Origin: Anaeramoeba ignava BMAN
Taxonomy: Eukaryota; Protista; Anaeramoebae
DNA: 64,000 nucleotides
NCBI GenBank assembly: GCA_028826165.1
Contig: JAPDFW010000103.1
Location: 969,943 to 1,033,942 of the forward strand
Direction: 5' to 3'
Position numbers and translations under genes: made by a program. Below the pieces are notes generated by a model. That model did not search any database and was not told the origin of the DNA. It was given only the letters and a program-made list of their open reading frames with translations. Numbering within the stretch: the first letter of the stretch is position 1; each line of letters opens with the position of its first letter. Of this stretch, positions 1 through 64,000 are shown piece after piece.

Positions 1-164
1 TTAAAATTAAAATTAAAATTAAAATTAAAATTAAAATTAAAAATTAAAATTAAGTTTAGACTGCGAAGTTATGTAAGAATTCATTGAGATTTTCATTTTA
101 AATTTAATTAAAATTAAAAATTAAAATTAAAAAATAAATTTTTCATTTTTTTTCATTTTTAAAA

Positions 165-1910
165 ATGAATGAAATTATATTTTTTGGTCAAAATAATAAC
201 CCAAAACTTTTCGAAAATGAAACAGATAAAATAACAAAACCAATTCAATTTAAATTTGAAAATGAAAATGAAAATGAAAAACAAATTAAACAAATTTCAT
301 CATCAACTTTTTCAACAATTTTCCTTTTTGAAAATGGAAAAGCAATAGAATATTTAAATGAAAATTATTCAAAGCAAAATCTTCAAAAAATCCAAATTGA
401 AAAAAATATTCAAAAAATAACTGTTGGTTGGCAAAATGAAGCTATTTTAACAATAGAAGGAAATGTATTTGCCAAAGGGTTAAATATTGATTCAGAAAAC
501 CCAAATAAATTTATCAATATTTCATCATTAATTGAAGATACAAATGATAGAATAATTGAAGATATTGTTTCTGGAGCTCAATCAATTTACTTATTAACTT
601 CAAATCAAAATGTTTATGGAATTGGTGATAATTTTAATCATCAACTTGGAGTTGATTCTGAAACACTTGATAAAACAAAAAAACCAATTTTAATGATGAA
701 AAATGTTTCTAAAATATTTTCAGGAAATATATCTTATCATGTTTTTCTTTTAAATTCAAATCAAGAATTATTTGTATGCGGATTCAATCAATGGGGCCAA
801 CTTGGATTAGGAGAATCAAGAAAAGAAGAATCAAAAATCTATAAATTAACTCAAATACAAAATATTCCAAAAGGCAAAATAATTGATGTTCAATGTGGAC
901 TTTTTTATTCAATAATTTTGATTGAAAATGAAGAAGCAAAAAGAAAAGTTTATTCATGTGGAAATTATCAATATAATGGACTTGGAAAAAATGAAAATAC
1001 TTATGAATTTACTGAAATCAAATCATCTTTATTTGAAAATGATTATATTCTTAAAATTTTTTGTGGAAATAGACATACTTTTATTTTAACTTCCAATTCA
1101 AAATTAATAGGATTTGGAGCTAATTTTTATGGTCAATTAGGAACTGGAAATACGAAAGATCAAACAATTCCAATTCAAATTGAACTTCCTAAATTAAGAT
1201 TTAATGAAAATATTTCTAATTATCATGTTTCTTGTGGAGATTCCAAATCATTTCTTTATTATTCTCCTTTTCTTTCTCCTTTCTCCAATCTTGAAGAAGA
1301 TTTGATAAAATTATTTAGAAGAAAAGAGTTTTGTGATATTTCATTTAAAACAGAAAATGGAGAAATAATTGAAGCTCATAAATTAATATTGAAATACAGA
1401 TTAAATCAAAATCAAATTGAAAAACTTAAAGAAATTATTTCAAAAAAATCAATAAAAGAATCAAATCAAATATTTGAAATGATTTATTCAAACAGAATTA
1501 TAAATCCAAAATTATATTCCGAAATTAAAGAAATTATAAATTCAAATGAAAAAATTGAAGAAACAATTAAAAGAATTTATTTAAATGAAAATGAAAAAGA
1601 TTTTATTATTGAAAGAAAAGAAAAACAATATAAATTTCCTAAATTAATATTAATAATGAGAAGTGAATTATATCGAGGAATGTTTTTATCTGTAACAAAT
1701 GATACTTCTAATAAAGTTAGAGATTATAGTGAATTAAGTAATAAATCATTTCAAATATTTGAATATTGGATTTATTCAAATCAAATCAAAAAAGGAATTA
1801 AAATTACACAAGAAATCATCAATGAAATTAAAATTGGAATTGATTATTTTCAATTAAATCAAACATATCCAAATTTATTTGATTTATTAATTAACAAATT
1901 TAATAATTAA
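165..1910 (+). CDS. RCC1-repeat beta-propeller + C-terminal BTB/POZ-like domain protein
   Basis: Intronless 581-aa ORF with RCC1 motifs (GFNQWGQLGLG, GANFYGQLGTG, CGNRHTFIL) and BTB-like segments (FCDISF...IEAHKLILKYR; FPKLILIMRSELYRGMF). Confidence 0.9.
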   Translation: MNEIIFFGQNNNPKLFENETDKITKPIQFKFENENENEKQIKQISSSTFSTIFLFENGKAIEYLNENYSKQNLQKIQIEKNIQKITVGWQNEAILTIEGNVFAKGLNIDSENPNKFINISSLIEDTNDRIIEDIVSGAQSIYLLTSNQNVYGIGDNFNHQLGVDSETLDKTKKPILMMKNVSKIFSGNISYHVFLLNSNQELFVCGFNQWGQLGLGESRKEESKIYKLTQIQNIPKGKIIDVQCGLFYSIILIENEEAKRKVYSCGNYQYNGLGKNENTYEFTEIKSSLFENDYILKIFCGNRHTFILTSNSKLIGFGANFYGQLGTGNTKDQTIPIQIELPKLRFNENISNYHVSCGDSKSFLYYSPFLSPFSNLEEDLIKLFRRKEFCDISFKTENGEIIEAHKLILKYRLNQNQIEKLKEIISKKSIKESNQIFEMIYSNRIINPKLYSEIKEIINSNEKIEETIKRIYLNENEKDFIIERKEKQYKFPKLILIMRSELYRGMFLSVTNDTSNKVRDYSELSNKSFQIFEYWIYSNQIKKGIKITQEIINEIKIGIDYFQLNQTYPNLFDLLINKFNN

Positions 1911-2178
1911 AATTAAAATTAAAATTAAAATCAAAATTAAAATTAAAATTAAAATCAAAATTAAAATTAAAATTAAAATTAAATCAAAATTAAAATTAAA
2001 ATTAAAAATTAAAATTAAAATCAAAATTAAAATTAAATCAAACAAATTCAAATTTATTTGATTTATTAATTATGAAATTTAATAATAAAAAAGGAAAAAA
2101 AATAATAAAAAAGGGAAAAAATAAGTTTTTAAACAAAATTGAGAAAATAAATTGTTTTCATTTTTTGTTTTTTCAAAA

Positions 2179-4029
2179 ATGAATGAAGTTTTATTTTTGG
2201 GTGAAAATGAATATCCAAAACTTTTCAAAAATGATCCAAATGAAATAACAAATGCAATTCAATTTAAATTTGAAAATGAAAATGAAAATGAAAATGAAAA
2301 ACAAATTAAACAAATTTCATCAGGAAGTTTTTCAACAATTTTCCTTTTTGAAAATGGAAAAGCAATAGAATATTTAAATCGAGAAGATCCAAATCAAAAT
2401 CCTCATAAAATTCAAATTGAAAATATTCAAAAAGTAACTGTTGGTTGGCAAAATGAAGCTATTTTAACAATAGAAGGAAATGTATTTGCCAAAGGAAAAG
2501 ATATTAATCCAAATAATCCAAAAGAATTTATCAATATTTCATCATTAATTGAAGATACAAATGATAGAACAGTTCAAGATATTGTTTCTGGATACAATTC
2601 AATTTACTTATTAACTTCAAATCAAAATGCTTATGGAATTGGTTCAAATAGATCTGACCAACTTGGTGTTGATTCTAAAATACTTAAAGAAACAGAAAAA
2701 CCAATTTTAATGATGAAAAATGTTTCTAAAGTATTTTCAGGAAATACTTCAAATCGTGTTTTTCTTTTAAATTCAAATCAAGAATTATTTGGATCAGGAT
2801 ATAATCAATGGGGCCAACTTGGATTAGGAAAATCAAGAAAAGAAGCAAAAATCCAAGAACTAACACAAATCCAAAATATTCCAAAAGGCAAAATAATTGA
2901 TATTAAAGGAGGAAATATTCATTCAATAATGCTGATTGAAGAAGAAGATGAAAATGAAAATCCAAAAAGAAAACTTTATTCATGTGGAAGTGCTATATCT
3001 AATGGGCTTGGCAAAAAATTTGGAGAAGATACTTATGAATTTACTGAACTCAAATCACCTTTATTCAGAGATGATAATATTATTGAAATTGATATTGGAT
3101 TTTTGCATACTTTGATTTTAACATATAAGAGAAAATTAATTGGATTTGGTGGCAGTATGAGTGGTCAATTAGGAAATGGAAAAACATCCCCAAATGTATT
3201 CAAACCAATTGAAATTGAACTTCCTGAATTATCATTTGATCGTTTCAATTATCATATTTGTATTGGAGCTAATAAATCATTTCTTTATTATTCTCCTTCT
3301 CTTTCTTTTTCCAATCTTGAAGAAGATTTGAGAAAATTATTTCAAAGAAAAGAGTTTTGTGATATTTCATTTAAAACAAAAAATGGAGAAATAATTGAAG
3401 CTCATAAATTAATATTGAAATATAGATTAAATCAAAATCAAAATCAAATTGAAAAACTTAAAGAAATTATTTCAAAAAAATCAATTAAAGAATCAAATCA
3501 AATATTTGAAATGATTTATTCAAACAAAATCACAAATCCAATATTATATTCTGAAATTAAAGAAATTATAAATTCCAATGAAAAAATTGAAGAAACAATG
3601 AAAAGAATTTATTTAAATGAAAATGAAAAAGATTTTATAATTGAAAGAAAAGAAAAACAATATAAATTCCCTAAATTAATATTAATAATGAGAAGTGAAT
3701 TATATCGAGGAATGTTTTTATCTGTAACAAATGATACTTCTAATAAAGTTACAGATTATAGTGAATTAAGTAATAAATCATTTGAAATATTTGAATATTG
3801 GATTTATTCAAATCAAATTAAAGAAGATATTCAAATTACACAAGAAATCATCAATGAAATTAAAATTGGAATTGATTATTTTCAATTAAATCAAACATAT
3901 CCAAATTTATTTGATTTATTAATTATGGAATTTAATAATCAAAAAAACAAAGCTTTTGAAGAACAATTAAAATCAAGCCCAGAATTATCAATATTATTCG
4001 ATTTATTAATGAAATTGGCATATAATTGA
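2179..4029 (+). CDS. RCC1-repeat + BTB/POZ-like protein, tandem paralogue of 165..1910
   Basis: ATG at 2179 (MNEVLF) aligns with the paralogue start. Same RCC1 motifs and a near-identical BTB half. Confidence 0.9.
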   Translation: MNEVLFLGENEYPKLFKNDPNEITNAIQFKFENENENENEKQIKQISSGSFSTIFLFENGKAIEYLNREDPNQNPHKIQIENIQKVTVGWQNEAILTIEGNVFAKGKDINPNNPKEFINISSLIEDTNDRTVQDIVSGYNSIYLLTSNQNAYGIGSNRSDQLGVDSKILKETEKPILMMKNVSKVFSGNTSNRVFLLNSNQELFGSGYNQWGQLGLGKSRKEAKIQELTQIQNIPKGKIIDIKGGNIHSIMLIEEEDENENPKRKLYSCGSAISNGLGKKFGEDTYEFTELKSPLFRDDNIIEIDIGFLHTLILTYKRKLIGFGGSMSGQLGNGKTSPNVFKPIEIELPELSFDRFNYHICIGANKSFLYYSPSLSFSNLEEDLRKLFQRKEFCDISFKTKNGEIIEAHKLILKYRLNQNQNQIEKLKEIISKKSIKESNQIFEMIYSNKITNPILYSEIKEIINSNEKIEETMKRIYLNENEKDFIIERKEKQYKFPKLILIMRSELYRGMFLSVTNDTSNKVTDYSELSNKSFEIFEYWIYSNQIKEDIQITQEIINEIKIGIDYFQLNQTYPNLFDLLIMEFNNQKNKAFEEQLKSSPELSILFDLLMKLAYN

Positions 4030-4488
4030 AAATCAAAAATAAGCAAAAAATTAAAATCAAAAAAAGAAATATTTTTTCTCCTTTCTTTTTTTTAATTCTC
4101 ATTTTAAAATCTTATTGAATGAAGATGGCAAATGAAATAAAAAAAAAAATAAAACAAAAAGAAATTAACCATCATTAGTTATTTTTTCTTTACAGTTTAA
4201 ATTATTATTATTATTATTATTTAAAAGAAGATCAACTATTTGATCAATTTAAATAAAAAAAAAAAAATTTTTTTTTGATGGTAAAAAATACTTGAAAATT
4301 ATAAAAACAAAAAAAGAAAAGCAAAGAAAAAATCTAAAAAAGAAAAAAATCTAAAATAAATTATGTAAATTTCTAATTTAGATTCCAATCATTTTCCAAA
4401 CCATTTTTTAAAAGAAATGAAAAGAAAAAAAAAAATTCATTTTTTCATTTTTCATTTTTTCATTTTTTCATTTTTTATTTTTATTTAA

Positions 4489-7400
4489 ATGAGTAACCAA
4501 AAAAGAATTAGAAGATCAAATAAGCATTTACATCAAGAAACAACAACTCCAGATGAAAGAAGTTTAAGTCAAAAAAGAACAGAAAACAAAGGGTAAATTT
4601 TACAAATTTTTAGATTCATTTATAAAATTAAAATTAAAATTAATATTAAAATTAGAATTAAAATTAAAATTAAAATTTAAATTAAAATTAAAATTCATTT
4701 ATAAAATTAAAAATTAAAATTCATTTATAAAATTAAAATTAAAATTAGAATTAAAATTAAAATTAAAATTAAAATTAAAATTAAAATTAGAATTAAAATT
4801 AAAATTAAAATTAAAATTAAAATTAAAATTAAAATTAAAATTAAATTAAAATTAAAATTAAAATTAAAATTAAAATTAAAATTCATTTATAAAATTAAAA
4901 TTCATTTATAAAATTAAAATTATAATTAAAATTAAAATCAAAATTAAAATTAAAATTAGAATTAAAATTAGAATTTAAAATCAAAATTAAAATTAAAATC
5001 AAAATTAAAATTAAAATTAAAATTAAAATTAAAATTAAAATTTAAAATTAAATTAAAATTAAAATTAAAATTAGAATTAGAATTTTAATATTAAAATTAA
5101 AATTAAAATTAAAATTAGAATTAGAATTAAAATTCATTTATAAAATCAAAATAAATTAAAATTCATTTATAAAATTAAAATTAAAATCAAAATCAAAATT
5201 AAAATTAAAATTAAAATTAAAATTAGAATCAAAATTAGAATTAGAATCAAAATTAGAATTAAAATTCATTTATAAAATTAAAATTAAAATTAGAATTAGA
5301 ATTAAAATTAAAATTAAAATACAAATTAAAATTAAAATTAAAATTAAAATTTAAATTGATTTAGAAAGAAAAAAACTAAAAATAGAGTGCAATATTGGCC
5401 AGCAAAAAGAAAATCAATTTTTCGAAAAATTGTTACACCTTCTCATGTTGGTCCTACAATTAAATTTAATATTATCAAAATTAATTCTTATGGAAAAAAA
5501 CAAAGAAGGTTTTTATAATTATAATTTTCAATTTAAAATCAAAATTTAAAATCACATATTTTTGAATAAATTAGAGCAATTACTTTATCTAAAAGAGGAT
5601 TAAGTAATATTAGTGGAAAAAGTACAAAATGGTTTATAAATTCAAGAGATATTTATGGGTATTTAAAAATTAAAATTAAAATTAAAATTAAAATTAAAAT
5701 TAAAATCAAAATTAAAATTTAAATTCATTTATAGAATTATAATTAAAATCAAAATTAAATTTAAAATTAAAATCGAAATTAAAATTAAAATCAAAATTAA
5801 ATTTAAAATTAAAATTAAAATTAACATTAATATTAAAATTAAAATTAAAATTAAAATTAAAAATTAAAATTAAAATTAAAATTAAAATTAAAATTAAAAT
5901 TAAAATTAAATTTAAAATTAAAATTCATTTATAAAATTAAAATTAAAATTAAAATTAAAATTAAAATCAAAATTAAAATTAAAATTAAAATTAAAATTAA
6001 AATTTAAATTAAAATTAAAATTAAAATTAAAATCAAAATTAAAATCAAAATTAAAATTAAAATTCATTTATAAAATTAAAATTAAAATTCAAATTAAAAT
6101 TAAAAATTAAAATTAAAATTAAAATTCATTTATAAAATTTATTTCAAAATTAAAATTAAAAGAATAAAAAGATCAAGAAATAGAAAAAGATTTACTTTAG
6201 TTGCATTCCATAGATATCATTTCCAATGCCAAAACGAAGGACAAGCAAATGAAATACTTACATTATTTAAGAAATTAAACCTTTTTCATACACAACAAAA
6301 TATAACTGATAGTAATTCTGATTCAAGTGATTATGAATCAAGTGATGAAGATTCTGATGAAGAAATTAATGAAAATATTCCTGAAGTTGAGAAAAAAAAA
6401 AGATTTAGTTGGAGAAGACGTTCCAAAAAAATACAAGTAGAAGAACCTGAAAAAATTGAACAAGATTCATTTGAAATTTTAAAAATGATTGGAAAAGGAA
6501 GTTTTGGAAAAGTAAAAAATAAATTGGATTAAAAAGAAAAAAAAGCAAAAAAATCATTTGCTTTTTTTTTTTAATTTGGTTCAATTTATTTTCTTATTGA
6601 ATTTTTTTTTTCTTTTAAGGTTTATTTAGTTCGTAAAAAAGACAATCAAAAACTTTATGCAATGAAAATTCTAGTTAAATCAGAACTTTATAGAAGAAAA
6701 CAAATTGAACACACAAAAACTGAACAAAGAGTTCTTGCTTCTTTAGATCATCCTTTTATAGTGAAACTTCATCATTCTTTTCAAACGAAATTTAAACTAT
6801 ATTTAATTTTAGATTATGTTCAAGGAGGAGAATTATTTTTTCATTTAAAAAGGTAAAACAATTAATAAATATTAAAAAAAATTCAATATAAATTCAATAT
6901 AAATTTAATAAATATTTAATATAAATTTAATATAAATATTTAATAAAAATATTTAATATAAATTTAATATAAATATTAATATAAATAATTAATATAAATA
7001 TTTAATAAATATTCAATATAAAAATTTAATAAATATTCAATATATAAATATTTAGAGCTGGCCAAAAAAGATTCCCACAAGAACTAGCAGTCTTTTACGT
7101 CGCAGAAATAGTTCTCGCAATTGAATATTTACACCAAAAAGATATTGTTTATCGAGACTTAAAACCTGAAAATATTCTTTTAGAATCAAACGGTCACATC
7201 AAGATCACAGATTTTGGTCTGTCCAAAGAAGGAATCGTAAGCAACGATGGAAAAACAGAGGGAGAAAAAGCAACAACAATTTGCGGAACTGCAGAATATC
7301 TTGCACCAGAAGTAATCACCTCTGAAGGTCATGGAAAGGCTGTTGATTGGTGGTCAGTCGGTATTTTAATTTATGAAATGCTGGTTGGAAATCCTCCTTT

Positions 7401-7992
7401 TTATTCAGAAAACCGCAACGAAATGTTCATGAAAGCAATTCAAGCAAAACCCCCAATTCCAGACTTCCTCAGCGAAGAAGCAAAGGATATTATCCGCAAA
7501 CTCCTCACAAGATCTCCTGCTTTAAGACTGGGCGCAAACGGAACTCATGAAATTAAATCTCATCCTTTTTTCAAAAATATTGATTGGGAGCTTCTTTCTC
7601 AAAAAAGACTTGATCCTCCTTTCAAACCCAAAATACCTGTAAATTTCTTTTTTTCTTTTTTAAAAAAAAATTTCCCTAATTCTCAAAAAAGTTCTCATTT
7701 TTTTTAATTTGTTTTTTTTTTCATTTATTTTTATTAATAGGAAAATGACCCAAGTGATACTAGTTGTTTTGATTCAAGATTTACTACTTTTAAATCAGAA
7801 GATGATCAAACAGAAACAAATAATGTTGATGCTTATTTACTTGCAAATCTTTTTCCTCATTTTTCTTTTTCAAGGAAAGAAGAAAATAATGAGGATCAAG
7901 ATGACAATTCAGATTTTTATGTCAATTCCAATTCAAATCCAAATTCTGATTCTGATTCTGATACAGATTCTGATTTTCATGTTAAAAATTGA
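4489..7992 (+). CDS. AGC-family Ser/Thr kinase (Akt/SGK/S6K-like) with N-terminal PH-like domain, 7 exons
   Basis: Exons ~4489-4592, 5365-5508, 5575-5658, 6163-6511, 6620-6852, 7056-7638 and 7741-7992 join in frame through GT-AG introns. Motifs: GKGSFGKV, YAMK, YRDLKPEN, DFG, TICGTAEYLAPE, PPFKP, and the hydrophobic motif FPHFSF. Confidence 0.9.
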
Positions 7993-8112
7993 AACTTATT
8001 ATTTTTCATTTATTTTTTCATTTTTAAATTGAAATAATAATTTATATTTTTGTTTTTTTGTTTTTTTGTTTTTTTTGATTGTTGAATTTGAAATTAAAAA
8101 TGAAAGATCATT

Positions 8113-9705
8113 TTATTCCATTCTTTTCTTAAAAAAGAAAATTGAACCAAAATCCAAAATTAAAAAAAGCAAATAAAGAAAACTGAAAAAAAAATATAAG
8201 GAAATTTGTTGTGAATTTTCGAAATAAATTGGAATTGTAATCAAACAAATAAGATGAACACAAAAATAAATGATTACAATTAATCTAAGCAAAAATAAAT
8301 CTATTACACCTGTTAAATTTTGAAGAATAGCTGAACCACAACATTCCAAAAAAAATTCCAAATAAAGAGGAATAAAAACAATTCCATATTTCCATTTGAT
8401 TGTTTCATCCATTCTTAATCCTAAAAAAAGGAAGAATAAAAAAAAGAAAAAAAGTAGAAAAATTGGAAAAATTCCAAGATTTCCAAATTCCATATTTTGG
8501 ATTGTAATCAAAAGAAAAATTCCCATGAAAACCAAAAATACAAGAAGAGGAATGAAAACAACAATCCAATTCCAATGAATATAATCATCCACTCTTAGTG
8601 CAATAAAAATCACTTGAAGAATCGAGAATAGAGTTAAAATTCTTGAAGGGAATTCGAAAAAATCAGAAATATCATTAATTTCAAAAATCTCCAAATGCAC
8701 TAGACATACACTGATAAATCAAATCAATCAAAAATATCACAAAAAATCCAAATAAAGGAATCAAAATCAAAAGACTCAAATAGATCAATTTGTAATCAAT
8801 TTTCTTCTCAATTTTGAGATGAATCATAACTAAAAATACTGTAGATCCAAAAGATAATAAAATGAGTAAAATAGGAGTCAAGAAAGCTTCGCTTTTATCC
8901 TCGAAAATGCTTCTTTTTAAATCAAATTTTTGATTTCTTTTGGATTTTTCTTGTTCAAGTTTTTCTTCCAAAAAAATTTCATAAATTTCTTTTCCTTTTT
9001 CAATCATTTCTTCTTTTGGATTCTCCAAAGAATCTATATATTCAATTCTTTCTTGTTTCGAAGATTGAATAATTGGTCGATTTCTCCCTGAAGAATTTTG
9101 TTTTGTTGATTCATCCACTATAAAATTATTGAAATATTTTGATTGCTCTTTTTTTCTTTTTGCTTTCATTTTTTCCCTATTTTTTTCATTTCCATTTTTC
9201 AATGAAAATGTTTCAAATTTTGGATTGTTCCAACTTTGAAATCCAACAATTTCATTTGTATAAGAATCTCTTTGAATATAATCATAAATGAAAAATTTTT
9301 GATATGATTTTGCAATTCTTCTCCAAGTTTCTTGATCGTTACAAATGTCTTGAAAAGAACTACAAGTCATTCCAAATTTTATGAAGTCACCAGGTGATAA
9401 ATATTCACAAATCATAAACAAAACTAATTTTTTTTAAATAAATTTAAAAGAAAATTATTTTGGAATTTTTTTTTCAAACAATTTTTCCATTAATTACTTT
9501 CTAAAGGAAGTTTTTCAATTATCAAATTCGGTTCTGTTGGTGAAATTTGATTATTTTTGTTCGATTCCAAATATTTTCCATTTTTTATTAACTCTATGGC
9601 GTTTTTAGGAATTATTATAACTCCTTTACTTTTATAAATTTTTAAATGGAAACGTGTTTCAATATTTTCTGTTGATTTCAAATTTCGCTTAATAGATTTT
9701 CTCAT
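8113..9705 (-). CDS. F-box + TMEM185/FAM11-like multi-pass membrane protein
   Basis: Exon 9705-9498 splices to 9423, giving the F-box LPLEILFMICEYLSPGDFIKFGMTC...W. The C-terminal TM region has WNWIVVFIPL and WKYGIVFIPL repeats. A 1-nt frameshift in a homopolymer near 8685 is probably a consensus error. Confidence 0.7.
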
Positions 9706-9904
9706 TTTATTTTCACAAAGAAAAAAAATGAAAAAAATTTCGAATAAAAAAACTCCATTTTTTTTTTCAATTTCAATCCAAATTATCAACATTTAATTAC
9801 AAAATTTTTCTAAATTTTCATTTAATCTTCATTATTAATCTTAAATTATTAAAATCCAATTCATTTTTCTTTTTAAAAAATTAATAAAAAAATTGAAATA
9901 ATTT

Positions 9905-11680
9905 TATTTCAAAATTTAAATAAATAATACTAAATAATTTACTTGAAAATTGATTTTATTTTAAATTTAAATAATATTATTTATTATATTAATATTTTTA
10001 ATTATTTATTAATTCAATTTTAATTATAATAAATATTTAAAAAGTGGAATAAATATTTTAATAAAAATAAATAATTAATTTTAATAATAATTAATAATAA
10101 TTTAATTTAAATTTATTTTTATTTTTAATTTGAAATAATAATATTATTTATTATATTAATATTTTTAATTATTTATTAATTTAATTTTAATTATAATAAA
10201 AATATTTGAAAAAGTGGAATAAATAATTTAATAAAGATAAATAATTAATTTTAATAATAATTAATAATAATTTAATTTAAAATTATTTTATTTTAAATTG
10301 AAATAATAATATTATTTATTATATTAATATTTTTAATTATTTATTAATTTAATTTTAATTATAATAAAATATTTGAAAAAGTGGAATAAATATTTTAATA
10401 AAAATAAATAATTAATTTTAATAATAATTAATAATAATTTAATTTAAAATTAATTTTATTTTAAATTTAAATAATAATATTATTTATTATATTAATATTT
10501 TTAATTATTTATTAATTTAATTTTAATTATAATAAAATATTTGAAAAAGTGGAATAAATAATTTAATAAAGATAAATAATTAATTTTAATAATAATTAAT
10601 AATAATTTAATTTAAATTGATTTTTATTTTAAATTTAAATAATAATATTATTTATTATATTAATATTTTTAATTATTTATTAATTTAATTTTTAATTATA
10701 ATAAAATATTTGAAAAAGTGGAATAAATATTTTAATAAAAAATAAATAATTAATTTTAATAATAATTAATAATAATTTAATTTAGATTTGTTTTGTTTTT
10801 ATGTTTTAATGAAAGAATTTAAATTTAATTATTATTAATTTCTATTTTCAATTTTAATTATAATAAAATTTGAAAAAGTGGAATAAATATTTTAATAAAT
10901 ATAAATAATTAATTTTAATAATAATTAATAATAATTTAATTCAGATTTATTTTATTTAAAATTTAAAATAATAATATTATTTATTATATTAATATTTTTA
11001 ATTATTTATTAATTTAATTTTAATTATAATAAAATATTTGAAAAAATTATGAATAAATAATTTAATAAATATAAATAATTAATTTTAATAATAATTAATA
11101 ATAATTTAATTTAGATTTATTTTATTTTCATGTTTTAATGAAAGAATTCAAATTTAATTATTATTAATTTCTATATTTTCAATTTTAATTATAAAAAATA
11201 TTTGAAAAAAGTGGAATAAATATTTTAATAAAAAGATAAATAATTAATTTTTAATAATAATTAATAATAATTTAATTTAAAATTAATTTTATTTTAATTT
11301 AAATAATAATATTATTTATTATATTAATATTTTTAATTATTTATTAATTTAATTTTAATTATAATAAAATATTTGAAAAAGTGGAATAAATATTTTAATA
11401 AAAATAAATAATTAATTTTAATAATAATTAATAATAATTTAATTTAGATTTGTTTTATTTTTAAATTTAAATAATAATATTATTTATTATATTAATATTT
11501 TTAATTATTTATTAATTTAATTTTAATTATAATAAAATATTTGAAAAAGTGGAATAAATAATTTAATAAATATAAATAATTAATTTTAATAATAATTAAT
11601 AATAATTTAATTTAGATTTGTTTTATTTTAATGTTTTAATGAAAGAATTTAAATTTAATTATTATTAATTTCTATTTCCA
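9905..11680. repeat. ~168-bp tandem repeat (about 10 units, AAAAGTGGAATAAA marker) 3' of BTB-TLDc copy 1
   Basis: The GTGGAATAA marker recurs at ~10044, 10214, 10381, 10549, 10718, 10878, 11211, 11381 and 11549. The core is shared with the 178-bp intron unit. Confidence 0.85.
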
Positions 11681-11863
11681 ATTTTTATTTTGGTTTTTTT
11701 TTCTTTTTTTCAATTTAATCTTCTTTTTAATAATATTTTTAAATTAAAATTAAATTGTTTAAAATTAAATTTGTTTTCTTATTTATTGATTTGAAGAATT
11801 TAAATTGATTGAAAGTAAATTAAAATTGAATTAAATTTTGAAAAAAAAAATGAAAAATAGTTT

Positions 11864-14800
11864 TTAAATGAAATAAGTCTCAAGTTCATCAACAATCCAT
11901 GATTTATAAGAACCAGCTAAATAACTTTGAGCTTCATCTGTTCCTTTTTTAATTCCATTAGGTAGATTATAACTAGTACCAAAATCTGATTGACCAGGTT
12001 GTAAATTAGAAGATAAGAAAAAATCATAATCTGTTTTAATAAAGATAAATAATTAATTTTAATAATAATTAATAATAATTTAATTTAAAATTAATTTTAT
12101 TTTAAATTTAAATAATAATATTATTTATTATATTAATATTTTAGATTATTTATTAATTTAATTTTAATTATAATAATAATAAATATTTATTAAATATAAA
12201 TTATTTACGATCTATTTTAATAAATATAAATAATTAATTTTTAATAATAATTAATAATAATTTATTTTAAAATTAATTTTATTTTTAAATTTAAATAATA
12301 ATATTATTTATTATATTAATATTTTTAGATTATTTATTAATTTAATTTTAATTATAATAATAAATATTTATTAAATATAAATTGACACGATCTATTTTAA
12401 TAAATATAAATAATTAATTTTAATAATAATTAATAATAATTTAATTTAAAATTTATTTTATTTTAAATTGAAATAATAATATTATTTATTATATTAATAT
12501 TTTAGATTATTTATTAATTTAATTTTAATTATAATAATATTTATTTATTAAATATAAATTATTTACTAGCTATTTTAATAAATATAAATAATTAATTTTA
12601 ATAACAATTAATAATAATTAAATTAAAATTATTTTTATTTTAAATTTAAATAATAATATTATTTATTATATTAATATTTTGGATTAATTATTAATTTAAT
12701 TTTAATTATAATAATAAATATTTATTAAATATAAATTATTTACCATCTATTTTAATAAATATAAATAATTAATTTTAATAATAATTAATAATAATTTAAT
12801 TTAAAAATTTATTTTATTTTAAATTTAAATAATAATATTATTTAATATATTAATATTTTTAGATTATTTATTAATTTAATTTTAATTATAATAATAAATA
12901 TTTATTAAATATAAATTATTTACGTGCTATTTTAATAAATATAAATAATTAATTTTAATAATAATTAATAATAATTTAATTTAAAATTTATTTTATTTTA
13001 AATTTAAATAATAATATTATTTATTATATTAATATTTTAGATTATTTATTAATTTAATTTTAATTATAATAATATTTATTTATTAAATATAAATTATTTA
13101 CCAACTATTTTTAATAAATATAAATAATTAATTTTAATAATAATTAATAATAATTTAATTTAAAATTAATTTTATTTTTAAATTGAAATAATAATATTAT
13201 TTAATATATATTAATATTTTAATTATTTATTAATTTAATTTTAATTATAATAATAATAAATATTTATTAAATATAAATTATTTACTCCCTATTTTAATAA
13301 ATATAAATAATTAATTTTAATAATAATTAATAATAATTTAATTTAAAATTAATTTTATTTTAAATTTAAATAATAATATTATTTATTATATTAATATTTT
13401 AGATTATTTATTAATTTAATTTTAATTATAATAATAATAAATATTTATTAAATATAAATTATTTGTGATCTATTTTAATAAATATAAATAATTAATTTTA
13501 ATAATAATTAATAATAATTTAATTTAAAATTTATTTTATTTTTAAATTGAAATAATAATATTATTTATTATATTAATATTTTGGATTATTTATTAATTTA
13601 ATTTTAATTATAATAATAAATATTTATTAAAATATAAATTATTTTATTTATTTTTAATAAATATAAATAATTAATTTTAATAATAATTAATAATAATTTT
13701 AATTTAAAATTTAATTTTATTTTAAATTGAAATAATAATATTATTTATTATATTAATATTTTGGATTATTTTATTAATTTAATTTTAATTATAATAATAT
13801 TTATTTATTAAATATAAATTATTTACTAAACTATTTTAATAAATATAAATAATTAATTTTAATAATAATAATAATAATTTAATTTTAAATTTAATTTTTA
13901 TTTTAAATTGAAAAATAATAATATTATTTATTATATTAATATTTTTGGATTATTTATTAATTTAATTTTAATTATAATAATAATTATTTATTAAAATATA
14001 AATTATTTACTAGCTATTTTAATAAATATAAATAATTAATTTTAATAATAATTAATAATAATTTAATTTAAAATTATTTTTATTTTAAATTTAAATAATA
14101 ATATTATTTATTATATTAATATTTTAGATTATTTATTAATTTAATTTTAATTATAATAAATATTTATTAAAATATAAATTATTTACCATCTATTTTCTTA
14201 AAATATAAATAATTTATTTTTTAATAATAATTAATAATAATTTAATTTAAAATTAATTTTATTTTAAAATTGAAATAATAATATTATTTATTATATTGAT
14301 ATTTTTGGATTATTTATTAATTTAATTTTTAATTATAATAATAAATATTTTATTAAATATAAATTATTTTAACTATTTTAATAAAGAATAAATAAATTAA
14401 TTTTAATAATAATTAATAATAATTTTAATTTAAAATTAATTTTTATTTTAAATTTAAAATAATAATATTATTTATTATATTATATTTTTTGTATTATTTA
14501 TTAATTTAATTTTAATTATAATAATAAATATTTATTAAATATAAATTATTTACAAGCTATTTTTAATAAAGATAAATAATTAATTTTAATAATAATTAAT
14601 AATAATTTAATTTAAAATTAATTTTATTTTTAAATTGAAATAATAATATTATTTATTATATTAATATTTTAGATTATTTATTAATTTAATTTTAATTATA
14701 ATAATAATAAATATTTATTAAATATAAATTATTTACCAACTATTTTAATAAATATAAATAATTAATTTTAATAATAATTAATAATAATTTAATTTAAAAT

Positions 14801-17800
14801 TTATTTTATTTTAAATTTAAATAATAATATTATTTATTATATTAATATTTTAGATTATTTATTAATTTAATTTTTAATTATAATAATAAATATTTATTAA
14901 ATATAAATTATTTACCAAGCTATTTTAATAAATATAAATAATTAATTTTAATAATAATTAATAATAATTTAATTTAAAATTAAATTTTATTTTAATTTAA
15001 ATAATAATATTATTTATTATATTAATATTTTAGATTATTTATTAATTTAATTTTAATTATAATAATAAATATTTATTAAATATAAATTATTTACATTCTA
15101 TTTTTAATAAATATAAATAATTAATTTTAATAATAATTAATAATAATTTAATTTAAAATTTATTTTATTTTAAATTGAAATAATAATATTATTTATTATA
15201 TTAATATTTTAGATTATTTATTAATTTAATTTTAATTATAATAATAATAAATATTTATTAAATATAAATTATTTTACCATCTATTTTAATAAATATAAAT
15301 AATTAATTTTAATAATAATTAATAATAATTTAATTTAAAATTAATTTTTATTTTAAATTTAAATAATAATATTATTGATTATATTAATATTTTTGTATTA
15401 TTTATTAATTTAATTTTAATTATAATAATAAATATTTATTAAATATAAATTATTTTACGATCTATTTTAATAAATATAAATAATTAATTTTAATAATAAT
15501 TAATAATAATTTAATTTAAAATTAATTTTATTTTTAAATTGAAATAATAATATTATTTATTATATTAATATTTTGGATTATTTATTAATTTAATTTTAAT
15601 TATAATAATAAATATTTATTAAATATAAATTATTTACAATCTATTTTAATAAAGATAAATAATTAATTTTAATAATAATAATAATTTAATTTTAAAATTA
15701 ATTTTATTTTAAATTTAAATAATAATATTATTTAATATATTAATATTTTGGATTATTTATTAATTTAATTTTAATTAAAATAATAAATATTTATTAAATA
15801 TAAATTATTTACCAACTGTTTTAATAAAAATAAATAATTAATTTTAATAATAATTAATTTAATTTAAAATTAATTTTATTTTAAATTTAAATAATAATAT
15901 TATTTATTATATTAATATTTTTGGATTATTTATTAATTTAATTTTAATTATAATAATAAATATTTATTAAATATAAATTATTTACTCTCTATTTTAATAA
16001 ATATAAATAATTAATTTTAATAATAATTAATAATAATTTAATTTAAAATTAATTTTATTTTAAATTTAAATAATAATATTATTTATTATATTAATATTTT
16101 GGATTATTTATTAATTTAATTTTAATTATAATAATAAATATTTATTAAATATAAAATTATTTACTCCCTATTTTAATAAAGATAAATAATTAATTTTAAT
16201 AATAATTAATAATAATTTAATTTAAAATTAAATTTTTATTTTAAATTTAAATAATAATATTATTGATTATATTAATATTTTGTATTATTTATTAATTTAA
16301 TTTTAATTATAATAATAAATATTTATTAAATATAAATTATTTACTCTCTATTTTAATAAATATAAATAATTAATTTTAATAATAATTAATAATAATTTAA
16401 TTTAAAATTAATTTTATTTTAAATTAAAATAATAATATTATTTATTATATTAATATTTTAGATTATTTATTAATTTAATTTTAATTATAATAATAAATAT
16501 TTATTAAATAAAAATATGATTTATATTTACATCCAAAAATTGGACCATAACTTAAATTATAATAAATTGCATTTCCTTCTTTTCCTTGTTTAATTGTAAA
16601 CTTTTCTGGTTTTCTATCTCCTTTATCATTTCTTAATGAAAAAATAAATGCATTTGAGTCATTAATCCTTCCTTTATTTCCATTAAATCCAACTTGAGTA
16701 AATCCTCCAAAAATAAAATTATCTTTTGTTTTGATAATAACTAATGTTTTTCCTTTTCCATCAACTGCTTTATGCCAATTTTTAGAATTAAATCCATCTC
16801 TTTTTGCTGAAAATCCTTTTTTCATTTTGGAAAAAAAATCATTATTATTTATCCATTCTTGTAATTTCTTAGCATATTCATTTTCTGTAATAATTTCTGA
16901 ATCTGAAAAAATCTTCAACAATTTATTTTGATTTTGATTTTCATTTTCATTTTCATTTTCATTTTGATTTTGATTTTGATTTTGATTTTCATTTTCATTT
17001 TCATTTTCATTTTGATTTTGATTTTGATTTTGATTTTGATTTTCATTTTCATTTTGGATTTGAATTTGATTTTGATTTTCATTTTGATTTGATTCTTCTT
17101 TTTGATTTTCTTTGATTTTTTGTTTCTCTTTTTCAATTTCTTTCTCAAATGATAATTTAAGATTCTGTATTTCTTCATCTTTTTGTTTGAGAATTTTATC
17201 TTTCTTTTCAATTTCAATTTCTTTTTTTTGGTTTTCTTGTTTCAAATTTTGATTTTCAGATTCAAATAATTTGATTTTCTTATCATTTTCTTTAATTTTT
17301 GCTTGAATTTTCTTTTTCCTTATCTTGAAAAAGTTGAGTTTGAAGATCAATTAAAAAAGAATTTGGAAGAAAAATATCAAATTGTTTTAATTTATCAAAA
17401 TCTTGTTTTGAAATTGAATCTTTATCAAATAATGAAAAAAAAGAATGAAATAATCTTTTCTTTGCATTCATTTTGTGTTTATATTTCCTTAATCTTGATG
17501 AATTAACTCTTTTTTCAATCCAATTATCCAAAAATTGAAAAAAATCAAATTGAAAAATTTCTTTTTTTTCTTGTTTAAATTGAATAAATTTGATAATTTC
17601 TTCTTTAGTTAAATTGAATAAATTCTCATTATTCTGAATTTGGGAAAAATTTTGATTTATTAATTCAAAACATTTTATTTCAATTTCATTTGAATTTAAA
17701 TTTCGATTTTGGAATAAAAATTGGAAAAAATTTGAATAATTAATTGAATTTGAAATTTTTTTTTGAATAATTTCTTTCAATAAATTTAATTTAAAATAAA

Positions 17801-18178
17801 TTGAAATTTCTAATAATTGGATAAGATTTTCTTGATTATCAAAAGAAATATTTCCATAATAAATATAACTCAAAATTGATTCCATTTCTTTTTTATTAAA
17901 TTGATTTAAAAAAATCTTATTAATCTGATCTCTATCTCTTAAAAACTCATTAAAAAAAGGAGATCTTGAAGATAAAATTGATTTATGAACTTTAATTTCA
18001 AAAGTATTTGGTTCTTTCTCAACAAAAATTGAAAAATCTTTAAATGAATTTCCATTTAAAAGGTTTGAATAATCTTTAATTAAATTTTTGTTACTTTTTC
18101 TAAATTTTTCATTTCATTTTCATTTTTGATTTTTGGTTTTGCATTTTGAATTTGGTTATTATCATTATTATTATCCAT
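11864..18178 (-). CDS. BTB/POZ - coiled coil - TLDc protein, copy 1, with micro-exon array
   Basis: The large exon 18178-16531 encodes BTB (KVHKSILSSRSPFF) and TLDc (FSAKRDGF, KGKTLVIIKT, IFGGFT, AFIFSL, GPIFG). The terminal exon 12030-11864 reads YDFFLSSNLQPGQSDFGTSYNLPNG...YLAGSYKSWIVDELETYFI*. Frameshifts near 17300 and possibly near 18120 are either errors or decay. Confidence 0.85.
12031..16530 (-). repeat. Array of 24 ~178-bp units, each an intron plus a 3-nt micro-exon (copy 1)
   Basis: The + strand shows TTTAC-nnn-CTATTTT (reverse complement AAAATAG-NNN-GTAAA) about every 178 bp. 19 units have clean 3-nt exons, 2 have 4-nt exons and 3 are degenerate. Confidence 0.9.
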
Positions 18179-18559
18179 TTTGTTTTTTTTTGTTTTTGTT
18201 TTTGTTTTTTTTGTTTTTGTTTTTAAAAAGGAAAAATGAAAAAAAATTTAAAAAAAAATAAATAAAGGAAGGCAAAAATAAATAAAAATATAAAAATAAG
18301 AATAAATTTAAATTAATAATTAATTTAATTTTCTTTTTAATTTATTATTTTAAATTAATTTATTAATAAATTATTATTTTTTTTATTAATTTTTTTATTA
18401 AAAAAAAGGAAAATTATTTTAATTTAATTTTTAATTTAATTTTTTTTTGGAATTTAAAAATTATTAATAAATTTAAATTTTAAAACAAATTTCAAATTAA
18501 TATTAATTCAATTTAATTCAAAAAGATAAAATTTTAATTTCAAAAATCAATTTTCAAAA

Positions 18560-19110
18560 TATTTTAAATAATAAAATATTTAAATCTAAAAACAATAAAT
18601 TATTATTTTAATAATGAAATTAAATATTAAATTATATTTTTAAATTAATTTATAAATTAAATATTAAATCAAATCTATTCTTATTTTTTATATTTTTATG
18701 TTAAATTTTTAAATAATAAAATATTTAAATCTAAAACAATAAATTATTATTTTAATAACAAAATTAAATATTAAATTATATTTTTAAATTAATTTACAAA
18801 TTAAATATTAAATTAAACTCTATTTCCATTTTTATTTTTTATGTTTAATATTTAAATAATAAAATATTTAAATTTAAAACAATAAATTATTATTTTAATA
18901 ATAAAATTAAATATTAAATTATATTTTTAAATTAATTTATTAAATTAAATATTAAATTAAATCTATTCTTATTTTTATATTTATATGTTAAATATTTAAA
19001 TAATAAAATATTTAAATCTAAAACAATAAATTATTATTTTAATAATAAAATTAAATATTAAATTATATTTTTAAATTGATTATTAAATTAAATACTAAAT
19101 TAAACTTATT
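18560..19110. repeat. ~144-bp tandem repeat (about 4 units) upstream of BTB-TLDc copy 1
   Basis: The AATCTATTCTTATTTT-type marker recurs near 18675, 18820, 18963 and 19106. It is the reverse complement of the repeat at 36760-37735. Confidence 0.8.
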
Positions 19111-19111
19111 C

Positions 19112-19560
19112 TTATTTATTATTAAATTTATTAATTAATAAATCAAATAAATTTGGATATGTTTGATTTAATTGAAAATAATCAATTCCAATTTTAATTT
19201 CATTAATGATTTCTTGTTTAATTTGAATATCTTCTTTAATTTGATTTGAATAAATCCAATATTCAAATATTTGAAATGATTTATTACTTAATTCACTATA
19301 ATCTGTAACTTTATTTGATGTATCATTTGTTACAGATAAAAACATTCCTCGATATAATTCACTTCTCATTATTAATATTAATTTTGGAAATTTATATTGT
19401 TTTTCTTTTCTTTCAATAATAAAATCTTTTTCATTTTCATTTAAATAAATTCTTTTCATTGTTTCTTCAATTTTTTCATTTGAATTTATAATTTCTTTAA
19501 TTTCAGAATATAATTTTGGATTTATTTTGGAATTATTTGAATAAATCATTTCAAATATTT
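19112..19560 (-). pseudogene. Orphan 3' fragment of an RCC1-BTB gene
   Basis: Near-identical to the last ~145 aa of the genes at 165 and 2179. It starts in a (CAAAAT)n tract with no upstream RCC1 region. Confidence 0.75.
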
Positions 19561-19676
19561 GATTTTGATTTTGATTTTGATTTTGATTTTCATTTTGATT
19601 TTGATTTTTTTTATTTTTTTAAAAGACAAAAAAAGGAAAAAAATGTTTTGTTTTGAATTGATTTTCATTATTAAAA

Positions 19677-21111
19677 TTAAGATTGATAAGTAAAATTATT
19701 TTTTTCGAGATTATTTAATTTAGGACCATTATAACCAGCAATATAATAACTTCCATCTTGTGGACCAAGTTTTTGCAAGGCAATTAAACAAACATCAATC
19801 ATTGCTCCAACAAAAAAAAATCCACCAGTTAAAAGTTTTAATAATCCAATAGCAGGATATCCAAGATAAAAACGATCAGCTCCAAAAATTCCAAAAAATA
19901 TTGAATATGCAAGTGCTTGTGAATATGATTTTCCATTACTTTTTTTTTGTTTTTGATTAGATTAAAATTTAAGTTTTTTTTTTTCATTTTTTTTATAATT
20001 TACGTGTATCTGCAAGGTGCTTCAACTTTAAATGTTGTTGAACCTGTACAATTTACACCAAAATTAACTGTACAAGAAACTATATTTTTAAATTATAAAA
20101 TATAAATATAAATATAAATATTTAAAATATAAATATAAATATAAATATTTAAAATATAAATATAAATATAAATATTTAAAATATAAATATAAATATAAAT
20201 ATAAATATTTAAAATATAAATATAAATATAAATATAAATATAAATATAAATATAAATATAAATATAAATATAAATATAATTCTAATTCTAATTTTAATTT
20301 AAAAATATTTTTAATTTAATTTTAATTCTAATTTAATTTAAATTAATATTAATTTTAATTTTATTTTAAATTTAAATTTTTAATTTAATTTTAATTTTAA
20401 TTTTAATTTTAATTAATTTTAATTCTAATTCTAATTTTAATTTTAATTTTCTAATTAATTTAATTTTAATTTACCCTGAATTCTAATTTAATTTCTAATT
20501 CTAATTCTAATTCAATTCTAATCCTAATTTTAATTAATTCTAATTTTAATTTTAATTTTTCAATTTAATTTTTAATTTTAATTTAATTCCAATTTTTTAA
20601 TTCTAATTTTAATTTTAATTTTAATTTTAATTTTAATTTTAATTTTAAAATTTTTTTAATTTTTTTTTAATTTTAATTTTAATTTTAATTAATTTTAATT
20701 CTAATAATTTAATTCTAATTTTAATTTTAATTCTAATTCTAATTCTAATTCTAATTCTAATTGTAATTTTAATTTTAATTTTAATTTAATTTTAATTTTA
20801 ATTTTAATTTTAATTTTAATTTTAATTTTAATTTTAATTTTAATTTTAATTTTAATTTTAATTTTAATTTTAATTTTAATTTTAATTTTAATTTTAATTT
20901 TAATTTTAATTATAATTGTAATTTGTAATCTACCTTGTACTTTATTATTTTTTTGACAATTTTTTAATTCATAAGTATCTTCATCTATTGAAGGTTTTTC
21001 ACAAGAATATTGAGAAGGATGAAGATTTGAACATTGAATTGCCAGTACAGTTTCAGAAAAAATAGAAAAAAAATAAATTAAAGAAATAAAAATAAGGAAA
21101 AATCTTTTCAT
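19677..21111 (-). CDS. TM2 domain-containing protein (TM2D1/BBP-like), 3 exons
   Basis: Exons 21111-20934, 20079-20004 and 19938-19677. Signal peptide, Cys-rich ectodomain, and the TM2 motif CRYTNGKSYSQALAYSIFFGIFGADRFYLGY. Confidence 0.88.
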
Positions 21112-21371
21112 AAAATTTTTTTTAAATAAGAAAGAAAAAAAATGAAAAAAAAAAAAAATAAAAAAATTAAAAAAAAAAAAATAAATTTAATATTAATTTA
21201 TATATATATAAAAAAATATTAAAATATTAAAATATAATACGTGTTTTTTTTATTAAATTTTTAATTAAAAAAAAATAAAAAAAATTTTTTTTTCAATTTT
21301 CTTTTTTTCATTTTTTTTTTCAATTTCAATTTTTAATAATAATAATAATAAAATTATAAATTAATTTACAA

Positions 21372-24300
21372 ATGGCATTATTTTCAATTCAACAAAAATC
21401 AATTTGTTCATGGATTCCATTTGTACCAAATAAATTAGAGATAAAAAACGAAGAACAAGCAAAACAACTTCAAAGTGAAGATTTAATAGTGACAGCACCA
21501 ATTGAAACAACAAATGAAAATGATTTTTCGTTAAAAATTTTTTCACCAACTTTTTATTCAGAAAACGAAGAAAAAAAACCAATTTTACTTGGAACGCACC
21601 ATATAGATTCCTATGTAGAGAAAATAATATGGGGCAAGTCAATTATTCAAGATTCTTTTCCTTTAGGTGTTTTAGCTGCTGGAATGAATGATGGTTCAAT
21701 TAATTTGTGGAATCCTAATTCTATTATTCAAAGTGATTCTGAAAATGTTCTTATTTCTCATGTTTCTCATCATTCTCAAAAAGTTTTGGATTTGGATTTT
21801 AATTTTAATAGACCTAATTTATTAGCTACTGGTTCTTCTAAAAATGAAGTAAAATTTTAATAAAAATTTATTTATAAAATCAAAATTTTAATAAAAATTT
21901 ATTTATAAATATAAAATTAAAATTAAAATTAAAATTAAAATTAAAATTAAAATTAAAATTAAAATTAAAATTAAAATTAAAAAAATTAAAATTAAAATTA
22001 AAATTAAAATTAAAATTAAAATTAAAATTAAAATTAAAATTAAAATTAAAATTAAAATTAAATTAAAATTAAAATTAAAATTAAAATTAAAATTAAAATA
22101 AAATTAAAATTAAAATAAAAAAATTAAAAATAAAAATAAAATTAAAAAAAATCATTTATAAAATTAAAAATTATTAAATTAAAATTAAAAAAATCAAAAT
22201 TAAAATAAAATTAAAATTAAAAATTAAATTAAAATTAAAATTAAAAATTAAAATTAAAAAATTAAAAAATTAAAATCAAAATTAAAATTAAAATTAAAAT
22301 TAAAATTAAAATTAAAATTAAAATTAAAATTAAAAATAAAATTAAAATTAAAATTAAAAATTAAAATTAAAATTAAAATTAAAATTAAAAATTAAAATTA
22401 AAATTAAAATTAAAATTAAAAATTAAAATTAAAATTAAAAATTAAAATTAAAAATTAAAATTAAAATTAAAATTTAAAATTAAAATTAAAAAAATTAAAA
22501 ATTAAATTAAAATTAAAATTAAAATAAAAATTAAAATAAATTAAAAATTAAAATTAAAAATAAAAAAATTAAAATTAAAATAAAAATAAAAATTAAAATT
22601 AAAATTAAAATTAAAATTAAAATTATAATTAAAATTAATTTATAAATATAAAATTAAAATCAAAATTAAAATTAAAATTAAAATTAAAATTAAAATTAAA
22701 ATTAAAATTAAAATTAAAATTAAAATTAAAATTAAAAATTAGCTTTATATTTGGGATCTTTCAAATACAGAATCACCTAAAATATATTCACCAATTTCTA
22801 AACCAACACCTGAACTTGAAATGACAAGTATTAGATGGAATCCACACAATTCATTTCAACATTTTCTTGGATCAACAACATCCAATGGAATAGTATCAGT
22901 TTGGAATTTAGCAAATAAACAAGAAATAGCAAAATATACAGATAAAAGAAAAAGAAAATTCTCTTCATTAGTTTGGGATCCTGAAATTGTAATTATTGTT
23001 ATTATTATTTAAATAATATTTAAATTTAAATTTAAATTATTTTTATTTTAAAAAAGCCAATTAATTTTGTTACAAGTGTTGATGATGAAGATCAACCTTG
23101 CACATATTTATGGGATCTTCGAAATAAAAAAACACCAGTTAAAGTAAAAAAATTAAAATTCATTTATAAAATTAAAATTAAAATTAAAATTTAAAATTAA
23201 AATTAAAATTAAAATAAAATTAAAATTAAAATTTAAAATTAAAATTAAAATTTAAAATTAAAATTAAATTAAAATTAAAATTAAAATTCATTTATAAAAT
23301 TGAATAATAAAATTTAAATTAAAATTAAAAATTAAAAATTAAAAATTAAAATTAAAATTATAATTAAAATTAAAATTAAAATTAAAATTATAATAAAAAT
23401 TAAAATTAAAATTAAAATTCATTTATAAAATTAAAATTCAAAATTAAAATCTAAATTAAAATTAAAATTAAAATTAAAATTAAAAAAAAAGCAATTTCTA
23501 GGTCATAAAAGAGGTGTCGTTTTAGCTTCTTGGTGCCCATTCGATTCACAACTCCTTTTAACAGCAGGAAGAGACAACAAAATTATCATCTGGAATACAA
23601 TAACAGGAAAACAAGTAAATGAAATCACAACTGAATCAGGATACCCAACGCATATAGAATGGTCAAAAATCACACCATCATTATTTCTTAGTTGCGAATC
23701 AGAAGGAAAAATCAACATTCATTCAGCTCAAGAACCAGCAAATGAAACAAACCCATCAATATCAGAAATTGTACCCAAATGGATGAAAAAACCAGCAAGT
23801 ATTTCTTTTGGATTTAAAGGCCAAATCATCTCAACTAAAACTTTGAAATCCCAAAAAGAATCACAAGTTTCTATTCATCAACCAATTTCAACCGAAAATT
23901 TAATGCAAAGAGTTTCTAAACTCAAAAATGCAATTTCGGGAGAAATCAATGAATTGGAGGATTATTGCCAAGAAAAAATCCAAAACGAACCTGATTCAAA
24001 AGAATTTTGGCAATTGGTTCAAATTGTGTCAAGTCAAGATGAACGCAAAAAATTGCAAGATTTCCTTGGAATTAAGGAAAATCAATTGAAGGAAAATTTG
24101 GAAAAATTCCAAGATGAAAATGATAAAAAAGATGAAGATAAAAATGAAAATGAAAATGAAAATGAAAATGAAAATCAAATTGAAAATGAAAATGAAAATG
24201 AAAATGAAAGTGAAAATGAAAATCAAAATGAAAAAGTTGAAGAAACACCAAAAGATGATTTTTCACAACTTTTTAATTCAGAAACAACACCCGATTTTGC

Positions 24301-26068
24301 TGATCCAAATTTGGAGAGTTTTTCTCAGTATCAAATCCAGGATTTGCAAATGGATCTTCAAGGATTTGACATGGGATTTGGAGAAACAACAATGGAAAAT
24401 AAAAAGGATGAAGAGTTAATGAATGAGGATCAATTAGACGAAATGGAGCAATTAAATTTCGAGCAAGATTTGGTGCTCGAAATAGACTCGAAAAACGCAT
24501 TTAATGACATTATAACACAAGCTCTTCTCCTTGGAAAATATGAATTAGCTGTTGATTGTTGTTTCAAAAATAACAAGATTCCCGAGGCTTTTGTTTTGGC
24601 CTTTGCGGGAGGAGAAGAACTTTGGAAAAAAACACGGAATCGCTGGATCAAAGACACCAAATTCCCGTTTGCAGGACTGATTCACGCGCTTTCCGAAAAC
24701 AAACTTGAAGCCATCATCAAAAGAGTCGCAATCCAAAACTGGAAAGAAGCACTTAGTCTTCTCTCCACTTATGCACATCAGGATGATTTCCCTCATCTTT
24801 GCGATCTCTTGGCTCATCGCATTGAAAATGAATACAAAAATATTAACGCCGCAATTGTTTGCTACATTTGCTCAGGCAATCTTGAACGAGTTGTGCATCT
24901 TTGGAAGCAAGAATTCAAACTCGTTAATCAAGAATCAATTCTCGATCTTATTGAGAAATTTTTTGTTCTTCGAAAAGCAATTTCACAGGAAATTTTGCCA
25001 TCAAATATTCTTGTCTATCTCAAAAACTTCTTTGTTTTCTTGTCTTCAGAAGGTCTTACTTCTTTGGTTTCCCAATTTCTTGATATGATTTTTGCGAGTA
25101 AAAATGCTCTTGATTCGCTGTCAAAAAAAGATTATCAAAATTTTCTTGATCTCAAAAAAGTAATTGATGGCGCTGTTATTGTTCCTTCTCAATCAAGAGT
25201 TCTTCAATCAAAAACAATGCATGGTTTATTTGATTCTCACGAATCTGCAAATATTCCAAAAAGAAATAAAGGACCTTCATTTCCTCCCAATTTACAACGC
25301 AATCCTCAAAATAAAAACATGGGAAATTTCGGATTGCAACCACCATTACCATTTGATCAACGAGGAAAAACTGATCCAACACCAATTCAACCTACAATAT
25401 TGAATCCAGTACAGAATCCAATTTTAACACCAAATCCAATTTTAACACCAAATCCAATTTTAAATCCAAATCCAATTTTAACACAAAATCCAATTTTAAA
25501 TCCAATTCAAAATCCAATTCAAAATCCAATCCAAAATCCTATTCAAAATCCTATTTTAAATCAAAACCAAATTCATGTTTTCGATCCTTCTCAAAAAACT
25601 ATTTCTTCTCCTCAACAAACTCAAACTCATTTAACTTCTTCTCCTCCAAAAAAAATTCAAACTCAACAAGCTCAACCACAAAAACCAAAAGAAACAAAAC
25701 AGCAAAAAATTCAACCTCAAAATCAAACAAAACAAAACAAAGATCTTCCTTTAAAATACAAACCATTTGTTGATGATTTAAATCATTTTCTTCAAGAAAT
25801 CCTTTCAAATCCAAAAGCTGCAAGATTTGTTTCTCAAGCTAAAAAAGCACAGGAAAAATTGATACCTTTTTATAACGATCTTTATGATGAAAAAATTTCA
25901 GATTCAACTTTGCAAAAATTAACTGGTTTAATTAATCTCACAAAAAATAAAAATCAATCAGAGTATCAAAAATTAGTTCTTGATATTTCAAAGAATGATT
26001 GGGAAGAAGTTAAAAATGGATTTGTTACTATCAAATGGATTACAAAAACAATCATTTCATTAAAATAA
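21372..26068 (+). CDS. SEC31: COPII outer coat protein Sec31
   Basis: Exons 21372-21848, 22743-22988, 23057-23143 and 23492-26068. N-terminal WD40 (GVLAAGMNDGSINLWNP, LWDLRN, GHKRGV...WCPFDSQLLLTAGRD), PKWMKKP, ACE1 region (NWKEALSLLSTYA, AAIVCYICSGN), Pro-rich linker and C-terminal helical domain. Confidence 0.93.
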
Positions 26069-26232
26069 TTTTTCTTTTTTCTTTTTTCTTTCAAAAAACA
26101 ATTTTTCTTTTTTAAAAAATTTTCTTTTCTTTTTTAATCATAAATTTCATTTCAAAAGAAACTAGAATCTCAAAATAAAAAAAGATTCCAAATTCATTCA
26201 AAATCTTTTTAAAAATTTTCTTTTAAATCTTT

Positions 26233-28890
26233 TTAAACATCAAAAAGATTAAGAGTTGATTGAATTGGTGTTCGGCAAATTGGACAAATTCCTGTTGAGT
26301 TTTGTATTTCTTTTGCACAATTACTACAAAGTGCATAATGTTTGCATGGAAGTAATAATGTATCTTTTGGATTTTCTAAGCAAACCTTACAAAGTTTTGA
26401 ATCATCTAAATCATCTAAATTTTCATTTTGATTTTGATTTTGATTTTGATTTTGATTTTGATTTTGATTTTGATTTTGATTTTGATTTTGATTTTGAATT
26501 TGATTTTGATTTTGATTTTGATTTTGATTTTGATTTTGATTTTGATTTGGATATTGATTTTGATTTATTGGGTTTGGGTATTCATTTGGATATTGATTTT
26601 GATCTGGATTTGGATATTCATTTGGATATTGATTTTGATTTATTGGGTTTGGATTTGGATATTGATTTTGATTTATTGGGTTTGGATTTGGATATTGATT
26701 TTGATTTGGATATTGATTTTGATTTTGATTTATTGGGTTTGGATTTTGATATTGATCATAAAAAGAATTGTATTTTTCTTTGTCTTTTTCAGATTCAAAA
26801 TATTTGTATTTATATCTTTTTGCTCTTCTAAAAAATTTTCCTTTTTTGTGATAAGGAGTCTCATATTTATCTGCTCGAAGAAAATAAGGCTTATGTGCTT
26901 TTTTAGGTTGATAAAATAATTGAGGTTGATTTGAATTTGTTGGATAAAATAATGGAGGTTGGCTTGGATTTGGTGGATAAAATATTCGATTTTGGTTCAT
27001 TTGATTTTGATTCATTTGATTTTGATTCATTTGATTTTGATTCATTTGATTTTGATTTATTTGATTTTGATAAATTTGAGTTTGATTCATTGGAATTGGA
27101 GTAATTTGATTTTGATTCATTTGATTTTGATAAATTTGAGTTTGATTCATTTGATTTTGATTCATTTGATTTTGATTCATTTGATTTTGATTAATTGGAA
27201 TTGGAGTAATTTGATTTTGATTCATTTGATTTTGATTCATTTGATTTTGATTCATTTGATTTTGATTCATTTGATTTTGATTCATTTGATTTTGATTTAT
27301 TGGAATTGGAGTAATTTGATTTTGATTTATTGGAACTCTATTTATTTGATTTGAATCACTTGATGTATCACTTGTTGAATCACTTGTTGAATCACTTGTT
27401 GAATCGCTTGTTGAATCACTTGTTGTATCACTTGTTGAATCACTTGATGTATCACTTGTGTATTTTTTTCTATAACTTTTTGAATAATTTTTTTTATATT
27501 TTTGCTTAATTTCTTTTTTTGGTTTTTGTTGTTTTTGCTTATTTTTTTCTAATAAATTTTTTGAACTTGATTTTATTTCTGTAAATTGTTGTTGATCAAC
27601 AAATCTAACATGAGTAGATGGAAAATATCCTATTCTTCCTTTTGATTTTCCTTTCCAAAAACTTTCATTTGGAGTTTCAAGAACTTTTATAAATTCACCT
27701 TTAAAAATTTTTAGCATTTGAGGATTAGTTGAGTCAAAAGTTTTAGTAACATAAGCATTTCTTGATTTTTCTTTTGATTTTTCTTTTGATTTTGTTTTAA
27801 ATTTTTCTTTTGATTTTTCTTTTGATTTTTCTTTTGATTTTTCTTTTGATTTTTCTTTTGATTTTTCTTTTGATTTTTCTTTTGATTTTTCTTTTGATTT
27901 TTCTTTTGATTTTTCTTTTGATTTTTCTTCTTTTTGTCCTGTTATTTTTTTAATTGCAAATTTTCGAACTTTTTTTATTAGAGAATTTGCTTTTTTAGCC
28001 AAACCTGATTGATTTGTATTTTCTTCTTCATGTTTTTTCTGATGTGAATGTTTTTTATGTGAATGTTTTTTATTTTGATTTTTATTAGAATAATATTTTT
28101 GATTTTGATTTTGATTTTGATTTTTATTTTGATTTTCAAATTGATTTTTATTTTTATTTTTATTTTTATTTTTATTTTTATGAGAATGTTTTTTATTTTC
28201 AAATTGATTTTGATTTTTATTTTTATGAGAATGTTTTTTATGAGAATGTTTTTTATTTTCAAATTGATTTTGATTTTTATTTTTATTTTCAATTTGATTT
28301 TGATTTTCAATTTGAATTTGATTTTCAATTTGATTTTGATTTTGATTTTGATTTTGATTTTGATTTTGATTTTGATTTTGATTTTTATTTTTATGAGAAT
28401 GTTTTTTATGATAATGTTTTTTATGATAATGTTTTTTATTTTCAAATTGATTTTGATTCTGATTTTGAATTTGATTTTGATTTTGATTTTGATTTTGATT
28501 TTTATTTTTATTTTCAATTTGATTTTGATTTTTATTTTGATTTTGAATTTGATTTTGATTTTGATTTTCAATTTGATTTTCAATTTGATTTTCAATTTGA
28601 TTTTGGTTTTGAATTTGATTTTTATTTTTATGAGAATGTTTTTTATGAGAATGTTTTTTATTTTCAAATTGATTTTGATTTTGATTTTGATTTTGATTTT
28701 GATTTTGATTTTGATTTTGATTTTGATTTTGGTTTTCAATTTGATTTTGATTTTCAATTTGATTTTGAATTTGATTTTTATTGTAATTTGATGTTTTATG
28801 TGTTTTTTTAAGTGATTTATTAAATGATTTATTAAATGATTTAGTTGATTGTTTGAATACTTTTTTAGAAGAATGGTTAAAAATAGACAT
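26233..28890 (-). CDS. Low-complexity protein with SH3 domain and C-terminal RING-HC finger (putative E3 ligase)
   Basis: 885-aa ORF. SH3: AYVTKTFD...[12 protein letters not shown]...[22 protein letters not shown]: CKVC...[14 protein letters not shown]...CPICR. Confidence 0.85.
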
Positions 28891-29083
28891 TTTTAGAATA
28901 AAATAAAATAAAAAAATTTAACTTTTGATTTATAAAAAATAAAAATGAAAAAAGAAAAAAGGAAAAATAAAAAAAAAATGAAAAAAAGGAAAAAAAAAAT
29001 AAAAACAATTTTTCTCCTTTTATTTTTCATTTTTTTTTTCTCCTTTTATTTTTCTTTTTTCTTTTTTCTTTTAAAAAAAAAGA

Positions 29084-32000
29084 ATGATAAGCAAATTATC
29101 TAAAAGAGAAGAAGCAGTTTTAGAATTAATTGAAACTGAATTTTCTTATGTAAGAAATTTGGAAGTTGTAGTTAATATTTTTTTAGAACCGATTGTAAAA
29201 CAAGGAATTTTATCAAAACCAGATATTGCAATGATTTTTTCAAATATAGAAACAATTTATTGGATTAATAAGTTAATTTGTCAAGAAATTGATGCAAAAA
29301 TTTCTCAAACAGAAAATTATAATATAAATGAAATTAGAATTGGAAAATTGTTTAAATCTTTATCAGGTCAATTTAATATTTATAGACATTATTGTCGTGA
29401 CCATTCTGATGCTAATCAAACTTTTAAGAAGGTTTTGAATCAATCTAATTTTGCAAAATTTCATAAACAAGCTTCTGAAAAAAAAGAATGTTCTAAAAAA
29501 ATTTTACCTGATTTTTTGATTGAACCTGTTCAAAGATTAATGAAATATCCTTTGCTTTTACAAGTAGTTTATTTTAATATTTAATTTCAATATTTATTTT
29601 AATATTTATTTTAATATTTAATTTAATATTTATTTTAATATTTAATTTAATATTTATTTTAATATTTATTTTAATATTTATTTTAATATTTATTTTAATA
29701 TTTATTTTAATATTTAATTTAATATTTAATTTAATATTTAATTTAATATTTATTTTAATATTTAATTTAATATTTAATTTAATTTTTATTTCAATATTTA
29801 ATATAATATTTATTTTAATATTTATTTTTAATATTTATTTTAATATTTAATTTTTAAATATTTATTTTAATATTTAATTTAATATTTATTTTTATTATTT
29901 AATTTAATATTTAATTTAATATTTATTTTAATATTTATTTTTAATATTTATTTTAATATTTATTTTAATATTTATTTTTAATATTTATTTTAATATTTTA
30001 TTTTAATATTTAATTTAATATTTAATTTAATATTTGTTTTAATATTTATTTTTTAATATTTATTTTAATATTTATTTTTAATATTTATTTTTAATATTTT
30101 TTTCAATATTTTTAATTTTTAATATTTAATTTAATATTTTATTTTAATATTTATTTTTAATATTTATTTTAATATTTATTTTTTTAATATTTAATTCAAT
30201 ATTTAATTTTAATATTTATTTTAATATTTATTTTTAATATTTATTTTAATATTTATTTTTTAATATTTATTTTAATATTTTTTTATTTATTTTTAATATT
30301 TTTTTTAATATTTATTTTAATATTTATTTTAATATTATTTTTATTTTTAATATTTAATTTAATATTTAATTTAATATTTATAATATTTATAATATTTAAT
30401 TTAATATTTATTTTTAATATTTATTTTAATATTTAATTTATTATTTCATTTATTATTTATTTTTAATATTTAATTTAATATTTAATTTAATATTAAATTT
30501 AATATTTAATTTAATATTTATTTTAATATTTATTTAAATATTTATTTTAATATTTATTTTTAATATTTATTTTAATATTTATTTTAATATTTATTTTAAT
30601 ATTTATTTTAATATTTAATTTGAATATTTATTTTATTATTTTAATATTTATTTTAATATTTATTTTAATATTTAATTTGAATATTTATTTTATTATTTTT
30701 AATATTTTTTTAATTTTTAATATTTATTTTTTTTAATATTTATTTTAATATTTATTTTTAATATTTTATTTTTAATATTTATTTTAATATTTATTTTAAT
30801 ATTTATTTTAATATTTATTTTAATATTTATTTTTAATATTTATTTTTAATATTTATTTTAATATTTATTTTAAATATTTAATTTAAATATTTAATTTAAA
30901 TATTTATTTTTAATATTTATTTTAATATTTATTTTAATATTTATTTTAATATTTATTTTTAATATTTATTTTGTATTTATTTTAATATTTATTTTAATAT
31001 TTATTTTAATATTTATTTTAATATTTATTTTAATATTTTATTTTAATATTTATTTTTAATATTTATTTAAATATTTATTTTTAATATTTATTTAACATTT
31101 ATTTTTAATATTTATTTTAATATTTATTTTAAATATTTAATTTTTTTAATATTTATTTTAATATTTAATATTTATTTAAATATTTATTTTAATATTTATT
31201 TTTAATATTTATTTTAATATTTATTTTAATATTTATTTTAATATTTATTTTAATATTTATTTTAATATTTATTTTAATATTTATTTTAATATTTATTTTA
31301 ATATTTATTTTAATATTTATTTTTTTAATATTTATTTTAATATTTATTTTAATATTTATTTTTAATATTTATTTTAATATTTATTTTAATATTTATTTTA
31401 ATATTTATTTAATTTTTAATATTTAATTTTAATTTATTTATTTATTTTAATTATTTATTTTTATTATTTATTTTTAATATTTATTTTAATATTTATTTTA
31501 ATATTTAATTTAATATTTATTTTAAATATTTATTTTAATATTTATTTTTAATATTTATTTTAATATTTATTTTAATATTTATTTTAATATTTATTTTAAA
31601 TTTAATTTAATATTTATTTTAATATTTATTTTAATATTTATTTTAATATTTATTTTAAATATTTAATTTTAATATTTATTTTAATATTTATTTTTAATAT
31701 TTATTTTTAATATTTATTTTAATATTTATTTTAATATTTATTTTAATATTTATTTTAATATTTATTTTAATATTTATTTTAATATTATTTATTTTAATAT
31801 TATTTATTTTAATATTTAATTTAATATTTATTTTAATATTTAATTTAATATTTATTTTAATATTTATTTTAATATTTATTTTAATATTTATTTAAATATT
31901 TATTTAAATATTTAATTTAATATTTATTTTAATATTTAATTTAATATTTAATATTTAATTTATTATTTATTTTAATATTTATTTTAATATTTATTTTATT

Positions 32001-33974
32001 ATTTCAATAATTTGAAAATAAAAAGGAAATTATTAAATATACAGACAACGATCATCCTGATTATCAAGATTTACAAGATGCTAAAAAATCAATTCAAGAT
32101 ATTATCGAATTCATTAACGAAGATAAAAGAGAAATGGAAAATCAAGAAAAACTTATTCTTTTACAAAATTCAATCGAAGGACTTCCTTCAAATATAATAT
32201 TAACAAATAATAAAAGAAAATTAATATTAGAAGGAGCAGTTGCTAAAATTTCTCACGGTCGATCACAAGAAAGATACTTCTTTTTATTCGATGATATCCT
32301 AATTTATTCAAAAATACTTTCTTTAAAAAAATCAAAATATCAATATAAAGACTCAATTCCTCTTTCAGTTATATTAATTAATGAAATTCAAGATTCACCA
32401 AAAAGTATAAAATATTATTTATTTATTAATTAATCAACCAATTTTTTTGTTTTAATTCAAATTTATTCAAATTTTAAGAGGATACATCATTTCAATTAAT
32501 TAGAAGTGATAAAAAAACTAAATATATTTTGAATTTCAAATCCAAATATGAAAGAGATCAATGGTTTAAAGAAATTGAAAAATATTCAACTCAAAAAATT
32601 GCAGAAAGTTCTGAAAATTCATTAGTAAAAAGTGTGTAGAAAATATTTTTTTAAAATTCAAATTCTTTTTTGATTTAAATTAAATTTTCAAATTAAATTT
32701 TCAATTTAAGATCCAAGAAGAACACTTGCTAAATCTTTTAGAAATACTTCAATGATTGATCTTCTTTCAACAAACGTTACTCAAAATCAACTTTCTTTTG
32801 ATGAAGTTCAAAAACAACTTTTAGAAAAATTTAATTCACTTCCTAATGAAGTAAATGAATCTAATATTCAAATTGTTGATGATCAAAATTATAAAGGTTT
32901 TGAAAATGAAATGGAAATTATTAAACCAAGAGAAGATGTTATTGAAAAAGCAAATTTACAAACATTAATTAATATTGAGAAACAAATACAATTTAATTCA
33001 AAAAATGTAGGAAATTAAAATTTTAAATTCAATTTAAAACACAAATAATTTTTCCTTTCTTTTCTTTTCTTTTCTTAGAAATTTCAACTTTCTTCAAGTG
33101 AAAGAAAATTTATTGTTGAAGGAGAACTTAAAAAAATTTCAGAATCAGGAAAGAAATCTTCAATTCATCTTTGGTTATTTAATGATGGAATTATTATTGC
33201 TTCCAAAATGAGATTTAAAACAAAATATCAATTCAAAAATTTTATTCCAATTTCTTCAATTACTCAAACAAGAATATTATCAAATACAGAAAGTAAATCA
33301 AATCATTTTATTTTAATTTATTTTAATTTAATTTAATTTAACTTAAATTAATTTATTTTAACTTAGTTCTTCAAAATTCCTTTTCAATTTTACAAAAAAA
33401 TTCCAAGAAAAAATTGATTTTTAGATGTGAAAGTGATGAAGATAAAGTAATGTGGGTTAATTTAATCCGAAAACAAATGAAATTAAATTCGATTGAAAAA
33501 GAAAATCAAGAAAAAGAAAAAGAAGAAAATAATCAAGAAAATAATCAAGAAAATAATCAAGAAAATAGAGAGAATCTTTCAACAATAAGTACTTTTACTG
33601 AAACAAGTGAAAATGATGAAATTGAAATTCCAGAAATTAATCAAGAACAAGAAATTGAAAATGAAAATGAAATTGAAATTGAAAATGAAAATGAAAATGA
33701 AATTGGAATTGAAAATGAAATTGGAATTGAAAATGAAATAATTGATGAAAAACCTCCACCTCTTCCTCCTAAAATTAATACTATGTTTACAAAAGAAATT
33801 TTATTAACTAAAAATCAAAATGAACTTATTCAAATTTTTCTTTCTATTCAAAAAAAATATCAAAATTTTAAACAAAAAAAGATTAATTTAAAAAAATTAT
33901 TTGAAGAAAAACAAAACGAATTTTATATTTTTCTTGATAAATTAACACAAGATATTCATCAAGAATATTATTAA
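29084..33974 (+). CDS. Dbl-homology RhoGEF with two PH domains
   Basis: DH motifs ELIETEFSYVRNL and LIEPVQRLMKYPLLLQ|EIIKYTDNDHPDY, spliced 29563 to 32026. PH motifs RKLILEG...RYFFLFDDILIYS and RKFIVEGELKK...HLWLFNDGIIIA. About 6 exons. Confidence 0.9.
29564..32025 (+). repeat. 2.4-kb intron made of a ~12-bp minisatellite (ATTTATTTTAAT)
   Basis: GT at 29564 and AG at 32024-32025, with a degenerate tandem 12-mer throughout. Confidence 0.9.
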
Positions 33975-34211
33975 ATTTAAAAAATTAAAAAAATTTAAAA
34001 AATTAATTTGTTATTTTTTTTTGTATTTAAAAGAAATGTTTTCTATCTTATTGAATTTGAAATGAAAAAAAGAAAAAATTTTTTTGAAAAAGAAATTTAA
34101 AAGAAAAATTGTTTTCGTTTTGTGATTTTGAAAAGAAAAAAAAAAGGAACGAGAAAAGAGAAATGGAATGGAGAGTAAAAAATTGAAAGAAGGAAAAGAA
34201 ATTCAATCCAT

Positions 34212-35807
34212 TTAATTATCATCATCATCATCATTATCATCATCATCGTCATTATCATCATCATCATTATCTTGATTTTCTTGATATTTCTTTCTAGCTT
34301 CTTCAATTTTATCCAAAACACGTTGTTTTCTTTGTTCTAAAGTAAGTCTTTGTTTTTTGTAAGATTTTGGTTTCAAATTTGGATCTTTTTCTTTTGGTTT
34401 ATGAACTGGATCTGCTCTAATTGCTGCATGTGCTTTTGTGTAAATTTCTTCAAGATCTTCTGCTTTGATTCCTTCTTTGATATATCTTGAAAATTGTCTT
34501 TGGTATTTTGCTTCATCATTTTCTTGAAGATATGTCATATAATCTGCAACATTTTGTCCGAAAATATATGAACGATGAACTTGTGGATCATAATTATCTT
34601 CTTTGTATCCTGGGAATCTTTTAGTGCTATGAGGAATATTTAATCCACCATCACAAGCTCCCTTTAATAAAAAATTTAAATAACATGAAATTAATAAAAA
34701 ATTAATAAAAAATTAAAATAAAATTTTCAATAACATGAAATTAAATAAAAATTTTCAATAACATGAAATTAATAAAAATATTTTACCTTCATTGCTCCAA
34801 AAATTTTGGCTCCTGTTGTTGTTCTTGCTAAACCAACATCAAGGATACATTTGAAAGGTCTTCTGTTTTCTAATTCTTCTGGATGATATTCTTCACCATT
34901 TGGTTCTTTTACTCCTTCAAACATTTTATCCATTCCTAATTTTACTAAAACTCTTCTTGCACATAATAAACCAGTTGCATAAGCAGCAGCATAATTAGTT
35001 AAACCAAGTTTGATTCCATATTTTGGTAACTCTGTTGAATAAGCAGCACAGAAAACTAAATCTCCATTTATTCTAGAAGAAATGATTTGGCAAGTAATTT
35101 TACGATTTGAAAAACGAACAACAAATCTATTTTTATAATTTTAATTTTAATTTTAATTTTAATTTTAATTTTAATTTTAATTTTAATTTTAATTTTAATT
35201 TTGATTTTTATTTTAATTTTAATTTTAATTTTAATTTTAATTTTAATTTTAATTTTAATTTTAATTTTAATTATAATTTTAATTTGAATTTCAATTTATA
35301 AATGAATTATAAATGAATTTTAATTTTAATTTTAATTTTAATTTTAATTTTAAATTTTAATTTTATAATTTTGATTTTAATTTTAAATTTTAATTTTAAA
35401 TTTTAATTTATAAATGAATTTTAATTTTGATTTTGATTGTGATTTTGATTTTAATTTTAATTTTAATTTTATAAATGAATTTCAATTTTTATTTTAATTT
35501 TAATTTTAATTTTATAAATGAATTTTAATTTTAATTTTAATTTTGATTTTATAAATGAATTTTAATTTTAATTTTAATTTTAATTTTATAAATGAATTTT
35601 AATTTATAAATGAATTTTAATTTTATAAATGAATTTTAAATGAATTTTAATTTATTACCTGTATTTTGGAGTGTCATATTTATTCTTATCTTGAAGAATT
35701 AATCTTTTTCTTGCATAATAATCTGTTTTCCCTTCTCGGCGTCTTCGGAATTTTGTTTGAAATCTTGAAAAATATGCTTTTGTTTTTGTTATTTTAATAA
35801 ATTTCAT
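34212..35807 (-). CDS. RPL5: 60S ribosomal protein L5 (uL18), 3 exons
   Basis: [58 protein letters not shown], and [15 protein letters not shown]. Exons ~35807-35659, 35127-34788 and 34661-34212. Confidence 0.97.
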
Positions 35808-36512
35808 CCGAAAGCTTTAATAGAAGAGATTTTATTATTATTTTTTTTTTTTAAATTAAAAAAAAAATGAAAAATTAAATTAAAAAAAAAATTTTTTTTT
35901 TCTTTTTTTTGTTTTAATTAAAAAAAGAAAGGAGAAAAATAAAAAATAAAAAATAAAAAAAAAAGAAAAAGGAGAAAAATTCTTTTTATTAATAACTTTT
36001 CCTTTTTTTTATCCTTTTTTAATTAAATTATAAATTTGAAATCTTTCTAAAATTTTCTAAATTCTTTAATTCTTCAATTAAAATTATATTTAAATATTTT
36101 TAAATAAAATAAAAATTCTCTTTTTTTCTTCTTTGAATTTTTCTTTTGTTTAAATAAAAATAAATATAAATTTAAAAATCAAAATCAATTTAAAAAAATC
36201 ATTTCAAAATAAAATCTTTAAATCTCAATTAAATAAAACTATTAAATTAAATGAAATAAATTAATTTAAATTTTTCATTTATTTTTTTTTGAAAATTGTT
36301 TTTAAAAGAAAAAAAAGAATGAAATTAAATCTAATCTGAAAATTTGAATGAAAAAAAGAAGAGTAACAATTTTTTTAAAACTTTTTAAAATTTCTGAATT
36401 ATTTAAAAGCATTTTAAATTTAGAGATAAAATTTCCGATTAAAAAATTAATTATCTTTTTTTTTTGTTTTAAATTTAAAAATTAAATTAAAAAATTTTTT
36501 TGAATGTTGAAT

Positions 36513-36722
36513 TTAAATTAAATTTTTTTTACAAGAATAATTAAGTAATTTTTCTATTAAATCAACATGTGTCATAAGCATTCTTCTACAACAATATCTA
36601 TGACATCCAATTTCATCAAGTGCTTCACTTTCTGAAAGTCCATATTTAATTAATAAAAGATATGCATCCCATTTATTTCCTATAATTGTATTGCAAGTCC
36701 AACATCTTATTGGAATTATCAT
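36513..36722 (-). CDS. RPB10: RNA polymerase I/II/III shared subunit RPB10
   Basis: [10 protein letters not shown]...[21 protein letters not shown]. Confidence 0.96.
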
Positions 36723-36759
36723 TTTAAAAAAGAAAAAAAATGAAAAAAATGAAAATTAT

Positions 36760-37735
36760 TTTAATTTAATATTTAATTTATAAATTAATTTAGAAATATA
36801 ATTTAATATTTAATTTTATTATTAAAATAATAATTTAATGTTTTAAATTTAAATATTTTCTTATTTAAATATTTAACATATGAATATAAAAAATAAGAAT
36901 AGATTTAATTTAATATTTAATTTATAAATTAATTTAAAAATATAATTTAATATTTAATTTTATTATTAAAATAATAATTTAATGTTTTAGAGTTAAATAT
37001 TTCATTATTAAAATATTTAACACATAAAATATAAAAAATAAGAATAGATTTAATTTAATATTTAATTTATAAATTAATTTAAAAATATAATTTAATATTT
37101 AATTTTATTATTAAAATAATAATTTAATGTTTTAAATTTAAATATTTTATTATTTAAATATTTAACATAAAAATATAAAAATGAGAATAGATTTAATTTA
37201 ATATTTAATTTGTAAATTAATTTAAAAATATAATTTAATATTTAATTTTATGTTTAAAATAATAATTTAATGTTTTAGATTTAAATATTTTATTATTTAA
37301 ATATTAAACATATAAATATAAAAATGAGAATAGGTTTAATTTAATATTTAATTTATAAATTAATTTAAAAATATAATTTAATATTTAATTTTATTATTAA
37401 AATAATAATTTAATGTTTTAGATTTAAATATTTTATTATTTAAATATTTAACATAAAAATATAAAAAATAAAAATAGATTTAATTTAATATTTAATTTAT
37501 AAATTAATTTAAAAATATAATTTAATATTTAATTTTTATGTTTAAAATAATAATTTAATGTTTTAGATTTAAATATTTTATTATTTAAATATTAAAACAT
37601 ATAAATATAAAAATAAGAATAGATTTAATTTAATATTTAATTTATAAATTAATTTAAAAATATAATTTAATATTTAATTTTATGTTTAAAATAATAATTT
37701 ATTGTTTTAGATTTAAATATTTTATTATTTAAAAA
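36760..37735. repeat. ~144-bp tandem repeat (6-7 units) upstream of BTB-TLDc copy 2
   Basis: The AATAGATTTAATTT marker recurs at ~36901, 37046, 37189, 37332, 37476 and 37621. Confidence 0.85.
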
Positions 37736-38121
37736 TATTTTGAAAATTGATTTTTGAAATTAAAATTTTATCTTTTTGAATTAAATTGAATTAATATTAA
37801 TTTGGAAATTTGTTTTAAAAATTTAAATTTATTAATAATTTTTAAATTCCAAAAAAAAAATTAAATTAAAAATTAAATTAAAATAATTTTCCTTTTTTTT
37901 TAATAAAAAAAATTAATAAAAAAAAATAATAATTTATTAATAAATTAATTTAAAATAATAAATTAAAAAGAAAATTAAATTAATTATTAATTTAAATTTA
38001 TTCTTATTTTTTATATTTTTATTTATTTTCAAAATCCACTTTTTTTATTCATTTTTTTTTTAATTTTTTTTTTTCATTTTTTTCCTTTTTTTTTAAAACA
38101 CAAAAAACAAAAAAAAACAAA

Positions 38122-41100
38122 ATGAATAATAATAATGATAATAACCAAAATCAAAATCAAAATCAAAATCAAAATGAAAATCAAAATCAAAATGAAAATT
38201 TAGAAAAAAAAGTAACAAAAAATTTAATTAAAGATTATTCAAACCTTTTAAATGGAAATTCATTTAAAGATTTTTCAATTTTTGTTGAGAAAGAACCAAA
38301 TACTTTTGAAATTAAAGTTCATAAATCAATTTTATCTTCAAGATCTCCTTTTTTTAATGAGTTTTTAAGAGATAGAGATCAGATTAATAAGATTTTTTTA
38401 AACCAATTTAATAAAAAAGAAATGGAATCAATTTTGAGTTATATTTATTATGGGAATATTTCTTTTGAGAATCAAGAAAACCTTCTTCAATTATTGGAAA
38501 TTTCAATTTATTTTAAATTAAATTTATTGAAAGAATTTATTCAAAAAAAAATTCTAAATTCAATTAATTATTCAAATTTTTTCCAATTTTTATTCCAAAA
38601 TCGAAATTTAAATTCAAATGAAATTGAAATAAAATGTTTTGAATTAATAAATCAAAATTTTTCCCAAATTCAGAATAATGAAAATTTATTCAATTTAACT
38701 AAAGAAGAAATTATCAAATTTATTCAATTTAAACAAGAAAAAAAAGAAATTTTTCAATTTGATTTTTTTCAATTTTTAAATAATTGGATTGAAAAAAGAA
38801 TTAATTCATTAAAATTAAGGAAATATGAACACAAAATGAATGCAAAGAAAAGATTATTTCATTCTTTTTTTTCATTATTTGATAAAGATTCAATTTCAAA
38901 ACAAGATTTTGATAAATTAAAACAATTTGATATTTTTCTTCCAAATTATTTTTTAATTAATTTTGAAAGAACTATTTTTGAAATTCAAGATCAAGAAAAT
39001 CAAACAAAAATCAAAGAAAAAGAAAAGAAAATTAAAAGAAGAGATAAAAGAATCAAATCATTTGAATCTGAAACTCAAAATTTAAAACAAGAAAATCAAA
39101 AGAAAGAAAAAGATATTCAAAATCTAAAATCTGAAAATGAAAAGAAAGATAAAATTCTCAAACAAAAAGATGAAGAAATTCAAAATATTAAATTATCATT
39201 TGAAAAAGAAAATCAAAAAGAAGAATCAAAACAAAATGAAAATAAATTGTTGAAGATTTTTTCAAATTCAGAAATTATTAAAGATAAAGAATATGTTAAG
39301 AAATTACAAGAATGGATAAATGATAATGATTTTTTTTCTAAAATGAAAAAAGGATTTTCAGCAAAAAAAGATGGATTTAATTCTCAAAATTGGCATAAAG
39401 CAGTTGATAATAAAGGAAAAGCATTAGTTATTATCAAAACAAAACAAAATTTCATTTTTGGAGGATTTACTCAAGTTGGATGGACAAATGATAAATCAAA
39501 ATGGAGTGAAGAGCATGGAAATTGGGGATATATTAAAGATGAAAATGCATTTATTTTTTCATTAAGAAATGATAAAGGAGATAGAAAACCAGAAAAGTTT
39601 ACAATTAAACAAGGAAAAGAAGGAAATGCAATTGAATATGATTTAAATGATGGTCCAACTTTTGGATGTAAATATAAATAATTTTTATATTTAATAAATA
39701 AATATTATTATAATTAAAATTAAATTAATAAATAATCTAAAATAATAATTAATAATTAATAATATTTCAATTTAAAATAAAATAAATTTTAAATTAAATT
39801 ATTATTAATTATTATTAAAATTAATTATTTATCTTTATTAAAATAGATTGTAAATAATTTATATTTAATAAATATTTATTATTATAATTAAAATTAAATT
39901 AATAATTAATCCAAAATATTAATATAATAAATAATATTATTATTTTAATTTAAAATAAAATTAATTTTAAATTAAATTATTATTATTTATTATTAAAATT
40001 AAATATTTATATTTATTAAAATAGTTAGTAAATAATTTATAATTAATAAATATTTATTATTATAATTAAAATTAAATTAATAAATAATCTAAAATATTAA
40101 TATAATAAATAATATTATTATTTAAATTAAAATAAAAATAATTTTAAATTAAATTATTATTAATTATTATTAAAATTAATTATTTATATTTATTTAAATA
40201 GTTAGTAAATAATTTATATTTAATAAATATTTATTATTATAATTAAAAATTAAATTAATAAATAATCCAAAATATTAATATAATAAATAATATTATTATT
40301 TCAATTTAAAATAAAATTAATTTTAAAATAAATTATTATTAATTATTATTAAAAATTAATTATTTATATTTATTAAAATAGCTTGTAAATAATTTTATAT
40401 TTAATAAATATTATTATTATAATTAAAATTAAATTAATAAATAATCCAAAATATTAATATAATTATTAATATTATTATTTCAATTTAAAATAAAATTAAT
40501 TTTTAAATAAATTATTATTAATTATTATTAAAATTAAATATTTATCTTTATTAAAATAGGGAGTAAATAATTTATATTTAATAAATATTTATTATTATAA
40601 TTAAAATTAAATTAATAAATAATCCAAAATATTAATATAATAAATAATATTATTATTTTCAATTTAAATAAAATTAATTTTAAATTAAATTATTATTAAT
40701 TATTATTAAAAAATTAATTATTTATCTTTATTAAAATAGGTTGTAAATAATTTATATTTAATAAATATTTATTATTATAATTAAAATTAAATTAATAAAT
40801 AATCCAAAATATTAATTTAATAAATAATATTATTATTTCAATTTAAAATAAAATTAATTTTAAATTAAATTATTATTAATTATTATTAAAATTAATTATT
40901 TATATTTATTAAAATAGATAGTAAATAATTTTTATTTAATAAATATTTATTATTATAATTAAAATTGAATTAATAAATAATTAAAAATATTAATATAATA
41001 AATAATATTATTATTTCAATTTAAAATAAAATTAATTTTAAATTAAATTATTATTAATTATTATTAAAATTAATTATTTATATTTATTAAAATAGATCGT

Positions 41101-41439
41101 AAATAATTTATATTTAATAAATATTTATTATTATAATTAAAATTAAATTAATAAATAATCTAAAATACAAATATAATAAATAATATTATTATTTCAATTT
41201 AAAATAAAATAAATCTAAATTAAATTATTATTAATTATTATTAAAATTAATTATTTATATTTATTAAAATAGTTTATGATTTCAAACTATCTTCTAATTT
41301 ACAATCTGGTCAATCAGATTTTGGTCATAGTTATAATCTACCTAATGGAATTACTTATCAATCAAATGAAGCTCAAAGTTATTTAGCTGGTTCTTATGAT
41401 AAATGGGTTGTTGATGAAGTTGAAACTTATTTCATTTAA
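38122..41439 (+). CDS. BTB/POZ - coiled coil - TLDc protein, copy 2, with micro-exon array
   Basis: The intact exon 38122-39667 ends at GPTFG+T. Eight 3-nt micro-exons follow. The terminal exon 41273-41439 (tt TAT GAT...: YDFKLSSNLQSGQSDFGHSYNLPNG...YLAGSYDKWVVDEVETYFI*) completes the TLDc domain in frame. Confidence 0.92.
39668..41272 (+). repeat. Array of 9 near-identical ~175-bp introns separating eight 3-nt micro-exons (copy 2)
   Basis: AATAG|NNN|GTAAAT at 39847 ATT, 40025 TTA, 40202 TTA, 40382 CTT, 40560 GGA, 40740 GTT, 40918 ATA and 41096 ATC. Confidence 0.93.
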
Positions 41440-41629
41440 AAACTTTTTTTTCAATTTTTTTCAAAATTTAATTCAATTTTAATTTACTTTTAATCAAATT
41501 AAATTCTTTAAATCAATAAATAAGAAACAAATCTAATTTTAAACAATTTAATTTTAATTTAAAAATATAATTAAAAAGAAGATTAAATTGAAAAAAATAA
41601 AAAAAACCAAAATAGAAATTGAAAATAGA

Positions 41630-42730
41630 AATTAATAATAATTAAATTTGAATTCTTTCATTAAAACATGAAAATAAAACAAATATAAATTAAATTATTA
41701 TTAATTATTATTAAAATTAATTATTTATCTTTATTAAATTATTTATTCCACTTTTTTTCAAATATTTTTTATAATTAAAATTAAATTAATAAATAATTAA
41801 AAATATTAATATAATAAATAATATTATTATTTCAATTTAAAATAAAATAAATGTAAACTTTTTAAATTAATTAATTATTATTAAATTAAATTATTTATAT
41901 TTATTAAATTATTTATTCCACTTTTTCAAATATTTTATTATAATTAAAAATTAAATTAAATAATCAAAAATATTAATATAATAAATAATATTATTATTTC
42001 AATTTTAAAAATAAAACAAATTTAAATTAAATTATTATTAATTATTATTAAAATTAATTATTTATATTTATTAAATTATTTATTCCACTTTTTCAAATAT
42101 TTTTATTATAATTAAAATTAAATTAATAAATAATTAAAAATATTAATATAATAAATAATATTATTATTTCAATTTAAAATAAAATAAATCTAAATTAAAT
42201 TATTATTAATTATTATTAAAATAAATTATTTATATTTATTAAAATATTTATTCCACTTTTTCAAATATTTTATTATAATTAAAATTAAATTAATAAATAA
42301 TTAAAAATATTAATATAATAAAAATAATATTATTATTTCAATTTAAAAATAAAAACAAATTTAAATTAAATTATTATTAATTATTATTAAAATTAATTAT
42401 TTATCTTTATTAAATTATTTATTCCACTTTTTCAAATATTTTATTATAATTAAAATTAAATTAAATAATCAAAATATTAATATAATAAATAATATTATTA
42501 TTTCAATTTAAAATAAAGTAAATTTAAATTAAATTATTATTAATTATTATTAAAATTAATTATTTATATTTATTAAAATATTTATTCCACTTTTTTTCAA
42601 ATATTTTTTATAATTAAAATTAAATTAATAAATAATCAAAAATATTAATATAATAAATAATATTATTATTTAAATTTAAAATAAAACAAATTTAAATTAA
42701 ATTATTATTAATTATTATTAAAATAAATAA
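41630..42730. repeat. ~168-bp tandem repeat (about 6 units, TTATTCCACTTTT marker) 3' of BTB-TLDc copy 2
   Basis: TTCCAC recurs at ~41746, 41916, 42083, 42251, 42422 and 42585. It is the reverse complement of the repeat at 9905-11680. Confidence 0.85.
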
Positions 42731-42776
42731 TTAAAAATATTAAAATAAAAAATGAAAAAATTTTATTTAAATTTTA

Positions 42777-44120
42777 TTAATCAAAATGAAAAGGATTTAA
42801 TTTTTCTGGTTTTGTAAAACATTTCCTACAAGTATTTGCCAAACAATTTTCAGCACATTTTCTACAAAAGGTATGACCACAAGGAATCAAAACTGTATCA
42901 CGAACAAAAGCGCCACAATCACAAAGAATAATTTGTTGAAATTGTTCTTTTAAAATTTGGATTTGATTTTTATATTCTTTCCAACCTCTTTTGAATTCAA
43001 GTAAATTTGCAACGTTTATTTTTGCAAGAGATTTTTCAAGAGGTTTTGATTCTTCCGAATTGATATTTGGATCGTCTATTATTGAAAAAAATCTCATTTG
43101 ATCCCATTTTTCTTGAGGATTCATTTCTGGAAAAATTTCTAAATCATTTTGATTGATTTGGATTGATTTTGGATTTTTATTTGGAGTTTCTTCCCAAATG
43201 AAGTCGTAATAGAAAGTACTTGGACAAAGATCAGTAAGTGATTCAAATTCGGAGTTTTTTATGCCTGTTGATGATGTTAAGAAGCATCGATATCCAAATT
43301 TTGATATTAAAGGTTTTTTTGGATTAAAAATGATTTTTTCGTTGATTTCATCAATTTCTATTGTTCCTTCTTCAAATGTATTCATGTTTGCTGTTACAAC
43401 TTTTCCTGGTATTGATTCTCCTGGTGATAAATTCAACCATGAATGTCTACTTGGTGATTGTTTTTCTGAGATTGGTGTTAGTCTTTCTAACCAGAAGCTC
43501 ACTTTTTTTTTTTTTAAAATAAATTTATTTCAATTTTGATTTTGATTTTAATTTTAATTTTGATTTTAATTTTGATTTTGATTTTGATTTTAATTTTAAT
43601 TTTAATTTTGAATTTCAATTTTAATTTTAATTTTAATTTTAATTTTAATTTTAATTTTAATTTTAATTTTAATTTTAATTTTAATTTTAATTTCAAATTA
43701 ATTTTCAAATTTAAAATAATTTTTAAATTCACTTCGAATTGGAATCGTTTTCAAATCTAATTCATAGGTTTTTCCATCAAACAAATCATTATATTTTTTA
43801 ATAGAAATAATAATTTCATTAATTTGTTGAGATTCTTCAATTAAACTAAAAGGAAAAATATCCTTAACAAAATCACTAATTAAAACTGGCTTTTTTTTCA
43901 CTTTAAAAATTAATAAAACTTCATCTTCATTTAAAACTCCATAACTTGAAAGTGTTTTAGAATCTTCAAGTAATTGATCTTTCCAAATTAATTTTTGTAA
44001 TTCTCTTGAAATATCAATTTTATATTCAATTTTTTCTTTTAAAGATGAAACAGTTTCATTTAAATTGATAAAAATTGGATAATTTTGATTTGAAATTGTT
44101 TTAATTAAAATTTTTTGCAT
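42777..44120 (-). CDS. Ubiquitin-like domain + Ig-like region + RING finger protein, 2 exons
   Basis: Ubl: ETVSSLKEKI...QKLIWKDQLLEDSKTLSSYGV. Intron 43732-43502 joins in frame. C-terminal RING-like DTVLIPCGHTFCRKC...CRKC. Confidence 0.8.
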
Positions 44121-44225
44121 ATTTTTGTTTTAAAAACGAAAAGAAGAAGGAAAAAAATGAAAAAAAAAAAACTTTTTCATTCTTTTGATTTTGAAAAAAA
44201 AATAAAAATCTAATAATAAAATCTT

Positions 44226-45872
44226 TTAAATATTTCGAATAAAAGATTTATAATAATCAAAATTTCTTTTAGTCAAAATAACAAGTTCTCGTTTTGAAAC
44301 TGGTTCACGAGTTAAAGGACAAATATCTTGAGGATCAGATCTCAAAACTTTGAGCCAAGTATCATAACCCAAAACAATTCCATTTGGAGCCATTGCAGGC
44401 TTGATGATTTTTTCTTTTGTAATTACATCAATTGCATCTGGAATTGGATTGTCTTTTTTGTTGTCATATCGATAATGTCTTCTAACTTTGATTTTGAGAT
44501 TTGCTGGTGGTTTATATTCATAATCAGATTCATCTTCTGATGAAAAATTTGAGTTGATTTTTTTAGGTCTTTTTTTTCTTGTTTTTTTAGTTTTAGTTTT
44601 ATTATTTTTTTTTTGATTTCTTGTTTGTGGATTTTTTTTTGTATTTTTCTTTTGATTTCTTGTTTTTGGATTTTTTTTATTTTGATTTAGATTTTGATTT
44701 TGATTTAGATTTTGATTTAGATTTTGATTTTCATTTAGATTTTGATTTGGATTTTCATTTGGATTTTCATTTATATTTGTATTTTCATTTAGATTTTCAT
44801 TTTGATTTGTATTTTCATTTTCATTTTCATTTTCATTTGATTTCCTTTCTTTTTTCTCGTTTTCTTTCATCCTGTTTTTTCTTGAAGCTTTAAATTTAAA
44901 ATAAGGATTTCCATTTGAATCAAATTCATAATTTTGACCGAATTTGTTTCTGAATTGAAGATCTTCTTTGAGTAATTTTCTGAAATAATTTGAACATTGA
45001 TGACCAACTCTTCCTGGAATTGCGATTGAAAAAAGACCCCATTGATTACTATTTGTGCCAAATTGATCGCATCTTTCTCTGAAAAGTTTGTCCTCTTCTT
45101 GAGTCCAAGAGCCAGTTCTTTGGACTTGACCCTTTTCGTTGTGTCTGTAATAAAACCTGTTTGGATCACTTTCATATTTTGTCCATGCAATTTGCTTGAT
45201 TTCAGACCAAGAATCCCATTCATCAGGTAAACCGTCTTGAGCAGGAATTTTTTTTGATTCTAACGGTTCTTTTTGTTCTTGTATAGCAGGAAGAGGTTCT
45301 TCTTTCTTTTGGTTTTCTGTTAAAGGTTCTTTTTGTGGCTCTTGGGGTTGTTGATTTAGATTTTTGCTTTTTTTTGATCTAATTTGGGAATTTTTGCTTT
45401 TTTTTTTGGATCTAATTTGAGAATTTTTGCTTTTTTTTTTCTTTTTGGTTTTTGGTTCGTTTTTTTCGGGTTTGTCTTTTTCAATTGCAATTGAATTTTG
45501 GCTTTTTTGATCATTTTCTTGTTTGTTTTGATCGAACATTTGCTGGTAAAGTTCGTATTGATCTGGATCAGCCAAAGTGGAACAAACAGTTTCAGAATTT
45601 CCGTTAAATTGATCAAATAAAAAATTTGCAAAATTTGGATCTATTTGTGGGAAAACTTGGTTTAAATCTTGAAGAAAATTTATCCGATCAATTATTTTTG
45701 CTTTTCGGAATATTTCTTGTTGAATGTTCAATCTTTTTTCCATTGCTTTTTTAACTTCTTCTGGAATTTCTTCGTCAGAAATAATTTCAATTTGAAATTT
45801 TGGAATTTTATTTAATTCTTCTCTTAAATCATGAATTTCTTTTCTAATTAAACTTATTTTATTGTTTTCCAT
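44226..45872 (-). CDS. CUE - Myb/SANT - U-box-like protein
   Basis: CUE-like LNQVFPQIDPNF...FNGNSETVCSTL. Myb GSWTQEEDKLF...WGLFSIAIPGRVGHQCSNYF. U-box-like DVITKEKIIKPAMAPNG...CPLTREPV. Confidence 0.78.
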   Translation of the reverse strand: MENNKISLIRKEIHDLREELNKIPKFQIEIISDEEIPEEVKKAMEKRLNIQQEIFRKAKIIDRINFLQDLNQVFPQIDPNFANFLFDQFNGNSETVCSTLADPDQYELYQQMFDQNKQENDQKSQNSIAIEKDKPEKNEPKTKKKKKSKNSQIRSKKKSKNSQIRSKKSKNLNQQPQEPQKEPLTENQKKEEPLPAIQEQKEPLESKKIPAQDGLPDEWDSWSEIKQIAWTKYESDPNRFYYRHNEKGQVQRTGSWTQEEDKLFRERCDQFGTNSNQWGLFSIAIPGRVGHQCSNYFRKLLKEDLQFRNKFGQNYEFDSNGNPYFKFKASRKNRMKENEKKERKSNENENENENTNQNENLNENTNINENPNENPNQNLNENQNLNQNLNQNQNLNQNKKNPKTRNQKKNTKKNPQTRNQKKNNKTKTKKTRKKRPKKINSNFSSEDESDYEYKPPANLKIKVRRHYRYDNKKDNPIPDAIDVITKEKIIKPAMAPNGIVLGYDTWLKVLRSDPQDICPLTREPVSKRELVILTKRNFDYYKSFIRNI

Positions 45873-46191
45873 TTACAAAAAAATTAACGAAAAGTTAATT
45901 AAAAAAAAAATTTAAAAAAAGAAAAAAAGAAAAAAAATGAAATTTTTATTTTTTAATTTTAATTTTAACGATTTTTTTATTTTTATTTTTATATTTTTTT
46001 ATATACATATAAAATTATATTCAAAAATTTTTATTTTTTTTTTCATTTTTTTTTTTCATTTTTTCCTCATTTTTTTTTTTAAAAGCAAACAAACAAAACA
46101 AAAGAAATTAATAAAATTTTTTAAATATTAAAAAAAAAACAAAAAAAAGAAAAATAAAAACAATTTTTTTTTTGAATATTTTTTAATAAAA

Positions 46192-48870
46192 ATGAATCAA
46201 CAAACATTTAGAGTTGTTGTAATTGGAGGTGGATCAGGTATTTTTAAATTAAAAATATAAAAAAATAAAAAAAAATATAAAAAATATATTTCATTTTTTT
46301 TTTAAGTTGGAAAATCTTGTTTAACAACACAATTTATACATGGAAAATTTAGTACAGATTATGATCCAACGATTGGTATTAAATTTTTAATTAAATTTAT
46401 AAATTAAAAATTTAAATTAAAAATTTATAAATTAATCAAAATTAAAAATTTTTAAATTAGAACAAAAATTTATAAATTAAAAATAAATTAAAAATTTTAA
46501 TTGATGATATGGAAACTCATTTAGAAACTCATTTAGAAATTATTGATACTGCTGGTCAAGAAGAATACAGATCTATTCGTGATAGAGTAATTGTTAATTT
46601 ATTTGATTTGTGCTTTCTTTTTTTTAAAGCAATTTAAATTAGAATTTGAAAATGAATTTAAAATAAAATTAGAAAATGAAATTAAAATTATAATTACAAT
46701 TAAATTAAAAATTACAATTACAATTAAAATTAAAATTAAAATTAAAATTATAAAAATTACAATTACAATTGAAATAAAATTAGAAAATGAAAATTAAAAT
46801 TAAAATTAAAATTCATTTATAAATTAAAATTTAAAATTACAATTACAATTACAATTACAATTACAATTACAATTACAATTACAATTACAATTACAATTAC
46901 AATTACAATTACAATTACAATTACAATTAAAATTACAATTACAATTACAATTACAATTACAATTACAATTATAATTACAATTACAATTACAATTACAATT
47001 ACAATTAAAATTAAAATTACAATTATAATTACAATTACAATTACAATTAAAATTATAATTACAATTAAAATTAAAATTATAATTATAATTACAATTACAA
47101 TTACAATTACAATTACAATTACAATTAAAATAAAATTTAAAATTACAATTACAATTACAATTACAATTACAATTAAAAATAAAATTAAAATTAAAATTAC
47201 AATTAAAATTAAAATTAAAATTAAAATTAAAAATTACAATTTAATTACAATTAAAATTAAAAATAAAATTACAATTATAATTACAATTAAAATTAAAATT
47301 ATAATTACAATTATAATTACAATTACAATTATAATTACAATTAAAATTATAATTACAATTACAATTACAATTAAAATCAAAATTACAATTACAATTATAA
47401 TTACAATTACAATTACAAATACAATTAAAATTACAATTACAAATACAATTAAAATTAAAATTAAAATTAAAATTAAAATTAAAATTAAAATTAAAATTAA
47501 AATTACAATTAAAATTAAAATTAAAATTACAATTAAAATTAAAATTAAAATTAAAATTAAAATTACAATTACAATTACAATTACAATTACAATTACAATT
47601 AAAATCACAATTAAAATTAAAATTAAAATTAAAATTAAAATTAAAATTACAATTACAATTACAATTACAAATAAAATTAAAATTACAATTAAAAATAAAA
47701 TTAAAATTATAATTACAATTATAATTAAAATTAAAAATGAATTGATAAATAGTATTTAGGATTGGGTGATGGATTTCTTGTTGTTTATAGCATAATTTCT
47801 CGTTCAAGTTTTGATGATGCAAAAAATTTACATCAAGCAATAAAAAGAACACGAACAGGAAATAAAGCAATTGCACTAACAGTAGCTAATAAATCTGGTA
47901 TTTTAAAATGATTATTTTTTTTAGGATGATTTTAAAAAGAAGAAATCTAATGAAAATTTTGTTATAAAAATAAAACAAAAATTAGATTTAGATACTGAAA
48001 GAGTAGTTTCAAGAGAATTAGGACAAGAATTAGCAAAAGATTTTGGAAGTATTTATTATGAAACGTAAATTTTATTTTAAAATTAAAATTAAAATTAAAA
48101 TTAAAATTTAAAATTAAAATTAAAATTAAAATTAAAATTAAAATTAAAATTAAAATTAAAATTAAAATTAAAATTAAAATTAAAATTAAAATTAAAATTA
48201 GAATTAAAATTAAAATTAAAATTAAAATTAAAATTAAAATTAAAATTCATTTATAAATTAAAATCAAAATTAAAATTAAAATCAAAATTTAAATCAAAAC
48301 CAAAATTAAAATTAAAATTAAAATTAAAATTAAAATTAAAATTAAAATTAAAATCAAAAATCAAAATTAAAATTAAAATTTAAATTAAAATTAAAATTAA
48401 AATCAAATTTAAAATTAAAATCAAAATTAAAATTAAAATTAAAATTTAAATTAAAATTAAAATTAAAATTAAAATTAAAATTAAAATTAAAATTAAAATT
48501 AAAATTAAAATTAAAATTAAAATTAAAATTAAAATTAAAATTACAATTAAAAATGAATTTAAAATTAAAATTAAAATTAAAATTAAAATTAAAATTATAA
48601 TTAAAATTAAAATTAAAAATTAAAAATTAAAATTTAAAATTAAAATTAAATTAAAATTAAAAATGAATTTAAAATTAAAATTAAAATCAAAATTCAAATT
48701 AAAATTAAAATAGTTCTGCAAAAACTGGAAGTAATGTTGTTGAATGTTTCCATTGTTTAATTAGAGAATTAAGAAAATCAAAAAAACCTGAAGATTCAAA
48801 TAATAAAAAATTTGATGATGATGATTTAAGTGAAAAAGAAAAAACTGGGAAATGTTGTATAATTTTATGA
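46192..48870 (+). CDS. Ras-family small GTPase with CaaX box, 6 exons
   Basis: Motifs GGGS|VGKS, YDPTI|E, DTAGQEEY, NKS|D, ET|SAK and C-terminal CCIIL*. Exon 3 (46461-46586) has two short tandem duplications and a frameshift, probably consensus errors. Confidence 0.88.
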
Positions 48871-49062
48871 ATTTGATTTGATTTTTTAAAACAACATTTA
48901 ATTCATTCTAAAAAAATTTCTTTTTTCTTTTTTTTTTGGATTCTTTTTTCTTTTCTTTTTCTTTTTCTTTTTGGTTTTTTTTTTGTTATTTCTGTTGTTG
49001 TTGTTGTTTTTTTTTTTCTTCCTAAATCAAAATCAAAATCAAAATCAAAATGAAGATGTTGA

Positions 49063-52000
49063 TCAATTCAAATTTTCTTTTTCTTTTTCATTTTCTTTTT
49101 CATTTTCATTTTCATTTTCATTTTCATTTTCTTTTTCATTTTCATTTTCATTTTCATTTTCATTTTCATCAAAAATACTATTTTGTGAATTTAAATCTCT
49201 TTCTTGAATTGGATATTTATAAAGAACTCCTAACCAATTTTTAAATCTATTAAAAAATAATCAATCAAAAAAAATTAATCAAAAAAAAAATTTAATTTTC
49301 AATTTTACAAATTTTTCTCTTTTTCTAAATTAATAATATGTTTTAAAATGAAATCTAATTTAAATTTTTCAATTTCTTCTTTTCTATCAGGAAAATTTAA
49401 ATCACAATGAGATTTTCCAAATTTTTCTAAATAATGAGTATAAAGAGGTTGATCTAAAAATAAACCAAAACCAGGAACTAATGGAAAATCATATTTTTTA
49501 TCAGCAAATAATTCAGTTATTATTTCAGGTTCATTTAATCCTCTCATTATATATAATGCTACTGCTATCATTCTTCGAATTTGATTTAACATAAATGATT
49601 GTCCTAAAATTGTTATTAAAACTACTTTAGTTCCTTCTATTTCAAATGGTTCTCCACATTTTACTTCACTAAATTTTTGATTTTTATTTTGATTTTGATT
49701 TTAATTTTATAAATGAATTTTTATTTTGATTTTAATTTTAATTTTGATTTTAATTTTAATTTTTATTTTAATTTTAATTTTAATTTTAATTTTAATTTTG
49801 ATTTTATAAATGAATTTTAATTTTAATTTTAATATTAATTTTGATTTTGATTTTGATTTTAATTTTTATTTTGATTTTAATTTTAATATTAATTTTAATT
49901 TTAATTTTAATTTTGATTTTAATTTTAATTTTAATTTTTATTTTAATTTTTATTTTGATTTTAATTTTAATTTTAATTTTTATTTTGATTTTAATTTTAA
50001 TTTTGATTTTAATTTTAATATTAATTTTAATTTTAATTTTAATTTTATTATTGATTTTAATTTTAATTTTAGTTTTTAATTTTTAATTTTAATTTTAATT
50101 TTGATTTTAATTTTGATTTTTAATTTTAATTTTAATTTTAATTTTAATTTTAATTTTTAATTTTAATTTTTAATTTTAATTTTAATATTGATTTTAATTT
50201 TAATTTTAATTTATAAATGAATTTTAATTTTGATTTTGATTTTGATTTTAATTTTAATTTTAATTTATAAATGAATTTTAATTTTAATTTTAATTTTAAT
50301 TTTAATTTTGATTTTGATTTTGATTTTAATTTTAATTTTAATTTTAATTTTAATTTTAATTTTAATTTTAATTTTTAAATTTTAATATTAATTTTAATTT
50401 TGATTTTAATTTTAATTTTAATTTTAATTTTAATTTTAATTTTAATTTTAATTTTAATTTTAATTTTAATTTTTAATTTTAATTTTAATTTTAGTTTTAA
50501 TTTTAATTTTAATTTTAATTTTAATTTTAATTTTAATTTATAAATGAATTTTAATTTTGATTTAAATTTTAATTTTAATTTTGATTTTAATTTTAATTTG
50601 AATTTAATATTGATTTTGATTTTAATTTTAATTTCGATTTTGATTTTAAATTTTAATTTTAATTTTAATTTTAATTTATAAATGAATTTTAATTTTGATT
50701 TAAATTTTAATTTTAATTTTAATTTTAATTTATAAATGAATTTTAATTTTGATTTAAATTTTAATATTAATTTTAATAAAATACCGCATAACTCTCCAAG
50801 CACTTGGATCTTTATATGGTTTTCTAGAAGTAAAATTATGATAATTCTGAGTTCCAGTATAAAGATTTAAAACTTGATTATTAAAATAATTTAAAGCTTT
50901 TTCATCAAATTCTTTAAAACGAATTTTTTCATCAACAAATTTTTCTTCACCATAAAAACATTCTTGAATAGTAAAAACCCAAAGAGGAAGTAAATATTGA
51001 TATCGTCTATAAGACACTCTTGTTCTTGCATTAAATCCTTTTGTAACTCGACTTAAAAATTATGATTAAAAAAGAAACAATTTTTTGTTTGAAATTTGTT
51101 GATCAATTCAAAAATTTTTTTTTTCAATTTTTGATCAGTTCAAAATTAAAATACCCAATTCCAAATATATGGATATGAGGAGGAAGAAAAGAGTTTGTTT
51201 TGGTTCTTAAATTTTCTTCGTCTTTTTCTAGTAAAGCTTTAAATGCTATGCATTGGCGAGAAGCGTGAACTCCTTTGTCTGTTCTTCCAGATCTTGACCA
51301 TCCAACTTTTTTGACATGTTCTTTATTTTCTTCTGATATTCCATTTGCTTTTACGAAAGCTTCTATAAGTTCATCTTCAATTGTTTTGGTGTTTTCTCTG
51401 TTTTTGATTAAGAAAGAAAGATGATAAAGAATATGAATTATAAATTAAATTATAAATAAAATTATAAATAAAATTATAAATTAAATTATAAATTAAAATT
51501 ATAAATTAAATTATAAATAAAATATAAATAAAATTATAAATAAAATTATAAATAAAATTATAAATAAAATTATAAATTAAATTATAAATAAAATTATAAA
51601 TTAAATTATAAATTAAATTATAAATAAAATTATAAATTAAATTATAAATAAAATTATAAATAAAATTATAAATTAAATTATAAATAAAATTATAAATAAA
51701 AATTATAAATAAAATTATAAATTAAAATTATAAATAAAAAATTATAAATAAAATTATAAATTAAAATTATAAATAAAATTATAAATTAAATTATAAATAA
51801 AATTATAAATAAAATTATAAATAAAATTATAAATTAAAATTATAAATAAAATTATAAAATTAAATTATAAATAAAATTATAAATAAAATTATAAATAAAT
51901 AAAATTATAAATTAAATTATAAATAAAATTATAAATTAAATTATAAATAAAAATTATAAAATTAAAATTATAAATAAAATTATAAATTAAATTATAAATT

Positions 52001-53300
52001 AAATTATAAATAAAATTATAAATTAAATTATAAATTAAAATTATAAATAAAATTATAAATTAAATTATAAATAAAATTATAAAATTAAATTATAAATAAA
52101 ATTAATAAATAAATCAAAATTATAAATTAAATTATAAAATAAAATTATAAATTAAATTATAAATAAAATTATAAAAAATTATAAATTAAATTATAAATTA
52201 AATTATAAATAAAATTATAAAATAAAATTATAAATAAAATTATAAATTAAAATTATAAATAAAATTATAAATTAAATTATAAATTAAATTATAAATAAAA
52301 TTATAAATAAAATTATAAATTAAATTATAAATAAAATTATAAATAAAATTATAAATAAAATTATAAATAAAAATTATAAATAAAATTATGAATAAAATTA
52401 TAAATAAAATTATAAATAAAATTATAAATAAAATTATAAATAAAATTATAAATAAAATTATAAAATAAAATTATAAATTAAATTATAAATAAAATTATAA
52501 ATAAAATTATAAATAAAATTATAAATAAAATTATAAATTAAAATATAAATAAAATTATAAATTAAATTATAAATTAAATTATAAATTAAAATTATAAATA
52601 AAATTGTAAATAAAATTATAAATAAAATTATAAATAAAATTATAAATAAAATTATAAATAAAATTATAAATAAAATTATAAATAAAAATTATAAATTAAA
52701 TTAAAATTAAATTATAAATAAAATTATAAATAAAAATATAAATAAAATTATAAATTAAATTTATAAATAAAATTATAAATAAATATAAAAAAATTATAAA
52801 TAAAATTATAAAATAAAATTATAAATAAAATTATAAATTAAATTATAAATTAAATTATAAATTAAATTATAAATTAAATTATAAATAAAATTATAAATAA
52901 AATTATAAATAAAATTATAAATAAAATTATAAATTAAATTATAAATAAAAATATAAATTAAATTAAAAATAAAATTATAAATAAAATTATAAATAAAATT
53001 ATAAATAAAATTATAAATAAAATTATAAATAAAATTATAAATAAAATTATAAATAAAATTATAAATTAAATTATAAATAAAATTATAAATTAAATTATAA
53101 ATATAAATATAAATAAAATTATAAATTGATTTTGAATTATAAATTGTTAAATCGGTTTACGATTTATATTGTATTTGTAAACCATTATATCCAGTTCCAC
53201 AATAACCAAAAATAACTGCAACTTTGCGTTTTGGAATTCTTCTTGTAGATTTTTCTTGTTGAGAATTTTCAATAGGTTCGTTATCATTTTTTCTTTTCAT
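49063..53300 (-). CDS. PUS1: tRNA pseudouridine synthase, TruA/PUS1 family, about 5 exons
   Basis: [31 protein letters not shown] (catalytic Asp), [24 protein letters not shown]. Confidence 0.9.
51420..53150. repeat. 1.7-kb intronic minisatellite of ~11-12-bp AAATTATAAAT(A) units
   Basis: Tandem degenerate unit filling the first PUS1 intron. Confidence 0.9.
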
Positions 53301-53397
53301 TTTAATTAAATAAAAAATTAAAAAAAAATGAAAAAAAAAAATTTAAAAAAAATAAAAAATCATTTTTTTTCTGACATTTTTGAAAAATACAATATAA

Positions 53398-53847
53398 ATG
53401 ATGGAACAAGAAAGGTAAATTTCAAAAATATCCGAATTTTTGGAATCGACTCAACACACTTAAAAAAAAACACAAACTAGCCGAGACGTATTTGGAGCGA
53501 ATGATAATGAAATTCAAATGGATGAAGATACAATCCAGAATTTTGAAATTAGAACCGAAGAAGAAAACGAAAAGCGGAAGGCCGATCAAGAAGACTCCAA
53601 CATAGGCGTCCGCATCACAACTCGATACATGACGAAATACGAGCGAGCACGTATTCTTGGTACTCGCGCTTTGCAAATAAGTATGTCCGCTCCAGTTATG
53701 GTCGAAATTACAAGAGAAACTGACCCTTTGCAAATCGCCCTAAAAGAACTTAAGGAAGGCAAAATCCCCTTTATTATAAGACGTTACTTGCCTGATGGTT
53801 CTTTTGAAGATGTTAAGGCGTCGGATTTGATACTTACTTTTGATTGA
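53398..53847 (+). CDS. RPB6: RNA polymerase shared subunit RPB6, 2 exons
   Basis: [28 protein letters not shown]...[16 protein letters not shown] short first exon 53398-53414 splices to 53481. Confidence 0.96.
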
Positions 53848-53910
53848 TTTTGTTTTTTTCATCAAAATTTGAAAATTTATTTTTTTTTTCTTTTAAGGAA
53901 AATTTTTTTC

Positions 53911-54289
53911 AAATCAAATTATTAAAGAAATGGAATAAAGAATATTAGATACTTAAATTTAAATTAATTTCTTTTTTTTATATTTTATTTAATTTTATTA
54001 ATTTAAAATTATTTAAAATTATTTCAAAAATACTTAATAAAATTGAAAATAAAAATGAAATATTTTAATAAAAATATTAATTAAATTTTAATAAGTTTAA
54101 ATTATAATTTAATTTAGATTTAAATTCATTTTAAATCAAATTAATGTTTTTATTTATTAATTTAATATTTTTGGTTATTTATTATTTAAAATTTTATTAT
54201 AATTAAAAAAGTGGAATAAAAAATATTAAATCAAATTATTAAAGAAATGGAATAAAGAATATTAGATACTTAAATTTAAATTAATTTCT
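53911..54289. repeat. 62-bp direct repeat pair (53911-53972 and 54228-54289)
   Basis: AAATCAAATTATTAAAGAAATGGAATAAAGAATATTAGATACTTAAATTTAAATTAATTTCT occurs twice. Confidence 0.85.
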
Positions 54290-54327
54290 AAATTAAATAT
54301 TAAATTAAATCTATTTTTATTTTTTTA

Positions 54328-54630
54328 TTAATTTTGATTTTTAATTTTGTTAATTAATAAATCAAATAAATTTGGATTTGTTTGATTTAATTGAAAATAA
54401 TCAATTCCAATTTGAATTTCATCAATTATTTCTTGTGTAATTTCAATTCCATCTTTAATTTTATTTGAATAAATCCAATATTCAAATATTTGAAATGATT
54501 TATTACTTAATTCACTATAATCTGTAACTTTATTAGAAGTATCTTCAGTTACAGATAAAAACATTCCTCGATATAATTCACTTCTCATTATTAATATTAA
54601 TTTAGGAAATTTATATTGTTTTTCTTTTCT
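54328..54630 (-). pseudogene. Second orphan 3' fragment of an RCC1-BTB gene
   Basis: RKEKQYKFPKLILIMRSELYRGMF...NLFDLLINK with no upstream part of the gene. Confidence 0.75.
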
Positions 54631-54696
54631 GAATTTTTTCTTTTTTATTAAGATTTGAAAGAAAAAAAAAAGATTTTTTGATGAAATTTAGAAAAA

Positions 54697-57600
54697 TTAT
54701 TGAAGTTGAAGTTCATCTAATGCTTCTTGTGCAATTTTTTGAAAATTTCCATCTTGTGAGAATTTGTTTAATGCTTGTTGAACTAATTGAAATCCACCAA
54801 GATTTTTGATTTTTGTTCGATTATCTAAAATGATTAAAAATTATTGGAAAATTTGTTTTGTTTGTTTTGTTTGTTTTGTTTTTTGGTTTTGGTTTGTTTT
54901 ACCTCTATTCTCATCACAAAGATTAATAAAAGTTGCACAGCAATCCTTTTGGATATCCTTATTATCTTTGAACTTATTCATTGCTTTGATAATTGTTTCA
55001 ATTCCATTCAACTTTCTAATTTCATTTTGATTTTCTATTTTTAAATTATGATTTTTCAAAAAAATGAAATTAATATTATTAAATTAATCATTTAAATCAA
55101 TATTTTTAAATCAATATTTTTGAATCAATATTTTTAAATGAATATTTTTGAAATGAATATTTTTAAATGAATATTTTTAAATCAATATTTTTAAATGAAT
55201 ATTTTTGAATCGATATTTTTAAATGAATATTTTTAAATCAATATTTTTAAATGAATATTTTTGAATCAATATTTTTGAATGAATATTTTTAAATCAATAT
55301 TTTTAAATCAATATTTTTGAATCAATATTTTTGAATGAATATTTTTAAATGAATATTTTTAAATGAATATTTTTGAATGAATATTTTTGAATCAATATTT
55401 TTGAATGAATATTTTTAAATCAATATTTTTAAATCAATATTTTTGAATGAATATTTTTGAATGAATATTTTTAAATCAATATTTTTAAATCAATATTTTT
55501 GAATCAATATTTTTGAATCAATATTTTTAAATCAATTTATTTTACCTTTGCTTTTTCGAACAATATTTCCTAAAGATATACATCCATAATCTTGAATAAT
55601 TATATTATCTTTGAAATTATTCATTGCTTTGATAATTGTTTCAATTCCATTCAACTTTCTAATTTCATTACGGTTTTCTATTTTTAAATTATGATTTTTC
55701 AAAAAAATGAAATTAATATTATTAAATTAATCATTTGAATCAATATTTTTAAATCAATATTTTTGAATGAATATTTTTGAAATCAATATTTTTAAATCAA
55801 TATTTTTAAATCAATATTTTTGAAATCAATATTTTTGAATTAATATTTTTAAATCAATATTTTTGAATCAATATTTTTGAATCAATATTTTTGAATCAAT
55901 ATTTTTGAAATCAATATTTTTAAATCAATATTTTTGAAATCAATATTTTTGAATCAATTTATTTTACCTTTGCTTCCAAGAATAATATGCATCAAAGCCC
56001 CAATACCATTCTTTTGGATATCCCTATTATCTTTGAACTTATTCATTGCTTTGATAATTGTTTCAATTCCATTCAACTTTCTAATTTCATTTTGATTTTC
56101 TATTTTTAAATTATGATTTTTCAAAAAAATGAAAATAATTTTATTAAATTAATCATTTAAATCAATATTTTTAAATCAATATTTTTGAATGAATATTTTT
56201 AAATCAATATTTTTAAATCAATATTTTTAAATCAATATTTTTAAATCAATATTTTTGAATCAATATTTTTAAATTAATATTTTTAAATAAATATTTTTAA
56301 ATAAATATTTTTAAATGAATATTTTTGAATGAATATTTCTGAATTAATATTTTTGAATGAATATTTTTAAATCAATATTTTTAAATAAATATTTTTAAAT
56401 CAATATTTTGAAATCAATATTTTTGAAATCAATATTTTTAAATCAATATTTTTGAATTAATATTTTTAAATCAATATTTTTGAATCAATATTTTTGAATG
56501 AATATTTTTAAATCAATATTTTTGAAATCAATATTTTTAAATCAATATTTTTAAATCAATATTTTTAAATGAATATTTTTAAATCAATATTTTTAAATTA
56601 ATATTTTTAAATGAATATTTTTGAATGAATATTTTTGAATGAATATTTTTGAATGAATATTTTTGAATGAATATTTTTAAATCAATATTTTTGAATGAAT
56701 ATTTTTGAATGAATATTTTTGAATCAATATTTTTAAATGAATATTTTTAAATCAATATTTTTAAATCAATATTTTTGAATGAATATTTTTAAATGAATAT
56801 TTTTAAATGAATATTTTTAAATGAATATTTTTGAATGAATATTTTTGAATAAATATTTTTGAATCAATATTTTTGAATGAATATTTTTGAATCAATATTT
56901 TTAAATGAATATTTTTAAATTAATATTTTTGAATGAATATTTTTGAATTAATATTTTTAAATCAATATTTTTAAATCAATATTTTTAAATGAATATTTTT
57001 AAATAAATATTTTTGAATCGATATTTTTAAATCAAATTATTTTACCTTTGCTTCCAAGAACAATAACCATCAAAGCCCCAATACCATAATATTGAATAAT
57101 TCTATTATCTTTAAAATTATTCATTGCTTTGAGAATTGTTTCAATTTCTTTCTTTTTTTTTGTTTCATTTCTAGTTTCTATTTATTATTTGGGTTTATCG
57201 AGAAAAGATAAAGATTAAGATCAAAATGAAAATTAAAGAAAAATAATTGAATACTTGGATCATAAAAGAATATTTGTAATATCCAACATCCTTTTTCTTG
57301 TATGCTTTCTTCATTTGGAAAATTGTTCATTGCTTTCAAAATTCGTTCATTTCCTTTTAATTCATGCATTTCATCTCCATTTTCTATATTATATTATTAA
57401 TAGGAATAATTTTGATTTTAGAAGATGAAAAAATAATTTCCTTTTTCTCTTTTTTCTCTTTTTAAAAATTTATTACTTGGATCAAGATTGATATTAATTA
57501 ATAATAATAATGATTTTTCTTGAATAAATTGATTTTTGGGAAATTTATTCATTGCTTTAATAATTGGTTCTATTCCTTTTAAATTTGCAATTTTTGTTCC

Positions 57601-60600
57601 TTTTTTCTTTCTTTTTTCAAATTGTTTCTCTTTTTTTTTTTGAATTTAATTTAATTTCTTTTGGATAAATTTTTATTTGAGAATTTAATAATAAATTTAC
57701 TTTTAAATCCTCCTGAAAGTGTTTCTAAAATAATAAATCCTTGTTCGATAATTTCTTCTTTTAAAAATTTATTAAGGATTTGAATAATAATTTCAATTCT
57801 TTGAGATTTCCAATTTGTTAATTGTTTTTCTTTATCATCTGATTGTTTTTTAATTTGTAATTTTAACAAGAAAGAGAAAAAAAATTTATAAAATGAAGTT
57901 TAAATGAGAATTAATTTCTTTCTTTCTTTCTTTCTCTATTTTTGATTTATATACTTTTATTATTAAAAGAAACATTCCATAAAATTATGAAAAATTTTTG
58001 TTGAAGATTTGGATTTTGAGGAAAATTTTGGATTGATTGAAGAATAAATTCAATTCCATTTAATTGTTTAATTTCTTTTTGATTTTCTATTTTTTGATTT
58101 CAAATTGAATTTGAATTAAATAAATATAATTTTTTTTTTGAGAATTTTACCTTTATTATTGGAAATATTCAATAAAATTTGAAATCCTTTTTCTTGAAAA
58201 TTCTCATCTTTTAAGAAATTTTTTAATGTTTCAAAAATTGTTTTAATAACTTTAGATTCTTTAAATTGAGTTTGATTTTCTTTTTTTAAATTAATTTTTG
58301 TGTTTGTTTTGTTGAAAATTAAATTTAAATTTAAAATTCATTTCATTTCAATTCTTTTAATTTTACCAAATTGATTATTAGAAAAATTAATTAAAATATT
58401 CAATCCTTTTTCTTGAAAATCTTTTCTTTGAGAGAAATTATTCATTGAATTTATAATTGTTTGAATTCCTTTAAATTGTCTAAATTTAATTTGATTTTCT
58501 TCATTTGTATTAAATGAATTCAAAACGAAAATTGATTTTGTTTTGATTAAATTCATTTTTTAAAAGGGAAAAAAAAAAGGAAATAATTTTGAATTTTAGA
58601 AATTTTACCTTCATTATCAAAAGCAATTTGATTTAAAAAGAAAAATCCATAATCTTGAATTTTTTCATTTTTAGGGAAATTAGACATTATAAATATTATT
58701 GGTTGTATTCCTTGTGGTTTTTTAATTTGTTTTGTGATTTTTTTATTTTCTTTTTTGTTTTTGTTTAAATTTTTTTTGAAAAACAAAAAGAAATGAGAAT
58801 TTTAAATTGATTTTAAATTGATTTACCAAAATTAATATTAGATAAATTCAATAAAAATTTCCATCCTTTTTCTTGAATAATTTTATTATTTGGGAAATTA
58901 TTCATTGATTGAATAATTAAATCAATTCCTTTTAAATCTTCAATTTTCTTCTTATTTTCTTTTTTTTTTTTTTTTTTGATCAACTTTTTAAAATTCTTCA
59001 TTTTTTTTTTTGAATTGAAAAAATGAATATTTTTTACCTTCATTATTAATACAATTCTTCAATAAAAGTTGATTTGAGTGTTCTATTATCTTTTCATTAT
59101 TAGGGAAAATTAATCATTGATTTAATAATTAGTTCAATTCCTTCAAATTTTGAAATTTGTTCTTGAAATTCCTTTTGTTTTTCTTTTTTCAAAATTTTAA
59201 TTTTATTTTAATTTTAATTTTAATTTTAATTTTGATTTTAATTTTGATTTTTACTTGAATTCATTGAAATATTATCCAAAATTGAAATTGAATATTGTTG
59301 AAGATTTTCATTTTTTTGATATTTTTTCATTAATTGAATAATTAATTCAGTTCCATTTTGTTGAATTTGATTTTGATCTATATTTTTTAATTTATTTATT
59401 TTTAATTTTGTTTTTGAAAATGATTTGTTGATTTTTAATTTTATTTTGATTAAAATTTTACTTTCAATTTTTGTGAAAATTTTTCTAAAGCAAAACATCC
59501 TTTTCTCGAATAATTTTATTATTTGAAATTTCTTCATCCAATCAAGAATATCATAAAGTAAATTTGGATCTTGATTCTCATCTTTTTGTTATTAGAAATA
59601 TGAATAAAATCAATTAAATTATCAAAATTTTTCTTTTTGAAATTTGTTTGATTTACTTTTCATTTTCATTTTCATTTTTCATTTGAAAATTCATTGAAAA
59701 ATTCATTTAATTTTTCTGCCATATCTTCTTGATATTGTAATGTTATTGCTTGATTTTCTTGTGCATTTTTCAATTTTGCTTTTTAGTTCATAAATTTGCT
59801 TATTCTTTTTGATATTCTCAAATTTTCCATTAATTTCTGTAAAAGCTTCTCTAATTGTTTTTGAATTCTGTTTCTTTTAATATTTGAGGTGTTTCAAAAT
59901 TCTGAATAAAAGATTCTTCAAAATCTTCATTTGTTTCAAAAAGTATTTAAAAATTCCAATTTAAAATTTCATTTTGTTTTTGTTTTTGAATTTAATTTTT
60001 GAATTTTGTTTTTGATATTCTCTAAAGAATCATAATCATCATAATCATAATAATAATCATAATCATTTTGTTCAGGATTTGAAATTTGAATTGATTTTAA
60101 TGTTTTGAAATTTTGAATAAAATTGGGATCAACTAATTTTTCAATATTATTTTCAATGATTTCATGAATATTTTGAAGAAGTAATTTGAAACAAATATCA
60201 CAAATAAATTTTGAACCAAGTTTTAATCCAATAAAATAATAATTGATTGCATTTTCTTGATTAATATATTTTTCCATTTCTTTTTCAATTTTAATTTTCA
60301 ATAAATCAATTTTCAATAAATCTGCAAGTTGATAAAATTGATCGAATTTTGTTGGAATTATTTTTATTTCTGGATTTGAAAAATTGAATAACTTTTTCAA
60401 CAACATCTGAATCAAAATTTTTAAGATAAATTGAATGTTGGTTTTTGTTTCAAGATTTTTGATAGAAAAATGGAGAATAAGAATTTATTATTGAATTATT
60501 AGAAGAATTTTTTTTCTTCTTTTCCTGCGTATAAATCAAAAATTATTTTCTTTTCTTTGTAAAAATGAATTTTGTTTCATGTTTAAAAAATATTCTTTTT

Positions 60601-60889
60601 TGATTAATTCATTAAAATCTTTGTTTTTCATTTGATAAAATTTTTCAATTTGGTTTTGATTTTGAATTTGATTTTGATTTTGATTTTGATTTTGATTTTG
60701 ATTTTGATTTTGATTTTGATTTTTATTTTGATTTTGATTTTGATTTTGGTTTAGATTTTGAATTTGAATTTGATTTTGATTTTGATTTTGAATTTGAATT
60801 TGATTTTGATTTTGATTTTGATTTTGATTTTGATTTTGATTTTGATTTTGATTTTGATTTTGATTTCTGTGAATTCTTTTTGATTTCAT
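54697..60889 (-). CDS. BTB/BACK-like N-terminus + armadillo-type repeat protein, one repeat per exon
   Basis: About 14 exons of ~125-135 nt (e.g. 55034-54903, 55677-55546, 56099-55968, 57177-57046), each encoding an EN..I..L.GIE.I..AM..F..N..IQ..G repeat. The terminal exon is 54824-54697. The N-terminal part is frameshifted, so the start is uncertain. Confidence 0.7.
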
Positions 60890-61339
60890 TTTATCCTATT
60901 TATTTCTTCTTTTTTTTTTTGTTTAAAAATGATTCAAAATAAATTTAAAATTGTTTTTTGTAAGAAGAATTGTTAAATGAAAAAAGAAATAATTCAGTAA
61001 TTAAATTAAATTAAATTAAATTAAATTAAATTATTTTTGAATTAAATATCAAAAAGGAAAAATTATTAGATAATTCATTTATTCATTTATTTTTGTGTGT
61101 GTAATTGATTAAAAGTTTTTAAAAAGTTAAATAAATTTTTACTTATTTTTGATTTTGAAAAATGAAAAAGAGGAAAAATAATTTTTCTTTTCTTAATTTT
61201 TATTTTAAAAGTGAATTTTTAATTTGAAGAAATAATTTTATTCTTATTTTCCATTTTTCTAATCAAATTTGTTTTAACAAATTCCTTTTTTTTCTTTCTT
61301 TTTTTCATTGATCCAAATTCAAAAATCAACCTATGTTTT

Positions 61340-64000
61340 CTAAAACAAGAGAATAGATATACTAATGCAACTGAAAAACCAACAAAAAGAATAAATAATA
61401 GATTCAGATAAAAGAATGTCGCGAAAGTGAGTACAAGAACTCTAAAAATATTTAAAAAGAAAAATTTGAGAAAATAAAAGAAAAATAAGAAGAAAATTAA
61501 TTTTTAATTACATCAGATGAACCCCAAGATGTATATTTAACCCATCCATAAATTAACCATGCAAAAAGAAAAATGTAAATGAGAATATTGAGGAATACTC
61601 CCAACGGAAGGGGTTCTTCGAGATCGGAAAATAAAAACAAAGGAAATAAAAAACAAAAGAGAATCCAAAAAATATTAAAAACAATAACCCAAGTGAAAAA
61701 ATTCGTGAAATCAGAACAATTTTTATCTTGAATTGAAACTGTAATACAAGTAATAGCCATTCCAAATCCAAAAATAATAGTTGATGCTATTTTTATTGTT
61801 ATTATCCTCTGCTCTTCAGAATCATCTGGGAAAAAAGCGAAATTAAAAATACCCAGATGAAAAGAATAATAATAAAAATAAAAGATTCAATAAAATAATC
61901 TTTAAAATAGTCGAATGCATCTGATAATAAAAATAAAAATATATTAAATAATAAATTAAATCAATAAAAATAAAAATAAATTACAGAATTTGAATTATCA
62001 AAATTATCAACAAAAATAACAAATCCATATATTGACCAACTTAAAAGGAAAATAATTGGAATTAATGTAAAAGTTATCATTACTCGGTTTTTTGATTCAT
62101 CAAGATTTTTGAAAAAATTCTCAAAATCATGTAAAATTAATGATAAAGATGTAATAAAAGTGATAATAATCCAAAAAATATTGAAAATAAGAATCCAAAT
62201 AAAATCAATTTTCCAATCAGAATAATTTCTATTTTTTGTTCCAATAATTAAACAAGGAATAGCCATTACAAATCCAATAATAATAGTTATTATAATTCCA
62301 ATTAATAAAATTTTCATTTTATCTTTAAAATCTCTTTTTCTTTGAAAAATAATTCATAAATTAACCAAATGATAAATAAAGAAGAAATAATAATAAAAAT
62401 AAAAGATTCACTAAAAATAATAGAAGAAATAGTTGAATGCATCTGATAATAAAAATAAATAATAAATTAAATAAATAAGAAATTAATTAAATTATTAAAT
62501 AAAAATAAATTACAGAATTTGAATTTTGAAAATTATCAATAGAAATAATTAATCCATATATTGACCAACTTAAAAGGAAAATAATTGGAATTAATGTAAA
62601 AAGTTATCATTATTTGATTTTTGATTCATCAAGATTTTTGAAAAATTCTCAATATTATGGAAAATTAATGATAAAAGATGTAATAAAAGTGATAATAATC
62701 CAAAAATATTGAAAATAAAGAATCCAAATAAAATCATTTTTCCAATCAGAATAATTTCTATTTTTGTTCCAATAATTAAACAAGGAATAGCCATTCCAAA
62801 CCCAATAATAATAGTTGTTATAATTGTAATTAATAAAATTTTCATTTTATCTTCAAAACCTTCTTCTTCCAAAAATAATTCATAAATTAACCAAATGATA
62901 AATAAAGAAGAAGAAATAATTATAAAAATAAAAGATTCAATAAAAATAATAGAAGAAATAGTTGAACGCATCTGATAATAAAAATAAAAAGAAATAATAA
63001 ATTAAAAATAAAATAAAAATAAATAAATTAAACAAAATAAAAATAAATAAATTACAGAATTTGAATTTTGAAAAATTATCAACAGAAATAACAAATCCAT
63101 ATATTGACCAACTTAAAGGAAAAATAATTGGAATTAATGTAAGTTATCATTATTTGATTTTTGATTCATCAAGATTTTTGAAAAAATTCTTAAAATCATT
63201 CAAAATTAATGATAAAGATGTAATAAAAATGATAATAATCCAAAAAATATTGAAAATAAGAATCCAAATAAAATCAGTTTTCCAATCAGAATAATTTCTA
63301 TTTTTTGTTCCAATAATTAAACAAGGAATAGCCATTACAAATCAATAATAATAGTTATTATAATTCCAATTAATAAAATTTTCATTTTTATATTTTAAAT
63401 CTTCTTCTTCTTTGAAAAATGATTCATAAATTAACCAAATGATAAATAAAGAAGAAAATAATAATAAAAATAAAAAGATTCAATAAAAATAATAGAAGAA
63501 ATAGTTGAACTTGTCTAATATAAAAAGAAATAATAAATTAAAAATAAATTAAATCAATAAAATAAATAAATTACAGAATTTGAATTATCAAAATTATCAA
63601 TAGAAATAATTAATCCATATATTGACCAACTTAAAAGGAAAATAATTGGAATTAATGTAAAAAGTTATCATTATTTTTGGTTTTTGGTATATAAAGATTT
63701 TGAAAAATTCTCAATATTATGAAAAATTAAAGATAAAAGATGTAATAAAAATGGTAATAATCCAAAAATATTGAAAATAAGAATCCAAATAAAATCATTT
63801 TTCCAATTAGAATAATTTCTATTTTTGTTCCAATAATTAAACAAGGAATAGCCATTACAAATCCAATAATAATAGTTGTTATAATTCCATTAATAAAAAT
63901 TTTCATTTTTATCTTTTAAATCTCCTTCTTTGAAAAATGATTCATAAATTAACCAAATGATAAATAAAGAAATAATAATAAAAATAAAGATTCAATAAAA
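61340..64000 (-). CDS. Polytopic membrane protein built from tandemly duplicated ~458-nt exons, runs off the window
   Basis: Exons 63514-63056, 62971-62514 and 62442-61985, a partial exon from beyond 64000 to 63575, and a divergent unit 61920-61511. Each encodes about 4 hydrophobic helices (MAIPCLIIGTKNRNYSDWK). Homopolymer frameshifts are present. Confidence 0.65.

Follow-up and report, generated by a model that had tools for sequence, protein, structure and literature searches.

In Dscam1, one domain-sized exon is picked per cluster via docking/selector pairing. In schistosomes, micro-exon genes (MEGs) contain exons of 3-81 bp, of mixed size and separated by long introns, which together encode the bulk of a secreted protein (PMC4350168; PMC10526429). 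Each 90-bp exon of the LRR arrays of Tetrahymena encodes a whole 30-amino-acid repeat, with introns in phase 2; these arrays are supported by RNA-seq and have a retrotransposon linked to them (PMC6564038). The ROCO-LRR and NB-ARC-TPR genes of Ectocarpus shuffle exons that encode one unit each and are under diversifying selection, and their products are candidate recognition proteins (PMC3341825). Isolated 3-nt micro-exons are described in cytohesin-1, where the micro-exon variant alters lipid binding (PMC6314551), and in RPS24 (PMC12207440).

We analyzed a window of 64,000 nucleotides (contig JAPDFW010000103.1, positions 969,943 to 1,033,942 of the forward strand) from Anaeramoeba ignava BMAN, an anaerobic metamonad whose genome is very AT-rich (bioRxiv 10.1101/2023.03.03.530753). 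Two BTB-TLDc genes in this window contain rows of 3-nt spacers between cloned introns, and these arrays represent a variant of known exon arrays at the limit of one codon per exon. With schistosome MEGs they share rows of very small, tandem, symmetric exons, gene-family expansion, a proposed diversification by alternative splicing, and high dN/dS. They differ from MEGs in that every exon would be 3 nt, the introns are short and cloned, the row is confined to a single loop in a folded domain, and secretion has not been reported. Also, the micro-exons would be a small part of the coding region: the triplets are 24 of ~1,740 coding bases in the gene that we studied in most detail (the window gene).

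The Tetrahymena arrays are alike in several respects: exon length is fixed, a single phase is used, junction codons are split, exon and intron units are clonal, copy number varies among paralogs, and unequal crossing-over is proposed. The Tetrahymena exon is a structural repeat (90 bp, phase 2), in contrast to the 3-nt, phase-1 unit in a loop of a non-repeat domain in A. ignava. We describe the A. ignava arrays from genomic sequence. The Ectocarpus units are whole LRR or TPR repeats instead of single codons. Dscam1 likewise uses tandem duplicated cassettes within one gene as a source of variants, but in A. ignava the statistics indicate that neighbours are joined. The 3-nt exons in cytohesin-1 and RPS24 are single, while A. 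ignava has rows of 1-30 in dozens of paralogs.

A first-pass annotation of this window, made from the sequence, knew of no described equivalent. The literature that we could cover, which is incomplete, yielded no paper on rows of single-codon exons or on a TLDc or micro-exon feature of Anaeramoeba, and the main text of the A. ignava genome paper does not mention BTB or tandem. The MEGs and the arrays of Tetrahymena and Ectocarpus are partial equivalents.

A row of 3-nt spacers in a BTB-TLDc gene

The window gene encodes a BTB domain (PF00651, 50.7 bits versus a curated Pfam cut-off of 20.5) and a TLDc domain (PF07534, 55.9 bits versus 24.5). At the Gly-rich bend of TLDc, the coding sequence is interrupted by nine GT..AG introns of 174-179 nt (in order: 179, 175, 174, 177, 175, 177, 175, 175, and 174 nt) and eight 3-nt spacers (Table 1). 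All of the junctions in this array are phase 1. The introns are ~97% AT and are nearly clones of each other, with a pairwise difference of 3.6% of sites, as compared to 58% for the triplets. Each triplet has YAG before it and GT after it at constant spacing, as a spliceosomal micro-exon would, and the spacer motif has 20 matches in the window (0.00 expected from 100 shuffles).

The first-pass annotation had described this arrangement of near-identical introns, 3-nt spacers, and phase-1 junctions, and the sequence bore out every one of its coordinates and triplets. Its predicted translations were also reproduced: inclusion of all triplets gives GPTFG-YFITWSYNL-YDF, skipping all of them gives GPTFG-F-YDF, and intron retention terminates at GCKYK-stop. 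Furthermore, the 256 possible subsets of the eight triplets encode 192 distinct peptides, and none of the subsets contains a stop codon.

Table 1. Features of the two BTB-TLDc genes in the window and their surroundings. Slashes mark predicted exon boundaries.
Feature	Positions	Strand	Evidence
Exon 1: BTB (aa 42-146), coiled-coil linker, TLDc to GPTFG, plus T of split codon	38122..39667	+	ORF, Pfam, donor
Exon 1 end and donor, GGA T/GT	39667	+	sequence
Intron 1, 179 nt	39668..39846	+	sequence
Candidate 3-nt exon 1, ATT	39847..39849	+	motif
Candidate 3-nt exon 2, TTA	40025..40027	+	motif
Candidate 3-nt exon 3, TTA	40202..40204	+	motif
Candidate 3-nt exon 4, CTT	40382..40384	+	motif
Candidate 3-nt exon 5, GGA	40560..40562	+	motif
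Candidate 3-nt exon 6, GTT	40740..40742	+	motif
Candidate 3-nt exon 7, ATA	40918..40920	+	motif
Candidate 3-nt exon 8, ATC	41096..41098	+	motif
Introns 2-9: cloned GT..AG units, 174-177 nt, ~96% alike, triplets interleaved	39850..41272	+	sequence
Last exon: remaining TLDc (YDF...ETYFI-stop), acceptor AG/TT TAT GAT	41273..41439	+	sequence
Satellite 3' of gene, same repeat family as intron unit	41690..42730	+	internal control
Window paralog exon 1 (BTB-TLDc), frameshift near 17290	16531..18178	-	ORF
Window paralog array, ~25 intron copies, 20 spacers parsed	12031..16530	-	sequence
Window paralog last exon	11864..12030	-	sequence

The second gene in the window (the window paralog, 11864-18178 on the minus strand) has a larger array. 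At least three further units of this array are without GT or AG, and the first triplet is AGA after a T, so that the first join would form a TAG stop. Either this is a decaying copy or there are assembly errors.

Tandem repeats of 165-170 nt, from the same family as the intron unit, lie 3' of both genes (41690-42730 on the plus strand and 9950-11650 on the minus strand); they have no splice sites and their junction is constant. The intron unit may have arisen from this repeat, or the repeat from the intron unit. Elsewhere in the window, ~200 copies of a 12-nt unit, with G and C almost absent (29568-32004), directly follow an ORF that by eye resembles a RhoGEF DH domain, and they probably sit within an intron. 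Also by eye, the ORFs at 165-4029 and 19112-19549 resemble RCC1-repeat/BTB proteins, which would be another expanded BTB family adjoining the TLDc genes.

Arrays across the TLDc family and the genome

The genome contains at least 150 related TLDc genes. Of the 31 intron-bearing paralogs that we parsed, 30 have spacers at the junction that they occupy in the window gene (phase 1, directly following GPxFG(G)), with 1 to ~30 spacers per array (many arrays were covered over their first 1.5 kb only). Three other paralogs are intronless at this junction, so spacer number ranges from 0 to ~30 among paralogs. Of the 263 spacers that we parsed, 255 are exactly 3 nt long. Across the genome, the spacer motif occurs 385 times at 3-nt spacing and 25 times at other spacings (9 at 0-2 nt, 14 at 4-5 nt, and 2 at 6 nt). 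A strict form of it has 274 matches, and the reversed control has 0. The arrays are thus genuine and extend across the family.

Four tandem paralogs on another contig (G000 C1:1056418-1073674) have 15-30 triplets each, separated by short diverged introns. Although these introns are mostly 53-163 nt, AG/NNN/GT is still kept unit after unit.

Most of the 4-nt spacers hold a doubled base, and these may be long-read errors. If such errors extended to the arrays themselves, then the whole feature could be an artefact of assembling long reads over an AT-rich repeat; homopolymer-type errors are likely to be present, and the frameshift in the window paralog could be another. But the arrays occur at dozens of loci with a distinct order of triplets at each, recent duplicates share unique diverged introns, and errors do not create codon-phase structure. 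We consider an artefact to be extremely improbable.

All of the homologs among the matches listed are A. ignava proteins. In a metagenome scan, we found one distant TLDc, which is intronless. A public run from 2022 (X1, a set of contigs) contains many diverged relatives of the gene family, including a 527-nt piece with 23 differences; this comparison used exon 1 plus 33 bases of the intron. The match to one 627-nt contig ends at 39666, which is the exon end, and some contigs span the start of the intron, so the run may be DNA. The source of X1 is probably another Anaeramoeba isolate.

AG/NNN/GT motifs also occur in front of introns that are unlike the TLDc unit, at G000 C128:52209-52562, C61:334166 and 393289, and C104:965211 (GAT and then CAT; GCT; ATT). 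Possibly these are 3-nt exons in other genes.

Coding-like features of the triplets

The triplets are 28% GC, as compared to 2.5% for the introns. If they are exons at phase-1 junctions, then the middle base of each triplet would be the third position of a codon. Indeed, this base is T in 84% of triplets and is never C, and the outer bases vary. The composition of the triplets is fit best by phase-1 codon positions (lnL of -853, as compared to -1085 and -1206 for the other phases and -1465 for the intron background). Joining neighbouring triplets yields no stop codons in 215 joins (13.8 expected from shuffling within triplets), and reading them in phase 2 yields 61 stops.

The triplets also change quickly. 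A comparison of recent duplicates shows differences at 12% of sites in matched triplets and at 1.6% in the flanking introns, although this reflects about three independent changes. Among matched units on the contig with the four tandem paralogs, there are two-base changes in triplets (ATG versus GGG) between near-identical introns, which suggests gene conversion or strong selection. Overall, these patterns suggest that the triplets are genuine phase-1 micro-exons that are translated and have been selected for amino-acid change. Taking together all of the readings in which they are translated in some form, we consider translation to be likely, and the feature is probably functional.

Alternatively, the array could be an untranslated satellite: the intron and three flanking bases would have been duplicated, the row would be removed as a single intron, and the triplets would be relics. 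This would fit with the abundance of AT-rich arrays in the genome, with the presence of the unit's repeat family 3' of the genes, with the identity of the common triplets to the first three bases of last exons, and with the open reading frame of the skip form, which is what most public gene models show. However, it does not account for GC-rich, fast-changing triplets within such GC-poor introns, or for the wobble-type constraint on the middle base, or for the avoidance of stops with specific neighbours (described below). The repeat 3' of the window gene is instructive: it is 82% identical to the intron unit, lacks GT and AG, and is invariant at the position of the junction. Furthermore, AG/NNN/GT has survived large deletions within introns; because it is kept in the diverged, shrunken introns of the tandem paralogs, homogenization of a satellite is no explanation. 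We therefore view the satellite as unlikely.

Among the public gene models of array genes, most correspond to the skip form. A few others use the first acceptor and run into a stop, and one retains the intron. No triplet run is spelled out in the public models that we matched to array genes. These models are weak evidence because ordinary annotation cannot place 3-nt exons. A search for short proteins derived from transcripts matched NCBI gene models only.

How the triplets would be joined

Because each codon would be split between neighbouring exons, a triplet that begins with AA or AG would form a stop codon if it were joined to a T. Across the genome, such triplets are found in 2 of 90 pairs in which the upstream neighbour ends in T, and in 23 of 186 pairs in which it does not (p = 0.006, Fisher exact test; p = 0.02 if clonal runs are left out, with a binomial value of 0.022; these p-values are optimistic because the units and the paralogs are related). 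This signal says that genomic neighbours would often be joined. Since it is the genomic neighbour that is constrained, joining in order is favoured over the choice of one triplet.

We had considered a mutually exclusive choice, as in Dscam1, with exactly one triplet per transcript. The idea was first drawn from loop length: in the window gene, one triplet would give a loop of 3 residues, which is the commonest length in TLDc domains. This argument is not general, as the skip form already has 1-2 residues in most paralogs. Stop-prone triplets are not depleted where exon 1 ends in T (6 of 155, as compared to 6 of 100 in the other genes), and single inclusion would create six stops. Nor does this reading predict the neighbour effect. 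The idea lost its support in these stop-codon tests and is highly unlikely. The first-pass annotation had drawn a loose likeness to Dscam, and the avoidance of T-ending neighbours by stop-prone triplets argues against that likeness insofar as it implies mutually exclusive use.

A second possibility is free combinatorial skipping, with an arbitrary ordered subset of triplets in each transcript, giving up to 192 loops for the window gene and far more for the larger arrays. All of the units are symmetric, and the triplet pool is nearly free of stops in any order: just 0.7% of ordered pairs of triplets give a stop, no triplet begins with GA, and the window gene has no stop in any subset. This means that skipping would be tolerated. 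Short subsets would also match the usual loop length of 1-8 amino acids, and schistosome MEGs operate in this way (PMC4350168). On the other hand, stop-prone triplets are placed according to their immediate neighbour, which is relevant only if neighbours are often joined. We regard free skipping as possible, if rather doubtful. It overlaps with the explanation that we prefer (in-order joining with some skipping), because both expect partial skipping.

In-order joining of every triplet has its own difficulties. The first-pass annotation took this part of TLDc to be variable in length, and indeed the loop at this junction is 0-16 amino acids long in TLDc homologs, with a mode of 3. If every triplet were included, then the loops could reach ~30 amino acids and would be longer and poorer in glycine than those of homologs: just 7 of 215 codons in the neighbour joins encode glycine, as compared to ~30% in homolog loops. 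This leaves room for partial inclusion. Also, splicing out up to 30 introns that are only 3 nt apart is demanding, and a splice site is lost in ~9% of units.

The variable loop in the TLDc domain

As a stand-in for the window gene, we used the structure model of a paralog's database protein (P0002), which has a pLDDT of 96. The first-pass annotation had looked to structure prediction to place the loop; in this model it forms a bend that connects two strands. The model resembles solved TLDc domains (TM of 0.63-0.70 in a comparison set of NCOA7, OXR1/2, Skywalker/TBC1D24, and mEAK7; Foldseek E = 7.5e-08 to NCOA7). The array junction lies in the bend that precedes strand 116-118, and this position aligns to the Gly-rich bend of Skywalker (GGGEG). 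NCOA7 has the sequence GGGGGRFG at this bend, which connects two strands, and V-ATPase binding is abolished by a mutation at its start (PMC8608904). The A. ignava proteins match known TLDc proteins in fold and in the position of the Gly-rich bend, but they add a BTB domain and a predicted hypervariable loop.

BTB domains are typical of Cullin-3 adaptors, in which the BTB domain binds Cul3 and a second domain binds the substrate. By analogy, the BTB-TLDc proteins would probably be Cullin-3-type adaptors, with the variable loop as a putative binding surface.

A proposed mechanism

Our preferred explanation, to which we give about an even chance, is that the triplets are translated one-codon exons that are mostly joined in order, and that recombination via the cloned introns shuffles codons in frame. 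Each intron of 50-180 nt would be removed singly (by intron definition), in which case neighbouring triplets would mostly be joined in genomic order, as a whole row or in long runs, with some skipping. Each codon would combine one base from one exon with two from the next. The homology between the cloned introns would promote unequal crossing-over and gene conversion, which would add, delete, or swap single codons in frame, within or between several dozen paralogs, and selection would retain amino-acid changes. The resulting proteins would combine a BTB domain with a TLDc domain whose surface carries a hypervariable loop that is rich in Asp, Tyr, Phe, Asn, and Ser.

The array may have originated by tandem duplication of an intron plus three flanking exon bases. 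This is plausible because the common triplets (ATG, CTG, GTG, ATT, and TTT) are also the triplets with which last exons begin.

The first-pass annotation had instead proposed a splicing-based generator with up to 2^8 subsets of exons and, as its product, variable receptors, a role that is an inference. Its micro-exons appear coding-like, which fits that proposal, but the neighbour signal would fit full or contiguous inclusion, along with shuffling of the DNA, as well or better. A broader proposal, which we offer tentatively as a possibility, is a repertoire generator with codon resolution: dozens of genes would splice runs or subsets of 1-30 one-codon exons, and recombination would rewrite the codon library, yielding a CDR3-like loop on ubiquitin-ligase adaptors.

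Implications

If the triplets are translated, then they would represent exon shuffling at its lower limit, with one codon per exon and up to ~30 exons in a row, and the public protein models of array genes would have the wrong loop. The arrays would also be a natural test of how close together the spliceosome tolerates introns. Furthermore, they would show clearly how tandem duplication multiplies introns, in a genome that contains both young arrays of cloned introns and older arrays whose introns have diverged and become shorter. For A. ignava itself, a metamonad with symbionts, they would be a candidate repertoire for recognition.
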